Assembly: GCA_031257565.1 (NCBI GenBank)
Contig: JAIROL010000172.1
Location: 1-62,434 of the forward strand
Source: Tannerella sp.
GTDB taxonomy: Bacteria; Bacteroidota; Bacteroidia; Bacteroidales; Tannerellaceae
Reading direction: 5' to 3'
Length of the DNA: 62,434 nt
A program made the translations under genes and the position numbers. Below are positions 1-62,434 of this stretch, one piece after another. Position 1 is the stretch's first letter. Each line of letters starts with the position of its first letter. The notes beneath the pieces were generated by a model. It did not search any database. It saw only the letters and a list, made by a program, of their open reading frames with translations, and was not told the DNA's origin.

Positions 1-179
1 GACCATCTCAAAAAGATAGAAATTACTATAAAAGAATAAAGGTTCCTTACATTATCATCATTTTAAATCATTTTTTCGCTAACTTTTTGCTAACTTCTAT
101 ATAAGAAATCTATTTCTTATTTTGTTTTTTCATTATTCAACGAATAATGCTAACTTTGCAGGCTGAAAAAATTATAAAA

Positions 180-770
180 GTGAAAATTGTCATCATAAAA
201 TATAATGCAGGTAACATTTATTCTGTAGATTATAGTCTTAAAAGGCTTGGTATAACGCCTGTCGTCACCGACGATCCGGTAACAATCCGGACTGCCGACA
301 AAGTCGTATTTCCAGGTCAGGGAGAGGCCAGTACAACGATGAATTACTTACGGAAACAGGGATTAGACAAATTGATTTGCGAACTAAAGCAGCCTGTATT
401 GGGAATCTGTATCGGCATGCAACTGATGTGTCGTTATTCGGAAGAAGGTAATACGGATTGCCTGGGCATTTTTGATACGGAGGTTAAACGTTTCATTCCG
501 CAACAACACGAAGACAAAGTTCCTCACATGGGTTGGAATTCATTGGCTGAAATGCGGAGACAACTATTTGAAAAGTTACCGGAAAATCCGTATGTCTATT
601 TTGTTCACAGCTACTATGTTCCTGTAACGAAAGAAACGGTTGCAATTTGCGATTATATTAAGCCGTTCAGCGCCGCGATGCAAAAAGACAATTTTTACGC
701 AACACAATTTCATCCCGAAAAAAGCGGAGGTATCGGGGAAATTATATTGAAAAACTTTATCGACTTATAA
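180..770 (+). CDS. hisH: Imidazole glycerol phosphate synthase glutamine amidotransferase subunit
   Basis: GICIGMQ nucleophile motif, VPHMGWN, YFVHSY and QFHPEKS. The GTG at 180 is preferred as start because a TAACTTTG -7 box lies at 151-158. Confidence 0.96.
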   Translation: MKIVIIKYNAGNIYSVDYSLKRLGITPVVTDDPVTIRTADKVVFPGQGEASTTMNYLRKQGLDKLICELKQPVLGICIGMQLMCRYSEEGNTDCLGIFDTEVKRFIPQQHEDKVPHMGWNSLAEMRRQLFEKLPENPYVYFVHSYYVPVTKETVAICDYIKPFSAAMQKDNFYATQFHPEKSGGIGEIILKNFIDL

Positions 771-773
771 CAG

Positions 774-1502
774 ATGATAGAACTTATACCTGCAATAGAC
801 ATAATAGACGGAAAATGTGTACGTCTGACACAGGGAGATTATGAATCGAAGAAAGTCTATAATGAAGATCCGCTTGAAGCGGCAAAGATGTTTGAAGGTT
901 GCGGAATAAAACGCTTACATGTCGTCGATCTGGACGGCGCGCGCGAAGGAAAGATCATTAACTATAAGGCGCTGAATCTCATTGCCGCCAAAACCTCGTT
1001 AGTCATTGATTTCGGCGGCGGTTTGAAAGCTGACAAAGATCTGGAAATAGCATTTGATAACGGAGCGCAAATGATTACCGGGGGCAGCATTGCGATAAAA
1101 TCGCCGGAATTATTCTATAAATGGTTAAAACAATTCGGATGTGAACGCATCATTCTCGGAGCCGACGCGAAAGATGAAAAAATAGCTGTCAGCGGATGGC
1201 AGGAAACAACGACGAAAGATTTAATTCCTTTTATCGAAGAATTTCATAAACGCGGAATAAAAAAAGCTATTTGTACGGATATCGGTCGTGACGGCATGCT
1301 GCAAGGACCCTCCACCGAGTTGTATAAAAAAATACGCGCAACCTTGCCGGATATCTATCTGATTGCAAGCGGAGGTATCAGTTCCGTTAAAGATATTGAA
1401 GCGCTCGATAACGCCGGTATTCCTGCGGTAATATTCGGGAAAGCCTTTTATGAAGGATATATTAAACTAAATGATTTGGAGAAATTGATTACGAAGAATT
1501 AA
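774..1502 (+). CDS. hisA: ProFAR isomerase
   Basis: IPAIDIIDGKCVRLTQGDY, LHVVDLDGA, TDIGRDGMLQG; his operon context. Confidence 0.96.
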   Translation: MIELIPAIDIIDGKCVRLTQGDYESKKVYNEDPLEAAKMFEGCGIKRLHVVDLDGAREGKIINYKALNLIAAKTSLVIDFGGGLKADKDLEIAFDNGAQMITGGSIAIKSPELFYKWLKQFGCERIILGADAKDEKIAVSGWQETTTKDLIPFIEEFHKRGIKKAICTDIGRDGMLQGPSTELYKKIRATLPDIYLIASGGISSVKDIEALDNAGIPAVIFGKAFYEGYIKLNDLEKLITKN

Positions 1503-1540
1503 ATACTGATCTTAAGAACATTAAGTCATAAAAGAGATCT

Positions 1541-2293
1541 ATGTTAGCAAAACGTATCATACCCTGTCTGGATGTTAAAGACGGAACAACCGTGAAAGGA
1601 GTCAACTTCGTCAATTTACGCGATGCGGGTAACCCTGTAGAGTTGGGAGCCGAATATAGCCGTCAGGGTGCGGACGAATTGGTCTATCTTGACATTACAG
1701 CTTCGCATGAAGGGCGAAAAACATTCACGGAATTAGTAAAAAAAGTTGCAGCAAACATAAATATTCCGTTCACCGTAGGAGGAGGTATCAACGAACTGGC
1801 GGATGTTGAGCGATTACTGAATGCCGGCGCGGATAAAATATCGGTAAATTCCGCCGCCATACGCTGCCCGGAACTGATTGATGAGATAGCCAAAAACTTC
1901 GGGAGCCAGGTTTGCGTCGTTGCAATAGACGCCAATATGGACAATAGCGAATGGAGATGCTACCTCAACGGCGGACGTATTCCCACAGAAAAAAGACTCC
2001 TCGACTGGGCGGTTGAATCCGAAGAACGCGGCGCCGGAGAGATACTGTTTACAAGCATGATGCACGACGGAGTGAAAGAGGGATATGCGAATGAAGCGCT
2101 ATCTGTACTTGCAGACAAACTGCATATTCCCGTCATTGCCTCAGGAGGCGCAGGAAAGAGGGAACATTTCCGGGATACATTCCTGACGGGAAAAGCCGAT
2201 GCGGCGCTTGCCGCAAGCGTATTCCACTTCGGCGAGATAAAAATAGCCGATCTGAAACAATACCTGCGAAAGGAGCATGTTAACGTCAGATAA
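1541..2293 (+). CDS. hisF: Imidazole glycerol phosphate synthase cyclase subunit
   Basis: [36 protein letters not shown]. Confidence 0.97.
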
Positions 2294-2341
2294 CAGATTA
2301 CGGATTTCAGCATTAAGAAGCAAAAATATAAAGATAAAACA

Positions 2342-2938
2342 ATGAATCTGGATTTCAATAAGTTAAACGGTTTAATCCCTGCTATTATACAGGATGCACA
2401 AACAAATGTCGTGCTAATGCTGGGATTTATGAATGAGGAAGCGTACCGGAAAACCATAAAAACGAAAAATGTGACATTTTACAGTCGTACCAAACGACGC
2501 CTCTGGACAAAAGGAGAAACCAGCGGCAATTTCCTGCATGTAGTAAAAATACTTGCAGACTGTGATAACGATACGCTGTTAATAAAAGCAAACCCTGTGG
2601 GTCCTGTATGCCATACCGGCGCTGAAACATGTTTTGACGAAAAAAATAAGGACGGTATATGGTTCTTACAATACCTGCAGGAATTCATAAACCGCCGGTT
2701 CATTGAAAAACCGGAGGGATCGTATACGACTTCTCTTTTTGCAAAAGGAGTAAACCGTATGGCGCAGAAAGTAGGAGAAGAAGCTGTTGAAACCGTAATA
2801 GAAGCAACCAACGGCGCTGATGAAAACTTTATATACGAGGCTTCGGACCTGATATATCACCTCATTGTGTTACTTACAAGCAAAGGGTATACGCTTGAAG
2901 ATATTGCTAAAGAACTCAAAAAAAGACATAAAGAATAA
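2342..2938 (+). CDS. hisIE: Bifunctional phosphoribosyl-AMP cyclohydrolase / phosphoribosyl-ATP diphosphatase
   Basis: LWTKGETSG, DCDNDTLL, CHTG..CF, KVGEEAVE, DLIYHL. Confidence 0.96.
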   Translation: MNLDFNKLNGLIPAIIQDAQTNVVLMLGFMNEEAYRKTIKTKNVTFYSRTKRRLWTKGETSGNFLHVVKILADCDNDTLLIKANPVGPVCHTGAETCFDEKNKDGIWFLQYLQEFINRRFIEKPEGSYTTSLFAKGVNRMAQKVGEEAVETVIEATNGADENFIYEASDLIYHLIVLLTSKGYTLEDIAKELKKRHKE

Positions 2939-2955
2939 TCATACATATTCATTTG

Positions 2956-3669
2956 ATGGAAAGCGGGTTATTAGTTCAACTAGAAAACATTGAAGTTTGC
3001 CAGGAAGAAAACGTCGTTTTGAACGATGCGTCTCTTACATTGGATAAAGGAGAGTTTATCTACATAATAGGCAAAGTTGGCTCCGGAAAGAGCAGTTTAT
3101 TGAAAGCTCTTTACTGTGAAGTTCCTATCCGCAAAGGAAACGCATACGTAGCCGGTTATGACCTGCTGAAAATAAAACGGCGCGAAATGCCTTATCTTCG
3201 ACGCAAATTAGGAATTGTTTTTCAAGACTTCCAATTACTCACTGACCGTTCGGCCGTTAAAAATCTCGAATTCGTCCTCAAAGCAACCGGTTGGAACAGT
3301 CAGAATGAAATAAACAGACGCATCGAAGAAGTTATGGAACAAGTGGGTATGCCAAACAAAGGGTATAAAATGCCGCACGAACTATCCGGAGGAGAGCAAC
3401 AACGCATTGCTATTGCACGCGCGCTGTTGAACACGCCTGAAATTATTCTCGCCGACGAACCAACGGGAAATCTTGATCCGGAAACGAGCGGACAGATCGT
3501 TCAGTTATTACATGATATACGCCGCAAGGGAACTGCAGTCATAATGACTACGCATAACTATAACATTGTTCAATCATTCCCCGCGCGCGTAGCTAAATGT
3601 GAAAGTAACAGGCTATATAATATGGAAGAAAGTTCTTCCCCGGATTTTAAAGAAATAGAATATGAATAG
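2956..3669 (+). CDS. ftsE: FtsE-like ABC ATP-binding protein
   Basis: Walker [42 protein letters not shown]; position between hisIE and lysC as in Bacteroides. Confidence 0.85.
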
Positions 3670-3701
3670 AATATCAACAACAATTTAAAAGCATATAAAA
3701 G

Positions 3702-5033
3702 ATGAAAGTTTTAAAGTTCGGAGGAACATCCATAGGTTCGGCGCAACGTATGAAAGAGGTCGCAAAATTAATCTGCGACGGTAATCAAAAGATTGTTGTA
3801 TTATCTGCACTGTCCGGTATCACCAATTCGCTGGTTGAAATCTCCGGTTATCTGTATAAAAAAAACCATGACGGCGCAAATGAAATAATCAACCGCTTGT
3901 CTGAAAAACACGCAGGCTTCATCAATGAATTATACAGTACGCAGGAATATAAAGATAAAGCGAATAAACTTGTCCTGTCCTATATGAATTACATCCGTTC
4001 TTTAGTCAAAGAATTTTTCACCTTGTTCGAAGAACGTATCATACTGGCTCAGGGAGAGTTAATGTCTACCGGTATGATGAACCTGTACCTTAACGAGATC
4101 GGAGTAAATTCAACGATTCTTCCGGCGCTGGCATATATGCGCACCGACAAAAACGCAGAACCGGATACTGTCTATATAAAAGAAAAACTCAATGACTTGC
4201 TGAAAAAAAATCCCGCCGCGGAAATCTACATAACACAAGGCTTCATTTGTCTTAATGCTTATGGCGAAATAGACAATCTGCAACGCGGAGGGAGCGATTA
4301 CACCGCTTCACTCGTAGGGGCCGCCATACAATCCGAAGAGATTCAGATATGGACGGATATTGACGGTATGCATAACAATGACCCACGCGTAGTGGAAAAC
4401 ACTTCTCCGGTACGTCGCTTAAACTTTGACGAAGCTGCAGAACTGGCCTATTTCGGCGCAAAAATTCTTCATCCGACCTGTATACTGCCGGCAAAATTGA
4501 ATAATATTCCGGTTCGTTTACTGAATACAATGCAACCGGACGCTCCCGGAACAACAATTTCCAATGAAATGGAAAAAGATAAAATCAAAGCTGTTGCAGC
4601 CAAAGACAACATCATCTCCATAAAAATAAAAAGTGGACGTATGTTGCTTGCGACCGGCTTTTTACGTAAAGTTTTTGAGATATTCGAAACATATCATACG
4701 CCCATCGATATGGTTACCACATCCGAGGTCGGAGTATCCGTAACGATTGATAAGGAGAAACATCTGGAAGAAATCGTCAATGATTTAAAGAAGTATGGTA
4801 CGGTAACCGTAGACAAAGATATGGTTATCATCTGTGTCGTAGGCGACCTTGAGTGGGACAATATCGGATTTGAAGCGGATATAGTAAACGCCCTTAAAGA
4901 CGTCCCTGTCCGGATGATTTCATATGGAGGCAGCAATTTCAACGTATCGCTGCTAATCAAGGCTTCCGATAAAAAATGTGCGTTGCAGGCATTAAGCAAG
5001 CGCTTGTTTAACCGATCTTTCCAAATCATATAA
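3702..5033 (+). CDS. lysC: Aspartate kinase
   Basis: VLKFGGTS, RGGSDYTA, EAAELAYFGAKILHP, C-terminal ACT domains. Confidence 0.95.
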   Translation: MKVLKFGGTSIGSAQRMKEVAKLICDGNQKIVVLSALSGITNSLVEISGYLYKKNHDGANEIINRLSEKHAGFINELYSTQEYKDKANKLVLSYMNYIRSLVKEFFTLFEERIILAQGELMSTGMMNLYLNEIGVNSTILPALAYMRTDKNAEPDTVYIKEKLNDLLKKNPAAEIYITQGFICLNAYGEIDNLQRGGSDYTASLVGAAIQSEEIQIWTDIDGMHNNDPRVVENTSPVRRLNFDEAAELAYFGAKILHPTCILPAKLNNIPVRLLNTMQPDAPGTTISNEMEKDKIKAVAAKDNIISIKIKSGRMLLATGFLRKVFEIFETYHTPIDMVTTSEVGVSVTIDKEKHLEEIVNDLKKYGTVTVDKDMVIICVVGDLEWDNIGFEADIVNALKDVPVRMISYGGSNFNVSLLIKASDKKCALQALSKRLFNRSFQII

Positions 5034-5067
5034 TACGCTTATTTTTAACATATTAAATTCAATAATA

Positions 5068-6225
5068 ATGATAAAAGGTTTTTTTCCGACCGACAAATTC
5101 AGAAATATACAGACGCCTTTTTACTACTATAACATGGCGCTGCTACAGGACACGCTAAACGTTATTAAGGCAGAAACAGACAAGTATGGTTATCACCAAC
5201 ATTATGCAGTAAAAGCCAATGCCAATCCTCGCATACTTTCTCTCATTGCTAAGAATGGAATGGGGGCCGACTGCGTAAGCGGCGGCGAGATACAAGCTGC
5301 TTTAGATGCAGGATTCCCTGCATCTAAAATTGTTTTCGCCGGCGTAGGGAAAGCCGACTGGGAAATAAATCTCGGACTTGATCATGATATTGCATGCTTC
5401 AATGTGGAATCTTTGGCGGAATTAGAAGTAATAAACGCCCTGGCGGAAGCAAAAAATAAGATTGCAACTGTCGCATTGCGTGTTAACCCTAACGTAGATG
5501 CTCATACGCACGCTAAAATCACAACAGGATTGCAGGAAAACAAATTCGGAATAAACCTCGGGGCGCTTCCTGGCGTTATTGATGAAATGCTTAAAATGAA
5601 CAATATACGATTCTCCGGACTTCATTTCCATATCGGCTCACAGATAACCGATCTTTCTGCATTCCGCAATTTATGCATACGCGCTAACGAGTTACAGGAC
5701 GAGCTGGAGGCGCGCAACCTGAAAATTGATAACCTCAACTTCGGCGGCGGACTCGGTATCGATTATTTTCATCCGAATCATTTAGCTATACCCGATTTTG
5801 AAAACTATTTTGCAGTTTTTCATAAATTAGTAAAACAGCGCGAAAGGAAACAGATTCATTTCGAACTCGGACGCTCTGTTGTGGGACAATGCGGTTCTCT
5901 CATCTCCAAAGTTCTATATGTAAAGAAAGGAGAGACGAAACAGTTTGCCATACTGGACGCGGGCTTTACCGATCTGATTCGTCCCGCGATGTATGACGCT
6001 TACCATCATCCGGAAAATATAACAAGCGACGAACAATATGAAGCGTATGACGTCGTTGGCCCCATTTGCGAATCATCAGACGTTTTCTGTAAGGATATTG
6101 AAGTAAATAAAGTTCGCCGTAATGATTTGATCGCATTCCGCTCTGCCGGAGCTTATGGTGAAATCATGGCGTCGCAATACAACTGTCGCGCATTGCCGAA
6201 AAGTTATTTCTCCGATGAATTATAA
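5068..6225 (+). CDS. lysA: Diaminopimelate decarboxylase
   Basis: HYAVKAN PLP lysine, HFHIGSQ, GGGLG, GPICESSD, AGAYG. Confidence 0.95.
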   Translation: MIKGFFPTDKFRNIQTPFYYYNMALLQDTLNVIKAETDKYGYHQHYAVKANANPRILSLIAKNGMGADCVSGGEIQAALDAGFPASKIVFAGVGKADWEINLGLDHDIACFNVESLAELEVINALAEAKNKIATVALRVNPNVDAHTHAKITTGLQENKFGINLGALPGVIDEMLKMNNIRFSGLHFHIGSQITDLSAFRNLCIRANELQDELEARNLKIDNLNFGGGLGIDYFHPNHLAIPDFENYFAVFHKLVKQRERKQIHFELGRSVVGQCGSLISKVLYVKKGETKQFAILDAGFTDLIRPAMYDAYHHPENITSDEQYEAYDVVGPICESSDVFCKDIEVNKVRRNDLIAFRSAGAYGEIMASQYNCRALPKSYFSDEL

Positions 6226-7132
6226 AAGCAATCAATCTTCTCAGAAGCATCATCCGGAAAATAAAACGCGCGGACGACACAGCGCTGCAGAAAAAAGCGG
6301 CGCCTTACTCCCTTTTCTTTTGGATTTACTGAACCGACAAAGCAAAAATTCGGTCAAATCATTGCTGAAACATGGCCAAGTATGGGTAAACGGGATACCG
6401 GTAACACATTTCGATACTCCTCTAAATCCGGGCGACGACGTTTTTATCAGTCATGAAAGAGCTTGCGTGGAGTTTAACCATCCCCAGTTGAAAATCATTT
6501 GGGAAGATGAGGAACTTATTGTGGTCGATAAGAAAGACGGATTGTTATCCGTCTCCAATGCCCCTTCACAGGAACGCACGGCCTATTTTCTATTATCGGA
6601 ATATGTAAAAAAAATTGATCCGCGCAATAAAATATTCATACTACATCGTCTGGACAAAGGAACATCGGGCCTGATGATGTTTGCCAAAAACAAAAATATT
6701 CAGGAATACCTGCGTTCAAACTGGCACGAGATGATAACCCGACGTACATATGTCGCGCTGATTGAAGGTACCCCTGAAAAAAAAGACGATACAATTATCA
6801 CTTATCTTGCTGAAAACAGCCGCATGAAAGTATACTGCACAGAGCCTCAACACGGTAAGGAAGCGATTTTACATTATCATGTACTAAAAAGTAATACGCA
6901 ATATTCGCTTATTGAGGTTGATCTTGAAACCGGACGAAAAAACCAGATCCGCGCACAAATGGAATATATCGGGCATCCGGTTGCAGGAGACCCGAAATAC
7001 GGCGCGCAGACAAACCCTGCCGACCGGCTTATGCTACACGCCGGACGTCTATTTTTCATACACCCTGCAACAGGTAAAGAAATGCGTTTCGAAACGCCTG
7101 TTCCAAAACAATTCTGTAACTTAACAAAATAA
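6215..7132 (+). CDS. RluA/RluD family pseudouridine synthase with S4 domain
   Basis: HRLDKGTSG catalytic motif, TGRKNQIR, GHPVAGDPKYG; in-frame ATG at 6215 overlaps the lysA end. Confidence 0.92.
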   Translation: MNYKSNQSSQKHHPENKTRGRHSAAEKSGALLPFLLDLLNRQSKNSVKSLLKHGQVWVNGIPVTHFDTPLNPGDDVFISHERACVEFNHPQLKIIWEDEELIVVDKKDGLLSVSNAPSQERTAYFLLSEYVKKIDPRNKIFILHRLDKGTSGLMMFAKNKNIQEYLRSNWHEMITRRTYVALIEGTPEKKDDTIITYLAENSRMKVYCTEPQHGKEAILHYHVLKSNTQYSLIEVDLETGRKNQIRAQMEYIGHPVAGDPKYGAQTNPADRLMLHAGRLFFIHPATGKEMRFETPVPKQFCNLTK

Positions 7133-7139
7133 AACAATT

Positions 7140-7297
7140 ATGAAACGAACATGAACCAACAGTCTTTTAGCGAAGCGTTAAAAACCAACAGTCTTTTAGC
7201 GAAGCGTTAAAAAAAACGGCTTGCGCCAAAGATTTATGAACATACTGTGAGTTCTATGTTTCCTTAATGTTAAAAAATAAATAATGTACACATGAAA
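7140..7297 (+). repeat. 94-bp-family dispersed repeat, long copy with a 29-bp internal module duplicated in tandem (7154-7182, 7183-7211)
   Basis: ATGAAACGAACATG...AAAACGGCTTGCGCCAAAGA..TATGAACAT..TGTGAGTTCTATGTTTCCTTAATGTTAAAA..TAAATAATGTACACATGAAA is shared with 25973, 49109 and 49203. Period is 152 = 94 + 2x29. Confidence 0.93.
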
Positions 7298-8287
7298 ACC
7301 GGATTTGTCATACTCGTTCTTTTTTTGTGCTGCACTTCGTGTACGCAACAAAAACAATACTATTTAGAAAGCGGAAATGTTTTTCATACCGTTTATCACA
7401 TCAAATACGAATCCCCGAAATTGTTAACCGATAAAATTGACGCCGAATTACAGACATTCAACTTATCAATGAATCCTTTTAATCCCAATTCTATCATTGC
7501 AAAAGTAAACCGAAATGAAGATGTTGAAGTCGACGAATGGTTTACGACCGTATTCAACAAAGCGATGGAAGTTTCGGCCTATTCAGACGGAGCCTTTGAC
7601 GTAACAACCGCGCCATTCATTAATTTATGGGGATTCGGCTTCGAAAACAGCGACAGCGTATCCCAACAAAAGATAGATAGCATCAAAACCTTTGTCGGAT
7701 ACAGGAAGATTCGTATCGAAAATAACCGCGTTATAAAAGAAGACCCTCGCATCAAGCTCAATTTTTCAGCAATAGCCAAAGGCTACGCATCCGATGTGAT
7801 AGCCGCCTTACTTGAACGGGAAGGCGTTGAGAACTACATGGTCGAAATAGGCGGAGAAATCATGTCTAAGGGCAAAAATCCAAACAGGCTTTGCTGGAGA
7901 CACGGAATAAACAAACCCGAAGACGATTCTACCGGTATAAAAAACGAGATCGAAAGTAAGATACAATTATGTGATAAGCGCGGACTTGCCACATCCGGCA
8001 ATTACAGGAATTTTTATATAAAAGACGGTAAAAAATATGCGCATACAATCGATCCCCGTACCGGATATCCCTCTGAACAATCGATACTAAGCGCGACAAT
8101 TATCGCCCCTGACTGCATGACCGCCGACGCTTATGCCACCGCATTTATGGTAATGGGCGTTGAGGCTGCATGTAAAATGGCCGACAATATTCCCGAAATT
8201 GAATATTACCTGATTCTCGCTGACGAGCAAACCGGAAAATACCAAATAAGATTTTCAGATGGCCTGAAGTCCTTATTGAATTTGTAA
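7292..8287 (+). CDS. apbE: FAD:protein FMN transferase, ApbE family lipoprotein
   Basis: Lipobox CTSC, LNFSAIAKGY, EIGGE, ATSGNYRNF, HTIDPRTG, ADAYATA. Confidence 0.93.
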   Translation: MKTGFVILVLFLCCTSCTQQKQYYLESGNVFHTVYHIKYESPKLLTDKIDAELQTFNLSMNPFNPNSIIAKVNRNEDVEVDEWFTTVFNKAMEVSAYSDGAFDVTTAPFINLWGFGFENSDSVSQQKIDSIKTFVGYRKIRIENNRVIKEDPRIKLNFSAIAKGYASDVIAALLEREGVENYMVEIGGEIMSKGKNPNRLCWRHGINKPEDDSTGIKNEIESKIQLCDKRGLATSGNYRNFYIKDGKKYAHTIDPRTGYPSEQSILSATIIAPDCMTADAYATAFMVMGVEAACKMADNIPEIEYYLILADEQTGKYQIRFSDGLKSLLNL

Positions 8288-8322
8288 ACTAACATTAATC
8301 ACTCTTAAAAGAACTCTGATAA

Positions 8323-8969
8323 TCTGCAGTTCCTTCCTCCGTACATTGCGACCACCTGATACAAGCTTACAGGTCGGCAATAATAGACTTGCCTCAGGCA
8401 GAAAAAGCAAATAAAGAAGTCTACGACTTCCTGCGTTCGGTATCCAATAAATATGGTATTGGTTTCTGGAAACCCGGAGCAGGAATTATCCATCAGGTCA
8501 TACCGGAAAATTATGCCTTCCCCGGAGGAATGATGATCGGAACAGATTCTCATACTCCCAATGCAGGAGGTTTGTGCATGCTGGCCATTGGCGTCGGAGG
8601 TTCTGATGCGATGGACGTCATGGCGGGTATGCCATGGGAACTGAAAATGCCCCAAATTCTCGGAGTAAAACTCACAGGAAAAATGAGCGGATGGACTTCT
8701 CCTAAAGACGTAATCTTAAAACTGGCAGGAATACTAACCGTTAAAGGCGGTACAAATGCAATTATCGAATATTTCGGAGAAAGCGCCTCCTCCCTGTCTG
8801 CCACCGACTGGGACCGACTACATTCTCTCCCGGCAAAAACCTGACAGTCCAACTTGACCACTCCGACGAAACCTGCGAATCTTTCGAAGTAACGCACTCC
8901 TGCAACGATGTACAGATCGAATGGTTTAAAGCCGGCAGCGCATTGAATAAGTTAAGAATAAAGAATTAA
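8323..8969 (+). pseudogene. acnA: Aconitate hydratase remnant: N-terminus lost, large internal deletion with frameshift
   Basis: From 8323 the frame reads [15 protein letters not shown]...[28 protein letters not shown]...LSAT, with no proper start. A different frame from 8808 reads [12 protein letters not shown]...HSCNDVQIEWFKAGSALN..., the aconitase C-terminus. The Fe-S cysteine region is absent. Confidence 0.92.
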
Positions 8970-8987
8970 GAATTAAAGAAGAATCCA

Positions 8988-9566
8988 ATGGAACAAAAAA
9001 TAACATGGCAAAACAATAAATTGAATGTCCCGGATAACCCTGTTATCCCATTTATAGAAGGCGGATTCAAAACATGGGGTTACGCGCTTGCCTAACGGAA
9101 ATTCGGCGATTTTATTAAATCGGGAAAAGTGATCGTAAAAGACGTCATTGCCGATGCATTTTCACAAAATACGTTGTTAAAACCGGAAGAATATGCCGTG
9201 ATAGCAACGTTGAACCTCAATGGAGATTATATCTCAGACCAACTGGCTGCAATGGTAGGCGGTATTGGAATAGCGCCCGGCGCCAATATTAATTATCTGA
9301 GCGGACATGCCATATTTGAAGCAACCCACGGAACGGCTCCCGATATTGCCGGAAAAGATATAGCCAACCCCTCCTCCTTATTGCTCTCTGCCGTGATGAT
9401 GCTGGAATATATCGGTTGGATAGAAGCCGCCCGATTAGTAGAAAATGTGATGGAACAAACCTTCAAAGAAAGAAAAGCGACAACCGATCTGACCCGTTTT
9501 ATGGAACAAGGGCAAACCCTCTCAACGAAAGAGTTTGCGAAGGAGCTGATCAACAAAATAAACTAA
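8988..9566 (+). pseudogene. icd: NADP isocitrate dehydrogenase remnant with an in-frame internal deletion and a premature TAA at 9093
   Basis: MEQKITWQNNKLNVPDNPVIPFIEG is joined directly to GFKTWGYALA*, followed by [31 protein letters not shown]; only ~192 codons remain. Confidence 0.92.
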
Positions 9567-9830
9567 TTTACCAATGAATGAGCGTATGCTTTAGTATATT
9601 AACGCATCAATTATTTTGAAGTTATGGATAGAAAAAATGAATTAATTTCTTATTTCCAGCAATTCAGGGAGAAAAAAATATCAGAGGTTGATCTACTGCG
9701 GCTAATAGCATGGTCAAAAGCAAGGCTTTCCGCTTCACCCCCAAGCAGAAAATCAGCAGTAATAAAAGGCTAATAAGTATCTGTTTCGTAAAAAATATTT
9801 ATATTTGTCTTGATTTATCATGGGGAAAAT

Positions 9831-10811
9831 ATGACAAAGAAAGATTTGAAGATTGTTTTTATGGGGACGCCGGATTTTGCCGTCGAGAGTCTGCGCGCGC
9901 TTGTCGAGGGAGGATATAATATCGTTGGAGTGGTCGCTATGCCGGATAAGCCGATGGGACGCCACGGCAGTATACTCCAGCCGTCAGCCGTGAAGCAATA
10001 TGCCATATTGCAGAACTTGCCTGTTCTTCAGCCGGAAAAGCTGAAAGACGGAAGTTTTATTGAAGAGTTAGGCTCTTTGCAGGCCGACCTGCAGATCGTG
10101 GTCGCTTTTCGCATGTTGCCGGAGGCTGTCTGGAATATGCCCCGTTTCGGAACATTCAACCTTCATGCCTCTTTGCTTCCGCAATACCGGGGTGCGGCTC
10201 CGATTAACTGGGCTGTGATTAACGGAGAAAAAGAGACGGGCGCTACGACCTTTTTCCTTACGCATGAAATAGATACCGGCAGGATTATCCGTCAGGAGAA
10301 ATTGCCGATAGCGGAAACGGATGACGCCGGCGTCGTTCACGATGCATTGATGACGATGGGCGCGAGGCTTGTTATGGAAACAGTAGACCTGTTAATCGAA
10401 AAGGATGGGAATATAGAAACCTTGCCACAGGAAGCGCTTTATGAAAGTGTCGGAGATTTGCGTCCGGCGCCGAAAATTTTTAAAGAAACATGCCGTATTA
10501 ACTGGCGGCAATCTGTTACGGGCGCATATAATTTCATCCGCGGACTTTCTCCTTATCCGGCTGCATGGACGGAAATTATAAATCCCTGTGGGGAACAAAC
10601 TTCGCTCAAAATATTCCGGACCGAAAAACTGAATGAAAGTCACAACTTTGCACCCGGAACAATTCGGACTGATGGGAAAAATCAGATGGATGTCGCCACA
10701 GAAGATGGTTTTATACGAATACTGTCACTTCAGTTATCCGGGAAAAAACAGATGTCAATAAAAGATTTTCTTAACGGAACGAAAATCGGTGAAGAATGGA
10801 GAATGTATTAG
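9831..10811 (+). CDS. fmt: Methionyl-tRNA formyltransferase
   Basis: IVFMGTPDFA, NLHASLLPQYRGAAPI, IRGLSPYP; -7 box TATATTTG at 9800-9807. Confidence 0.96.
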   Translation: MTKKDLKIVFMGTPDFAVESLRALVEGGYNIVGVVAMPDKPMGRHGSILQPSAVKQYAILQNLPVLQPEKLKDGSFIEELGSLQADLQIVVAFRMLPEAVWNMPRFGTFNLHASLLPQYRGAAPINWAVINGEKETGATTFFLTHEIDTGRIIRQEKLPIAETDDAGVVHDALMTMGARLVMETVDLLIEKDGNIETLPQEALYESVGDLRPAPKIFKETCRINWRQSVTGAYNFIRGLSPYPAAWTEIINPCGEQTSLKIFRTEKLNESHNFAPGTIRTDGKNQMDVATEDGFIRILSLQLSGKKQMSIKDFLNGTKIGEEWRMY

Positions 10812-10866
10812 ATATTTTACTTATCGTATGCGGTCGGTTTATTTTTTTTTGTAAGATCCCTTGTAA

Positions 10867-13287
10867 TCAGTTGAAAAATTCGTCGAATCCGGTAGATTTT
10901 GTCTTTATGGATTCGTCCTCTTCTCTTTCTTCTTTATTTCTTGAATCGCATGGATTTTTGTATTCTTCGGGGATGTCAAATGTCTCTTTTTCCGAATAAT
11001 CAAGTTCGTTGTCGGCAAATACTTTCTTCATGAAAAGAGCGTATATCGGCAGGGCTACGCTTGCGCCTTGTCCTTCCATGGTATCAAAATGGATGGAGCG
11101 TTCTTCTCCTCCGACCCAGCATCCGGCCACCAGGCTTGGCGTAAAGCCCATATACCAGCCATCCGAATGATTTTGTGTTGTCCCTGTTTTACCGCCCATA
11201 GGCGCTTTCAGTCCGTAACTCCAGCGTAAACGACCGGCCGTACCTCCATCCACAACACTTTGTAGCATACTAAGCATTTTATAGGCGGCGTCTTCCGGCA
11301 AAACTTCGTTCATTTGCGGGATAAAGGTCGCAACGGTATTTCCGTATGCATCTTCAATATGGGTGACGTACATCGGCTCTATGCGAATGCCTTTGTTTGT
11401 AAAAACGGTATATGCGCTTACCATTTCCGAAACAGATATATCGGGAGTGCCGAGGCACATTGCGATCACCGGCTCAATATGCCCTTTGAATCCGTAGGAC
11501 CGTAATAATCGTTCCAACGCATAAGGTGAAAGGCGTTTCATCAGATAAGCCGTGATCCAGTTGGATGAGTTTTGTAGTCCCCATTGAAGCGTAACAATAT
11601 CGCCAATGTTTTTAGTTGTGGAATTTTGCGGAGTCCATAATTCCCCTTTTTCATCCAGCAGTTGTTGCTGTACATGGAGTGTCTTGTCGCACGGAGTGAA
11701 TCCTTCAATCATTGCCAATGAATAAACGAAAGGTTTCATCGTCGAGCCTACCTGGCGTCGTCCGGTAGTGACCATGTCGTATTGGAAATTTGCAAAATCG
11801 ATACCTCCTACATACGATTTTACGTGCCCTGTACGTGCATCCATAGCCATGAATGCCGTTCGCAGAAATGTTTTATAGTAACGTATGGAATCGAGAGGCG
11901 ACATAACGGTATCGATAATTCCTTTCCAACTGAAGACCGACATTTCCGTTTTTGTTTTGAAGGCGCGCGTAATCTCGTCTTCATCGGCTCCGGTTTCTTT
12001 CATCGTTTTGTAACGATGAGACTGATTAACTGCACGATTCAGAATTTGGTTTATATTTTTTTCTTTTTCTTCATTCGACATGGAATACGGGAAAGAGAAT
12101 GGAGTGTATTTCTTACCTTTTTTCTCTTTGGAAAAGGCCGGTTGCAGCGTCTTTCCGAGATGCTCTCGCACAGCGTCTTCCGCATATTGTTGCATGCGGG
12201 AATCTATCGTGGTGTATATTTTTAATCCGTCCGTGTAAATGTTATAAGGATTGCCGTTTGCTTTTACATTTTTATTACACCATCCATATATCGGATTCGT
12301 TTCCCATGCGATTGAATCTTCGACGAACTTTTGTTGTTGCCATGACGGATAACTACTCCGAACGGGCTTTGGCGCAATGAGCGTAAGGCGCAGGTATTCG
12401 CGAAAGTAGGGAGCTAATCCTTCTTTATGGTCAATGCGGGTGAATTTGAGTTCCAGCGGCAATTGGCATAATGAATCGCAGGCTGCTTTATCAAGATAGC
12501 CGTATTTGTTCATTTGCGCAAGTACCGTATTACGGCGTCCTTTGGCGCGTTCGCCGAATTTATAAGGGTTGTAATAGGAAGGATTTTTGCACATGCCGAT
12601 TAACGTAGCGGCTTCTTCTATCTTGAGATTTTTGGGCGTTGTGTTAAAGTATGCGTGTGAAGCTGATTGTATACCGACTGCATTGTAGAGGAAATCAAAT
12701 TTATTCAGATACATATTGATTATTTCCTCTTTCGTGTAGTATTTTTCAAGACGTATGGCTATCACCCACTCTATAGGCTTTTGGAGTATGCGCTCCGTTA
12801 TGCTTCCGGCTCTGGGTGAAAATAACTGCTTAGCCAACTGTTGCGTAATCGTACTGCCGCCACCGCCACTTTTTTGCATCAGCATTCCGCGTTTTATAAC
12901 GGCGCGCATGAGGCCTTTTACATCAATACCGCTATGTTTAACAAACCGGTTGTCTTCTGTCGCTATTAAAGCCTGTACAAGTTCGGGAGATAAATCGCCG
13001 TATTTCACAAATATACGATTATCTTTACCGTAAGAATAACTGCCAAGCATGACTCCGTCTTCGGAAATAATTTGCGATGCATAACGGTCAATCGGATTCT
13101 CTAATTGTTCGATGGGAGGCATATATCCTATGCGTCCTTTTGCAATAGCGATAAAAGTAATGGTAACCAGCAAGATCGCAAACAGGAAACATCCCCATAA
13201 AGCAATATTTATCCATTTACAGGCGTTGGGAGCGATTGTTTTGAAAAATCCTTTTTTACTTTTTTTGCGATTCTTATACTGTTCCAT
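10867..13287 (-). CDS. mrcA: Class A penicillin-binding protein 1A (transglycosylase/transpeptidase)
   Basis: N-terminal TM, ATEDNRF, GGSTITQQLAK, GSTMKP (SxxK), SSN, KTGT. Confidence 0.92.
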   Translation of the reverse strand: MEQYKNRKKSKKGFFKTIAPNACKWINIALWGCFLFAILLVTITFIAIAKGRIGYMPPIEQLENPIDRYASQIISEDGVMLGSYSYGKDNRIFVKYGDLSPELVQALIATEDNRFVKHSGIDVKGLMRAVIKRGMLMQKSGGGGSTITQQLAKQLFSPRAGSITERILQKPIEWVIAIRLEKYYTKEEIINMYLNKFDFLYNAVGIQSASHAYFNTTPKNLKIEEAATLIGMCKNPSYYNPYKFGERAKGRRNTVLAQMNKYGYLDKAACDSLCQLPLELKFTRIDHKEGLAPYFREYLRLTLIAPKPVRSSYPSWQQQKFVEDSIAWETNPIYGWCNKNVKANGNPYNIYTDGLKIYTTIDSRMQQYAEDAVREHLGKTLQPAFSKEKKGKKYTPFSFPYSMSNEEKEKNINQILNRAVNQSHRYKTMKETGADEDEITRAFKTKTEMSVFSWKGIIDTVMSPLDSIRYYKTFLRTAFMAMDARTGHVKSYVGGIDFANFQYDMVTTGRRQVGSTMKPFVYSLAMIEGFTPCDKTLHVQQQLLDEKGELWTPQNSTTKNIGDIVTLQWGLQNSSNWITAYLMKRLSPYALERLLRSYGFKGHIEPVIAMCLGTPDISVSEMVSAYTVFTNKGIRIEPMYVTHIEDAYGNTVATFIPQMNEVLPEDAAYKMLSMLQSVVDGGTAGRLRWSYGLKAPMGGKTGTTQNHSDGWYMGFTPSLVAGCWVGGEERSIHFDTMEGQGASVALPIYALFMKKVFADNELDYSEKETFDIPEEYKNPCDSRNKEEREEDESIKTKSTGFDEFFN

Positions 13288-14110
13288 ATTTTACAATATC
13301 TGTACTTTCTTCATCTTCTTTGGGCGCTTTTTTTACGAAAAATGCACTTAGTTCATATAGACCGTATAATGGGAAAAATACGCATCCCAACGTGAAAGGA
13401 TCGCTACTTGGCGTAATAAATGCCGCCGCTACCAATAAACCTACAATGGCGTGGCGACGGTACTTATTGAAAAATGCGCGGTTTAATAATCCTAATTTAG
13501 ATAACAACCATGACAACAAAGGCATTTCAAAAACAATGCCCATGACAAAAATAAGCATGAAAAAGTTATCCATATAGGACTCCAGCGATACCTGTTCCGT
13601 TATGGCTTCACTTAGCTGGTATGTGGCAAGAAATCGCAAAGTCATGGGAAAAACGAGAAAATAACCTGCAGCGCATCCGATAAAAAACATGATTGTACCG
13701 AAAAAGAATACCCAGCGTACATCTTTTTTTTCATGTTCATATAATGCCGGACTAATGAATTTCCATACTTCATACATGAGATAAGGAAATGTCAGAAGCA
13801 ATGCCAGCCAGAATGAGGCGCTCATGTGCGTGAAAAACTGCGATGCAAGCTTTATGTTGAATATATGCACATTATATTTATCATCGCAGAAATCAGGAAA
13901 GAACGGAACGGCGCTTGTTACCTTACAAAGCATACGATATAAAATAAAATCAGACCAGCAAGGCGCCAGTATCACTTTATCGAATAAATAGCGCATACAT
14001 GAAAATCCCCCTATGGCGAACGCCATAAGCGCAATTATACAACGAAGCAGAGTCCATCGTAACGCTTCCAGATGGTCCCAAAAGGACATTTCCTCTTGTT
14101 CTTTCGACAT
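13274..14110 (-). CDS. tatC: Twin-arginine translocase subunit TatC
   Basis: MSFWDHLEALR, FISPALY, FEMP, AAFITP.DP. Confidence 0.95.
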   Translation of the reverse strand: MSKEQEEMSFWDHLEALRWTLLRCIIALMAFAIGGFSCMRYLFDKVILAPCWSDFILYRMLCKVTSAVPFFPDFCDDKYNVHIFNIKLASQFFTHMSASFWLALLLTFPYLMYEVWKFISPALYEHEKKDVRWVFFFGTIMFFIGCAAGYFLVFPMTLRFLATYQLSEAITEQVSLESYMDNFFMLIFVMGIVFEMPLLSWLLSKLGLLNRAFFNKYRRHAIVGLLVAAAFITPSSDPFTLGCVFFPLYGLYELSAFFVKKAPKEDEESTDIVKYGTV

Positions 14111-14117
14111 GTTTGCC

Positions 14118-14327
14118 TTACTTACCCGGATTGTTGTTCGTGGTTGTATCTTCTGCTTTTATATCATCTTCGATGCCTTTTACGCCTTCCTTGAAGTTCT
14201 TGATTCCTTTACCAAGACCTTTCATCAATTCAGGTATTTTCTTTCCTCCGAAAAGTAATAAAACGATGATAGCGACAATAATAATTTCCGTTGTGCCCAA
14301 ATTACCTATTAATAATAAATGATTCAT
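14118..14327 (-). CDS. tatA: Twin-arginine translocase subunit TatA
   Basis: [24 protein letters not shown]; upstream of tatC; minus-strand -7 box TATCTTTG at 14372-14379. Confidence 0.95.
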
Positions 14328-14447
14328 AGTTAATCCTCCTTATGTTTTTCTTATAGTGATCATTAATGGCGCAAAGATACAACTATAAATCGATATAACC
14401 GCTCTTTTTAATATTTTTATTGTTTTGAAGCATAAACCGGACAGCTC

Positions 14448-14605
14448 ATGGATATTAACGCGAAGGAAACATGAATTGCCTTTGGCAATCACGCAATACT
14501 TTTTAAAATTATCAATCAAGCGTAAACTCGCCATGTTCATCAATCTCTGCCGCAAGCCGTTTTTTTAACGTTTCGCTAAAAGACCGTTGGTTCCTGTTCG
14601 TTTCA
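14448..14605 (-). repeat. Diverged, longer minus-strand copy of the 94-bp repeat family (one 29-bp module plus an internal insertion)
   Basis: Reverse complement reads TGAAACGAACAGGAACCAACGGTCTTTTAGCGAAACGTTAAAAAAACGGCTTGCGGCAGAGATTGATGAACATGGCGAGTT...CATGTTTCCTT...GTTAA. Confidence 0.8.
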
Positions 14606-14657
14606 GGGCATACCATTTGCATCCCTACGCCAATAAACAATTTTTAACATATAAAAT

Positions 14658-14688
14658 TTTGCTATATTTTGTAATCATTGTAAATTTG
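14658..14688 (+). promoter_or_regulatory. Bacteroidetes primary sigma promoter of ahpC
   Basis: TTTG (14658-14661), 19-nt spacer, TAAATTTG (14681-14688); matches the TTTG-N19-21-TAnnTTTG consensus. Confidence 0.75.
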
Positions 14689-14737
14689 CATCGAGTTCAA
14701 TAAATAATTATTTTAACAAAGATTTAAATTAAAAATT

Positions 14738-15304
14738 ATGACGCCAATTATTAATTCTTACATTCCTGAGTTTAAAGTAAACGCTTACTATCAGGGCGAG
14801 TTTAAAACGGTAACAGACAAAGATGTGAAAGGAAAATGGGGTATTTTCTTTTTTTATCCTGCAGATTTTACATTTGTATGTCCTACAGAACTGGAGGATA
14901 TGGCAGATAATTATGCTAAATTCAAGGATTTGGGCATTGAAGTCTATTCTGTGAGTACGGATACTCATTTTGTGCATAAAGCATGGCATGATGCATCGGA
15001 AAGCATAAAAAAAATTCAATATCCGATGCTGGCCGATCCCACGGGCATATTGACAAGAGCATTAGGAGTTCATATTGAGGAAGAAGGGCTTGCGTACAGA
15101 GGTACTTTTGTTTTTAATCCTGAAGGACAGATAAAGATATGTGAAATACATGATAACGGTATCGGGCGTAATGCATCCGAATTACTCCGAAAGGTAGAGG
15201 CTGCTCTATTTGTTGCCGAACATCCGAATGAAGTTTGTCCGGCTAAGTGGAAAAAAGGAGACAAAACTTTAAAACCCGGTATAGACCTGGTTGGAAAAAT
15301 TTAA
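14738..15304 (+). CDS. ahpC: Alkyl hydroperoxide reductase subunit C (peroxiredoxin)
   Basis: FFYPADFTFVCPTEL, EVCPAKW, LVGKI C-terminus. Confidence 0.97.
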   Translation: MTPIINSYIPEFKVNAYYQGEFKTVTDKDVKGKWGIFFFYPADFTFVCPTELEDMADNYAKFKDLGIEVYSVSTDTHFVHKAWHDASESIKKIQYPMLADPTGILTRALGVHIEEEGLAYRGTFVFNPEGQIKICEIHDNGIGRNASELLRKVEAALFVAEHPNEVCPAKWKKGDKTLKPGIDLVGKI

Positions 15305-15328
15305 ATAAGCTGTTACGTCTATATTATT

Positions 15329-15366
15329 AAAAGGGTTGTCTGAAAAAAACGGGACAACCCTTTTTT
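15329..15366 (+). terminator. Intrinsic terminator-like hairpin between ahpC and ahpF
   Basis: AAAAGGGTTGTC...GACAACCCTTTTTT. Confidence 0.7.
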
Positions 15367-15458
15367 GATAGCAAGCCCGAATGTATCCGGAAAATAGATG
15401 AAGGCTTAATTTAATAGGGTTCATATTCAAACATTCATTTTAAAAAAACAATACGATT

Positions 15459-17015
15459 ATGTTAGATTCAGCATTGAAAGAACAGGTAAGATCTATTTTT
15501 GCAGATTTATCTTCCTCTTATCTACTTGATATATATGTGGCGGACGAACATGAAAGCCGCAATGAACTGACTGAGTTATTGGAAGATATGGCTTCCTGCT
15601 CGGAGAATATTCAGATTCGTTTAAATAAAGGACCGGGGTTGGAGTTCTACCTGTTGAAAGACAAACAAAACACGGGGATAAAATTCAGAATGGTTCCTAA
15701 TGGGCACGAATTTTCGACCCTTCTTCTGGCAATTTTAAATTGTGATGGAAAAGGGAAAAATTTTCCTGACGAATTTATTCAAAATCGGGTGAAATCTTTG
15801 AAAGGTGAGATCAGATTGTCGACCTATGTTTCTCTTACATGCACCAATTGTCCGGATGTAGCTCAGGCATTTAATTTGATGGCGATAATAAATCCGGGTA
15901 TAAAACATGAAACGGTTGATGGCGCTATCCATCAGAAGGAGGTTGAGGATCTTGGTATTCAGGGTGTTCCGGCTGCGTTTGCCGATGGCGAATTGATCCA
16001 TTCGGGCAAAGCCGGTTTTGGCGAATTGCTGGACAAGCTGGAAGCAAAGTACGGTAACGAAGAACCTGTTATCATGGCTTCTAACGATAAAGAATATGAT
16101 GTTCTGATTATCGGAGGAGGGCCGGCCGGCGCTTCGGCAGCTATTTATTCTGCGCGTAAGGGATTGAAAGTCGCCGTCCTTGCGGAGCGTATCGGCGGAC
16201 AGGTAAAAGAAACTGTCGGAATTGAAAATGTTATTTCCGTCATTGCTACTACAGGAGAAAAACTTGCGGCGGATTTAAAAGCGCATATGCTTGATTATCC
16301 TGTTGAGATATTTGAAAACCGTACGGTAGAAAAAGTGGAACTGGACGGGAACCGGAAAATTATTCATGTAAGGGGCGGCGAAAAATATAGTACTTCCGCA
16401 TTGATTATCGCTACTGGGGCAAAATGGCGAAGACTGAATGTTGAAGGGGAGTCGCGGTATATCGGAAGAGGGGTTGCGTTCTGCCCGCATTGCGACGGAC
16501 CTTTTTATAAAGGAAAGCATGTTGCGGTTGTCGGAGGAGGAAACTCAGGTATAGAAGCCGCGATCGACCTTGCAGGAATATGTTCGAAAGTAACTGTCTT
16601 TGAGTTTCTGGAAGATCTGAAAGCCGACAGCGTATTACAGGAGAAATTAAAAAGTCTGCCGAACACTGAAATTTTTACGAACTCACAGACTACGGAACTG
16701 GTCGGCGACGGGGAAAAAATCACAGGCATAAAGGTGAAAAACCGTCAGTCAGGAGAAGAAAAAACAATGGCTTTAGATGGGATTTTTGTTCAGATCGGTT
16801 TGACGGCAAGTAGCTCCGTGTTTAAAGATATTATCAAGACGAATGCGATCGGTGAAATCGAAATAGACGCATCCTGCAGAACGAACATTCCGGGAGTATA
16901 TGCTGCAGGCGATGTTACAACAGTTCCTTATAAGCAGATCATTATATCCATGGGGGAAGGGGCGAAAGCTGCGCTTGCGGCATTTGACGACCGTATGCGC
17001 GGATTACTAGATTAA
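15459..17015 (+). CDS. ahpF: Alkyl hydroperoxide reductase subunit F
   Basis: GHEFSTL, CTNCPD, GGGPAG, FCPHCDGP, GGGNSG, PYKQI. Confidence 0.96.
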   Translation: MLDSALKEQVRSIFADLSSSYLLDIYVADEHESRNELTELLEDMASCSENIQIRLNKGPGLEFYLLKDKQNTGIKFRMVPNGHEFSTLLLAILNCDGKGKNFPDEFIQNRVKSLKGEIRLSTYVSLTCTNCPDVAQAFNLMAIINPGIKHETVDGAIHQKEVEDLGIQGVPAAFADGELIHSGKAGFGELLDKLEAKYGNEEPVIMASNDKEYDVLIIGGGPAGASAAIYSARKGLKVAVLAERIGGQVKETVGIENVISVIATTGEKLAADLKAHMLDYPVEIFENRTVEKVELDGNRKIIHVRGGEKYSTSALIIATGAKWRRLNVEGESRYIGRGVAFCPHCDGPFYKGKHVAVVGGGNSGIEAAIDLAGICSKVTVFEFLEDLKADSVLQEKLKSLPNTEIFTNSQTTELVGDGEKITGIKVKNRQSGEEKTMALDGIFVQIGLTASSSVFKDIIKTNAIGEIEIDASCRTNIPGVYAAGDVTTVPYKQIIISMGEGAKAALAAFDDRMRGLLD

Positions 17016-17240
17016 TATTGCTTCCGGATAATAGATTCATGTCCGGCTTACACATCTTGATTCGTTTAGATTGAATGTCGGCAATGCCTTGCAACAATCC
17101 TCGGAATCGGAAATAATTTCTGAAATTTGTCTGCTCTGTCATGCGAAACAAATATCGAAACAAAAATATTTTTTGTTTTGTATTTCGCCCGACTTACATT
17201 ACATTTGCAAATTCAAAAATCAATATTAAAAGTTGTAAGT

Positions 17241-18140
17241 ATGAAAGTTTTTGTATATCCGGGTCAGGGCGCCCAGTTTGTATGTATGGGAAAGTCAATG
17301 TATGACGAGAATTCGCGTGCAAGAGAATTGTTCGAGGAAGCGAATGAGATTCTTGGCTTTCGTATAACGGATATCATGTTTTCAGGCACGGACGACGAGC
17401 TGAAACAAACAAAAGTGACGCAACCTGCTATTTTTCTACATTCCGTTATTCTTTCAAAGATATGGGGAAAATTGTTTACTCCGGGAATGATGGCCGGACA
17501 TTCGTTGGGCGAATTTTCAGCCCTTACGGCTTCCAATGCGCTTTCGTTTGAAGACGGGCTTACTCTTGTATCAAAACGCGCGTATGCAATGCAGAAAGCG
17601 TGCGAACTGCAACCTTCTACCATGGCGGCGATTATCGGTCTTCCGGATGAAACGGTTGAGAAAGTCTGTACGGAGATAACGGATGAAATTGTCGTTTGTG
17701 CAAACTATAACTGTCCGGGACAGATTGCTATATCGGGAACAGAGACCGGGATTGATAGAGCATGTGAAATGTTGACGGCGGCAGGCGCAAAACGCGCTTT
17801 GAAATTAAAAGTAGGAGGCGCATTCCATTCTCCTTTGATGGAGCCTGCGCGTACAGAACTTGCCGAGGCAATTAATGCAGCCATATTCAATAAACCTGTT
17901 TGTCCGATATATCAGAACTATACGGCGCTTCCTTCAACAGATGCGGCAGAAATTAAAGAAAACCTGATCGCCCAGCTTACCGCACCGGTAAAATGGACGC
18001 AGACTATTCGAAATATGGTTGCCGATGGCGCCGATCATTTTGTAGAATTAGGGCCAGGTAAAGTTCTGCAGGGTCTTATTCTGAAAGTCGATAATTCGGT
18101 TACGGCGGAAAGCTATCAGGATAAGATAACTACGGATTAA
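17241..18140 (+). CDS. fabD: Malonyl CoA-ACP transacylase
   Basis: PGQGAQ, TQPAIF, GHSLGEF, GAFHSPLM, ELGPGKVL. Confidence 0.96.
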   Translation: MKVFVYPGQGAQFVCMGKSMYDENSRARELFEEANEILGFRITDIMFSGTDDELKQTKVTQPAIFLHSVILSKIWGKLFTPGMMAGHSLGEFSALTASNALSFEDGLTLVSKRAYAMQKACELQPSTMAAIIGLPDETVEKVCTEITDEIVVCANYNCPGQIAISGTETGIDRACEMLTAAGAKRALKLKVGGAFHSPLMEPARTELAEAINAAIFNKPVCPIYQNYTALPSTDAAEIKENLIAQLTAPVKWTQTIRNMVADGADHFVELGPGKVLQGLILKVDNSVTAESYQDKITTD

Positions 18141-18161
18141 TGTTTTATCTTGGTTATTTCT

Positions 18162-18725
18162 ATGGTAGCAGATAATCTGATATATGATAAGAACACGTTG
18201 GAATTTGTCGCCGTCACGCTCGAATTTTGTGCATTGATGGAGACAACTTCCGAGCATACCTTGTTTTCTTTTACAGATAAAGCCGTAAAAATACTTCCGC
18301 TATTGTATCTTAAAGCTACGTTATTGCCGGTTCGGGAAGAACGGGACGAAGAGTATGAGATGGAGCATTTCATTACTGAAAATACGTATGAAGTAATACG
18401 TCGTCGTCTTGCGGAGTTGCTTGGCGAATATGATTCCTATCTTGAAACCTTTCATCCTGATATGAAATACAGCGATACTCCTATTGCCGTTACAATTTCA
18501 GAGAATCTGGCTGATGTGTATCAGGATTTAGGCGATTTCGCAGCTCTTTTCCGTCAGGAAAATGAGGAAGTGATGGAGCAGGCTTTATCTATTTGTGAAG
18601 AAAACTTCCGGTTTTATTGGGGACAAAAACTTCTTAACGCATTGAAAGCTCTTCATGTGGCGCGGTTTAACGAAGACCTGTCTTCGGATAATGATGAATA
18701 TGTAACGGAAGAGAATACGAAATGA
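18162..18725 (+). CDS. DUF5063-like conserved Bacteroidales protein
   Basis: KNTLEFVAV..EFC, LPLLYLKA, ISENLADVYQDL, YWGQKLLNAL recalled as DUF5063. Confidence 0.75.
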   Translation: MVADNLIYDKNTLEFVAVTLEFCALMETTSEHTLFSFTDKAVKILPLLYLKATLLPVREERDEEYEMEHFITENTYEVIRRRLAELLGEYDSYLETFHPDMKYSDTPIAVTISENLADVYQDLGDFAALFRQENEEVMEQALSICEENFRFYWGQKLLNALKALHVARFNEDLSSDNDEYVTEENTK

Positions 18726-19303
18726 ATTTTACTCATGCTATAACAAAAGATGTAATATCGCAGATGCCACGGGAAATATTTCCGGGAGATATCGTTGTTG
18801 TGGATACGGAAAAAGGGGTGGAGGAAGCGCTCCTGTATTTGTCCTCGTCTACTGAGGTCGGATTTGATACTGAAACACGGCCGAGTTTTTCAAAAAAAAC
18901 TCATTATAAAATGTCGCTTATGCAACTTTCGAGCGATAACACATGTTTCCTTATCAGGTTGAATAAGTTTAAGAAAATGCCGGTCTCGCTGGAATTGTTC
19001 CTCAAAAATGAAGCGATCAAAAAAATAGGTCTTTCATTGCGGGATGATTTTCATGGATTGAACAGCCTGACTAAAATATCTCCCGGCAATTTTATCGATT
19101 TGCAGCAATATATTGTGCAGTTCGGTATCGAGGAGATGAGCCTTCAGAAAATTTATGCGATACTTTTCGGTAAAAAGATATCCAAACGCGAGCGTTTAAG
19201 TAACTGGGAAGCTAAAGTCCTGACAGAATCGCAACAACGGTATGCCGCTCTTGATGCATGGTCCTGTCTTCGTATATATCAATTTTTGGAACGCTCAAAA
19301 TGA
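18722..19303 (+). CDS. 3'-5' exonuclease (DnaQ/WRN-like)
   Basis: VGFDTETRP ExoI motif, LSNWE, YAALDA. Confidence 0.9.
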   Translation: MNFTHAITKDVISQMPREIFPGDIVVVDTEKGVEEALLYLSSSTEVGFDTETRPSFSKKTHYKMSLMQLSSDNTCFLIRLNKFKKMPVSLELFLKNEAIKKIGLSLRDDFHGLNSLTKISPGNFIDLQQYIVQFGIEEMSLQKIYAILFGKKISKRERLSNWEAKVLTESQQRYAALDAWSCLRIYQFLERSK

Positions 19304-20520
19304 ATCTTTGTAAAATCTATCTGAAACCAAAAAAGGAAGAATCTCTTCTGCGCTTTCATCCCTGGGTGTTTTCCGGCGCTGTTGCTTCTGTAGAAGGAAA
19401 ACCTGCGGAAGGCGATATTGTTGAGGTCTATAGCGCGAATAATCATTTTCTGGGCACAGGTCATTATCAGATCGGTAGTATTATTGTACGTATATTATCG
19501 TTTATTCCGGCCGGAATCGACGTCGCTTTCTGGGCGGAACGTATACGTCGGGCTTACGAATTGCGCCGCTCTATCGGCCTTATTACGAAAGAGGCGAGCG
19601 ATCCTCAGCTGTTCGGCCTTTCGGTAAATGATACATACAGGTTGATACATGGAGAAGGCGATTGTTTACCGGGACTTATTATTGACGTATATGCTTATAC
19701 GGCTGTTATTCAAGCTCATTCCGCAGGTATGCATTATGCGCGCAAGGATATTGCAAAAGCGTTATGCGAGGTATTGGGAAGTAATTTACGCCGTATTTAT
19801 TATAAATCCGAAGGAACCCTTCCGTTTAAGGCTAATCTTGGCGAAGAAAACGAATATCTTTATGGGAGTGATAATAAAGAACCATCTATTGCTATCGAGA
19901 ATGGTAATAAATTTTATATAGACTGGCAAAAGGGGCAAAAAACCGGCTTTTTTATTGATCAGCGGGATAACAGAACCCTGCTTCGGCATTATGCAAAAGA
20001 CCGTGCAGTCCTGAATATGTTTTGTTATACGGGAGGATTTTCCGTTTATGCATTGCGCGGAGGAGCGTCTCTTGTTCATTCGGTAGACAGTTCTGCCAAA
20101 GCGATTGCGTTGACGAACGAAAATGTAGCGCTGAATTTTCCGGAAGACGCGCGTCATCAGGCATTTGCTGAAGACGCCTTTAAATTTATGGAAAATATTG
20201 ATAATAAATATGATCTGATCATACTGGATCCTCCTGCTTTCGCAAAACGCCGGGATGTATTGCGAAACGCATTGCAGGGTTACCGTAAACTTAATGCGAT
20301 TGCATTTAAAAAAATAAAACCGGGGGGTCTTATTTTTACTTTTTCCTGCTCGCAGATTGTTAGTAAAAATGACTTCCGGTTGGCTGTTTTCAGCGCCGCT
20401 GCACAGTCGGGGCGCACGGTCCGTATACTTTGCCAGCTGACGCAACCGGCAGATCATCCGATCAATATTTATCATCCCGAAGGCGAATATCTGAAAGGCC
20501 TTGCGCTTCAGGTAGAATAA
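19300..20520 (+). CDS. rlmI: RlmI-type 23S rRNA m5C methyltransferase (PUA + SAM domains)
   Basis: HPWVFSGA, GEGD.LPGL, GQKTGFFIDQR, FCYTGGF, LDPPAF, FSCS, YLKG. Confidence 0.88.
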   Translation: MNLCKIYLKPKKEESLLRFHPWVFSGAVASVEGKPAEGDIVEVYSANNHFLGTGHYQIGSIIVRILSFIPAGIDVAFWAERIRRAYELRRSIGLITKEASDPQLFGLSVNDTYRLIHGEGDCLPGLIIDVYAYTAVIQAHSAGMHYARKDIAKALCEVLGSNLRRIYYKSEGTLPFKANLGEENEYLYGSDNKEPSIAIENGNKFYIDWQKGQKTGFFIDQRDNRTLLRHYAKDRAVLNMFCYTGGFSVYALRGGASLVHSVDSSAKAIALTNENVALNFPEDARHQAFAEDAFKFMENIDNKYDLIILDPPAFAKRRDVLRNALQGYRKLNAIAFKKIKPGGLIFTFSCSQIVSKNDFRLAVFSAAAQSGRTVRILCQLTQPADHPINIYHPEGEYLKGLALQVE

Positions 20521-20533
20521 AAAAAATAAAATT

Positions 20534-21922
20534 ATGATGGAGTGGTCTAAATTATTATCCGGTAAACGTCTTGGCGTGGAACATTACCATGAACGTAAGC
20601 ATGAACGAACTAATTTCCAACGTGATTATGACCGGTTAATATTCTCTTCGCCATTCCGTCGTTTACAAAATAAAACGCAGGTATTTCCCTTGCCGGGTAG
20701 TATATTTGTGCATAACCGATTGACTCACAGTCTCGAAGTGTCGTGCGTGGGACGTTCAATCGGTAAAAATATATCTTCCCGCCTGATTCGGAAGTATGGC
20801 GATCCGGAGGGGATTAACTTTTCCGAGATGGATTCGATTGTTTCAGCCGCATGCCTTGCGCATGATATGGGAAATCCGCCATTCGGTCATTCCGGCGAGC
20901 GGGCTATTTCTGCGTATTTTACGGATGGTAAAGGTAAACAATATGAACGGGAGGTTCGCGCTCAAGGCGGTCGTTGGGAAGATTTTCTTTATTTTGAAGG
21001 TAATGCGAATGCAATGCGCTTGCTTACACATAAATTCAAAGGACGCCGCGAGGGCGGTTTTGCGTTGACGTACAGTACGCTTGCTTCTGTGGTAAAATAT
21101 CCTTTTGCTTCTATTTATGCGACTGCGGCTAAGAAAAAATTCGGCTTCTTTCAGACGGAAGAAGACGCGTATCTCCGTATCGTTAAGGAACTGGGTATTC
21201 CTTCATTGAACAGGGTGGCAGACGCAAGTTGTAGTCCCGTGTCCACCGGCGATACACGACCGCATGCCAAAGCGGAGGTATATGCCCGCTACCCGTTAGT
21301 CTATCTGGTAGAAGCGGCCGATGACATTTGTTACCAGATCATGGATATCGAAGATGCTCATAAGCTGCGTCTTCTGACAAAAGACGAGGTGTTTGATTTG
21401 TTTCTCGCTTTCTTTGACGGGAAGCGTCTTGAAGATATCAAACACACGATGATGATGGTTAATGATACGAATGAACAAATTGCTTATCTTCGTTCATGTA
21501 TCATTGGATTGTTGGTAGATGAGTGTACGCAGGAATTTCTTGATAATGAAGATCGTTTTCTGGAAGGAACTTACCCCAGACCATTAATAGAAGGAATAGG
21601 CGATATTGCGGGAAAAGCGTATAAAATGTGTTCAAAAGTCGCTTATGAAAAGATATACATATCACGCGATGTGGTCGATATCGAGCTTGCCGGTTATCAT
21701 ATTTTCGGATATCTGCTTGAAACGATTATTGACGCGATGATGAATGTGAATCATTCCTATAGTAAATTATTGTTGAACCGCGTGCCTGACCAATATGATG
21801 TTTATGCGCCTACTACTTACGGAAAAATTCAGTGCGCTCTTGATTACATATCAGGGATGACGGATGTGTACGCGCTTGATCTTTATCGTAAGATTACGGG
21901 ACAGAGTTTGCCTGCAGTATAG
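20534..21922 (+). CDS. dgt: Deoxyguanosine triphosphate triphosphohydrolase
   Basis: FRRLQNKTQVF, HNRLTHSLEV, AHDMGNPPFGH, FEGNA, EAADDICY, DYISGMTD. Confidence 0.93.
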   Translation: MMEWSKLLSGKRLGVEHYHERKHERTNFQRDYDRLIFSSPFRRLQNKTQVFPLPGSIFVHNRLTHSLEVSCVGRSIGKNISSRLIRKYGDPEGINFSEMDSIVSAACLAHDMGNPPFGHSGERAISAYFTDGKGKQYEREVRAQGGRWEDFLYFEGNANAMRLLTHKFKGRREGGFALTYSTLASVVKYPFASIYATAAKKKFGFFQTEEDAYLRIVKELGIPSLNRVADASCSPVSTGDTRPHAKAEVYARYPLVYLVEAADDICYQIMDIEDAHKLRLLTKDEVFDLFLAFFDGKRLEDIKHTMMMVNDTNEQIAYLRSCIIGLLVDECTQEFLDNEDRFLEGTYPRPLIEGIGDIAGKAYKMCSKVAYEKIYISRDVVDIELAGYHIFGYLLETIIDAMMNVNHSYSKLLLNRVPDQYDVYAPTTYGKIQCALDYISGMTDVYALDLYRKITGQSLPAV

Positions 21923-21979
21923 CGCGCTTGCAATGGGATGGACGCTACAATAAATTAAAACAATATAGTTCTTAGTTCT

Positions 21980-22693
21980 ATGGAAAATAAGTATAAAAGA
22001 ATTCTTCTGAAATTGAGCGGCGAATCGCTGATGGGCGGTAAACAATATGGTATAGACGAAGTGCGTCTCGGAGAGTATGCGGCACAGATAAAAGAAGTTG
22101 CAGAGATGGGTATTCAGATCGGAATCGTTATCGGTGGCGGAAATATTTTCCGCGGATTAAGCGGAGTTTCTAAGGGCGTTGACCGTGTAAAAGGCGATCA
22201 GATGGGGATGCTGGCTACCGTAATAAATAGCTTGGCATTGCATTCCGCTCTTCATGCTGCCGGAGTAAAAGCGTCTGTACTTACCGCTCTCCGTATGGAG
22301 CCTATCGGCGAATATTACAGTAAGGACCGTGCGATCGACCTGTTACGACAGGGGTATGTTGTTATTATTGCGGGCGGAACCGGAAACCCGTTTTTTTCAA
22401 CAGATACGGCGTCCTCCTTGCGCGGCATTGAAATCGAAGCGGATGTAATGCTGAAAGGGACGCGTGTTGACGGAATCTATACCGCTGATCCGGAAAAGGA
22501 CCCGACGGCGAAAAAGTTTGACGAGATCACTTTTGATGAAATATACAACCGCAAGCTGAAAGTCATGGACCTTACGGCGACTACGATGTGCAAAGAAAAT
22601 AACCTGCCTCTTATCGTATTTGATATGGATACGATTGGTAACCTCAAAAAAGTAATGAGCGGAGAAAAAACAGGTACGTTTGTACATAATTGA
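21980..22693 (+). CDS. pyrH: UMP kinase
   Basis: RILLKLSGE, GGGNIFRG, DQMGML, GTGNPFFSTD. Confidence 0.97.
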   Translation: MENKYKRILLKLSGESLMGGKQYGIDEVRLGEYAAQIKEVAEMGIQIGIVIGGGNIFRGLSGVSKGVDRVKGDQMGMLATVINSLALHSALHAAGVKASVLTALRMEPIGEYYSKDRAIDLLRQGYVVIIAGGTGNPFFSTDTASSLRGIEIEADVMLKGTRVDGIYTADPEKDPTAKKFDEITFDEIYNRKLKVMDLTATTMCKENNLPLIVFDMDTIGNLKKVMSGEKTGTFVHN

Positions 22694-22769
22694 TTCTCCG
22701 GATAAAAACGTTTCGGCATGACGCTCGCGCAGCTCCGGAAAGAAAAAACTGTTTTTATTCGAAAATGAA

Positions 22770-22840
22770 GACAGGCTGCGCCTCAACAATAAAAATAAAT
22801 GAAATTTATTTTGTATTGCCTTCGGCTTGCGCTATCTTTG
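22770..22840 (+). promoter_or_regulatory. Palindromic promoter-bearing repeat upstream of frr; relatives at 17135-17207, 35393-35428 (minus), 36615-36685 and 40452-40517
   Basis: GACAGGCTGCGCCTCAACAATAAAAATAAAT...ATTTATTTTGTATTGCCTTCGGCTTGCGCTATCTTTG ends in a -7 box. Confidence 0.65.
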
Positions 22841-22862
22841 TGGAAATTAATTTTTAAAAAAT

Positions 22863-23426
22863 ATGGCAACAGACACAAATCAAATCATTAAAGGTGCAGA
22901 AACAAAAATGTCTTCTGCGATTGCTTATTTGGATGATGAATTGGCGCGTATCCGTGCCGGAAAAGCAAATCCGAAGATTCTGGATAATATACGGGTCTCC
23001 TACTATGGACAGATGACCCCGCTGACCAGCGTTGCATCTGTTAATACTCCTGATGCTAAAACCCTGCTGATTACTCCATGGGAAAAACCGTTAATTAAAG
23101 AGATTGAAAAGGCGATCCTTCATTCGGACGTGGGTATCACTCCTGAAAATAATGGCGAAGTGATACGTCTCGGCATTCCTCCGTTGACGGAAGAGCGTCG
23201 CCGTGATTTGGCTAAACAGGCAAAGCAGGAGGCCGAGAATGCTAAAATAAGCATTCGTAATACACGCCGGGAGGTGATTGACGTATTGAAGAAATCGGTA
23301 AAAGACGGCGTCCCCGAAGATGTAGCAAAAGATGCGGAAGAAAAAGTTCAGAAAATTCATGATAAGTTTATCAAACAGATTGACGAACTTTACGCTGCTA
23401 AAGAAAAAGAAATCATGACTGTCTGA
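22863..23426 (+). CDS. frr: Ribosome recycling factor
   Basis: [28 protein letters not shown]; follows pyrH. Confidence 0.97.
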
Positions 23427-24358
23427 TGCACGGTCTTGTCGTTAAAAACACAGGAAGCTGGTACACGGTTTATACAGACGACAAACGTCCTGTCGAATGT
23501 AAGGTGAAAGGATCTTTTCGCCTGAAAGGTATCCGGAGTACGAGTCCTGTCGTTATAGGAGACCGTGTTGAGATTGAAGAAAATAACGAAGGTACGGCGT
23601 TTATCACGGAGATTGATGAACGCCGTAACTATATGATTCGCCGTGCTTCGAACCTTTCGAAAGAGTCGCATATCCTTGCTGCGAATATTGACCTTGTCAT
23701 ACTCGTTATAACGATCAACTACCCTTCTACCACCACCGTTTTTATTGATCGTTTCCTTGCCACAGCGGAGGCATATCGTATTCCCGTACAGCTTGTTTTT
23801 AATAAAGTAGACCGTTACGACGAAGATGAACTGGAATATCTTGAAGCGCTTATTCGGTTGTATGAAACGATAGGTTATCCATGTTTAAAAATGTGCGCCG
23901 TAACGGGTGAAGGGATCGACACATTCAGACGGATACTTGCCGGAAAAATTACGCTGATATCCGGACACTCCGGAGTTGGCAAATCGACAATTATAAATAG
24001 GCTTTTCCCCGACGCCAATCTGAAAACAGGCGATATATCCGAATATCATAAGAAAGGTATACACACGACTACGTTTTCAGAAATGATACCGCTTCCGGAC
24101 GGAGGATACCTTATTGACACTCCCGGTATTAAGGGTTTTGGAACAATCGAAATGGACGGCGCCGAGGTTGCGCATTATTTTCCTGAAATCTTTAAGTTTT
24201 CTGCAGATTGCCGTTTCAATAACTGCGCACATCGCAATGAGCCGGGATGCGCTGTCGTCAAAGCCGTTAATGAGCGCTACATAAGTGAATCGCGCTATAA
24301 AAGTTACCTTAACATACTCGATGATAAAGACGAAAACAAATACAGGGGCGCTTATTAG
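23426..24358 (+). CDS. rsgA: Ribosome small subunit-dependent GTPase A
   Basis: [33 protein letters not shown] zinc finger. Confidence 0.96.
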
Positions 24359-24501
24359 AGCCGTTTATAATGCCGTAAGCGTTTGTGAACGGTCACCTTT
24401 CCCGTAACACTTGTTTTGGATCGGATTTTGTAAAGTAACTGTAGGGTTTCCATCTGACGAATTATTCTTCTATTTGTTGAGTTACAACTGATTTGAGACT
24501 C

Positions 24502-25386
24502 TCAATCACAATTATGCTGGCAATGGGTTTCGGGTTTTTCTATTTCGATTGTGACATGGTCTATATGAAACGGTTTGGCAATATTGATAATCTTGTGTTT
24601 TAATTGTTCCGGATTCGTAGTGGCGCTTACAACATGGAATGTCATAATGTGCGATTCTCCGTCCATTGTCCACAAATGCAGGTCATGTATGGACAGTACC
24701 TCTTCTACTGCATTCAGTTTTTTCTCCAGATCCTCCATATCAATGTTTTCAGGCGTCGCTTGCAGCATAATCCGGAATGTATCATGCATATTTCTGAAAA
24801 CATTTGATAGTACCCAAAGGCTTATGGCAATCGAAAGTATCGGGTCGAGAACCGGCAGGCTGGCAAACATCATGACAATGCTGACGATTAATACGGCAAT
24901 CCAACCTAAAACGTCCTCCATAATATGCAGGAATACGGCGCGTTCGTTCAGCGAACTTCCTTTTTTCAGTCTCAGCGCGGCAGCGCCGTTGATGATGATA
25001 CCGACAATCGCAATTCCTAACATTCCGTGAGCGCTTACTTCCTGCGGGTCAAAGATCCGCTTTCCGGCTTCAAAAAGTACAATCGCAGAACTGATGAACA
25101 ATACCCCTGAAAGAAATATAGACCCAAGCAGCGAAAAGCGTCGGTATCCGTATGTGTATTTATGGTCGCGTTTCTGCGTTGCTTTTTTTTGAAGCGCCCA
25201 TGCAACGGCTAACGAAAGGCAATCGCCGAAATCGTGGAGCGCATCCGAAAGAATGGCGATACTGTTCGTGTAAAGTCCGCCGATAACTTCCACAACGACA
25301 AAAAACAAATTCAGGAAGAATGCTACAGATATATTTTTTGTAGCATTATCTCCATGATTGTTTTGATGGTTATGATTGTGCGCCAT
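24502..25386 (-). CDS. Cation diffusion facilitator (CzcD/ZitB-like) metal exporter
   Basis: His-rich N-terminus, SDALHD, YTYGYRR, HIMEDVLG, HDLHLW, HVTIE. Confidence 0.92.
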   Translation of the reverse strand: MAHNHNHQNNHGDNATKNISVAFFLNLFFVVVEVIGGLYTNSIAILSDALHDFGDCLSLAVAWALQKKATQKRDHKYTYGYRRFSLLGSIFLSGVLFISSAIVLFEAGKRIFDPQEVSAHGMLGIAIVGIIINGAAALRLKKGSSLNERAVFLHIMEDVLGWIAVLIVSIVMMFASLPVLDPILSIAISLWVLSNVFRNMHDTFRIMLQATPENIDMEDLEKKLNAVEEVLSIHDLHLWTMDGESHIMTFHVVSATTNPEQLKHKIINIAKPFHIDHVTIEIEKPETHCQHNCD

Positions 25387-25502
25387 AAGTTTCAATTTTT
25401 ACGTTTTTCGCCTGGATGTTGAGATTTTCGATATTTACGATCTCGCTTTCTCCGAACCAGTCGGGTATCGGCGTTCCGTCCGGAAATTTAGCCCGGGCAA
25501 AT

Positions 25503-25880
25503 TCAATGGAATGCAATTATTTCGATTTCAACCAGACCGTTTTTAGGCAGGCTTTTAACTGCTACAGCCGAACGGGCAGGAAAATCTCCTTCGAACTGCA
25601 ATGCATAGATCTCGTTAACGACTGTGAAATCGGTCATGTCTGTTAGAAAAACAGTCGTTTTAACAATATCAGCCATCCTATATCCGGCATCCGAAAGAAT
25701 GGCTTTGATATTTTTAAAAACCTGCGCAGTCTGTTCTTTTACGCCTCCTTCTACGAAATTACCTGTGGCCGGATCTATTCCTAACTGACCCGAGGCAAAT
25801 AAAAAACCGCCTTTCCGAATTGCCTGACTATATGGGCCTATGGCGGCAGGCGCCTGATTTGTCCGGATTACTTTTTTCAT
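25503..25880 (-). CDS. ridA: RidA family reactive intermediate deaminase
   Basis: APAAIGPYSQA, SGQL, KTTVFL, FPARSAV, LVEIE. Confidence 0.95.
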   Translation of the reverse strand: MKKVIRTNQAPAAIGPYSQAIRKGGFLFASGQLGIDPATGNFVEGGVKEQTAQVFKNIKAILSDAGYRMADIVKTTVFLTDMTDFTVVNEIYALQFEGDFPARSAVAVKSLPKNGLVEIEIIAFH

Positions 25881-25972
25881 ATGAGCTGTTATATAAAATA
25901 ATTTCCGCAAATGTACAAATTTTATTTAAATAAAAGCGTTTGGCTTTTAACCCAACTTGTCATTTTTACCCC

Positions 25973-26071
25973 ATGAAACGAACATTCAAAACGGCTTGCG
26001 CCAAAGAGTTATGAACATTTGTGAGTTCCATGTTTCCTTAATGTTAAAATTTAAATAATGTACACATAAAA
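25973..26071 (+). repeat. Single copy of the 94-bp dispersed repeat
   Basis: ATGAAACGAACATTCAAAACGGCTTGCGCCAAAGAGTTATGAACATTTGTGAGTTCCATGTTTCCTTAATGTTAAAATTTAAATAATGTACACATAAAA. Confidence 0.93.
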
Positions 26072-26102
26072 AAAAGGCGTAATGGTGTTAAGAAAATCGA
26101 AA

Positions 26103-26153
26103 AATATCAAAATTATATAGCGCTGTCGCACAGCGCTATATAATTTTGATATT
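26103..26153. repeat. Perfect 24-bp inverted repeat with a 3-nt loop
   Basis: AATATCAAAATTATATAGCGCTGT-CGC-ACAGCGCTATATAATTTTGATATT. Confidence 0.95.
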
Positions 26154-26350
26154 CTGAAAAAAGTTGCCCGTAGTCTCAGAATCGTATTTTTAGATTTGGA
26201 GGCGGCGACTTTTCAAACTGCTGTGCGACAGGATAGAGCAGAAGATCAAAGGCATAACTGTTCTTTTTTTGAGTGTCCCGCAAGAAGTAGAAAAAGAAGC
26301 GGAAATCATATCCCGCATGGTACATCCCTCGTCGGAGTTGGAGACAGCTT

Positions 26351-27958
26351 TTATGGTTGTTCCTCTATTCTGTACGCGCTTCCTGCCGTATGCGTCCGGC
26401 CAAAGCGGTCTTTGGCGCGGACTTCTATCCGGTGTTCGCCGACAGGCAAGGCTGCCGGTATGCGGACTTTCCAGAGATGACTGCAAATGACCGGATTGGA
26501 CGGACGGCGACCGGGAACTAAGCGTTCCAGGTAATCCCAATCCTGTACGTAACGGTAATAAGCCGGATCAAACTCCTCTGCCCGTTGCATCTTCATCCAT
26601 GCGCCGTCGTCGATGCGGTATTCCACCATATCCTCCGGGCTTCCCATGAAAAAGTCGGCGTAAACGGATGCGCTCGTCGAACGGCGGAAAGGGACAACTT
26701 TCGGGTGGTAGAGCGCTATCTGATAATCGTCCGGTTTCCCAAGCGCTTTGTAATCCAGCACATACCGGTTGCCGTCGATTCGCAGGAAAGCATAGCCGGC
26801 GGGCGTTCCGTCGCGCATCGTAGATACGGGAATACCTTTGTCGTTCAATATGCCCGAAAACCAGTCGCCGCAGCTTGTTCCGACATTATATTCATGGATC
26901 GGTTTTTCGCGGTTGATGCCCTGTTTTTTCCCGATAACATGCTGCATCTGGATATGCGTATGAGCGGAAAGGAAGAGGACGTCAGGGTAATCTTTCAACA
27001 ACTCGTACAAAGCCTGCCGGTCGGCGTCGCGGAAAGCCGCTCCGTTTCCCGGGTCAATCAGCGGGATGTGCATCGAAACGACAATCAGGCGGTCGTGCGG
27101 GACGCAGGCGAGATCGTTTTTGACAAAAGCGAGTTGATCTTCCCGCAAACCGCCCCAATAGCCTTTTCCCGTCAACGGATGCGGATATAGGATGTCGTCT
27201 AATACGATAAAGTGCGCTTTCCCGTAATTGAAAGCGTAGTTGTTCGGTCCTAAATGAGCTTCAAACGATTCGTCCGAAAGACGGTCTTCCGTGGCTTCGT
27301 AGTTCATGTCGTGATTGCCCATGACGTTGTACCAGGGTATGCCCATTTGACGGATGGCCTGTTTGTAGGGCTGGTGGAGGTCTAAGCGGTCGCCGACCAG
27401 GTCGCCGAGCGTTATTCCGAAAGCGGCTTCCCTGACCTGTTGGGCTTCGGCAATGACGCCCCGTTGGAGGTATTCCAGTTCCTGTTCGTTGTAGGGCTGG
27501 GTATCCCCGAAAAGTAAAGCGGCGAATGTCTCCGGTTCGTCGTATTTGTACAGGGCGAAATCCACCGAGGCGGGAAGCGCTCCGGTTGGTTTCACGCCTT
27601 TGTAGAAACTGTCCGGCGAGCCGGCAGGTTTGTGGAGGTAATACGACTGAGACAGATTAAACGTGTCTAAAGCCGTCCGGTAGCCGGTCGGTTTAATGAC
27701 AAAGACGATCAGGTCGTCGTCGGCAGGCAGACGGTATTTCCCCGACGCATCCGTCAGGGCGACGTCCGTCCCGTTAGAGACGGCTACTCCCGCGACGCCT
27801 TTTTCTTTCCTGTCGCGCCGGCCGTTCCGGTTAAGGTCCTCGTAAACGGTTCCCGCAACGAAAGACCGGGCTGATACGGACGCCGCCGCCGCCCGGGATT
27901 GAGCAAATACCGGCAGGGTCATTGCCGCCCAAATAAATAAGAAAATACTTCGTTTCAT
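26351..27958 (-). CDS. Secreted calcineurin-like metallophosphoesterase with N- and C-terminal accessory domains
   Basis: Signal peptide; GDTQ, LGDLV, GNHD, HIP, AHTH motifs; VAVSNG..V..TD..GKY N-domain; MRDGTP.GY C-domain. Confidence 0.9.
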   Translation of the reverse strand: MKRSIFLFIWAAMTLPVFAQSRAAAASVSARSFVAGTVYEDLNRNGRRDRKEKGVAGVAVSNGTDVALTDASGKYRLPADDDLIVFVIKPTGYRTALDTFNLSQSYYLHKPAGSPDSFYKGVKPTGALPASVDFALYKYDEPETFAALLFGDTQPYNEQELEYLQRGVIAEAQQVREAAFGITLGDLVGDRLDLHQPYKQAIRQMGIPWYNVMGNHDMNYEATEDRLSDESFEAHLGPNNYAFNYGKAHFIVLDDILYPHPLTGKGYWGGLREDQLAFVKNDLACVPHDRLIVVSMHIPLIDPGNGAAFRDADRQALYELLKDYPDVLFLSAHTHIQMQHVIGKKQGINREKPIHEYNVGTSCGDWFSGILNDKGIPVSTMRDGTPAGYAFLRIDGNRYVLDYKALGKPDDYQIALYHPKVVPFRRSTSASVYADFFMGSPEDMVEYRIDDGAWMKMQRAEEFDPAYYRYVQDWDYLERLVPGRRPSNPVICSHLWKVRIPAALPVGEHRIEVRAKDRFGRTHTAGSAYRIEEQP

Positions 27959-28104
27959 AAATCAATTTTTTTAAATTTTTATTAACTATATTCTGGTGTA
28001 AAATTCGGATTTATTTATTACAAATATGCTGCAAAATTATTAAAAATCGTTTACGATTACTCATAGCGAGCCTTTAAGAGACGTGAAATTAATAACTTGT
28101 AACG

Positions 28105-28138
28105 GAAAATCCGGCAGGGTTGTCCCTGCCGGATTTTC
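28105..28138. terminator. Strong hairpin, probable terminator
   Basis: GAAAATCCGGCAGGG-TTGT-CCCTGCCGGATTTTC with A/T-rich flanks. Confidence 0.7.
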
Positions 28139-28304
28139 TTTTAAAGAGACCGTGGACATACTGCGCGCAGCATGAATAAAGGGGCGAATCTCAAGGTTTG
28201 CCCCTTTAATTTTATCCGGCGATGCAAAACAGACGTCCGATCATCTATGTGAATTTTGAGGAGTAAAAGTTTTTTAGTGGACGCTAATGATATAAGGTTA
28301 TTCT

Positions 28305-28922
28305 TTACCAAATCAACTTCATTTCGTATGCTTTTTTTATCAGTTCGGCAACGTTTCGGGCATTGAGTTTAATGAGTAAATTCTTCCTGAAAAATTTCAC
28401 GGTTTCGGAATCACGGAAAATTAGGTCCGCAATTTCTTTTGTGGTATATCCGTCTGCAACATATCTAAGTATCTCATTTTCACGATCAGAAAGCCAAATA
28501 ACATCGTCCCTGGCTTTTTCTTTCAACAGAATATCTATTTCGTCGCATAAGAAAACCTCGCCTTTACTCACTGCCTCTATACCTAAAAGCATCTCTTCAC
28601 TTTCTGCATTTTTAAGGATATAGCCAAGCGCGCCATTATGTAAGGCTCGTTTGGCAATACTGAATTCTTTGTAGCTTGTAAGCATAATGATTTTTAATTC
28701 GGGGTATTGCTTCTTTATTTCGGCGCAAAAATCAATGCCATCGCCATCGGGTAATCCGATATCTAAAAGCAGAATATCCGGAAGACCTTTTGCCAGTCCG
28801 TCACGGCAAGTTGCCAAATCGTGATACACATCAGTGACCCGGGCTATTTCTGTTTCGTTAATCAACTTGCTCAGGCTATCCGCCACCATGCGGTGGTCAT
28901 CGACAATGTGAACTTCTACCAT
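28305..28922 (-). CDS. NarL/LuxR family response regulator
   Basis: IVDDH, LLDIGLPDGDG, GYILK, LSDRENEIL HTH, RKNLLIKL. Confidence 0.93.
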   Translation of the reverse strand: MVEVHIVDDHRMVADSLSKLINETEIARVTDVYHDLATCRDGLAKGLPDILLLDIGLPDGDGIDFCAEIKKQYPELKIIMLTSYKEFSIAKRALHNGALGYILKNAESEEMLLGIEAVSKGEVFLCDEIDILLKEKARDDVIWLSDRENEILRYVADGYTTKEIADLIFRDSETVKFFRKNLLIKLNARNVAELIKKAYEMKLIW

Positions 28923-28940
28923 AATTCGTTTATATCACTA

Positions 28941-30761
28941 TCAGGTGTTTATCTCAATAATTGTTTCGGTTCCTTTATTCGGAGAGGAAAAAATATTTAT
29001 TTTCCCGCTGCATGAAGCAACCCTGTCTTGAATGCTTTTTAACCCGACTCCTTTTATTACCGTTTTTTCATCAAATCCCGAGCCGTCATCCTGAACGGTA
29101 AGAGCAATATGATTCTCTCCCTGTACCAATTGGACATTAATATTTTTTGCGCCCGAATGACGAATTGAATTACTAACTAACTCATTTGCACAACAATATA
29201 AAACAAATTCGATCCTCTTTTCAATACGCTTTTCCTGTCCGAAAAAGTGGAATCGCACATTAGGGAATTGTGCTGTAAAATCCTCCAATGCCGTTTTTAT
29301 GCCGTTACGCAAAGGCAAGGGCATGAGGTTACGAGAGATTCTGCGTACTTCTTCGATACAATCGTTCAGCTTATTGCTGATATCTGTATTATCAAAGTCT
29401 GATTTTACTGCCGAAAGTGTGCCGAGCAGACGGTCATGTAGTTCGCCTGCTATACGTTCCCGTTCGCTCATCTCTCCTTCCTGAACCGCATTCGAAGCAG
29501 CCAGCTGTTTCTCTTTTTGCGAATTTCTGATCTTTAACCACAATGCTACTCCTAAAGAGAGCGTAAACATTGCACCTGCAATTACGAGCCAAACATAAAG
29601 TTGCCGTTCTTTCTCCAACGAGGTAATACGCAACTCTTTCTTCTCGGTTTCGTGCTTTATTTCCATGTCTGCCAGACTGTTATGAAGGCTCTTTTCATTT
29701 CCTGATTTCATTATATCATAATACTTGTTCAAGAAATACTCGGCTCTTTCTTTTTGCCCCATGTAAATATTGGCGATTGTTAGCGTATAGGCAGTGTACG
29801 AAGCTTCCTCTACGCTGGTAGAATCCATCATCCATGCTTTCATCGCCAAATCTTCACACGCTTTAAATTTTCCCATTTCCCGATAAATATCAGCCAATGA
29901 GCCATAAGCCCCGAGTATATGTCGAGGGTCGCCGAATTCTTCTGCTACAGTCAAACCTTCCTGTGCATATTCCAAGGCTTTCCCAAAGTTTTTACTTATG
30001 GAAAAGCAAGTGGCTAAGGAGTTCATGCTAATTATTTCATATGGTTTGTTGCCAATTTCCCGACTTATTGCCAGCGTTCTCTTAAAACTTTCCTCCGCTC
30101 TGACCAAATCTTTTATGTCGGCATAGACAGTTCCCAGTCCATAATCGACTTCCATTTCTTGCTGTTTGAGATTTAATTGCCTCGATACTTCCAATGCCTG
30201 GTTGAAATAATAAATTGCCCTGTCGGGATTATTTTGTATCCTGTGAATAATAGCTATATTGTTTAAACTACCTGCATGTGCCGGATTTGTCGGGATATCA
30301 TGAAATGACAGTGATTTCATGTAGTAATCAAGAGCTTGTTGATAGTCATGCTTTAGCCGGTACAAATTGCCTAAACTGCCGTATACCGACGTCTGTAATG
30401 ATTCATCCTTAGCTTCTATTGCTGTTTTCAAAGATTTTTCCAAATATATACGCGATGTATCAACACTCGCTTTGTGATAATAAATAGTTCCCAAAAACCT
30501 GTTAAAAATCGACGTCATTCTTTTGTCCTTCTCCTTTTCGGCAAGTTGTAAGCCTTTTATGGAGTATTCAATACCCATTTCCAAATTGTATCCATAGCAA
30601 AGACGACTTATTTCCTCATACAATGCGAGTTGTTTTACGGAAGATAGTTTTTCTGTCTCCAGTATGTTTATCAGCGAATCGACTTTCAGCGCTTGCGCAT
30701 TAATATTCAATGCCGGTAGAACGAATAGACAAAGGGCAACTATCTGTTTCATAAACTGCAT
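28941..30761 (-). CDS. TPR-repeat sensor histidine kinase (HisKA_3 type)
   Basis: Signal peptide, TPR repeats, one TM, ERERIAGELHD, ELVSNSIRH, DDGSGF, GVGL, GT. Confidence 0.92.
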   Translation of the reverse strand: MQFMKQIVALCLFVLPALNINAQALKVDSLINILETEKLSSVKQLALYEEISRLCYGYNLEMGIEYSIKGLQLAEKEKDKRMTSIFNRFLGTIYYHKASVDTSRIYLEKSLKTAIEAKDESLQTSVYGSLGNLYRLKHDYQQALDYYMKSLSFHDIPTNPAHAGSLNNIAIIHRIQNNPDRAIYYFNQALEVSRQLNLKQQEMEVDYGLGTVYADIKDLVRAEESFKRTLAISREIGNKPYEIISMNSLATCFSISKNFGKALEYAQEGLTVAEEFGDPRHILGAYGSLADIYREMGKFKACEDLAMKAWMMDSTSVEEASYTAYTLTIANIYMGQKERAEYFLNKYYDIMKSGNEKSLHNSLADMEIKHETEKKELRITSLEKERQLYVWLVIAGAMFTLSLGVALWLKIRNSQKEKQLAASNAVQEGEMSERERIAGELHDRLLGTLSAVKSDFDNTDISNKLNDCIEEVRRISRNLMPLPLRNGIKTALEDFTAQFPNVRFHFFGQEKRIEKRIEFVLYCCANELVSNSIRHSGAKNINVQLVQGENHIALTVQDDGSGFDEKTVIKGVGLKSIQDRVASCSGKINIFSSPNKGTETIIEINT

Positions 30762-30805
30762 ATTTAAATTTCACAAAATTATCATTTTTTTGTCTACCAT
30801 CCTAC

Positions 30806-30858
30806 TACCCAAAAGGGTAAATTATTCATGCAGACTGCAAAAACTACTCTTTTGGGTA
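30806..30858. promoter_or_regulatory. Pair of TACYC-N4-GGGTA palindromes, candidate response-regulator boxes
   Basis: TACCCAAAAGGGTA (30806-30819) and TACTCTTTTGGGTA (30845-30858) in the divergent intergenic region; -7 box TAGTTTTG at 30883-30890. Confidence 0.55.
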
Positions 30859-30985
30859 ATTGACAAGTCTTATCTTGTTTTATAGTTTTGTACAATTTTC
30901 ACGGCAGGACGTAAAAGAGATTGGAAGCCATTTGTAGAAATTATGGAGCGATATTGATAAATAAGTGAATATAAAATCAACAAAG

Positions 30986-32479
30986 ATGAAAAAACATGTA
31001 TCGATTTTAATGATTACTGTGCTGACGTTGTTAACATCTTGTAATAAAGAAAATGCCGACCCACAGTTTTGGCAGGAAGAGGCCGCCGCCGAATACTGGC
31101 AGGTTACATGGAACCTGAACGGCGGTTCGTGGCCTCCGGGAGATAACCATGCCACACAAGCGCTGAAAGGCGGAACGCTCGCCGAACCCAATGAACCTGT
31201 AAAAACAGGCGGTACTTTCAAAGGTTGGTACAGGGAAGCTGCATTGACCAACAAAGTTTCTTTCCCTTATGATGTAAGCGGGCTAACAAATAACTTCACC
31301 CTATACGCCAAATGGGAAATGGGAAACCAATCCGGTAACATTTCCTTAAATAAAGCATCACTTACAATCCACACGACCGACCGCGAACGGCTTACAATTA
31401 CTTCCGCTTCGGGAGATAACCCCACTGTTATATGGTCAACATCCAACAAGGATGTGGCAATTGTAAATCATCAGGGAGTAGTAACGGCAACTGGTGCAGG
31501 AAATGCCGTGATTACGGCTACCGTCGGGAGTAAATCTGTCGATTGTGACGTCGAAGTCATCTATTCGGTAATCACAGGAATAGGTACGGCAATATGGAAA
31601 AACGGAGAAAAGATCGAAATAATGAATTATAACGCGCCTAAAGATATCAGATCGGTTTTTGTTTACAGAGGCGATATATATATAACCGGAACTAAAACGG
31701 ACGTCATGGCAGGCAGCACAACGATCACCGAGTACAGCCGAGCTGTGGTAATTAAGGTAGAATGCGCCATTAAGGGCGAGCTTAATACCCTGATCTTTAC
31801 AGATCAGCTCCTTGAAACAAAAGGAAACGCATCTTACGGAGAGGATATATTTATTTCGGCAAATGGGGATATCTATGTTACCGGTTATGAAATATCTACA
31901 AACGAATATAATAATTATTACCATAGATCGGTACTTTGGAAAAACGCTAAACTACAACCGGTACTTTCAAATAGCAATATGAGTCAAAATGCAGTTGCAA
32001 GGTCTGTTTTCGTAAGCGATAACGATGTTTATATTGTCGGTAACTATGGTTATTATGTTGACGATGGTATATGGAAAAACGGGCTATTCGAATTATTAGA
32101 AAGACCGCAGGGAGATATCGCCCGGCTAAAAGCCTCTTCGGTTTTTGTTTCAGGCGACGATGTGTATGTAGCTGGAGCAGCATATTATTACGGTAAATAT
32201 TACTCCGTGCCAAAGGCTGTTTTATGGAAAAACAATGTCCCTGCGGTTCTGGGAACAGGGGAGGCCGGCTCTGAACTTTATTCGGTTTTCGTTTCAGGAA
32301 ATGACGTGTATGTCGCCGGACACGGAGGTTTATGGAAAAACAATGATCTGATGTTCGATGAGCGTGTAAACGATGTATGCGTATATAACGAGGATGTGTA
32401 TGCGTCAGGCGATGAAGATTTGTGGATAAATGGCGTAAAACAATACTGGGGAGCGGGTAAGTCTGTCGTTGTAAAATAA
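30986..32479 (+). CDS. Surface lipoprotein with InlB-B/Listeria-Bacteroides repeat, Ig-like Big_2 domain and C-terminal SVFVSGxDVYVAG repeats
   Basis: Lipobox LTSC; VTWNLNGG...P.KTGGTFKGWY...TLYAKW; WSTSNKDVAIV..GVVTATGAGNAVITAT; repeated SVFVS..DVY..G / WKN units. Confidence 0.82.
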   Translation: MKKHVSILMITVLTLLTSCNKENADPQFWQEEAAAEYWQVTWNLNGGSWPPGDNHATQALKGGTLAEPNEPVKTGGTFKGWYREAALTNKVSFPYDVSGLTNNFTLYAKWEMGNQSGNISLNKASLTIHTTDRERLTITSASGDNPTVIWSTSNKDVAIVNHQGVVTATGAGNAVITATVGSKSVDCDVEVIYSVITGIGTAIWKNGEKIEIMNYNAPKDIRSVFVYRGDIYITGTKTDVMAGSTTITEYSRAVVIKVECAIKGELNTLIFTDQLLETKGNASYGEDIFISANGDIYVTGYEISTNEYNNYYHRSVLWKNAKLQPVLSNSNMSQNAVARSVFVSDNDVYIVGNYGYYVDDGIWKNGLFELLERPQGDIARLKASSVFVSGDDVYVAGAAYYYGKYYSVPKAVLWKNNVPAVLGTGEAGSELYSVFVSGNDVYVAGHGGLWKNNDLMFDERVNDVCVYNEDVYASGDEDLWINGVKQYWGAGKSVVVK

Positions 32480-32567
32480 ACATACGGTGTACCCCTATCT
32501 TTTGTGATTAAAAATAATTACATTTGCAAATGATATATTTACTTGATTATAAACGAACATTTTGATT

Positions 32568-33209
32568 ATGAAGACTTTGAAAGTACCTTATGTGCCGGCA
32601 TTGGACGGACTTGAACTGAGAGATGCGGCAGAGCGGATGGAAACGGAAGCCTTGCGTCAGAGTATAGATGTTATTAATTGGGAAGAATATTCTTATAAAC
32701 CGGTGGTGGCTTTTGATATTGCGCGGGGGAAAGAAGAATTATATCTCCATTATTTTGTACGTGGATTATCTTTACGCGCCATGGCTGATGAAGATGGAGA
32801 GTATGTTCATCCGGATAGTTGCGTGGAATTTTTTATGCGTCAGGAGAATGATCTGTATTATACGAATTTTGAATTTAATTGTATCGGAACTTGTCTTGCT
32901 GCGCGTGGAATGAATCGTAATGCGCGAATTTCTTTTACCTCAAACGAATATAAAAAGATACGTCGTTATACGACTGTCCGGCGTGAAGCTTTTCCGGAAA
33001 AAACCGGCATTTACGAGTGGGAATTGACGGTCGCCATACCGTTTGAACTGATGGGGCTTAAAGTCTCAAACCTGCCGGATAAGATCCGTGGTAATTTTTA
33101 TAAATGTGCGGATGAAACGGCCAATCCCCATTATGTCGCCTGGAACCCGATCAATCTGCCTTCGCCGGATTATCATTGTCCGGAACATTTCGGAGAAATC
33201 CGCTTCTGA
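32568..33209 (+). CDS. Carbohydrate-binding family 9-like (DOMON-like) protein
   Basis: DSCVEFF, YTNFEFNCIG, GNFYKCAD, PDYHCPEHFG. Confidence 0.8.
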   Translation: MKTLKVPYVPALDGLELRDAAERMETEALRQSIDVINWEEYSYKPVVAFDIARGKEELYLHYFVRGLSLRAMADEDGEYVHPDSCVEFFMRQENDLYYTNFEFNCIGTCLAARGMNRNARISFTSNEYKKIRRYTTVRREAFPEKTGIYEWELTVAIPFELMGLKVSNLPDKIRGNFYKCADETANPHYVAWNPINLPSPDYHCPEHFGEIRF

Positions 33210-33215
33210 TTTTTT

Positions 33216-33248
33216 AAAAAAAACCGGATCCGAATTCCGGTTTTTTTT
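33216..33248. terminator. Bidirectional intrinsic terminator between convergent genes
   Basis: AAAAAAAACCGGA-TCCGAAT-TCCGGTTTTTTTT. Confidence 0.8.
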
Positions 33249-33796
33249 TAATCGTCAACTCCTTTGACGTCTACAATACTTATTTCAAACATCAGCGTCG
33301 AATATCCGGGAATTACTACTGACGTGCTGGAATTTTTGTATCCGGATCTTCCGTAGGCTAACTGGTACGGAATCCATATTTCCCATTTGTCTCCTTTAAC
33401 CATGTGTTGTAATGCTGTTTTCCAACCGCTCATAACGCTATTGAGAGTAAAAACGGACGGAGAACCGTCGAATAACCGTTGATCACAAACGTCGCCTTTT
33501 TCAATGTTGTATTCGGGATAATCGGCGACATAACAGCCTTTGTAATAACAGGACACGGCGCTTGTATATCGTATGGAGTCTGTCCCTGTTCCGGCTTCAA
33601 GTACTTTATAGTAGATACTGCCTTCGTTTCCAGGGGATACTAATTCTTTATATTCGGGATCGGTCTTGATTGCATTAAATGCTGTCAGATTGGCTATCAT
33701 CCATTGTTCCTGATGATTATCATCATCGTCGCCACAGGACGTTACGCTGAATAGCGTCGTAACAATCATCATCAAATATAATCCGTATTTTTTCAT
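33248..33796 (-). CDS. FKBP-type peptidyl-prolyl isomerase lipoprotein
   Basis: Lipobox VTSC; GWKTALQHM..GDKWEIWIPYQLAYG, IPGYSTLMFEI. Confidence 0.9.
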   Translation of the reverse strand: MKKYGLYLMMIVTTLFSVTSCGDDDDNHQEQWMIANLTAFNAIKTDPEYKELVSPGNEGSIYYKVLEAGTGTDSIRYTSAVSCYYKGCYVADYPEYNIEKGDVCDQRLFDGSPSVFTLNSVMSGWKTALQHMVKGDKWEIWIPYQLAYGRSGYKNSSTSVVIPGYSTLMFEISIVDVKGVDD

Positions 33797-33818
33797 TAAC
33801 TGTGAATTTTTGATTTGT

Positions 33819-35363
33819 TTATTTTAATTTCTCAAGAATACTGCGCATGCTTACCTTCTCGGAAATAATGCTATGCAGTTTGTCTATAGGTACGCGTTCC
33901 TGTTCCATTGTATCGCGGAAACGTATGGTGACGCACTGATCGTTCAGCGAGTCATGATCGATAGTGATGCAATAAGGTGTTCCGATGGCGTCCTGGCGAC
34001 GGTAGCGTTTGCCTATCGAGTCTTTTTCGTCATACTGGCACCGGAAATCGAAGCGCAACAGGTTCATTATTTCATTTGCTTTTTCCGGAAGTCCGTCTTT
34101 GCGCACCAAAGGCATCACGGCCAATTTTACCGGAGCTAAAGCCGCGGGTAATTTCAACACAACGCGCGTTTCTCCGTCTTTCAGCGTTTCTTCGCAATAA
34201 GCTCCTGCCATTAAACTGAGGAACATACGGTCTACGCCAATGGATGTTTCGATTACATAGGGGACGTAACTCTTATTTAATTCCGGATCAAAATATTGTA
34301 TTTTTTTACCCGAGTATTTTTCATGTTGTGATAAGTCAAAATCCGTACGGCTGTGTATACCTTCCACTTCCTTGAATCCGAAGGGCATTTCGAACTCGAT
34401 ATCGGTCGCTGCGTTTGCATAATGCGCCAGTTTATCATGGTCGTGGTAACGGTATTTCCCGTCGCCCATACCCAGTGCGCGATGCCATTTCATGCGTATC
34501 TCTTTCCATTTGGCGAACCATTCCAGTTCTTCGCCCGGACGTACGAAAAACTGCATTTCCATCTGTTCGAATTCACGCATGCGAAATACGAACTGACGCG
34601 CTACGATTTCATTACGGAATGCTTTTCCTATCTGTGCGATGCCGAAGGGAACTTTCATGCGTCCTGTTTTCTGCACATTCAGGAAATTCACAAAGATACC
34701 CTGGGCCGTTTCGGGACGAAGGTATATTTTCATCGCGCCGTCGGCCGTAGAGCCTATTTCTGTTGCAAACATCAGGTTAAACTGGCGCACATCCGTCCAG
34801 TTGCGCGTTCCGGAGATCAGGCATACGATTTCGCAATCAATAATGATCTGCCGCAGTTCTTCCAGATTGGAATCGTTCAGCGCTTTGGCAAAGCGCGTAT
34901 GCACATCCTCGCGTTTTGCCTGACTTTCAAGTACGCGGGGATTGGTAGCGCGGAACTGTTGTTCGTCGAATGCTTCGCCAAAACGCCTGGCTGCTTTTTC
35001 TACTTCTTTATTTATTTTTTCATCAATCTTAGCGAGATAATCTTCGATCAGCACATCGGCACGATAACGTTTCTTACTGTCTTTGTTGTCGATCAGCGGA
35101 TCGTTGAAGGCGTCGACATGTCCGGAAGCTTTCCATATCGTAGGATGCATGAAAATGGCAGAATCGATACCCGCAATATTTTCGTTCAGTAAGGTCATGC
35201 TGTCCCACCAGTATTTTTTTATGTTGTTCTTCAGTTCGACGCCATTCTGACCGTAGTCGTATACGGCTCCTAATCCGTCGTATATTTCAGATGATGGAAA
35301 TACGAAACCATATTCCTTGCAGTGCGAAACTATTTTTTTAAATACATCTTCCTGTTGTGCCAT
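33819..35363 (-). CDS. glyQS: Glycine--tRNA ligase (homodimeric type)
   Basis: YLRPETAQGIF, GKAFRNEI, FRMREFEQME, SIGKRYRRQD. Confidence 0.96.
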   Translation of the reverse strand: MAQQEDVFKKIVSHCKEYGFVFPSSEIYDGLGAVYDYGQNGVELKNNIKKYWWDSMTLLNENIAGIDSAIFMHPTIWKASGHVDAFNDPLIDNKDSKKRYRADVLIEDYLAKIDEKINKEVEKAARRFGEAFDEQQFRATNPRVLESQAKREDVHTRFAKALNDSNLEELRQIIIDCEIVCLISGTRNWTDVRQFNLMFATEIGSTADGAMKIYLRPETAQGIFVNFLNVQKTGRMKVPFGIAQIGKAFRNEIVARQFVFRMREFEQMEMQFFVRPGEELEWFAKWKEIRMKWHRALGMGDGKYRYHDHDKLAHYANAATDIEFEMPFGFKEVEGIHSRTDFDLSQHEKYSGKKIQYFDPELNKSYVPYVIETSIGVDRMFLSLMAGAYCEETLKDGETRVVLKLPAALAPVKLAVMPLVRKDGLPEKANEIMNLLRFDFRCQYDEKDSIGKRYRRQDAIGTPYCITIDHDSLNDQCVTIRFRDTMEQERVPIDKLHSIISEKVSMRSILEKLK

Positions 35364-35458
35364 AAGACTTTTATTTGTTTTTCAAGCGGGGGCAAAGATA
35401 GCGCTTGCCGGGTGCAATACAAAATAAATCCGGGAAAAATACAACTCAAACAAAATGC

Positions 35459-36292
35459 TTATTCGCTATTTTTATTTAGCTTTTGATCAATAAGCATGAT
35501 TTTCTTTTCCGATTTTGCTTTTTCTTTCCGCATTGCATTTATCTCACTCAGTACAAGAGCTAATTCATAAGTCGCCTTGATCGCTTTTTTGTCTGCGTCG
35601 GAAAGATAAAGCGAATATGGTTTTTTTCCGGTATATTCTGCTTTTATCCGTTCTTTTTTATCCACAACGGAGACGAAATTTGCAACGGCTTTACAGTCTT
35701 TTCCCTTGTATGTTACTACTTCGGTTGTATTACCCATGTCCTTGAAGCGATAGTTTGCTCCTCCGTCATATGGGATGGAAGGCGTTTCGGCAAAAGTCCC
35801 GTCTTTTATAGATAGTTTAAGACCTGTATGTTCGATCGGAGAACTGCCGAAATATACGCTTGCCATGTACATTTCACCCTCCTCGTTTACCCCGCAGCGG
35901 ATATAACTGCGTTCCACATTGCGCTCTATAGTCATCGTTTTCAGGATATAATTGCCGGTTTCGTCATAAGCAGTATCTTTTTCGAATGTAAATCCTTTTT
36001 TCAAATCATCCAGTTCACTGATGCGGATGGGAAGAAGACTGTCGCAATAGGCGACGTTCTGCTCGCTTTCTCCTTTCTCGACAAGACGCATGAAGGCGAG
36101 CGCCTCTTTGCGTACCTCTATTTCACGCGGGAAGAGAATATTGATTGAATCAATGGCGTTTTTAGCGGCAATGAATTGCTTGTTTTCGTACATGGATTTG
36201 GCTTCGTCCAGTCTCCTTTGGGCCTCTTTTCCTTTTCCGCAACCTGTAAGGCATAATAATGCGGCGATAGCTATCATTAATTGTTTGTACAT
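35459..36292 (-). CDS. Conserved hypothetical lipoprotein
   Basis: Lipobox LTGC after the ATG at 36292; long helical ORF. Confidence 0.75.
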   Translation of the reverse strand: MYKQLMIAIAALLCLTGCGKGKEAQRRLDEAKSMYENKQFIAAKNAIDSINILFPREIEVRKEALAFMRLVEKGESEQNVAYCDSLLPIRISELDDLKKGFTFEKDTAYDETGNYILKTMTIERNVERSYIRCGVNEEGEMYMASVYFGSSPIEHTGLKLSIKDGTFAETPSIPYDGGANYRFKDMGNTTEVVTYKGKDCKAVANFVSVVDKKERIKAEYTGKKPYSLYLSDADKKAIKATYELALVLSEINAMRKEKAKSEKKIMLIDQKLNKNSE

Positions 36293-36504
36293 CGTCTTCC
36301 TTTTTAAAATAATGGCAAAATTACATGAAAACCTTACGATTCCCAAGCGCGTGCAATGAAAAAAAGTTTTTTTATAGAGAAAAGATAAAATATTTATCAA
36401 GAACAGAATGTAGTATCAAGTCATAAGTTGAAAGTCATAAGCAGGCTAACGCCGGTACATACTATAACGCCTTAATCATAAGACAAAAGTCAAAAAAACA
36501 GCCG

Positions 36505-36614
36505 ACTTACAACTTATTACTTATTACTTATTACTTACAACTTACAACTTATTACTTACAACTCACAACTCACAACTTATTACTAACAACTTATTACTAA
36601 CAACTTACAACTTG
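36505..36614 (+). repeat. Heptamer tandem array (ACTTACA / ACTTATT / ACTCACA / ACTAACA variants)
   Basis: About 15 consecutive 7-mers; short inverted heptamer run AAGTCAT/AAGTTGA at 36418-36441. Confidence 0.9.
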
Positions 36615-36707
36615 ACAGCAGGCTATGTCCTGGAAAAAACAAAACCGGTTTTATTTTGCATTTCGATCGACTTGCGCTACATTTGCACTCCTTAAAATTT
36701 TTATAGA

Positions 36708-38138
36708 ATGTATTACAGCGCAGAAGATATCTCATCGCATCTTAATGGGGAACCGTTTTTTATGATTTCGGAAATAGCAGATCATTTAGGTCTGGAAACG
36801 TATGTGATAGGGGGTTATGTACGCGATCTTTTTCTCCGGCGTCCATCGAAAGACATTGATATCGTTACGGTTGGAAGCGGAATCGAATTGGCTAAGGCCG
36901 TGGCGAAAAAAACAGATCGGGAGTCGAGCTTGTCTGTTTTTAAAAATTTTGGTACTGCACAGATAAAATATAAAGGCTGGGATATCGAATTTGTTGGCGC
37001 GCGGCGCGAATCATACAGCCGGGACAGTCGTAAGCCGATTGTTGAAGACGGAACGCTGGAAGATGATCAGAACCGGAGGGATTTTACAATCAACGCATTA
37101 GCCTTGTGCCTTAATAAAGATCGTTACGGAGAGCTGGTCGATCCTTTCCGCGGGCTTGATGATCTGGAAAATCTGCGTATTGTCACTCCCCTGGATCCGG
37201 ATGTGACATTCGGCGATGATCCGTTACGTATGATGCGTGCGATTCGTTTTGCCTCGCAACTTGGCTTTTTCATTGATCCGGATACTTTTGATGCAATGGA
37301 GAGAAATAAGGAGCGTATTGAAATTATTTCGAAAGAAAGAATTACCGACGAACTGAACAAGATTATTTTATCGCCCAGGCCTTCCGTTGGTTTTGAATTA
37401 CTGGACCGTTCGGGGCTTCTCGAAATTATATTTCCGGAACTGTGCGCTTTGAAAGGAGTTGAAACTAAAGATGGGATCGGACATAAGGAAAATTTTGCGC
37501 ACACGTTGATGGTTCTTGACCGTTTGAGCAAGACTTCGGATAATTTATGGCTTCGATGGAGCGCGCTTCTTCATGATATAGCCAAACCGGCGACGAAACG
37601 TTTTGATAAACGGCTCGGATGGACTTTTCATAATCATGATTTCATCGGAGAAAAAATGATACCCGGTATGTTCCGCAGGATGAAATTGCCGATGAATGAA
37701 AAGATGAAATATGTACAAAAGATGGTTGCCCTGCATATGCGTCCGATTAATCTGGCAGACGAGGAGGTTACGGATTCGGCCGTACGTCGTTTATTGTTCG
37801 ATGCGGGAGATGATATTGACGATCTGATGAAACTTTGCGAGGCTGATATTACGAGTAAAAATCCGGCAAAGGTTCGTCGATTTATTGAAAATTTCCGCGT
37901 TGTACGGAAAAAAATGGTTGATATAGAGGAAAAAGACCGCGTTCGCAATTTTCAACCTCCGGTTTCGGGCGAAGAAATTATGAATACTTTCGGTATACCT
38001 CCTTCACAACCTGTTGGCGTGTTGAAGGAAGCTATCAAGAATGCTATACTTGACGGCATTATCCCCAATGAGTATGAAGCTGCCGTAAAATTTATGTACC
38101 GGAAAGCGGCGGAAATGGGGCTTACAGGATCAGTTTAG
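36708..38138 (+). CDS. cca: CCA tRNA nucleotidyltransferase with HD domain
   Basis: [34 protein letters not shown]. Confidence 0.9.
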
Positions 38139-40352
38139 CCTGCTTACGCTTTTTACCCCTCGCGCGCCTTGAATTTTCTTTGTTAATAAGGTGAGTGATG
38201 ATGTATCCGGGATGATGATCGTAAATGTTCCCTGAAAGAGTCCGTCCACGGAATCAATATTGATCGAACGCAAGGAAACGCGGTTCTCTTTGCTGATTAC
38301 GGATGTGATATTCGTAACGATACTGATGTCGTCATTACCTATAATGCGTAACGTAACCGTATATCCGCTGGTACCTTTCCCGCTCCATTCCGCAGGTATT
38401 ATGCGATACCCGAAGCGGCTGCGCATTTCCGGGGCGTTGGGACAATCCATCCGGTGTATTTTGATGCCCTGCGTTGATACGAAGCCGAACACGGGGTCTC
38501 CGTATATCGGATTACAACATTTCGCAAGTTTATAATCAATGCCGGTCAGATTATTGTCGATCACCAGTATATCCTGCTGAGTGGATATTTCTTTCGCTTC
38601 GATATTGGCTACATATTCTTCGGCGCTGCGTATTTCCGAGTGTTCGGGCGGGTCTTTTTCTTTACGTTCCTGTTCGATACATTCGTCAATAACCGTGTTG
38701 ATATCAAGCTTTTCTTCTGCAATGTCTATATAGAAATCGGTTACGGTCTTATATCCTTTTTTCTTTATATACCGCATTAATACCGCCTCCTCTATCTCAA
38801 TTTTACGGTTCTTTATGCGACGTTGGAGTTGCTCTTTGGCAAGTTCCGCGTTTTTTGCATATTCTTCACGGAGCGCCTGTTTAATTTTTGAACGGGCTTT
38901 TGATGTGGCGACAAAGGAAAGCCAGTCGCGTTTGGGCGTTTGCGTAGGCGATGTTATGACTTCTATCGTGTCGCCGTTGTTAAGAACATACTTTATCGGC
39001 ACATTTTTCCCGTTTACTTTTCCCGAAATGCAACGGCTGCCGATTTTTGAATGAATGGCAAAGGCAAAATCGAGAACTGTAGCTCCTTTACCCAGTTTGA
39101 TCAGGTCGCCGGTCGGAGTAAACACATATATTTCATCCTGATAAAGTTCCATTTTGAATTCTTTCATCAGGTCCATAGGCGTAGAGCCTTGTACCTCAAG
39201 TACGGCGCGTACGTCTGCGAGAAATTCGTCCAACCCGTATTCTTCCTGTCCCCCTTTGTATTTCCAGTGTGCGGCAAGACCTTTTTCTGCGATTTCATCC
39301 ATTCGTTGCGTGCGTATCTGTACTTCTACCCAGCGTTTTTGCGGACCCAGTACTGTGATGTGCAGGCTTTCATATCCGTTATTTTTAGGAACGGACAGCC
39401 AGTCGCGCATACGCTTCGGATTAGGCTGGTACATATCGGTGATGACAGAGAATGCCTGCCAACAGTCGGAACGTTCTTTTTCCCTTTCGGAATCGAGTAC
39501 GATTCGTATGGCGAACAGATCGTATATCCCTTCAAAATCGACTTTTTGCTTTTTAATTTTATTATTTATGGAATGAATGGATTTGGTTCTTCCTTTAATT
39601 TCGAATTTCAATCCGGTATCTTCCAGTTTTTTCCTGACAGGTTCGATAAAGTTGTCAATATATTCGTCGCGCGAACGTTTTGTCTCGTTTAACTTGTCTT
39701 TTATGTAATAATATTGTTTGGGTTCCAGATATTTAAGGGCTAAATCTTCCAGTTCGCTTTTGATTTTGTACAGTCCGAGGCGATGAGCCAGCGGCGCATA
39801 AAGATAGGACGCTTCGGTTGCAAGTCGGATTCGGTCTTTTTCTTCCAGAATGATCTTTCCCATGCGCATCATGCACAAACGGTCGGCAATCATAATCAGT
39901 ATGACGCGTACGTCTTCGGCAAAGGAGAATAGCAAATGGTGAAAATTTTCCGAGTTAACCGCTGTGTTTCGGGCATAGAGGTCGGATGTTTTAAGCAACC
40001 GGTTTATCATAAGCGATACGTCGGAGTTGAATATTTTTTCAACTTCTTCGATCGGAATAGCTTTTTTCAGTACAGGGCGGTATAAAATAAGCGCAAGTAC
40101 GGATGTTCGTTTCAATCCTATATCTTTTGTAGCGATAAGCGCTGTTTCGATATTGCGTATCAGCCCGTTTATTCCGTTCCGGTCGTGACCGTAACATTCT
40201 GTTGCAACGACAGGCTTGAGTAACTGTCGTATTTTAGGCGCGTCATCCTTTTCGAGGCTTTCGGAAAGCGCTTTAAGTAGTTCCCTGTATTTAGAGCGGA
40301 ATATCTTCTTTTCTTCTTCCGTGAAAAAATGATTGGAATTATTTGTCTTCAT
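38130..40352 (-). CDS. relA: RelA/SpoT family (p)ppGpp synthetase
   Basis: [40 protein letters not shown] (DFAFAIHS), CCNP and ACT domains; degenerate hydrolase domain. Confidence 0.93.
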
Positions 40353-40558
40353 ATTTAAAACCTGAATTTGCTCGTAAAGATAATTTTTTTTCTGCTATCT
40401 CTGCATGAATTAACTTTTAAAAACATAGTCTATATTATTGAAAACAGAATATAGCTTCGTTCGGCAATAAAAAAAAGTAAACTTTTTTTGTAATGCTCTC
40501 AACTTTCGCTATATTTGCATCAATGGATTTACGTAAGAAAAACAAAAAACTTTATACT

Positions 40559-42079
40559 ATGCTCGTACCAAGTGATTTATTACAACTTAAGTCGAAAAAC
40601 CTGACTGAATCTCAAATTGATGAACAACTCTCTTATTTTATGAAAGGTTTTCCTTTTCCGGAGATTAAATCCTCTGCGTCTGTTGATAAGGGGATTATGC
40701 GCCTGACGAAAGAACGGCAGGATTGGTTTATTAAGACGTGGGATGATTACCTTTCCGGTGAAAAGCAAATCACAAAGTTTGTTCCTGCTTCGGGCGCTGC
40801 AAGTCGCATGTTCAAGGATTTATTTTCATTTTTGTCCGCATCCTACGAGATTCCGACAACGGATTTTGAAAAAATATTTTTTGACGGAATAAAGCATTTT
40901 GCGTTTTATGAAGCCCTGAACAATATTTGCAAAGCGAACGAAGGAAAAGATATCTCCGGACTTATTGCCGACGGAAGATATAAAAATATCGTATTTAATC
41001 TGCTGGAAAGTAAAGGACTGAATTACGGTTTTCTTCCGAAAGGATTATTATTGTTTCATAACTATCCGGATGGCGCGCGTACGGCGATGGAAGAACATCT
41101 GGCCGAGGGCGCTATGTATGCCGGAAATGCGGAAAATAAGGTAACCATACATTTCACGGTATCGCCGGAACATTTGCCTTTCTTTAAACAAATAGTCGAA
41201 GAAAAGAAGCCGGTATATGAGAAAAAATTCGGAGTAACGTATGATTTGTCATTTAGCACGCAACAGTCAAATACCGATACGATTGCCGTAGATATGGCAA
41301 ATGCGCCGTTTCGCGACGTGAAAGGACGCCTGGTTTTTCGCCCGGGAGGACATGGCGCATTGATACAAAACCTGAATGCGCTGGATGCTGATATTGTTTT
41401 TGTGAAAAACATAGATAATGTCGTGCCGGATCATTTCAAGGAAGCTACCGTGCGCTATAAAAAAGTGATTGCGGGCGTACTTGTGTCGCTCCGGAAACAA
41501 ATATTCGGATATATGCGACTGATAGAAAGCGGGGATTATACGCATGAACAGATAGAAGAGATGATACGCTTTCTGCAGAATGATTTATGTATTAAAAATC
41601 CGGAGACAAAATTTCTTGAAGATGTGGAACTGGTTCTTTATATAAAAAGCAAATTGATGCGTCCGCTGCGTATTTGCGGGATGGTCAAAAATGTCGGAGA
41701 GCCGGGAGGAGGGCCGTTCCTCACTGTGAATCCTGATGGAACGACGTCTTTGCAAATACTTGAAAGTTCGCAGATTGATATGAATAATCCGGATGCGAAG
41801 AAGGCGTTTGAACAGAGTTCGCATTTTAATCCGGTCGATCTGGTTTGCGCACTGAAAGATGTGGACGGCAAAAAGTATCGCTTACCTGATTATATTGATA
41901 AAAATACCGGCTTTATTTCTCAAAAGAGTAAAGATGGGCGCGAATTGAAAGCGCTTGAGCTGCCGGGCTTGTGGAATGGCTCCATGAGTGATTGGAATAC
42001 CGTTTTTGTCGAGGTTCCGATTGAAACATTTAATCCGGTAAAAACCGTGAATGATTTGCTACGACCACAGCATCAGTAG
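40559..42079 (+). CDS. DUF4301 family protein (nucleotidyltransferase-like fold)
   Basis: KFVPASGAASRMFK, FRPGGHGAL, KNIDNV, GEPGGGPF, ELPGLWNG, TFNPVKTVNDLL. Confidence 0.85.
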   Translation: MLVPSDLLQLKSKNLTESQIDEQLSYFMKGFPFPEIKSSASVDKGIMRLTKERQDWFIKTWDDYLSGEKQITKFVPASGAASRMFKDLFSFLSASYEIPTTDFEKIFFDGIKHFAFYEALNNICKANEGKDISGLIADGRYKNIVFNLLESKGLNYGFLPKGLLLFHNYPDGARTAMEEHLAEGAMYAGNAENKVTIHFTVSPEHLPFFKQIVEEKKPVYEKKFGVTYDLSFSTQQSNTDTIAVDMANAPFRDVKGRLVFRPGGHGALIQNLNALDADIVFVKNIDNVVPDHFKEATVRYKKVIAGVLVSLRKQIFGYMRLIESGDYTHEQIEEMIRFLQNDLCIKNPETKFLEDVELVLYIKSKLMRPLRICGMVKNVGEPGGGPFLTVNPDGTTSLQILESSQIDMNNPDAKKAFEQSSHFNPVDLVCALKDVDGKKYRLPDYIDKNTGFISQKSKDGRELKALELPGLWNGSMSDWNTVFVEVPIETFNPVKTVNDLLRPQHQ

Positions 42080-42150
42080 AATAGGATAAAAAAATATCCT
42101 GTATACATCCCGGAGTTGCATTTGCGATATCTTCCATCAGCATACCTGTT

Positions 42151-42714
42151 ATGTGCGACAATAAAAGTAAAACACAGTGGCGCCGGTTTGTGTCGGGTGA
42201 CAACAGCGCATACGACTGGCTTTTCAATAAATACATCCGGATTCTTTACCGGTACGGACTGCATTTCACGTCCGACGGCGAGGCCGTAAAGGATTGTATT
42301 CACGACATTTTCACCTGGCTCTACAAGAACAGGCAACGCCTCGTTGTGCCTTCCAACGTGAAGGTTTATCTGTTCGTGTCGCTTAAAAACAGGTTGTTGA
42401 GGTATCTTCACAATAATCGTATGTACGAGCGCGAGGAGATGGAAGACCTCCCGTTCCTGCTCGAACCTACCGTCGAAGACGAATACATTGACAACGAGCA
42501 ATTCATGCGCCAAAAAGAAATGATTGAAAGAATGTTGTCCATCATCAGCCCCCGCCAGAAGGAAGTCATTTACTACCGTTTCATACAGGAACTTCAATGG
42601 GACGAAGTCTGCAAACTGATGGACTTGCCCTATCAGTCTGCCCAGAACCTCCTCCAGCGCGCTCTCAAAAAAATAAGAGAAAATTTCGACTTCGACGACG
42701 CTTATTTTCAATGA
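42151..42714 (+). CDS. ECF RNA polymerase sigma factor
   Basis: LYRYG, VKDCIHDIF, YLFVSLKN, region 4 PRQKEVIYYRF; upstream of fecR-susC. Confidence 0.9.
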   Translation: MCDNKSKTQWRRFVSGDNSAYDWLFNKYIRILYRYGLHFTSDGEAVKDCIHDIFTWLYKNRQRLVVPSNVKVYLFVSLKNRLLRYLHNNRMYEREEMEDLPFLLEPTVEDEYIDNEQFMRQKEMIERMLSIISPRQKEVIYYRFIQELQWDEVCKLMDLPYQSAQNLLQRALKKIRENFDFDDAYFQ

Positions 42715-42797
42715 TTTGAAAAATAATCGCAAAAAAAAGCGTTTCGGCGAGTATAAAACTGCGCCGGCTGTATCCTTAAGGAAAAAGGAAAGCATAA

Positions 42798-44009
42798 ATG
42801 AATACAGATTACACAAAATATACGGCCGACGAACTTCTGGGAGACGATTATTTCCTTCGATCGGAATTTTATCCGACGAAGGAAAGCTATACATTCTGGA
42901 ACCGTCTGCATGCCGGCACGCCGTCTTTAGCAAAAGAAATCGACGCCGCCCGCCTGATTCTCCGCAGTCTCAAACGCAATTACGACAAAAAGAAAAACCT
43001 GTCGTCGGAAGACGTCGAAATGCTCCGCGAAAAGATTAACCGGCAGAACAAAACACACGACAGGCGTCGCAATATACGCCGTCTCGGAGTGGCGGCAAGC
43101 GTAGCCGCATCAATATGCCTGATTTTGTCGACAGGATGGTATCTCCGTTTTTCACGGCAGCAGAACGAAACAGACTATCCGGCGCTGATGAAATCGTTTG
43201 AACAAAAGACGGAAAGTGCATCGGGACAGGTTCAGCTCGTACTGTCCGACAATCGGAAGATTGACATCGACGGAAAAGAAACGCAGGTCGACTACAACGA
43301 AGAAGGACTCGTGAATATCAATTCCGAACAAGTCATCGAAGAAAAAACGGAGAGTAAAGAAACTGCATACAATCAACTGGTTGTCCCCACCGGCAAACGT
43401 TCGGCTATTACCTTCAGCGACGGCACGCGCGCGTGGATTAATTCCGGCTCCAAAATCATTTATCCGATAACTTTCGAAAAAAGCAAACGCGAACTCTTCG
43501 CCGAAGGAGAAATATATCTCGACGTGGCAAAGGACGAAAAAAGACCGTTTATCGTGAAAACCGGCCATATGGACATTACGGTATTGGGAACAACGCTGAA
43601 CGTCAAGGCTTACGGGAATGAATCCGACATGCAGATCGTCCTCGTCTGCGGGAAAGTGGAAGTAGAATTGAAAGGAAATAAAAGCGTCCTGTCGCCCAAC
43701 CAGATGCTTTCGTACAACACTCAAACAGGCAAAACATCCGTCTCGTCCGTCGATGCGGCAGACTACGTGGCATGGAAAGACGGATATTATCTGTTCAAAC
43801 AGCAACAACTCAGCGCCGTGCTCCGCAAACTGTCCGAATATTACGGCATTGCGTTCGAATGGGACAATACAATCGACTCCCTGACATGCAGCGGGAAACT
43901 GGATATGAAGGAAGATTTGGACGAAGTACTGCACACGCTGGAAAAGACGGCCCCGATAACAATATGCAAAACAGATGGATATATATATAGAATGAATGTC
44001 AAACCATAA
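42798..44009 (+). CDS. FecR family anti-sigma factor
   Basis: Single TM (VAASVAASICL), VPTGKR..FSDGT.AWINSGS, VLGT, AWKDG. Confidence 0.92.
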   Translation: MNTDYTKYTADELLGDDYFLRSEFYPTKESYTFWNRLHAGTPSLAKEIDAARLILRSLKRNYDKKKNLSSEDVEMLREKINRQNKTHDRRRNIRRLGVAASVAASICLILSTGWYLRFSRQQNETDYPALMKSFEQKTESASGQVQLVLSDNRKIDIDGKETQVDYNEEGLVNINSEQVIEEKTESKETAYNQLVVPTGKRSAITFSDGTRAWINSGSKIIYPITFEKSKRELFAEGEIYLDVAKDEKRPFIVKTGHMDITVLGTTLNVKAYGNESDMQIVLVCGKVEVELKGNKSVLSPNQMLSYNTQTGKTSVSSVDAADYVAWKDGYYLFKQQQLSAVLRKLSEYYGIAFEWDNTIDSLTCSGKLDMKEDLDEVLHTLEKTAPITICKTDGYIYRMNVKP

Positions 44010-44062
44010 AAACCGAACGCCTATGAACCAATGAAATGCATTACGTGTAAACAGAAAAAAAT

Positions 44063-44093
44063 GGCCGGACAATACCGCATATATTGTCCGACC
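44063..44093 (+). promoter_or_regulatory. Hairpin in the fecR-susC leader
   Basis: CGGACAATA-CCGCATA-TATTGTCCG. Confidence 0.45.
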
Positions 44094-44148
44094 GCAATTT
44101 AAAATCAGTACAAACTTTTATTTACCAATTTAAATCATCAGCAAAAGT

Positions 44149-47100
44149 ATGAAAAAAGATGAAAACCACGGCTTTTTACAAGCCAAAAAAAAATTAATAC
44201 GTACCATGAAGTGTTGCCTGTTTTTTATTTTCGCAGGAATAAGCGCTTGTTTTGCAAACAGATCATACTCGCAGGAAACGTTTTTCACGATGGAGTATGA
44301 CAACTGTACATTAAAGGAGGTGATCCGTGAAATAGAACAAAAAAGCGAATTTATATTCTTCTATTTAGACAACTCCATTGACATGAACAGGAAAGTTTCC
44401 GTCCACGTTAGCAACGAAAACGTGGAAACGATCCTCGATAAACTTTTTGCAGGGACGGACAACCGTTACTATATTTCCGAGCGTCAGATTATTATCTCGA
44501 AAGAAAAAGAACCCGTTCCGGCAAAAGCGATCTCTGTCGTCCGGCAGACGCGCATACTCACGGGTACCGTCAGAGACGACGCGGGGCCGCTCGTTGGCGC
44601 CAACGTCGTCGTCAAGGGGACGACAAACGGCACGGTCACAGACCCGGACGGGAAATTCACCCTGTCCGATATTCCTGACAATGCCGTCATACAGGTATCC
44701 TACATCGGCTATGTGACGCAGGAGATAGCCGTCCGGGACAAGACGACGGTAGAGGTGACGCTTCAAGAAGACGCCGAAATTCTGGAAGAAGTAGTAGTAG
44801 TAGGATATGGCGTTGTGAAAAAGAGCGACCTTACGGGCGCCGTGTCGTCCATTACCAGCGAACAACTCAAGGAACGTTCCAGCGCCAATGCGCTTTCTTC
44901 ACTTTCCGGGCAGGTCGCCGGGGTGCAGATACAACAAACGCAAGGCGCGCCGGGATATGCTCCTACCATCAAAATCAGGGGAACATCAACCATCAACGCC
45001 GGAGTGTCTCCACTATATGTGATTGACGGCGTCCCCATCGACGATTACAGACCAACGGCCGTCACGGCAAGCGTCAATATCCCAAATAACAACATCAATC
45101 CTCTGAGCGCTATCAATCCGCAGGATATTGAATCGATTGAGATATTGAAAGACGCTTCGTCGGCCGCCATTTACGGTTCCAGGGGCGCCAATGGCGTAGT
45201 CATCATTACGACTAAATCAGGAAAGGAAGGCAAACCGAAAATCGACGTCGGCTACGAAAGAGGATTGCAGCAGGTAGCAAGGAAAGTGGAAATGATGAAT
45301 TCACAGGAATTTATCCGGTTTTGGGTCGACGCCCACAACAATGAATGGATAAAGAATGGCGGAAGAGTCAGTGATCCTCAAAGCGCCAGACCCTCCAACT
45401 TGAGAATACCGCAGGAATTTCTGGATAATCCGGGACAGTTCGAGACCACCGACTGGCAGGATGTAGCTTTTCAAAATGCCAACAGCGACAATTTCCGCAT
45501 ATCGCTGACAGGAGGAACAGCCAAAGCCAGTTATATGCTTTCGGGCAACTATCTTTCGCAGGAAGGCGTAGTAGACCGTTCAAAATACCAGCGGGTAACC
45601 TTACGTTCAAACGTAAACTATCAGGTCTCCGACCATGTTAAAACGGGAGCGAACATCTCCTTTTCCAACATCAACGACCGGATATACGGCACGGCAGGCA
45701 AGTCGGATGTAGTAAGTCTCGCCATACAAAACGATCCTTTCTTCCCGCTCTATACCGAAACCGGAACATTGGGATTCCGCGATCCCAACTCCCAATGGAA
45801 CAGATTTGCGCCCTATGAAGTCCAGTTGTGGCATCCTTACGCGCTTACCCGCGAAGCCGACAATTACGGCAGACGGCTGAACGTGCTGGCAACAGGTTTT
45901 CTGGAATATTTGTTTCTTAATCATTTTTCTTTCAAAACCTCGCTGAGCGGCACATACGCCACAAACCGGTCGGGCTATTACCGGAACGAAGGCGAAAACT
46001 GGGGATATTCCAACTGGAGACCTGCGGAAGCAACCATCGGAACTAATCAGACCGACAACTGGATATCGGAAAACATCCTTTCGTACAACAATATATTCGG
46101 AGACCATGCCGTCAACGCCTTAGTGGGTTATACGGCACAAAAGAATCATTACGAAAGCACGGAACAAACATCCCAGGGTTTTCCGAACGATCTGGTGCAT
46201 ACGCTGAATGCCGGTACGCCGACGTCAAGCGTCAGCGAAGAACAGGAATGGAGCCTTTTATCCTACATCACGAGGGTGAACTATTCTTTCAAAAACAAAT
46301 ACCTGCTCACGGCCACCATCCGCAGAGACGGCAGTTCCCGCTTCGGCTCGAACAATAAATGGGGATATTTCCCTTCCGCTTCCCTGGCATGGAAACTGTC
46401 CGAAGAAAGCCGGCTGCAAAATGTCGACTGGCTTTCTTCCTTGAAACTGAGAGCCAGCTACGGCGTAACAGGCAATAATCAAATACCCAATTATGGCGCA
46501 ATAGCTCTGCTGTCTTCGAAACAATATGCATGGGGCGTCAATGTGCAGAGAGGACTGTATCCGGGAACGATCTCGAATCCATCGTTACGGTGGGAAAAAA
46601 CCGGACAGTTCGACTTTGGATTGAACGCCGGATTGTTCAGTAACCGAATTTACATGGAAGCCGATTATTACTATTCCCGTACGAACGATTTGTTGCTGAA
46701 CGTTCCCGTGCCGGCAATAACAGGGTTTACGCAACAATTGACCAACATCGGGGAAGTGCAGAACCAGGGATTTGAATTTTTGCTTACTTCGCGCAATCTT
46801 GTAGGCGCCTTCAAGTGGACGACCAATTTGAACCTGTCTCTGAACAGGAACAAGATAATAAGTACCGGCCCCAATGACGCCCCCATACTTATTACCGAAT
46901 GGGATGTGATTTCCAGATATGAAGTGGGACAACCTGTGAGCAATTTCTACGGTTACATCTTTGACGGCGTATTCAAGAATCAGCAGGAAATAGACGCCTA
47001 TCCGCATCATCCCAGTACCACGCCGGGCGATCCGAAAGTTCGCGATGTGGACGAAAACGGCAAAATTGACGAAAACGACCGTGCGATCATTGGCAATCCT

Positions 47101-47607
47101 CAACCGGATTTTACGTATGGCATGACCAATACTTTTTCGTTCAGGAATTTTGATTTGAGCATCCTGCTGCAAGGATCCTGCGGAAATGAAATTGCCAATC
47201 AGGAAGCGCGTTATTCCAGGCGATATAATGGCGGACGGAATGCGTACAAGGCAGCTTTCGATTATTGGCGGTCGGAATCCGAATCGGGCGACGGGATAAG
47301 TTTCAAACCCTACAAAAGCTATCCGGGTTTGCAAACGCAATCATCTACATTTTTCATAGAAGACGGCTCATATCTCCGAATCGCCAACATAAGACTGGGG
47401 TATACTTTTGCGACTAAAACGCTTTCCGCATTAAATCTCTCCACCCTCCGACTCTATGTCAATGTGGACAATGTATATGTTTTCTCCGATTATCTCGGAT
47501 ATGATCCCGAAAACAGTACCTACTCCAGCGTGCTGATGAGCGGAATGGATTTCGGCGCTCACCCGATACCAAGAACGATCACTTTAGGAATTAATTTAGG
47601 ATTTTAA
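44149..47607 (+). CDS. susC: SusC-like TonB-dependent transporter with N-terminal signalling (STN) extension
   Basis: EEVVVVGYG, LTGAVS, PLYVIDG, LKDASSAAIYGSRGANGV, RRDGSSRF, LRWEKT, C-terminal F. Confidence 0.95.
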   Translation: MKKDENHGFLQAKKKLIRTMKCCLFFIFAGISACFANRSYSQETFFTMEYDNCTLKEVIREIEQKSEFIFFYLDNSIDMNRKVSVHVSNENVETILDKLFAGTDNRYYISERQIIISKEKEPVPAKAISVVRQTRILTGTVRDDAGPLVGANVVVKGTTNGTVTDPDGKFTLSDIPDNAVIQVSYIGYVTQEIAVRDKTTVEVTLQEDAEILEEVVVVGYGVVKKSDLTGAVSSITSEQLKERSSANALSSLSGQVAGVQIQQTQGAPGYAPTIKIRGTSTINAGVSPLYVIDGVPIDDYRPTAVTASVNIPNNNINPLSAINPQDIESIEILKDASSAAIYGSRGANGVVIITTKSGKEGKPKIDVGYERGLQQVARKVEMMNSQEFIRFWVDAHNNEWIKNGGRVSDPQSARPSNLRIPQEFLDNPGQFETTDWQDVAFQNANSDNFRISLTGGTAKASYMLSGNYLSQEGVVDRSKYQRVTLRSNVNYQVSDHVKTGANISFSNINDRIYGTAGKSDVVSLAIQNDPFFPLYTETGTLGFRDPNSQWNRFAPYEVQLWHPYALTREADNYGRRLNVLATGFLEYLFLNHFSFKTSLSGTYATNRSGYYRNEGENWGYSNWRPAEATIGTNQTDNWISENILSYNNIFGDHAVNALVGYTAQKNHYESTEQTSQGFPNDLVHTLNAGTPTSSVSEEQEWSLLSYITRVNYSFKNKYLLTATIRRDGSSRFGSNNKWGYFPSASLAWKLSEESRLQNVDWLSSLKLRASYGVTGNNQIPNYGAIALLSSKQYAWGVNVQRGLYPGTISNPSLRWEKTGQFDFGLNAGLFSNRIYMEADYYYSRTNDLLLNVPVPAITGFTQQLTNIGEVQNQGFEFLLTSRNLVGAFKWTTNLNLSLNRNKIISTGPNDAPILITEWDVISRYEVGQPVSNFYGYIFDGVFKNQQEIDAYPHHPSTTPGDPKVRDVDENGKIDENDRAIIGNPQPDFTYGMTNTFSFRNFDLSILLQGSCGNEIANQEARYSRRYNGGRNAYKAAFDYWRSESESGDGISFKPYKSYPGLQTQSSTFFIEDGSYLRIANIRLGYTFATKTLSALNLSTLRLYVNVDNVYVFSDYLGYDPENSTYSSVLMSGMDFGAHPIPRTITLGINLGF

Positions 47608-47619
47608 ACTTATTAGCGA

Positions 47620-49047
47620 ATGAATACTTTAAGATTAACAAGATATTATACGGGCATCATTTTCCTCTGTACGATTCTTTGGTCATGCTCGGACAGTTTT
47701 CTGGAATTGTCGCCAATCTCAAACGCAAACGAGGCGAATTATTATAAAACGGAAAAAGACTTTGAGACGGCTGTTGTCGCCGCATACGCCACACTTTATA
47801 CTGAATATGATCCCGAAAGCGGACTCAGCTATTGTAGCGAGCAAATGTCGGACGAAGCAACCGTGTATGACATGGCAGGCAACGTTGCCGACAAGCAAGC
47901 GTTCAAGAATTATACGCTGTTCCCCGCAAATACGATTGTTCTTCAGACATGGAGAGCAACATACAACAGTCTGTTAATAATAAATACGCTGATTGACAAA
48001 TTACATACGGCGTCGATCAACGAACAGTTGAAGACCGCTTACGAAGCCGAGATGCGTTTCCTGCGCGCCCTGTACTATTTCAATCTTGTCAGGATGTTTG
48101 GCGATATACCGCTTGTAGACAAACCGATTGTCGTAAATGAAAGCTACTCTACGCTACGTTCGCCGGCGTCCTATGTCTATGATTTCATCATCGAAGATTT
48201 AAAATTTGCTGCCGACCGTTTGCCGCTTCAATCGCAGGTATCGAGGGTTGGACAAGCCTCGAAAGGCGCAGCGCAAGGCATACTCGGCAAGGTATACCTT
48301 ACTGTAGGCAACAAAAGCGCCGCAAAAGAAGTACTGGGGCAAGTCATCAACTCCGGCGAATACGAACTTTTGTCCGACTATGCCCATTTATGGGATCTGG
48401 CGCACGAAAATTCCAGAGAAGCGCTGTTTGAAATACAGCATGTGGCCGGCCCTACAACTCCGTCAAGTCCATACAACGAATATTTTTGCCCGTACAACAA
48501 TATGGCCATCTGCGGACAGGGCTTCGGGATGAATCAGGTAACGGATGATTTGTGGAATGAATTTGAATCGGGTGATCCGCGAAGGGAATTATCCATTTTC
48601 ACCGGATACAACGACAAGGGAGGAAACTGGATCGAAATCAAGTTTCCCAAAAAGTGGTGGGATCCGGCATGGGTCAACTCGAACAGTTATTACTTTGAAA
48701 ACAATTTCATCGTACTTCGCTATGCCGATGTGTTGCTGATGTATGCCGAAGCTGCCGACGATCCGGCCTGCCTGAACATGGTTCGCGACCGCGCCGAAAT
48801 GCCTCGATACGGAAGTAGCAGTTATCCGGCTCAATATTCGACCCTCGCAGAGGCCATTGAACATGAGCGGATGGTAGAGTTGGCTCTTGAATTTCACCGC
48901 TGGTTTGATCTGAAACGAACCGGACGGGCAATTGCCGTACTGAGCGAAAGAAAAGGGAAAGCCATAACGGAACAAATGCTTGTTTTGCCTGTTCCGCAGA
49001 CTGAAAGAGACATCAACCCGGCTTTGACGCAAAACGCAGGATATTAA
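47620..49047 (+). CDS. susD: SusD/RagB family outer membrane lipoprotein
   Basis: Lipobox WSC, FLRALYYFNLVRMFGDIP, RYADVLLMYAEA, ERMVELALEFHRWFDL, QNAGY. Confidence 0.95.
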   Translation: MNTLRLTRYYTGIIFLCTILWSCSDSFLELSPISNANEANYYKTEKDFETAVVAAYATLYTEYDPESGLSYCSEQMSDEATVYDMAGNVADKQAFKNYTLFPANTIVLQTWRATYNSLLIINTLIDKLHTASINEQLKTAYEAEMRFLRALYYFNLVRMFGDIPLVDKPIVVNESYSTLRSPASYVYDFIIEDLKFAADRLPLQSQVSRVGQASKGAAQGILGKVYLTVGNKSAAKEVLGQVINSGEYELLSDYAHLWDLAHENSREALFEIQHVAGPTTPSSPYNEYFCPYNNMAICGQGFGMNQVTDDLWNEFESGDPRRELSIFTGYNDKGGNWIEIKFPKKWWDPAWVNSNSYYFENNFIVLRYADVLLMYAEAADDPACLNMVRDRAEMPRYGSSSYPAQYSTLAEAIEHERMVELALEFHRWFDLKRTGRAIAVLSERKGKAITEQMLVLPVPQTERDINPALTQNAGY

Positions 49048-49054
49048 TCACCTT

Positions 49055-49088
49055 TGGCACGGAGGAGACGCCTTTCTCCTCCGTGCCA
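49055..49088 (+). terminator. Hairpin after susD (terminator or mRNA stabiliser)
   Basis: TGGCACGGAGGAGA-CGCCTT-TCTCCTCCGTGCCA; no U-tract. Confidence 0.6.
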
Positions 49089-49108
49089 TGAATTATAATC
49101 GCGACATC

Positions 49109-49332
49109 ATGAAACGAACATGCAAAACGGCTTGCGCCAAAGAGTTATGAACATGCTGTGAGTTCTATGTTTCCTTAATGTTAAAAAATAAAAAATGTAC
49201 ACATGAAACGAACATGCAAAACGGCTTGCGCCAAAGAGTTATGAACATGCTGTGAGTTCTATGTTACCGAAATGTTAAAAATTAAATAATGTACACATGA
49301 AACGAACAAAAATAAATAATGTACTTATGAAA
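49109..49332 (+). repeat. Head-to-tail array of the 94-bp repeat: two full units plus one internally deleted unit
   Basis: ATGAAACG starts at 49109, 49203 and 49297 (period 94). The third unit is ATGAAACGAACA fused to AAAATAAATAATGTAC, followed by ATGAAA at 49327. Confidence 0.95.
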
Positions 49333-51624
49333 ATGCTTTTTAAATGCACGTTTCTTTTATGGCTACTGACTTCCTGTACCCATAATAATACCGTACAAGT
49401 CAAATATAAAGATTACTCGAAGGGAGATAATTTGAGGCTTTCCAACCGGTATTTCCCCGAATTTGGCGTCCAAAACTGGCAGGAAGAAGATTTCTTCACG
49501 GACAGCTACATTCAAATGATTGACGAGGCAAACGAAAAAACGCCGTATAATTTTCTGATCCCTTTTCTTCGTTTTCCTCATTATGAAGTAGTTGATTCAA
49601 TTGTATACAACCATGTGAAACGGGTGGCCGAATATGCCGTCCGGAAGAACGTGCAACTGGCGCCTGATTTGGACGTCCGTAACGCGCGGAGAGCCTACAA
49701 GGCAAAATATCCGGACGAATTGCAGCAAATGCTGCGCCTCAAGGAAACAGTATTGTACAATGCCGGCGCAACGGAAGCAGTCATTCGGAGCATTGACTTG
49801 AATGACCACTATTCAGGCGGAGCGCTCACGCACCACATTTCGCTCGAAGGAAATCTTTTGAGAGTTTATGCATATAAAAAATCCGAAACAGGCGTCATTT
49901 CCGAAACGCTTCAGGACATTACCGGCGACTGCGAAACAGTATATGCAACAGCCGACTCCGTCTGCATAAAAATTCCTGCACGGACGGATTTTACGCATGC
50001 TTCCGTACTGGTAGCATTTACCCATCTGTATCCCGACATTTTCGGGCCTCATCTGATGGAGTTTCAGCGGGGAATCATCGAACAGTACAGGGATGTGCCT
50101 CTTATCGGCGTCTGCAAGGACGAATGGGGATTCCCGCCTTATTATCCTCGCTTCTTCAGGGAAGGATTACACGATTTCTGGTATTCGGAACATCGCGCCA
50201 AAGCCTATGCCGAAGACTCCGGAGGGAGAGACTTGCTGGCCGACTGCCTGCTGATGGCCATCGGCGCACAGAACAGGGAATCCGAGCGTAAGGCGGCGAT
50301 CAACAGGTTCATGGAAATGTCCCGATTACGGCACACTGCGCTGGAAGTGGATTTTTACAACACGGTAAAAGCGGTTTTTGGGAAAGACGCCGTCGTCTCG
50401 GTACATGCCACATGGTGGCCCTATCCGGATAAATGCGAATTTCTGAAAAACGGACTCGACTGGTGGACGGCCAAACGCGACTGGGCGCAAACGGACGAGG
50501 TGACGCCATACGCCGTGCGCACAGCCTTATGCAAGAAATGGGGCAGTCCGGTTTGGTATAACATGTATTATAAAATGGATATGGTACCGCAGATGTGGAG
50601 TTCGGCGCTTGGCGGAGGACGAATCGACTACCTGCCTTATCAATCGCTGTTCCACCCCGAAGTCATGCTGGCCGAATGTCGTATCCGGCTTTTAAACTGC
50701 ATCAGTGAAAGTCCGACGGATTGCCCTGTGGCAGTCGTTTTCGGGCATTACGGCGCGATGAACTGGGCAGGGCCGCACTACGAAGATGCAGGGATGGAAC
50801 TTGTAGACAGTTTGTGGCGCACCGGTTATCCGACCGACCTGATTCCCACAACGGAAATCACAAACGGAAGCCTGACGGTAGACGAAAACGGAACGATTTG
50901 GTACGGAAAACAGGCTTATGCTGCCGTCGTACTATACAATCCGGAGTTTGAAAATGCTCCGGTCGCCGAGTTCTTCAACAAAGCCTCCAAAGGAAATACC
51001 GCACTGTTTCGCGTAGGCGAATGGACGGAAGATTTCGAAGGGAAGCCGTTTGACGGCAATCAACTGTTGCCCGCATCCATGACCATTGCTCGTGAAGCGC
51101 AGAACGCATTCGTTAAGGTTTGCCGTACGCTGGAGGAAAAACGCATTCCGAAACAAACGCCTGCAACCGGAATCCTGGACAATACGTATTTTCAACTCCG
51201 TGACTTCGAACATGTCTCTTGTGCGCCTCCGACTACCGGATTCTGTCGCCTGATTGACGGTACGGTGATTCACATTGCCGGAACGGATAATATAAGCGGC
51301 GACACGATACAAACGGATTTCAAGGTAAACGATTACGACGTTTCCGTCAATGCTGTCGGCGTTGCGGCCGTGCGCCTGGACGAAAACGGCAATCCGGAAG
51401 CGCTGGCTGCAGGCGGCCTGAAATCATTCAAGGCAGGAAATCTTGAAATCCTGCCGAATGACCACCGGATAGATTTGGCCTTATGGAAAAATCATGCCGG
51501 AAAATGGCAAGGCGTCATACAGGGATGGGACGGCGACATACCGGATGCTCTTTTACAAATCACCTCCGACTGGAGCCGATTGAACGTTCCTGTGCCGCCT
51601 GAATTTACTTTCCGCAGAAGATGA
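49327..51624 (+). CDS. PUL-encoded hypothetical lipoprotein, possible glycoside hydrolase
   Basis: Lipobox LTSC; directly downstream of susD; DEWG acidic motif; no family recognised. Confidence 0.7.
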   Translation: MKMLFKCTFLLWLLTSCTHNNTVQVKYKDYSKGDNLRLSNRYFPEFGVQNWQEEDFFTDSYIQMIDEANEKTPYNFLIPFLRFPHYEVVDSIVYNHVKRVAEYAVRKNVQLAPDLDVRNARRAYKAKYPDELQQMLRLKETVLYNAGATEAVIRSIDLNDHYSGGALTHHISLEGNLLRVYAYKKSETGVISETLQDITGDCETVYATADSVCIKIPARTDFTHASVLVAFTHLYPDIFGPHLMEFQRGIIEQYRDVPLIGVCKDEWGFPPYYPRFFREGLHDFWYSEHRAKAYAEDSGGRDLLADCLLMAIGAQNRESERKAAINRFMEMSRLRHTALEVDFYNTVKAVFGKDAVVSVHATWWPYPDKCEFLKNGLDWWTAKRDWAQTDEVTPYAVRTALCKKWGSPVWYNMYYKMDMVPQMWSSALGGGRIDYLPYQSLFHPEVMLAECRIRLLNCISESPTDCPVAVVFGHYGAMNWAGPHYEDAGMELVDSLWRTGYPTDLIPTTEITNGSLTVDENGTIWYGKQAYAAVVLYNPEFENAPVAEFFNKASKGNTALFRVGEWTEDFEGKPFDGNQLLPASMTIAREAQNAFVKVCRTLEEKRIPKQTPATGILDNTYFQLRDFEHVSCAPPTTGFCRLIDGTVIHIAGTDNISGDTIQTDFKVNDYDVSVNAVGVAAVRLDENGNPEALAAGGLKSFKAGNLEILPNDHRIDLALWKNHAGKWQGVIQGWDGDIPDALLQITSDWSRLNVPVPPEFTFRRR

Positions 51625-51699
51625 AAAAACTAAACTTTTTTCCTTTTTTATCATTTTTCAAGACAAAAATTCTATTTTTGTATTTATTTTATGAACTAT

Positions 51700-51841
51700 C
51701 CTGACTTTGACACTTGGGTGTCCCGGCGTTTTTAAGCCACTGAGAATTGCGTAAACGCCCTAAAAAAAATATTTTTTGCTTGCAAATATTCAATTCTCGC
51801 AGGGTTAAATTCAATTTGGGTGTCCCGGTGTCAAAGTCAGG
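51700..51841. mobile_element. 142-bp MITE with perfect 14-bp terminal inverted repeats and ~16-bp flanking direct repeats
   Basis: CCTGACTTTGACAC (51700-51713) / GTGTCAAAGTCAGG (51828-51841); flanks TTATTTTATGAACTAT (51684-51699) and TGATTTTATGAACTAT (51842-51857); internal TTGGGTGTCCCGG at 51714 and 51816. Confidence 0.85.
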
Positions 51842-51881
51842 TGATTTTATGAACTATATTGTAATTATTATTAGCTATACT

Positions 51882-54041
51882 ATGAAAATCAACGCGTTAA
51901 ACTTATTATTCGTTATCTTCTCATTTGCGTCATGCCAAACGCAAACGCCCAAAATCGACCGAGAAGCGCTTGTGAAACGCAACAATCCGTTAATAACGCA
52001 TTTCGACACGCTGGCCTCGCTGTCGGTGGGTAACGGCCGTTTCGCCGTCACGGTAGATGCTACCGGATTGCAAACGTTCCCCGAACTGTACGCCGCGGGA
52101 ACGCCGCTGGGCACGCAGTCGCACTGGGGATGGCACAGTTTTCCCAACGTAAAAGGATACCGATTTGAAGAAACTCTCGAAAGTTACGACTTCGGACACG
52201 GGCAGCCGGGATTGTATTCCGTGCAGCCGGGACCGTCGAGAGACCCCGCCGGGATGACAAAAATCATGCAGCGCATGGAGGCCGTAAACTATTTCCGCGC
52301 CAACCCGCACCGGCTGCATCTGGGTATCGTGGGACTGGAGCTGCTGCAGGCCGACGGCTCCCACGCCACGCCCGACAACATAGCCGGCGTCAGTCAGCAA
52401 GCGGACATGTGGAACGGGCTAATCCATTCTTCGTTTACGATGGAAGGTCATACCGTTCAGGTAAGCGCCGCCTGTCACCCTTCGGTCGACAGGCTCGCCG
52501 CCTCCGTCACATCGCTCTTGCTGAAAGAAAAACGTGCAGCCGTCAAATTCCGTTTTCCCTATCCTACCGGCCAACATTCGGACGACGCATGCGACTGGAA
52601 TCATCCCGATAGCCACCAAACAAAAATCGTCGGGCAGGGCGACTGCTTCGCCCTGCTCGAACGGAACATCGACACGACAACCTATTTCGTAAAAATAGTC
52701 TGGGAAGGACAAGCCTCGTTCAGGGAGAAGTCGCCTCATTATTTCGTACTGGAAACCTCGTCGGACAACCTGTCATTCACAGTCGATTATGCGCCCGAAA
52801 ACGCTTTTGCCGAAACGGAAACATTCGGCGAAACGGCTCGGCAATCGCAGAAACACTGGCAAGAGTTCTGGAAAAAGGGCGGCGCCGTCGATTTCTCGCT
52901 TTGCACGGACGAACGCGCCAAAGAACTGGAACGCCGCGTCGTCCTGTCGCAATACCTGACGGCCATCCAGAGCGCCGCTCCCGAACCGCCCCAGGAGACT
53001 GGATTGACATACAACAGCTGGTTCGGCAAATTCCACCTCGAAATGCACTGGTGGCATCAGGCGCACTTCGCCCTGTGGAACAGAACGGAAATGTTGAAGC
53101 CCAGCATGGAATGGTACAAAAAAGTCGAACCCGTCGCCCGCGAAATTGCAGCGCGGCAACATTTCGACGGCGTCCGCTGGATGAAAATGACCGATCCGTC
53201 GGGATCGGAAGCGCCCTCGTCGGTAGGCTCGTTCCTTATCTGGCAGCAACCGCATTACATCTACATGGCCGAACTGATACGCCGCCAGGAGCCGACGCGC
53301 GAAACGCTCGAACGCTACCTCCCGCTCGTGCTGGAAAGCGCCGCCTTTATGGTTTCTTTTGCCACGCTCGACGAAGCCGGTAACCGTTACGTGCTGAAAG
53401 GTTGCATCCCGGCACAGGAAACACTGCGCCCCGACGAGACGGTCAACCCGCCGTTCGAACTCTCCTACTGGCATTTCGCACTCTCCGTCGCCCAGCAGTG
53501 GCGTGAAAGGGCGGGGATGGGAAGAGATGCGAAATGGGACGACGTCATCCATCGCATCTCGCCTCTTGCAGAAAAAGACGGCCTGTATCTCGCCGCAGAA
53601 TCGGCTCCGCAAACCTATCAGGAACGGCGTTTTACGTCCGACCACATGATTGTGCTGGGAGCCGTGGGCATATTGCCCCAGTCGCCGCTGCTGAATCCGG
53701 ACGTCATGCGCCATACGTTCGACCGGGTATGGGACAACTGGAACTGGGACCATACGTGGGGATGGGATTATCCGACCACCGCCATGTGCGCCGCACGCCT
53801 GGGCGAACCCGAAAAGGCGGTAAACGCCCTGCTAACGGACAAGCAAACTAACACTTACCTGCCGAACGGACATAATTACCAGAACGACAGGCTGCGCATC
53901 TACCTTCCGGGCAATGGCGGACTGCTTGCCGCCGTCGCTATGATGTGCGCCGGATGGGACGGCAATACCCTCCCGACGCCGGGATTTCCCAAAGACGGCT
54001 CATGGAACGTTAGATGGGAAAACCTGTCGCCCATGCCATGA
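51882..54041 (+). CDS. Putative (alpha/alpha)6-barrel glycoside hydrolase lipoprotein (GH65/GH95-like, unassigned)
   Basis: Lipobox FASC; LSVGNG.FA..VD.TGLQ, PPQETGL..NSW.GKFHLEM, WGWD, YLPGNGGLL; PUL context. Confidence 0.7.
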   Translation: MKINALNLLFVIFSFASCQTQTPKIDREALVKRNNPLITHFDTLASLSVGNGRFAVTVDATGLQTFPELYAAGTPLGTQSHWGWHSFPNVKGYRFEETLESYDFGHGQPGLYSVQPGPSRDPAGMTKIMQRMEAVNYFRANPHRLHLGIVGLELLQADGSHATPDNIAGVSQQADMWNGLIHSSFTMEGHTVQVSAACHPSVDRLAASVTSLLLKEKRAAVKFRFPYPTGQHSDDACDWNHPDSHQTKIVGQGDCFALLERNIDTTTYFVKIVWEGQASFREKSPHYFVLETSSDNLSFTVDYAPENAFAETETFGETARQSQKHWQEFWKKGGAVDFSLCTDERAKELERRVVLSQYLTAIQSAAPEPPQETGLTYNSWFGKFHLEMHWWHQAHFALWNRTEMLKPSMEWYKKVEPVAREIAARQHFDGVRWMKMTDPSGSEAPSSVGSFLIWQQPHYIYMAELIRRQEPTRETLERYLPLVLESAAFMVSFATLDEAGNRYVLKGCIPAQETLRPDETVNPPFELSYWHFALSVAQQWRERAGMGRDAKWDDVIHRISPLAEKDGLYLAAESAPQTYQERRFTSDHMIVLGAVGILPQSPLLNPDVMRHTFDRVWDNWNWDHTWGWDYPTTAMCAARLGEPEKAVNALLTDKQTNTYLPNGHNYQNDRLRIYLPGNGGLLAAVAMMCAGWDGNTLPTPGFPKDGSWNVRWENLSPMP

Positions 54042-54065
54042 TATTAATCCATCAATTCAATAAAC

Positions 54066-55688
54066 ATGAACTTATTACGAACGCTTATTCCGACAATGAC
54101 GCTGGCGACGGCCTGTCTCGTCGGCTTGCAGGCACAGCCTAAAACCGGCTCATGGGGCGACCAGGGCAACGGGACATACATCAATCCCGTGCTCAATGCC
54201 GACTATTCCGATCCCGACGTATGTCGCGCAGGCGACAAGTACTACATGGTCTGTTCCGAATTTCATTACATGGGCATGCCAGTGCTGGAGTCGGAAGACA
54301 TGGTCAACTGGAAAATCATTGCTCAAATCTATTCGCGGCTGGATTTTCCCGACTACGACACTGTCAACAGCTATTCAAACGGCTCGTGGGCGCCATGCAT
54401 CCGTTACCGCGACGGGAAGTTCCGGGTCTATTTCTGTACGCCCACCGAAGGGCTGTTCATGAGTACGGCCGAAAAGGCGGAAGGCCCCTGGTCGCCGCTC
54501 GTCGAAGTGAAACACATCGAAAAATGGGAAGACCCGTGCCCCATGTGGGATGACGACGGCTGGGCATATCTCGTACACAGCCTGCACGGAGCAGGCCCCA
54601 TCATTATCCACCGGATGAGCGAGGACGGCACAAAACTGCTCGACGACGGCCTGACGGTTTACACCGGCCCCGTGGCCGAAAGTCCCAAAATGTTCAAAAA
54701 AGACGGTTATTATTACATTAGTATACCCGAAGGCGGCGTACCGGTCGGCTGGCAAACGATCTTGCGGTCGAAAAACATCTACGGCCCCTACGAGAAAAAA
54801 ATCGTACTCGAACAGGGGAGCGCCTCCGTCAACGGCCCGCACCAGGGCGCGCTGGTCGAAACGCCCGAAGGCGACTGGTGGTTCTACCATTTTCAGTCGG
54901 CCGGAGCGCTGGGGCGCGTAGTACACCTTCAACCAGTACACTGGCATGACGGCTGGCCTGTCATCGGCGTCGACATCGACCGCAACGGCATCGGCGAACC
55001 GGTATACGTCTGGGCGAAACCTGCTACCGGGAAAACGCCCCCTATTCATGCCCCCCAGTCTGACGACGACTTCAACGCGTCCATGCCCGGACTGCAGTGG
55101 CAATTCAATCACAACCCCGACGACGACGCATGGTCGCTGTCCGAAAAACCCGGTTACCTCGCCTTGAAAGCGCTCCGGAGCGAAAGTTTCCTGAGAGCAA
55201 AAAATACGCTTACACAAAAAACAATGGGTGCATCGGGCGAAGCCACGGTCGCGCTCGACGTCAGCAAAATGGCCGAAGGACAGCGAGCCGGACTGTGCAG
55301 TTTCGGCTCGCTCTACGGACTTGTCGGCGTATACCGCACGGGAGGCAAAAACTATCTGTTTTTTGAAACCAACAACGATTTGTTCTCACAGCCGGGACAA
55401 TCAGGCGTAAGAATCAACACGTTTGATACAGGCAAAAATCATTTTGAAAAACAGCCCGTCACGGTAAAAGTGATTTATCTCAAACTGAAGCTGGATTTCG
55501 TCTCCGGCAAAAATCATTTTTATTACAGTACGGACAACAGACATTTCATCCCTTTCGGAAAAGATTTCGGCGCGATGTTTTCTTTCTGGAAAGGGACACG
55601 AACAGGACTGTTCAGCTACAACGAACTGAAAGACGACGGCGTTGCGCTGTTCGACCGGTTCAGCTATGATTATGACGGGCCGAAATGA
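54066..55688 (+). CDS. Glycoside hydrolase family 43 with C-terminal beta-sandwich
   Basis: NPVLNADYSDPDV, WAP, EDP, AESP, HQG, GRVVHL, LQWQFNH. Confidence 0.92.
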   Translation: MNLLRTLIPTMTLATACLVGLQAQPKTGSWGDQGNGTYINPVLNADYSDPDVCRAGDKYYMVCSEFHYMGMPVLESEDMVNWKIIAQIYSRLDFPDYDTVNSYSNGSWAPCIRYRDGKFRVYFCTPTEGLFMSTAEKAEGPWSPLVEVKHIEKWEDPCPMWDDDGWAYLVHSLHGAGPIIIHRMSEDGTKLLDDGLTVYTGPVAESPKMFKKDGYYYISIPEGGVPVGWQTILRSKNIYGPYEKKIVLEQGSASVNGPHQGALVETPEGDWWFYHFQSAGALGRVVHLQPVHWHDGWPVIGVDIDRNGIGEPVYVWAKPATGKTPPIHAPQSDDDFNASMPGLQWQFNHNPDDDAWSLSEKPGYLALKALRSESFLRAKNTLTQKTMGASGEATVALDVSKMAEGQRAGLCSFGSLYGLVGVYRTGGKNYLFFETNNDLFSQPGQSGVRINTFDTGKNHFEKQPVTVKVIYLKLKLDFVSGKNHFYYSTDNRHFIPFGKDFGAMFSFWKGTRTGLFSYNELKDDGVALFDRFSYDYDGPK

Positions 55689-55792
55689 CCGTTGTCCGAA
55701 AGAAGATATATTTTACGACAATTACCGGATGCGTGGAAGCAGGATTTGCGACCGCATAATATAGTTACTTTTGCCGTATTGCATCTACAATC

Positions 55793-56656
55793 TTAGAGAT
55801 ACTCTTTTATCTTTTGCATTATTTGGGGATAAACAGGATATGAGGAAGCCGTAAATACTTCGTAATGCTTCTGCATGGTCGGCTTCCATTTACTTGGACA
55901 ATCAGGCATCAGTTGAAGCCAGCTCAGGACAGGACTCTGGAAAACGATAAACTGTTCGGTTGGGCCGTCTACATATTTTAAATCCGGATTATGATTCAGC
56001 GCTTCGGTAAACTTTTTAAGAATCCCATTGTATGTTTGGAGGGATAGGATTATAAAGTCGTCCAGAAGGTCGAACATATCATCCGAGTAAATCTCATAGC
56101 CGGGTTGTTCCGTTATTGCACGCTCTATGATGCAGTGCAGGATGGACATTCCCGCCGCATATTTTCCCGCATCCAATTCCGGCCTTGTGCGACTATAGAA
56201 ATTCTGCGCCATGGAATGTTGCATTTTCCACCACGGCAAGCCGCTTTTTTGGTAATGCTTCAGTTGCTTGATTCTGTCTGCATTGTTGGGCAGGGAGACC
56301 CATTTGTTTGCCTGTTCCGCATATCGGATGGTCTTCTCGTAGCTTTCCGCCCATAGTCCGATGAACCCAAAACAGTCGTATAATGGTGAGAATCTGAAGA
56401 TGGATTTCCACTTCTTATCTGCCTTGGCAAAAGGCTTGACAAATTCCAAGGCCATTTGAGACGCCTCGTAAGCGGCCAGTCCATCGCCGATATGGTGGCC
56501 GAGCAACACTGCTTCGTTAGCTTTCCCGATGGCATAATAGCCCGGATCGCCTTGCGCATACATGGTCGCTTCTTTACGTTTTTCCAGGGCGCTATTCAGC
56601 AGTCCCGCATCTTTCAGTTGAACACTCTCTACATATTTTTGCATAAATTCCTGCAT
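55793..56656 (-). CDS. Hypothetical helical (TPR-like) protein, paralog of 56676-57797
   Basis: KDAGLLNSALEKR, YAIGKANEAVLLGHHIGDG, WWK, YSR.RPE.D.G.YA.GMS.L.CI, PGYE, LLDD.II.SL shared with the neighbour. Confidence 0.85.
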   Translation of the reverse strand: MQEFMQKYVESVQLKDAGLLNSALEKRKEATMYAQGDPGYYAIGKANEAVLLGHHIGDGLAAYEASQMALEFVKPFAKADKKWKSIFRFSPLYDCFGFIGLWAESYEKTIRYAEQANKWVSLPNNADRIKQLKHYQKSGLPWWKMQHSMAQNFYSRTRPELDAGKYAAGMSILHCIIERAITEQPGYEIYSDDMFDLLDDFIILSLQTYNGILKKFTEALNHNPDLKYVDGPTEQFIVFQSPVLSWLQLMPDCPSKWKPTMQKHYEVFTASSYPVYPQIMQKIKEYL

Positions 56657-56675
56657 GGTTTTATCCTCCTTATTA

Positions 56676-57797
56676 TTAGTTTAAAAATTTTATAGCAGCA
56701 ATAATTCCCGTTATAATCATAATGATGATTGCCATGATGCAGCCTAAGGAAGATTTGGGGCGCTTTTTCTCGGCGATTCCCGTCTCTCGTGGGATATCAT
56801 TCAAGTTAAATTTTGGCATCTGCTGATTTTTCAAAGCGCGGGGGAACATCCCGGTTATTTTACCGCAATACCTGCATATCGGAGAGCCCTGGGCGATTTG
56901 CCGGCCGCAGACAGGGCAATCCGTCATGGCTTCGGGCAAATAGCGGGCAATGGGATTCATCCGGCTTTCTTTGTGTATCATGGCAAGCGTGAGCCAATAA
57001 TCGACGAAGTAATCCGTAAAGAGCGCTTTGTCTTTGGCTTCGAGAAGCGGGGCAAAGTCTGTCCATATTTGCAGGGCTTTTTCCAAAACGATCAGCATTT
57101 CTTCCGAATCGTCGGGAGTGGTGTATTGTCCGGCTTTGGCCTGGTATTTACTCAGCACATTCCGGAAGTGCTTTAGCGAGATGATGATGTAATCGTCCAG
57201 CAGGTGAACATGGGTATCGTAATCCAATTCGTAGCCGGGTTCTTCGGCAAAGGAACGGCCTACGATACATTGCAGTACGGACATTCCCTGGGCGTAGAGC
57301 CCTCGGTCCATTTCCGGGCGTTCCCGGCTGTAATAATCGTAAGCGATAGACAGTTGGGTTTTCCACCACTGCGGCTCTTTCCGGTGGCGATCTTCGATAG
57401 ACGCCAAATCCTGTTTCGCTTTGTCCGTGCCGGTCCATTGGACGCGCATTCTGTTTAATTCCTCACATTCTTCGTAGCTCGCAGACCATTGGCGGATGAT
57501 ATTGAAGATATCGTTCAATACCGTACAGCCGATTTCCTCCTCCCATTCTTTCGCGGCGGCACGGAAGGCCTCTATATGCTGCAAGGCTTTTTTTGCAGCG
57601 GCAAATGCGGCAATGCCGTCGCCAATATGATAGCCAAGCAGAATGGCTTCGTTGGCTTTCCCTAAGGCGTAATGGCCTTTATCATGTTTCATTCGTTCGG
57701 TGGCCGCTTCGCGTTTGGCCAGGGCGGACTTCAGCATACCCGCGTCTTTGAAGGCTGTGCTTTCTTTGTAAAGACGCAAAAAGTTTTTGTCAATCAT
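56676..57797 (-). CDS. Hypothetical helical protein with zinc ribbon and C-terminal TM anchor
   Basis: Same core as 55793-56656 plus CPVC-x10-CRYC and a hydrophobic tail (CIMAIIIMIITGIIAAI). Confidence 0.85.
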   Translation of the reverse strand: MIDKNFLRLYKESTAFKDAGMLKSALAKREAATERMKHDKGHYALGKANEAILLGYHIGDGIAAFAAAKKALQHIEAFRAAAKEWEEEIGCTVLNDIFNIIRQWSASYEECEELNRMRVQWTGTDKAKQDLASIEDRHRKEPQWWKTQLSIAYDYYSRERPEMDRGLYAQGMSVLQCIVGRSFAEEPGYELDYDTHVHLLDDYIIISLKHFRNVLSKYQAKAGQYTTPDDSEEMLIVLEKALQIWTDFAPLLEAKDKALFTDYFVDYWLTLAMIHKESRMNPIARYLPEAMTDCPVCGRQIAQGSPICRYCGKITGMFPRALKNQQMPKFNLNDIPRETGIAEKKRPKSSLGCIMAIIIMIITGIIAAIKFLN

Positions 57798-57806
57798 AAC
57801 TATTCT

Positions 57807-60800
57807 TTATTTATTGAGTTGGACGGAATAAATCCTCTCGTTGTTTTCGACCAATACAATCCGATGGTCTGCTCCGGACGATTGCAAACAGGACACGTTC
57901 CGATGCAGCGGCAAAGAAACGATCTGTGTGCCTGCGTCCAAATCCATCACACAAACCGCTCCTTCGGGATGGGCATAATACAGCATCCCGTCTTTAGCGG
58001 CCAGCCCAACCGGTTTTGCAGGCAAGGGTGCATCAAAAGAAATATGCCTTGTGCGGAAGTTGTCCGGAATACTTAACACGCTTGCTGTCGTATCGGAAAT
58101 TAAGTAGAGATTCTTTCGCGCACCGTCGTACGCCATATCCTTGATGGTTTTTTCGGCTGCATTGAAATGCTCCTCATACACCGGATGCCCGTCTTTGTCC
58201 AAAATCAGCAGAGCTTCTTCTTCAAAAAGATTCGCCGCCTTAACCAGCCTGCGTTTGGCGAGGATGCAAAAATACTTCCCGCATTCGCAAACCAGGTAGT
58301 TTTTCGTTGAACTCTGAAAGGCGTTGCTCCGGATGGTTTGCCCGTTTGGCGTAACGATAAGCGCCTCGCCGTCGCTGTAAAGGATAACAAAAGCGCCCAT
58401 CCCATCTACCCAGCGTATAGTTATGATGGCAGAGAGCGGGCCGGGCGCGGCAATCTCCTTTTGTGTTCCATCCGCAAAATCAAGCACGGCCGTCAGTCCG
58501 TTTCCCATGGAGAGAATATCTCCATGCGGATTCCATGCGCACTTGTAATTCAGCAGGGACGTCATGCCGTAGAGACTGTCCCGAAACGGATTAGGCAGTT
58601 TTACCTGTATGCCGTTCCGCCGGAACATCAGGGTATTGTTGCTGTCTACCACCAGCATCTCTGCTTTGCCGTCCTGTATAGTAGCTTGCAGGATTTGATT
58701 TTCGGACGACGCCACACCGGCCAGCAAAGCATAGCGATTGTTGGAGAAATAGAACGCCTTATTCGTCCCCACACGAAACAGGGATGGGTTTTTGTCCCAC
58801 TCAACGGCAAGCATACCCTGGCTTTTTACTCCTTTCCGGGGATGCCATGTGTAAAGAGCGCCATGTTCGTCGGACATCAGCAGGCGGTCCTTGAAAACCA
58901 CCGCACACCAGGGAACAAAGTCAAGCTCCAGCCTTGACTCCACTTCCGGGCCGGATGGGTCGCAGATGAGCAGATGGCGGTTGTTCGGGAGGATAATCAG
59001 TTTGTTGTTGAAACAGATCATATCATTAACGGAAGAATCCAGCCATACGTTTGCCGAATCCCGGCCGGTCAGCCGGTAGCCCTCTGTGGTTTTGTACAGT
59101 AGATACTCCTGTTGCGCCCTGAAATAACCGGCCAGGGTCTCCCCGTTATTCTCGATGGATTGTTCTTCCAAAGCATCGCGCAAGCATAAGGATTGGATTG
59201 CGTTTTCGGGCGTCTGATAAACCAAGCGGTTGGCATGGGCAAAAGCAAGAGCGCCGCTAAAGCGTATGCGCCGGCAATCTTTTGTAGCGCGCAGCGTACA
59301 GGACATAACCCCTCCGGCGCTGTCGCGTTGCAATGCATACACCGCAAAACTCCCGCGCATAACGGCTACCAGAATATGTCCGTCGGCATCGCAGAACAGT
59401 TTTTCAACCGGCGAATCTACGGACAGGGTAAACGTCGAAAGGGTCTGCATGGAATCTAATCCAACGACGCTCACCGTGTCGTGCGTGGTAAGTAAAAACA
59501 CCTCTTTCCGGTTTCCGGCAACACATCCGCCGTTTATATTTTCCATCTGCATACTTGCGGGTTTGATGGCTTCCGTATGGCTTTCTTCTATGCCTGTATC
59601 CGCTTTATCCATACGGAGCCATGGAGTGGCGCATAGCTTTGCTGCGTCGGATTTAAAGCCGGAGGACAGCTCTTTATAGAACGTAGCGGGAGCAATTTCC
59701 GGATGCTTTTCCAGCAGAGCCGCCGTGTCGTCAATGAACTGCATCATTTCATCCGGGATAACTCCTTCGGGCGCCAGATGCGACTCGGCTTTCAGGGCGT
59801 ACGCTCCTTCGCTTTGGTAATAACGGTTCAGGAAATCTACATCCGTATAGATGGACGTCAGATATTCCCGGTTGTTCGCTTCCCGTGCATGGTAGGCACA
59901 TTCGCCCGGACGAGAATCATACAGCGATTGGGCCAGAAGCTCATGCCATCCGCTTTTGCGGTATTTCTCCCGAGCGGCTTCTTTGAATGCGTCGTAAAGA
60001 AAATCAAACCTGCCGTTGTGCCGGATGAAAAACGGCCTCGCCTGACGAAGGAAAAAGCGAATGACGCCCGGTATTTCATTCCATACCCGGGGGAATACTT
60101 TTTCAAAGCAACGAATCAGTTCTTTTTCGCTCAAACCCTTCCGTGCGTGCGCCATCAGGCCGAACAGGAAAGAAACATACTCTCCGGGTGTGGAGATGTT
60201 GTAGGCGATATCGTTTTCCAGGCGCTCCAGCATTTGTGTAAATGCTTTCTGCGGCGTATCGCCGTACTTGGATATTTCTTCATTGAGTTGCTTAAAGGCG
60301 CCGAAGACCCGCAATTCGGAGAGCAGGATTTTCAGGAAAAGCGGGTTGCCGGACGCCTTGTTCCCGCAAATGGCGCGGATGTGTGAATGGTCGAGCGCTT
60401 TGAGGTTTCTCTTCAGATATTCGGTTATCAGCTTTTCTTTTTGTTCCATGCCTTTTGCGTCGTTCCGAATGGCTTGCAGACGAAGTATATAAAATGAATT
60501 GTTCGCTTCCAACTGTTTTATTTGCGCTTCCGTATCTTCATCCTGTTTGATACTGACGACGAGCTTCACCCCTTCGGGGAGTTCGTTTGGAATCCAATCC
60601 AGCATCGCTATTCCGCCTTGCATCTGGTTGACGGCGTCGATCAGCGCTATGGCGCGTCCGTTCTGTCCGGGCAACTCCTTCAGCAGGCACAAAAACTGCC
60701 GGCGTAATTTGTCTAACGAATCCGGAACTTCCATTCCGCCCTGCCGGATGATGCTATTCCATAAACCGTACACATCCGCCGACATATCCGAAACGCCGCA

Positions 60801-61988
60801 AAAACGGATAAAGAATCTGCTGTTCGATAAACGCGCATCTTCCTGCCAGGTCGTTGAGCAATGCGCCAAGAGGGTAGATTTCCCCAGCCCGGCCTCTGCC
60901 GACAACAATAACGGACGGCGTTCATTGTCGAATATATAGTTGTTCAGCTTATCGCAAATCTCCGGAACGGGGATAAAGCCTTCCGAAGCTTTTCGGGCAA
61001 ATAATTCCTGTTGTTCCAAATCCTGTTCGTAGCGGTTTCCCTGTTCTACAACCGGGGTTTTACGGTCTTTATATTCGTCCAGAATCTCCGCCATCAGTCC
61101 GGCAATCACCACGTATTTAAGCGCTATGTTTTCGTTGGATAACAGCTCCGGATATTCCTCTTCCAACTGCTTCCGCACCGCGTCGTTCAGGCAGGATGCG
61201 GGGATGGAGAAGTCCGTCAGCCTCCCTTTACACAGCGCCTCGTTTTCTTGCTTTTCTTCGCCTTCCAGTCCGGGTATCCTCAACTCCGGCGTAAGCGCTC
61301 CCTCCGGCTTCCAGGTGCAACGGTAATCCATCACCTTCGATTTAAACCGGGTGCGCACTTTGTTTTTGAAGTCCTCCAGTTCTGCCGTTACCCGCTTCGG
61401 GTTATCGCCATAGGTAGATACGGCGTCGTTCAGAAACAAATGGCGGTGCGGCGTATCCAAGTTCTCGTCAAAGGGGTTTTCCCGGAAGAAAAACAAGGAG
61501 TGTCGGTCTTTTTCGTACTTCGTTTCCTTATCATTGACCAGGCGAATCATCGGATTCAGCAGTGCATGTTCTATTTCCATTTCCGTAACGGAGGATTTCC
61601 CGGAGAGACTGCCTACTCGCCGGTATTCGTCGGTTGTTGCTTCATTAATTTCCGTTTCGACGGGGGGATACCCTGCTTCCTGTCGCCGTTTATTTTCGTA
61701 AGACAATCTCAGCGCGTCGTTGGGCACCCATCCTTTCCGCTGCCCTAAGAAGCAGAGGAAGAACGGGCGACTATCATCAATTCCGTTCAAACACTTACGC
61801 ACCGTATCGTTGGCTTCCGCATCGGCTTTGGTGATACCCCATCGCAAATCAATATCAATCAGCCGGAGCTTGCGTTGTTCACACCACTCGGCCAATTCGG
61901 GGAATACATTCTTTACCAGATAATCACGCTCGGCGTGCATATCGTTGAATGTACTACTGATAAAAATATGTATGTTTTTCCACTGCAT
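57807..61988 (-). CDS. DUF4062 - NACHT/STAND NTPase - C-terminal beta-rich repeat protein (NLR-like, TEP1/NWD1-type architecture)
   Basis: IFISSTFNDMHAERDYL..VFPEL..IDLRWG (DUF4062), SVTEMEI, Walker A AEAGLGKST, Walker B ALIDAVNQ, GNPLFL, beta-rich C-terminal ~570 aa. Confidence 0.88.
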   Translation of the reverse strand: MQWKNIHIFISSTFNDMHAERDYLVKNVFPELAEWCEQRKLRLIDIDLRWGITKADAEANDTVRKCLNGIDDSRPFFLCFLGQRKGWVPNDALRLSYENKRRQEAGYPPVETEINEATTDEYRRVGSLSGKSSVTEMEIEHALLNPMIRLVNDKETKYEKDRHSLFFFRENPFDENLDTPHRHLFLNDAVSTYGDNPKRVTAELEDFKNKVRTRFKSKVMDYRCTWKPEGALTPELRIPGLEGEEKQENEALCKGRLTDFSIPASCLNDAVRKQLEEEYPELLSNENIALKYVVIAGLMAEILDEYKDRKTPVVEQGNRYEQDLEQQELFARKASEGFIPVPEICDKLNNYIFDNERRPLLLSAEAGLGKSTLLAHCSTTWQEDARLSNSRFFIRFCGVSDMSADVYGLWNSIIRQGGMEVPDSLDKLRRQFLCLLKELPGQNGRAIALIDAVNQMQGGIAMLDWIPNELPEGVKLVVSIKQDEDTEAQIKQLEANNSFYILRLQAIRNDAKGMEQKEKLITEYLKRNLKALDHSHIRAICGNKASGNPLFLKILLSELRVFGAFKQLNEEISKYGDTPQKAFTQMLERLENDIAYNISTPGEYVSFLFGLMAHARKGLSEKELIRCFEKVFPRVWNEIPGVIRFFLRQARPFFIRHNGRFDFLYDAFKEAAREKYRKSGWHELLAQSLYDSRPGECAYHAREANNREYLTSIYTDVDFLNRYYQSEGAYALKAESHLAPEGVIPDEMMQFIDDTAALLEKHPEIAPATFYKELSSGFKSDAAKLCATPWLRMDKADTGIEESHTEAIKPASMQMENINGGCVAGNRKEVFLLTTHDTVSVVGLDSMQTLSTFTLSVDSPVEKLFCDADGHILVAVMRGSFAVYALQRDSAGGVMSCTLRATKDCRRIRFSGALAFAHANRLVYQTPENAIQSLCLRDALEEQSIENNGETLAGYFRAQQEYLLYKTTEGYRLTGRDSANVWLDSSVNDMICFNNKLIILPNNRHLLICDPSGPEVESRLELDFVPWCAVVFKDRLLMSDEHGALYTWHPRKGVKSQGMLAVEWDKNPSLFRVGTNKAFYFSNNRYALLAGVASSENQILQATIQDGKAEMLVVDSNNTLMFRRNGIQVKLPNPFRDSLYGMTSLLNYKCAWNPHGDILSMGNGLTAVLDFADGTQKEIAAPGPLSAIITIRWVDGMGAFVILYSDGEALIVTPNGQTIRSNAFQSSTKNYLVCECGKYFCILAKRRLVKAANLFEEEALLILDKDGHPVYEEHFNAAEKTIKDMAYDGARKNLYLISDTTASVLSIPDNFRTRHISFDAPLPAKPVGLAAKDGMLYYAHPEGAVCVMDLDAGTQIVSLPLHRNVSCLQSSGADHRIVLVENNERIYSVQLNK

Positions 61989-62004
61989 CGCGTTTGCTTT
62001 AGGC

Positions 62005-62103
62005 GTCGGAACGATTCAAAAACCCTGCACCGGAATGTCCTACCTGCAAATTATTTGATTTTGCAAACGCTCCAGTGCGGGATGGTATAAATCGTCTTTC
62101 GAC
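62005..62103 (-). ncRNA. Candidate structured leader or ncRNA (~99-nt stem-loop) upstream of the NACHT gene
   Basis: Nested helices GUCG/CGAC, GACGAUUUA/UGAAUCGUU, CCCGCACUGGA/UCCGGUGC(A)GGG and UUUGCAAA/UUUGCAGG; the G-U wobbles form only on the minus strand. Confidence 0.5.
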
Positions 62104-62134
62104 AACACGTCCCTATGCCCCCATATTTCATCTA

Positions 62135-62165
62135 CAAAGATAGTTTTCGTATCCCGTTTCGCAAG
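62135..62165 (-). promoter_or_regulatory. Putative promoter of the NACHT operon
   Basis: Minus-strand CTTG (62165-62162), 19-nt spacer, TATCTTTG (62142-62135). Confidence 0.55.
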
Positions 62166-62434
62166 CGTTCAGGTATATTTTTTCCTCTGTTTTACGTAAA
62201 AAAATCTTCTTGAAAAATAACGATCTAATAATAAGACAGATATGATTAAGGATTTTGATTTTTGGTGCGTTGTACAACAAAATCGATTTGAAGCTTATGA
62301 AACTTTGGGCGCTTAAAATAGAAATGCACGTTCTTACTTACTTTGTTGTCGTCAGAATACGAGGATGGTCAGAATATCTGGCGTCGTCTATTTTACGGTC
62401 TATGTGGTCAATCCGGTGTCCCATATCTGTTCGT

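Follow-up and report, generated by a model that had tools for sequence, protein, structure and literature searches.

A helical partner protein family linked to the propeller type of a TEP1-like DUF4062-NACHT receptor in bacteria

A three-gene locus of Tannerella sp. encodes a new member of a described receptor family, the TeTIR/NIR-NACHT-WD40 proteins (protein A), together with two proteins, B and C, of a partner family that is the new element of the locus and is linked to the type of propeller carried by the receptor. In the window, i.e. the whole stretch of DNA analysed (62,434 nucleotides, contig JAIROL010000172.1), the three genes lie on the minus strand in the order A, B, C, separated by gaps of 9 and 19 nt. 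A GH43 gene on the plus strand, part of a SusC/SusD locus, converges with the trio, 104 nt separating its stop from the end of gene C. The open reading frames, gaps, motifs and convergence on the polysaccharide locus (PUL) are as described in an earlier, sequence-only reading of this DNA. The features are:

57807..61988, minus strand: gene A, 1393 aa TeTIR/NIR (DUF4062)-NACHT-tandem beta-propeller STAND protein
60999..61988, minus strand: gene A residues 1–330, TEP1-type DUF4062 (TeTIR/NIR) effector domain, with RWG 49–51, R84 and predicted catalytic E138 (codon 61575–61577)
59622..60998, minus strand: gene A residues 331–789, NACHT/STAND module, with Walker A 364–372 (K370), Walker B 448–455 and GNPLFL 547–552
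57810..59621, minus strand: gene A residues 790–1393, predicted tandem beta-propeller sensor of the subtype that co-occurs with the partner family
56676..57797, minus strand: gene B, 373 aa, with helical core 1–290 (first 143 aa TPR-like), Zn ribbon 294–313, flexible linker and C-terminal transmembrane helix 351–372
55793..56656, minus strand: gene C, 287 aa, partner core only, second clade

The locus and its receptor

The contig stops 446 nt upstream of gene A, which places the upstream neighbourhood outside view, and the stretch upstream of gene A at this contig end is common to another contig end. The visible neighbours (15 scanned) belong to the polysaccharide locus or are housekeeping genes; no defence genes were found among them, and the window is not a defence island. 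A functional tie of the trio to the adjoining polysaccharide locus was considered and rejected because no such locus is present at the other partner loci. Two large genes of that locus (775 and 764 aa; window 49297–54041) have no Pfam match at E 1e-5. Promoter and terminator scans gave matches at chance level only. One metatranscriptome run contained short contigs 95–99% alike to A and C, but these do not support expression of either gene, because comparable scattered cover is seen elsewhere in the window.

DUF4062 (residues 8–100, E 7e-10) and NACHT (residues 359–494, E 3e-6; PF05729 27.7 bits versus a cut-off of 26.7) both score above their Pfam cut-offs in A, in line with the earlier domain assignment. 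The N-terminal domain matches the human TEP1 TIR-like structure 11gz_A with E 2.6e-16 as a single sequence and about 1e-35 (1.2e-35) by profile, which bears out the TEP1-type, NLR-like STAND architecture proposed before; its match to Swarozyc KpSwz is far weaker (E 3e-3). As in TEP1-like proteins, a DUF4062-type domain of the 200–350 aa class stands directly upstream of NACHT. Chain residues 15, 61 and 83 of 11gz_A correspond to R908, R954 and R976 as named in the text of 10.64898/2026.05.01.722283, giving an offset of 893; the second Glu of SVTEME (chain residue 115) is therefore the catalytic E1008, and it is this residue with which E138 of A aligns. E138 is invariant in 11/11 aligned relatives. 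The RWG motif (R49-W50-G51) and the equivalent of R976 are also retained in A, but residues other than Arg stand at the positions of R908 and R954, two of the three Arg of the TEP1 active site. The Acidobacteriota versions of the receptor are without the SVTExE motif.

The N-terminal domain is a predicted NAD+-cleaving domain on the example of its relatives. DUF4062/TeTIR is treated as a NADase-type effector in recent preprints (10.64898/2026.05.01.722283; 10.64898/2026.06.25.731849; 10.64898/2026.09.04.749371; 10.64898/2026.09.21.753143), and DUF4062 is described as an anti-phage NADase in Swarozyc, PsAvs2, Vulcan and Vesta (10.64898/2026.05.01.722283; 10.64898/2026.09.04.749371). For three isolated prokaryotic TeTIR domains, no detectable NADase activity is reported (10.64898/2026.09.21.753143).

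The NACHT motifs AEAGLGKST, ALIDAVNQ and GNPLFL start at residues 364, 448 and 547, respectively. The Walker A motif is intact; that of Walker B, DAVNQ, departs from the D[GAS]hDE signature, its small and hydrophobic positions being retained with NQ in place of the acids; NQ occupies this position in 15 of 20 related rows, partnered and partner-less alike. The tail (residues 790–1393) is predicted to be all-beta (pLDDT 87). It has no WD40 Pfam match, as expected from the earlier description of a beta-rich tail without canonical WD repeats, to which the model adds that its top Foldseek matches are tandem WD propellers, e.g. Utp21 and Apaf-1 (E about 1e-15 to 1e-17, TM 0.27–0.49), so that a C-terminal WD40/TPR region is present by predicted fold only. 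Given the TEP1-type N-terminus, the retained Glu, the NACHT and the propeller model, A therefore belongs to the TeTIR/NIR-NACHT-WD40 family, prokaryotic members of which already appear in 2026 preprints (10.64898/2026.06.25.731849; 10.64898/2026.09.04.749371; 10.64898/2026.09.21.753143).

With human TEP1, NWD1/2 and prokaryotic TEP1-like proteins, A shares domain order, RWG and the position of the catalytic Glu (10.64898/2026.09.21.753143; 10.64898/2026.05.01.722283; 10.64898/2026.09.04.749371); like the other prokaryotic TEP1-like members described there, it is without TROVE/vWA. In contrast to TEP1-like proteins, its propeller is too divergent for WD40 profiles, and it has a co-encoded partner family of a kind that the available text of the TEP1-like papers does not mention. 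Avs/bNACHT proteins such as PsAvs2, the NIR effector of which depletes NAD+, have the same effector-STAND-repeat layout (10.64898/2026.09.04.749371), and bacterial STANDs with propeller sensors like that of APAF-1 are known (10.64898/2026.09.04.749371; PMC13581612; 10.1101/2022.07.19.500537). However, Avs sensors, as described in the same three sources, recognise phage proteins by direct binding or with the help of housekeeping co-factors (EF-Tu, DnaJ), whereas A has a private partner conserved across phyla. bNACHT genes are reported to occur only rarely, and with poor conservation, in operons (10.1101/2022.07.19.500537); nor does A match a curated Avs/bNACHT system model (PADLOC).

Swarozyc, Evangelion, Vulcan and Vesta share the DUF4062 effector family with A but are without NACHT or propeller, whereas A has a NACHT and a 600-aa propeller. 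Swarozyc and Evangelion are single genes that combine DUF4062 with a short auxiliary domain and no STAND, an arrangement that A does not have, and the second gene of Vesta is a phosphatase, unlike B and C. The APAF-1 apoptosome, in which a STAND repeat domain is gated by a separate protein, is an analogy in working rather than in descent: Apaf-1 is among the fold matches of the A tail, but B and C are not homologous to cytochrome c, and A is NACHT-type with a NADase-type effector, not a CARD. The same holds for plant ZAR1-RKS1, where a separate protein likewise gates the repeat domain of a STAND; B and C are not homologous to ZRK pseudokinases, and the effector of A is not a coiled coil.

In line with the earlier impression of a module unlike any named system, neither PADLOC (dating from 2023) nor NCBIfam has a family or model for A, B or C, and PHROGs gave no informative match. 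The earlier reading did not take into account that bacterial DUF4062-NACHT-WD40 proteins have already been described and that DUF4062 is known as a TIR-like NADase. PADLOC also returned no match for five further partnered receptors and four further partners. No description of the partner family was found in the running text of the literature, PMC8195603 and 10.64898/2026.06.25.731849 included; panel S1G of 10.64898/2026.05.01.722283, Fig. 2 of 10.64898/2026.09.04.749371 and the bNACHT tables could show it.

The partner family and its loci

B and C are paralogues, as had been suggested (38% identity over 264 columns, E 2e-57; no PADLOC/NCBIfam name for either), and head separate clades in a quick tree (SH-aLRT 99 each); no further paralogue was found in their own genome. 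The family is small, with 18 close proteins and 42 representatives at E 1e-10 or better in a database of 1.84 billion, where matches below rank 48 mostly cover the Zn ribbon or transmembrane tail only. Its core of 270–290 aa is all helical (pLDDT 88). Residues 1–143 of B superimpose on TPR domains with Z 12.3 (rmsd 2.6, 123 aligned), against a bar of Z ~13 set by the tool for helical repeats. No TPR Pfam match was found in B or C, and within the family only the remote member P0116 scores above TPR cut-offs. The best Foldseek match of the partner has E 0.01, no enzyme fold is among its top PDB matches, and a PDB sequence search with the partner profile returned nothing. No named fold was found for the C-terminal half of the core, the ESM Atlas leads being only unnamed or TPR-like. 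Conserved motifs are YSR..D.G.Y and LDD, and the conserved polar residues in C are R156, D162, Y187 and D200.

The appendages to this core vary: a Zn ribbon, one to four transmembrane helices, a segment between two transmembrane helices, DUF3592 and, in P0037, an FGE-sulfatase domain. In B, the Zn ribbon (294–313) scores below the Pfam cut-off; C has neither Zn ribbon nor C-terminal transmembrane helix, although its closest orthologues (L001, L028) bear two C-terminal transmembrane helices. A transmembrane helix is present in 19 of the 25 partners scored, a count from which, as from the partner tree, the L031 member was left out. At least one membrane-anchored partner is encoded at 16/18 partner-bearing loci of the linked clades, the exceptions being L008, where the contig is cut, and L014, where the receptor is broken. 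The idea that the partners are decoys mimicking viral proteins was rejected, with no BFVD match at E 0.001 or better. No partner or propeller relatives were found in viral contigs, and no partners in plasmids.

True family members occur at 20 distinct loci, the window included, and upstream DNA is visible at 19 of these (L010 begins inside the first partner). Seven loci had been excluded as false positives before counting (L012, L013, L015, L016, L033, L020, L021): those of L012, L013, L015 and L016 are short matches in genes that we take to be PspA-like, and those of L020 and L021 match the Zn ribbon only. At 17 of the 19 loci the partner immediately follows a DUF4062-NACHT-beta gene or as much of its C-terminal end as is visible (the window, L001–L009, L011, L014 and L028; L025–L027 from Acidobacteriota; and the remote Bacillota locus L044), a linkage that spans Bacteroidota, Acidobacteriota and Bacillota. 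At L002, L003, L007, L008 and L011 the receptor is seen by its C-terminal end only. Receptor-partner gaps are mostly −20 to +38 nt, with one of 145. The loci are few and, because many are kin, are not independent trials.

B and C stand in tandem at seven of the 18 partner-bearing loci of the linked clades and a single partner at 11, some of these on short contigs. The conserved unit is A with one or two partners; because 11/18 loci show one partner, the notion of a fixed three-gene system does not hold. The sequence-only reading had also proposed that B and C are dedicated partners, an idea to be abandoned if partner homologues occurred independently of NACHT genes. The tight linkage to the receptor type (17/19 loci) speaks for dedication, but independence is seen in part, because one Bacillota sub-clade occurs without the receptor: its two members (L031, L032) stand alone at both loci seen. 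Neither the TEP1-type DUF4062 profile nor the propeller profile found a match in the genomes of these two, MAGs that may be incomplete.

The module is rare, being present in 2/46 congeners (the L001 genome, G001, is congeneric with that of the window) and 1/301 Acidobacteriota, the latter being the centre genome itself; of the Bacillota surveyed, 251 genomes yielded a single new locus (G421) and 401 yielded no new one. Among the neighbours at other loci are further DUF4062 STANDs, a single-domain DUF4062 gene that follows a partner pair (L010:1996-3075), an 8xMP membrane gene in front of the receptor (L009:3707-4186) and TIR genes, one of them near a solo partner (L031:2799-3425). At L014:1547-9992 a receptor with an in-frame deletion of about residues 119–894 lies behind a transposase-like gene and is followed by an intact partner, a DUF4062-NACHT-TPR gene and three short TPR genes.

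Propeller type and partner

The propeller type is common to 10/11 partnered proteins and to 0/12 partner-less relatives. A profile built only from the seven propellers of the window clade scores three Acidobacteriota partnered proteins at 134–152 bits over their full length, and all 12 partner-less relatives at no more than 3.3 bits. Partnership does not follow the ATPase: the partner-less paralogue L029 is nearer to A in NACHT (280 bits) than are the Acidobacteriota proteins (79–119 bits), and likewise in the N-terminal domain. On the NACHT tree the partner label needs two changes, and a single clade of partnered NACHTs is rejected by the AU test (p-AU 8e-5; 20 rows, excluding the long branches L050, L080 and L074b). 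L044 departs from this pattern: its NACHT falls with the window clade, but its propeller reaches only 2.5 bits with an independent profile. The simplest reading of these sequence relationships is that propeller and partner moved together between NACHT chassis.

Across 101 genomes (the window's own and 100 relatives), 23 TEP1-type DUF4062 matches occur in ten genomes, whereas the propeller profile finds four loci in three genomes, identical to the four loci with full-length partners; the other receptors examined differ from these in both their sensors and the genes downstream. The window genome itself has three DUF4062-NACHT receptors with differing sensors, one of which is encoded by a second DUF4062-NACHT-WD40 gene (L029:219-5964, contig C196; 1483 aa) with a canonical TPR gene after it.

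Binding between the A propeller and C is weakly predicted. Co-folding gave a score of 0.45 versus 0.00 for three controls (contact agreement at least 68%, partner pLDDT at least 87), and passes at such scores are more often wrong than right unless the complex is likely beforehand. In the calibration, the mark was reached by 116/157 solved complexes and 2/215 mismatches, of which 18/157 and both mismatches lie at 0.60 or below.

Possible roles of the partners and further gene associations

We tentatively favour, at somewhat under an even chance, a role of B and C as putative dedicated adaptor or co-sensor subunits of a TEP1/APAF-1-like NAD+-depleting receptor. We do so because a constant core carries appendages that differ between members, a known STAND sensor domain among them, because two clades are kept side by side with either seeming sufficient, and because a membrane anchor is encoded at nearly all partner-bearing loci of the linked clades. 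B and C would dock on the tandem beta-propeller of A, with B anchoring the complex in the inner membrane; once a signal linked to infection was captured, by the pattern of relatives a phage trigger, NACHT would oligomerise, and NAD+ depletion and abortive death would follow. The membrane-tethered adaptor subunits would set specificity, each paralogue adding one, as the ZRK/RKS1 adaptors add specificity to plant ZAR1, which we offer as an analogy for the B/C paralogues.

In a rival reading, B and C would bind A as inhibitors or guarded baits, the loss or modification of which in infection would free the NADase (toxin-antitoxin or guard logic). The linkage and the weak propeller-C complex score suit this too, the propeller subtype is never seen without a partner (4/4 and 3/3 loci, a receptor-side sample of only seven loci) although partners do occur alone, and the receptor deleted in frame at L014 stands next to an intact partner. 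However, STANDs are normally inhibited by their own repeats, according to the account of APAF-1 in 10.64898/2026.05.01.722283, and variable appendages including FGE-sulfatase, a domain that serves as a STAND sensor (PMC13581612; 10.1101/2022.07.19.500537), suit sensing better than simple inhibition; we regard this role as unlikely, if well short of negligible.

It is less likely still that the proteins form a non-defence signalling or scaffolding complex, in which the TeTIR would be catalytically quiet, as in NWD2 or NPHP3, with the membrane partner passing on a stress or envelope signal. The inactivity of isolated prokaryotic TeTIRs (10.64898/2026.09.21.753143), the listing of TEP1 among non-immune STANDs (PMC13581612), the 15 scanned neighbours free of defence genes and the PADLOC searches without a match for A, B, C or the further receptors and partners agree with such a role; the invariance of E138, the patchy spread typical of defence genes (in congeners and Acidobacteriota alike), the DUF4062 STAND, single-domain DUF4062, 8xMP and TIR neighbours at other loci and the reported enrichment of NIR genes near defence genes (10.64898/2026.09.04.749371) do not. 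Least probable of the readings considered is that B and C make no contact with the sensor, whether as co-inherited passengers or as downstream effectors that could act on their own via YSR..D.G.Y and LDD or at the membrane: the solo clade exists, the four polar residues of C could form an active site and half of the core has no named fold, but the linkage stays with the propeller even where the N-terminal domain and NACHT have been exchanged, and enzyme folds are absent from the top PDB matches.

Extending the adaptor or co-sensor reading, B and C could be exchangeable co-encoded membrane-tethered adaptors, propeller and adaptor forming one module placed onto different NACHT-effector chassis, and the adaptor could be the missing activator of TEP1-type NADases; we consider this broader proposal rather unlikely. 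For the WD40 domains of TEP1-type proteins, one preprint speculates about a yet unnamed signal (10.64898/2026.05.01.722283), and a bacterial receptor with a co-encoded, propeller-linked partner offers a small cloneable system for the gating of NACHT-WD40 TeTIR proteins, human TEP1 included. If the adaptor reading is true, indirect, adaptor-based membrane recognition joins bacterial STAND immunity, where direct phage-protein binding dominates the described cases.

Other associations were observed around DUF4062-NACHT genes. A P-loop ATPase of 730–915 aa recurs just upstream of them, in some cases accompanied by a TrkA_N-RyR gene and a small gene that encodes RyR alone (L030:8863-11534, contig C45 of the window genome; L001:2554-4755; L006:676-3114; L075:5320-7835; L078:3919-8331; L025:1742-4489), and is possibly a second undescribed conserved association. 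No PADLOC match was obtained for the two ATPases scanned, and no description was found in the literature search; RyR domains are present in 3/4 of those scanned for them, the exception being L025. An Acidobacteriota island (L025:5626-19618) contains several DUF4062 genes, a WD40 gene and two inositol-monophosphatase-family genes, and at L074:2649-13657 a double-AAA gene, a DUF4062-NACHT gene, a small tubulin/FtsZ-like gene and a DUF4062-NACHT-helical gene stand in a row.
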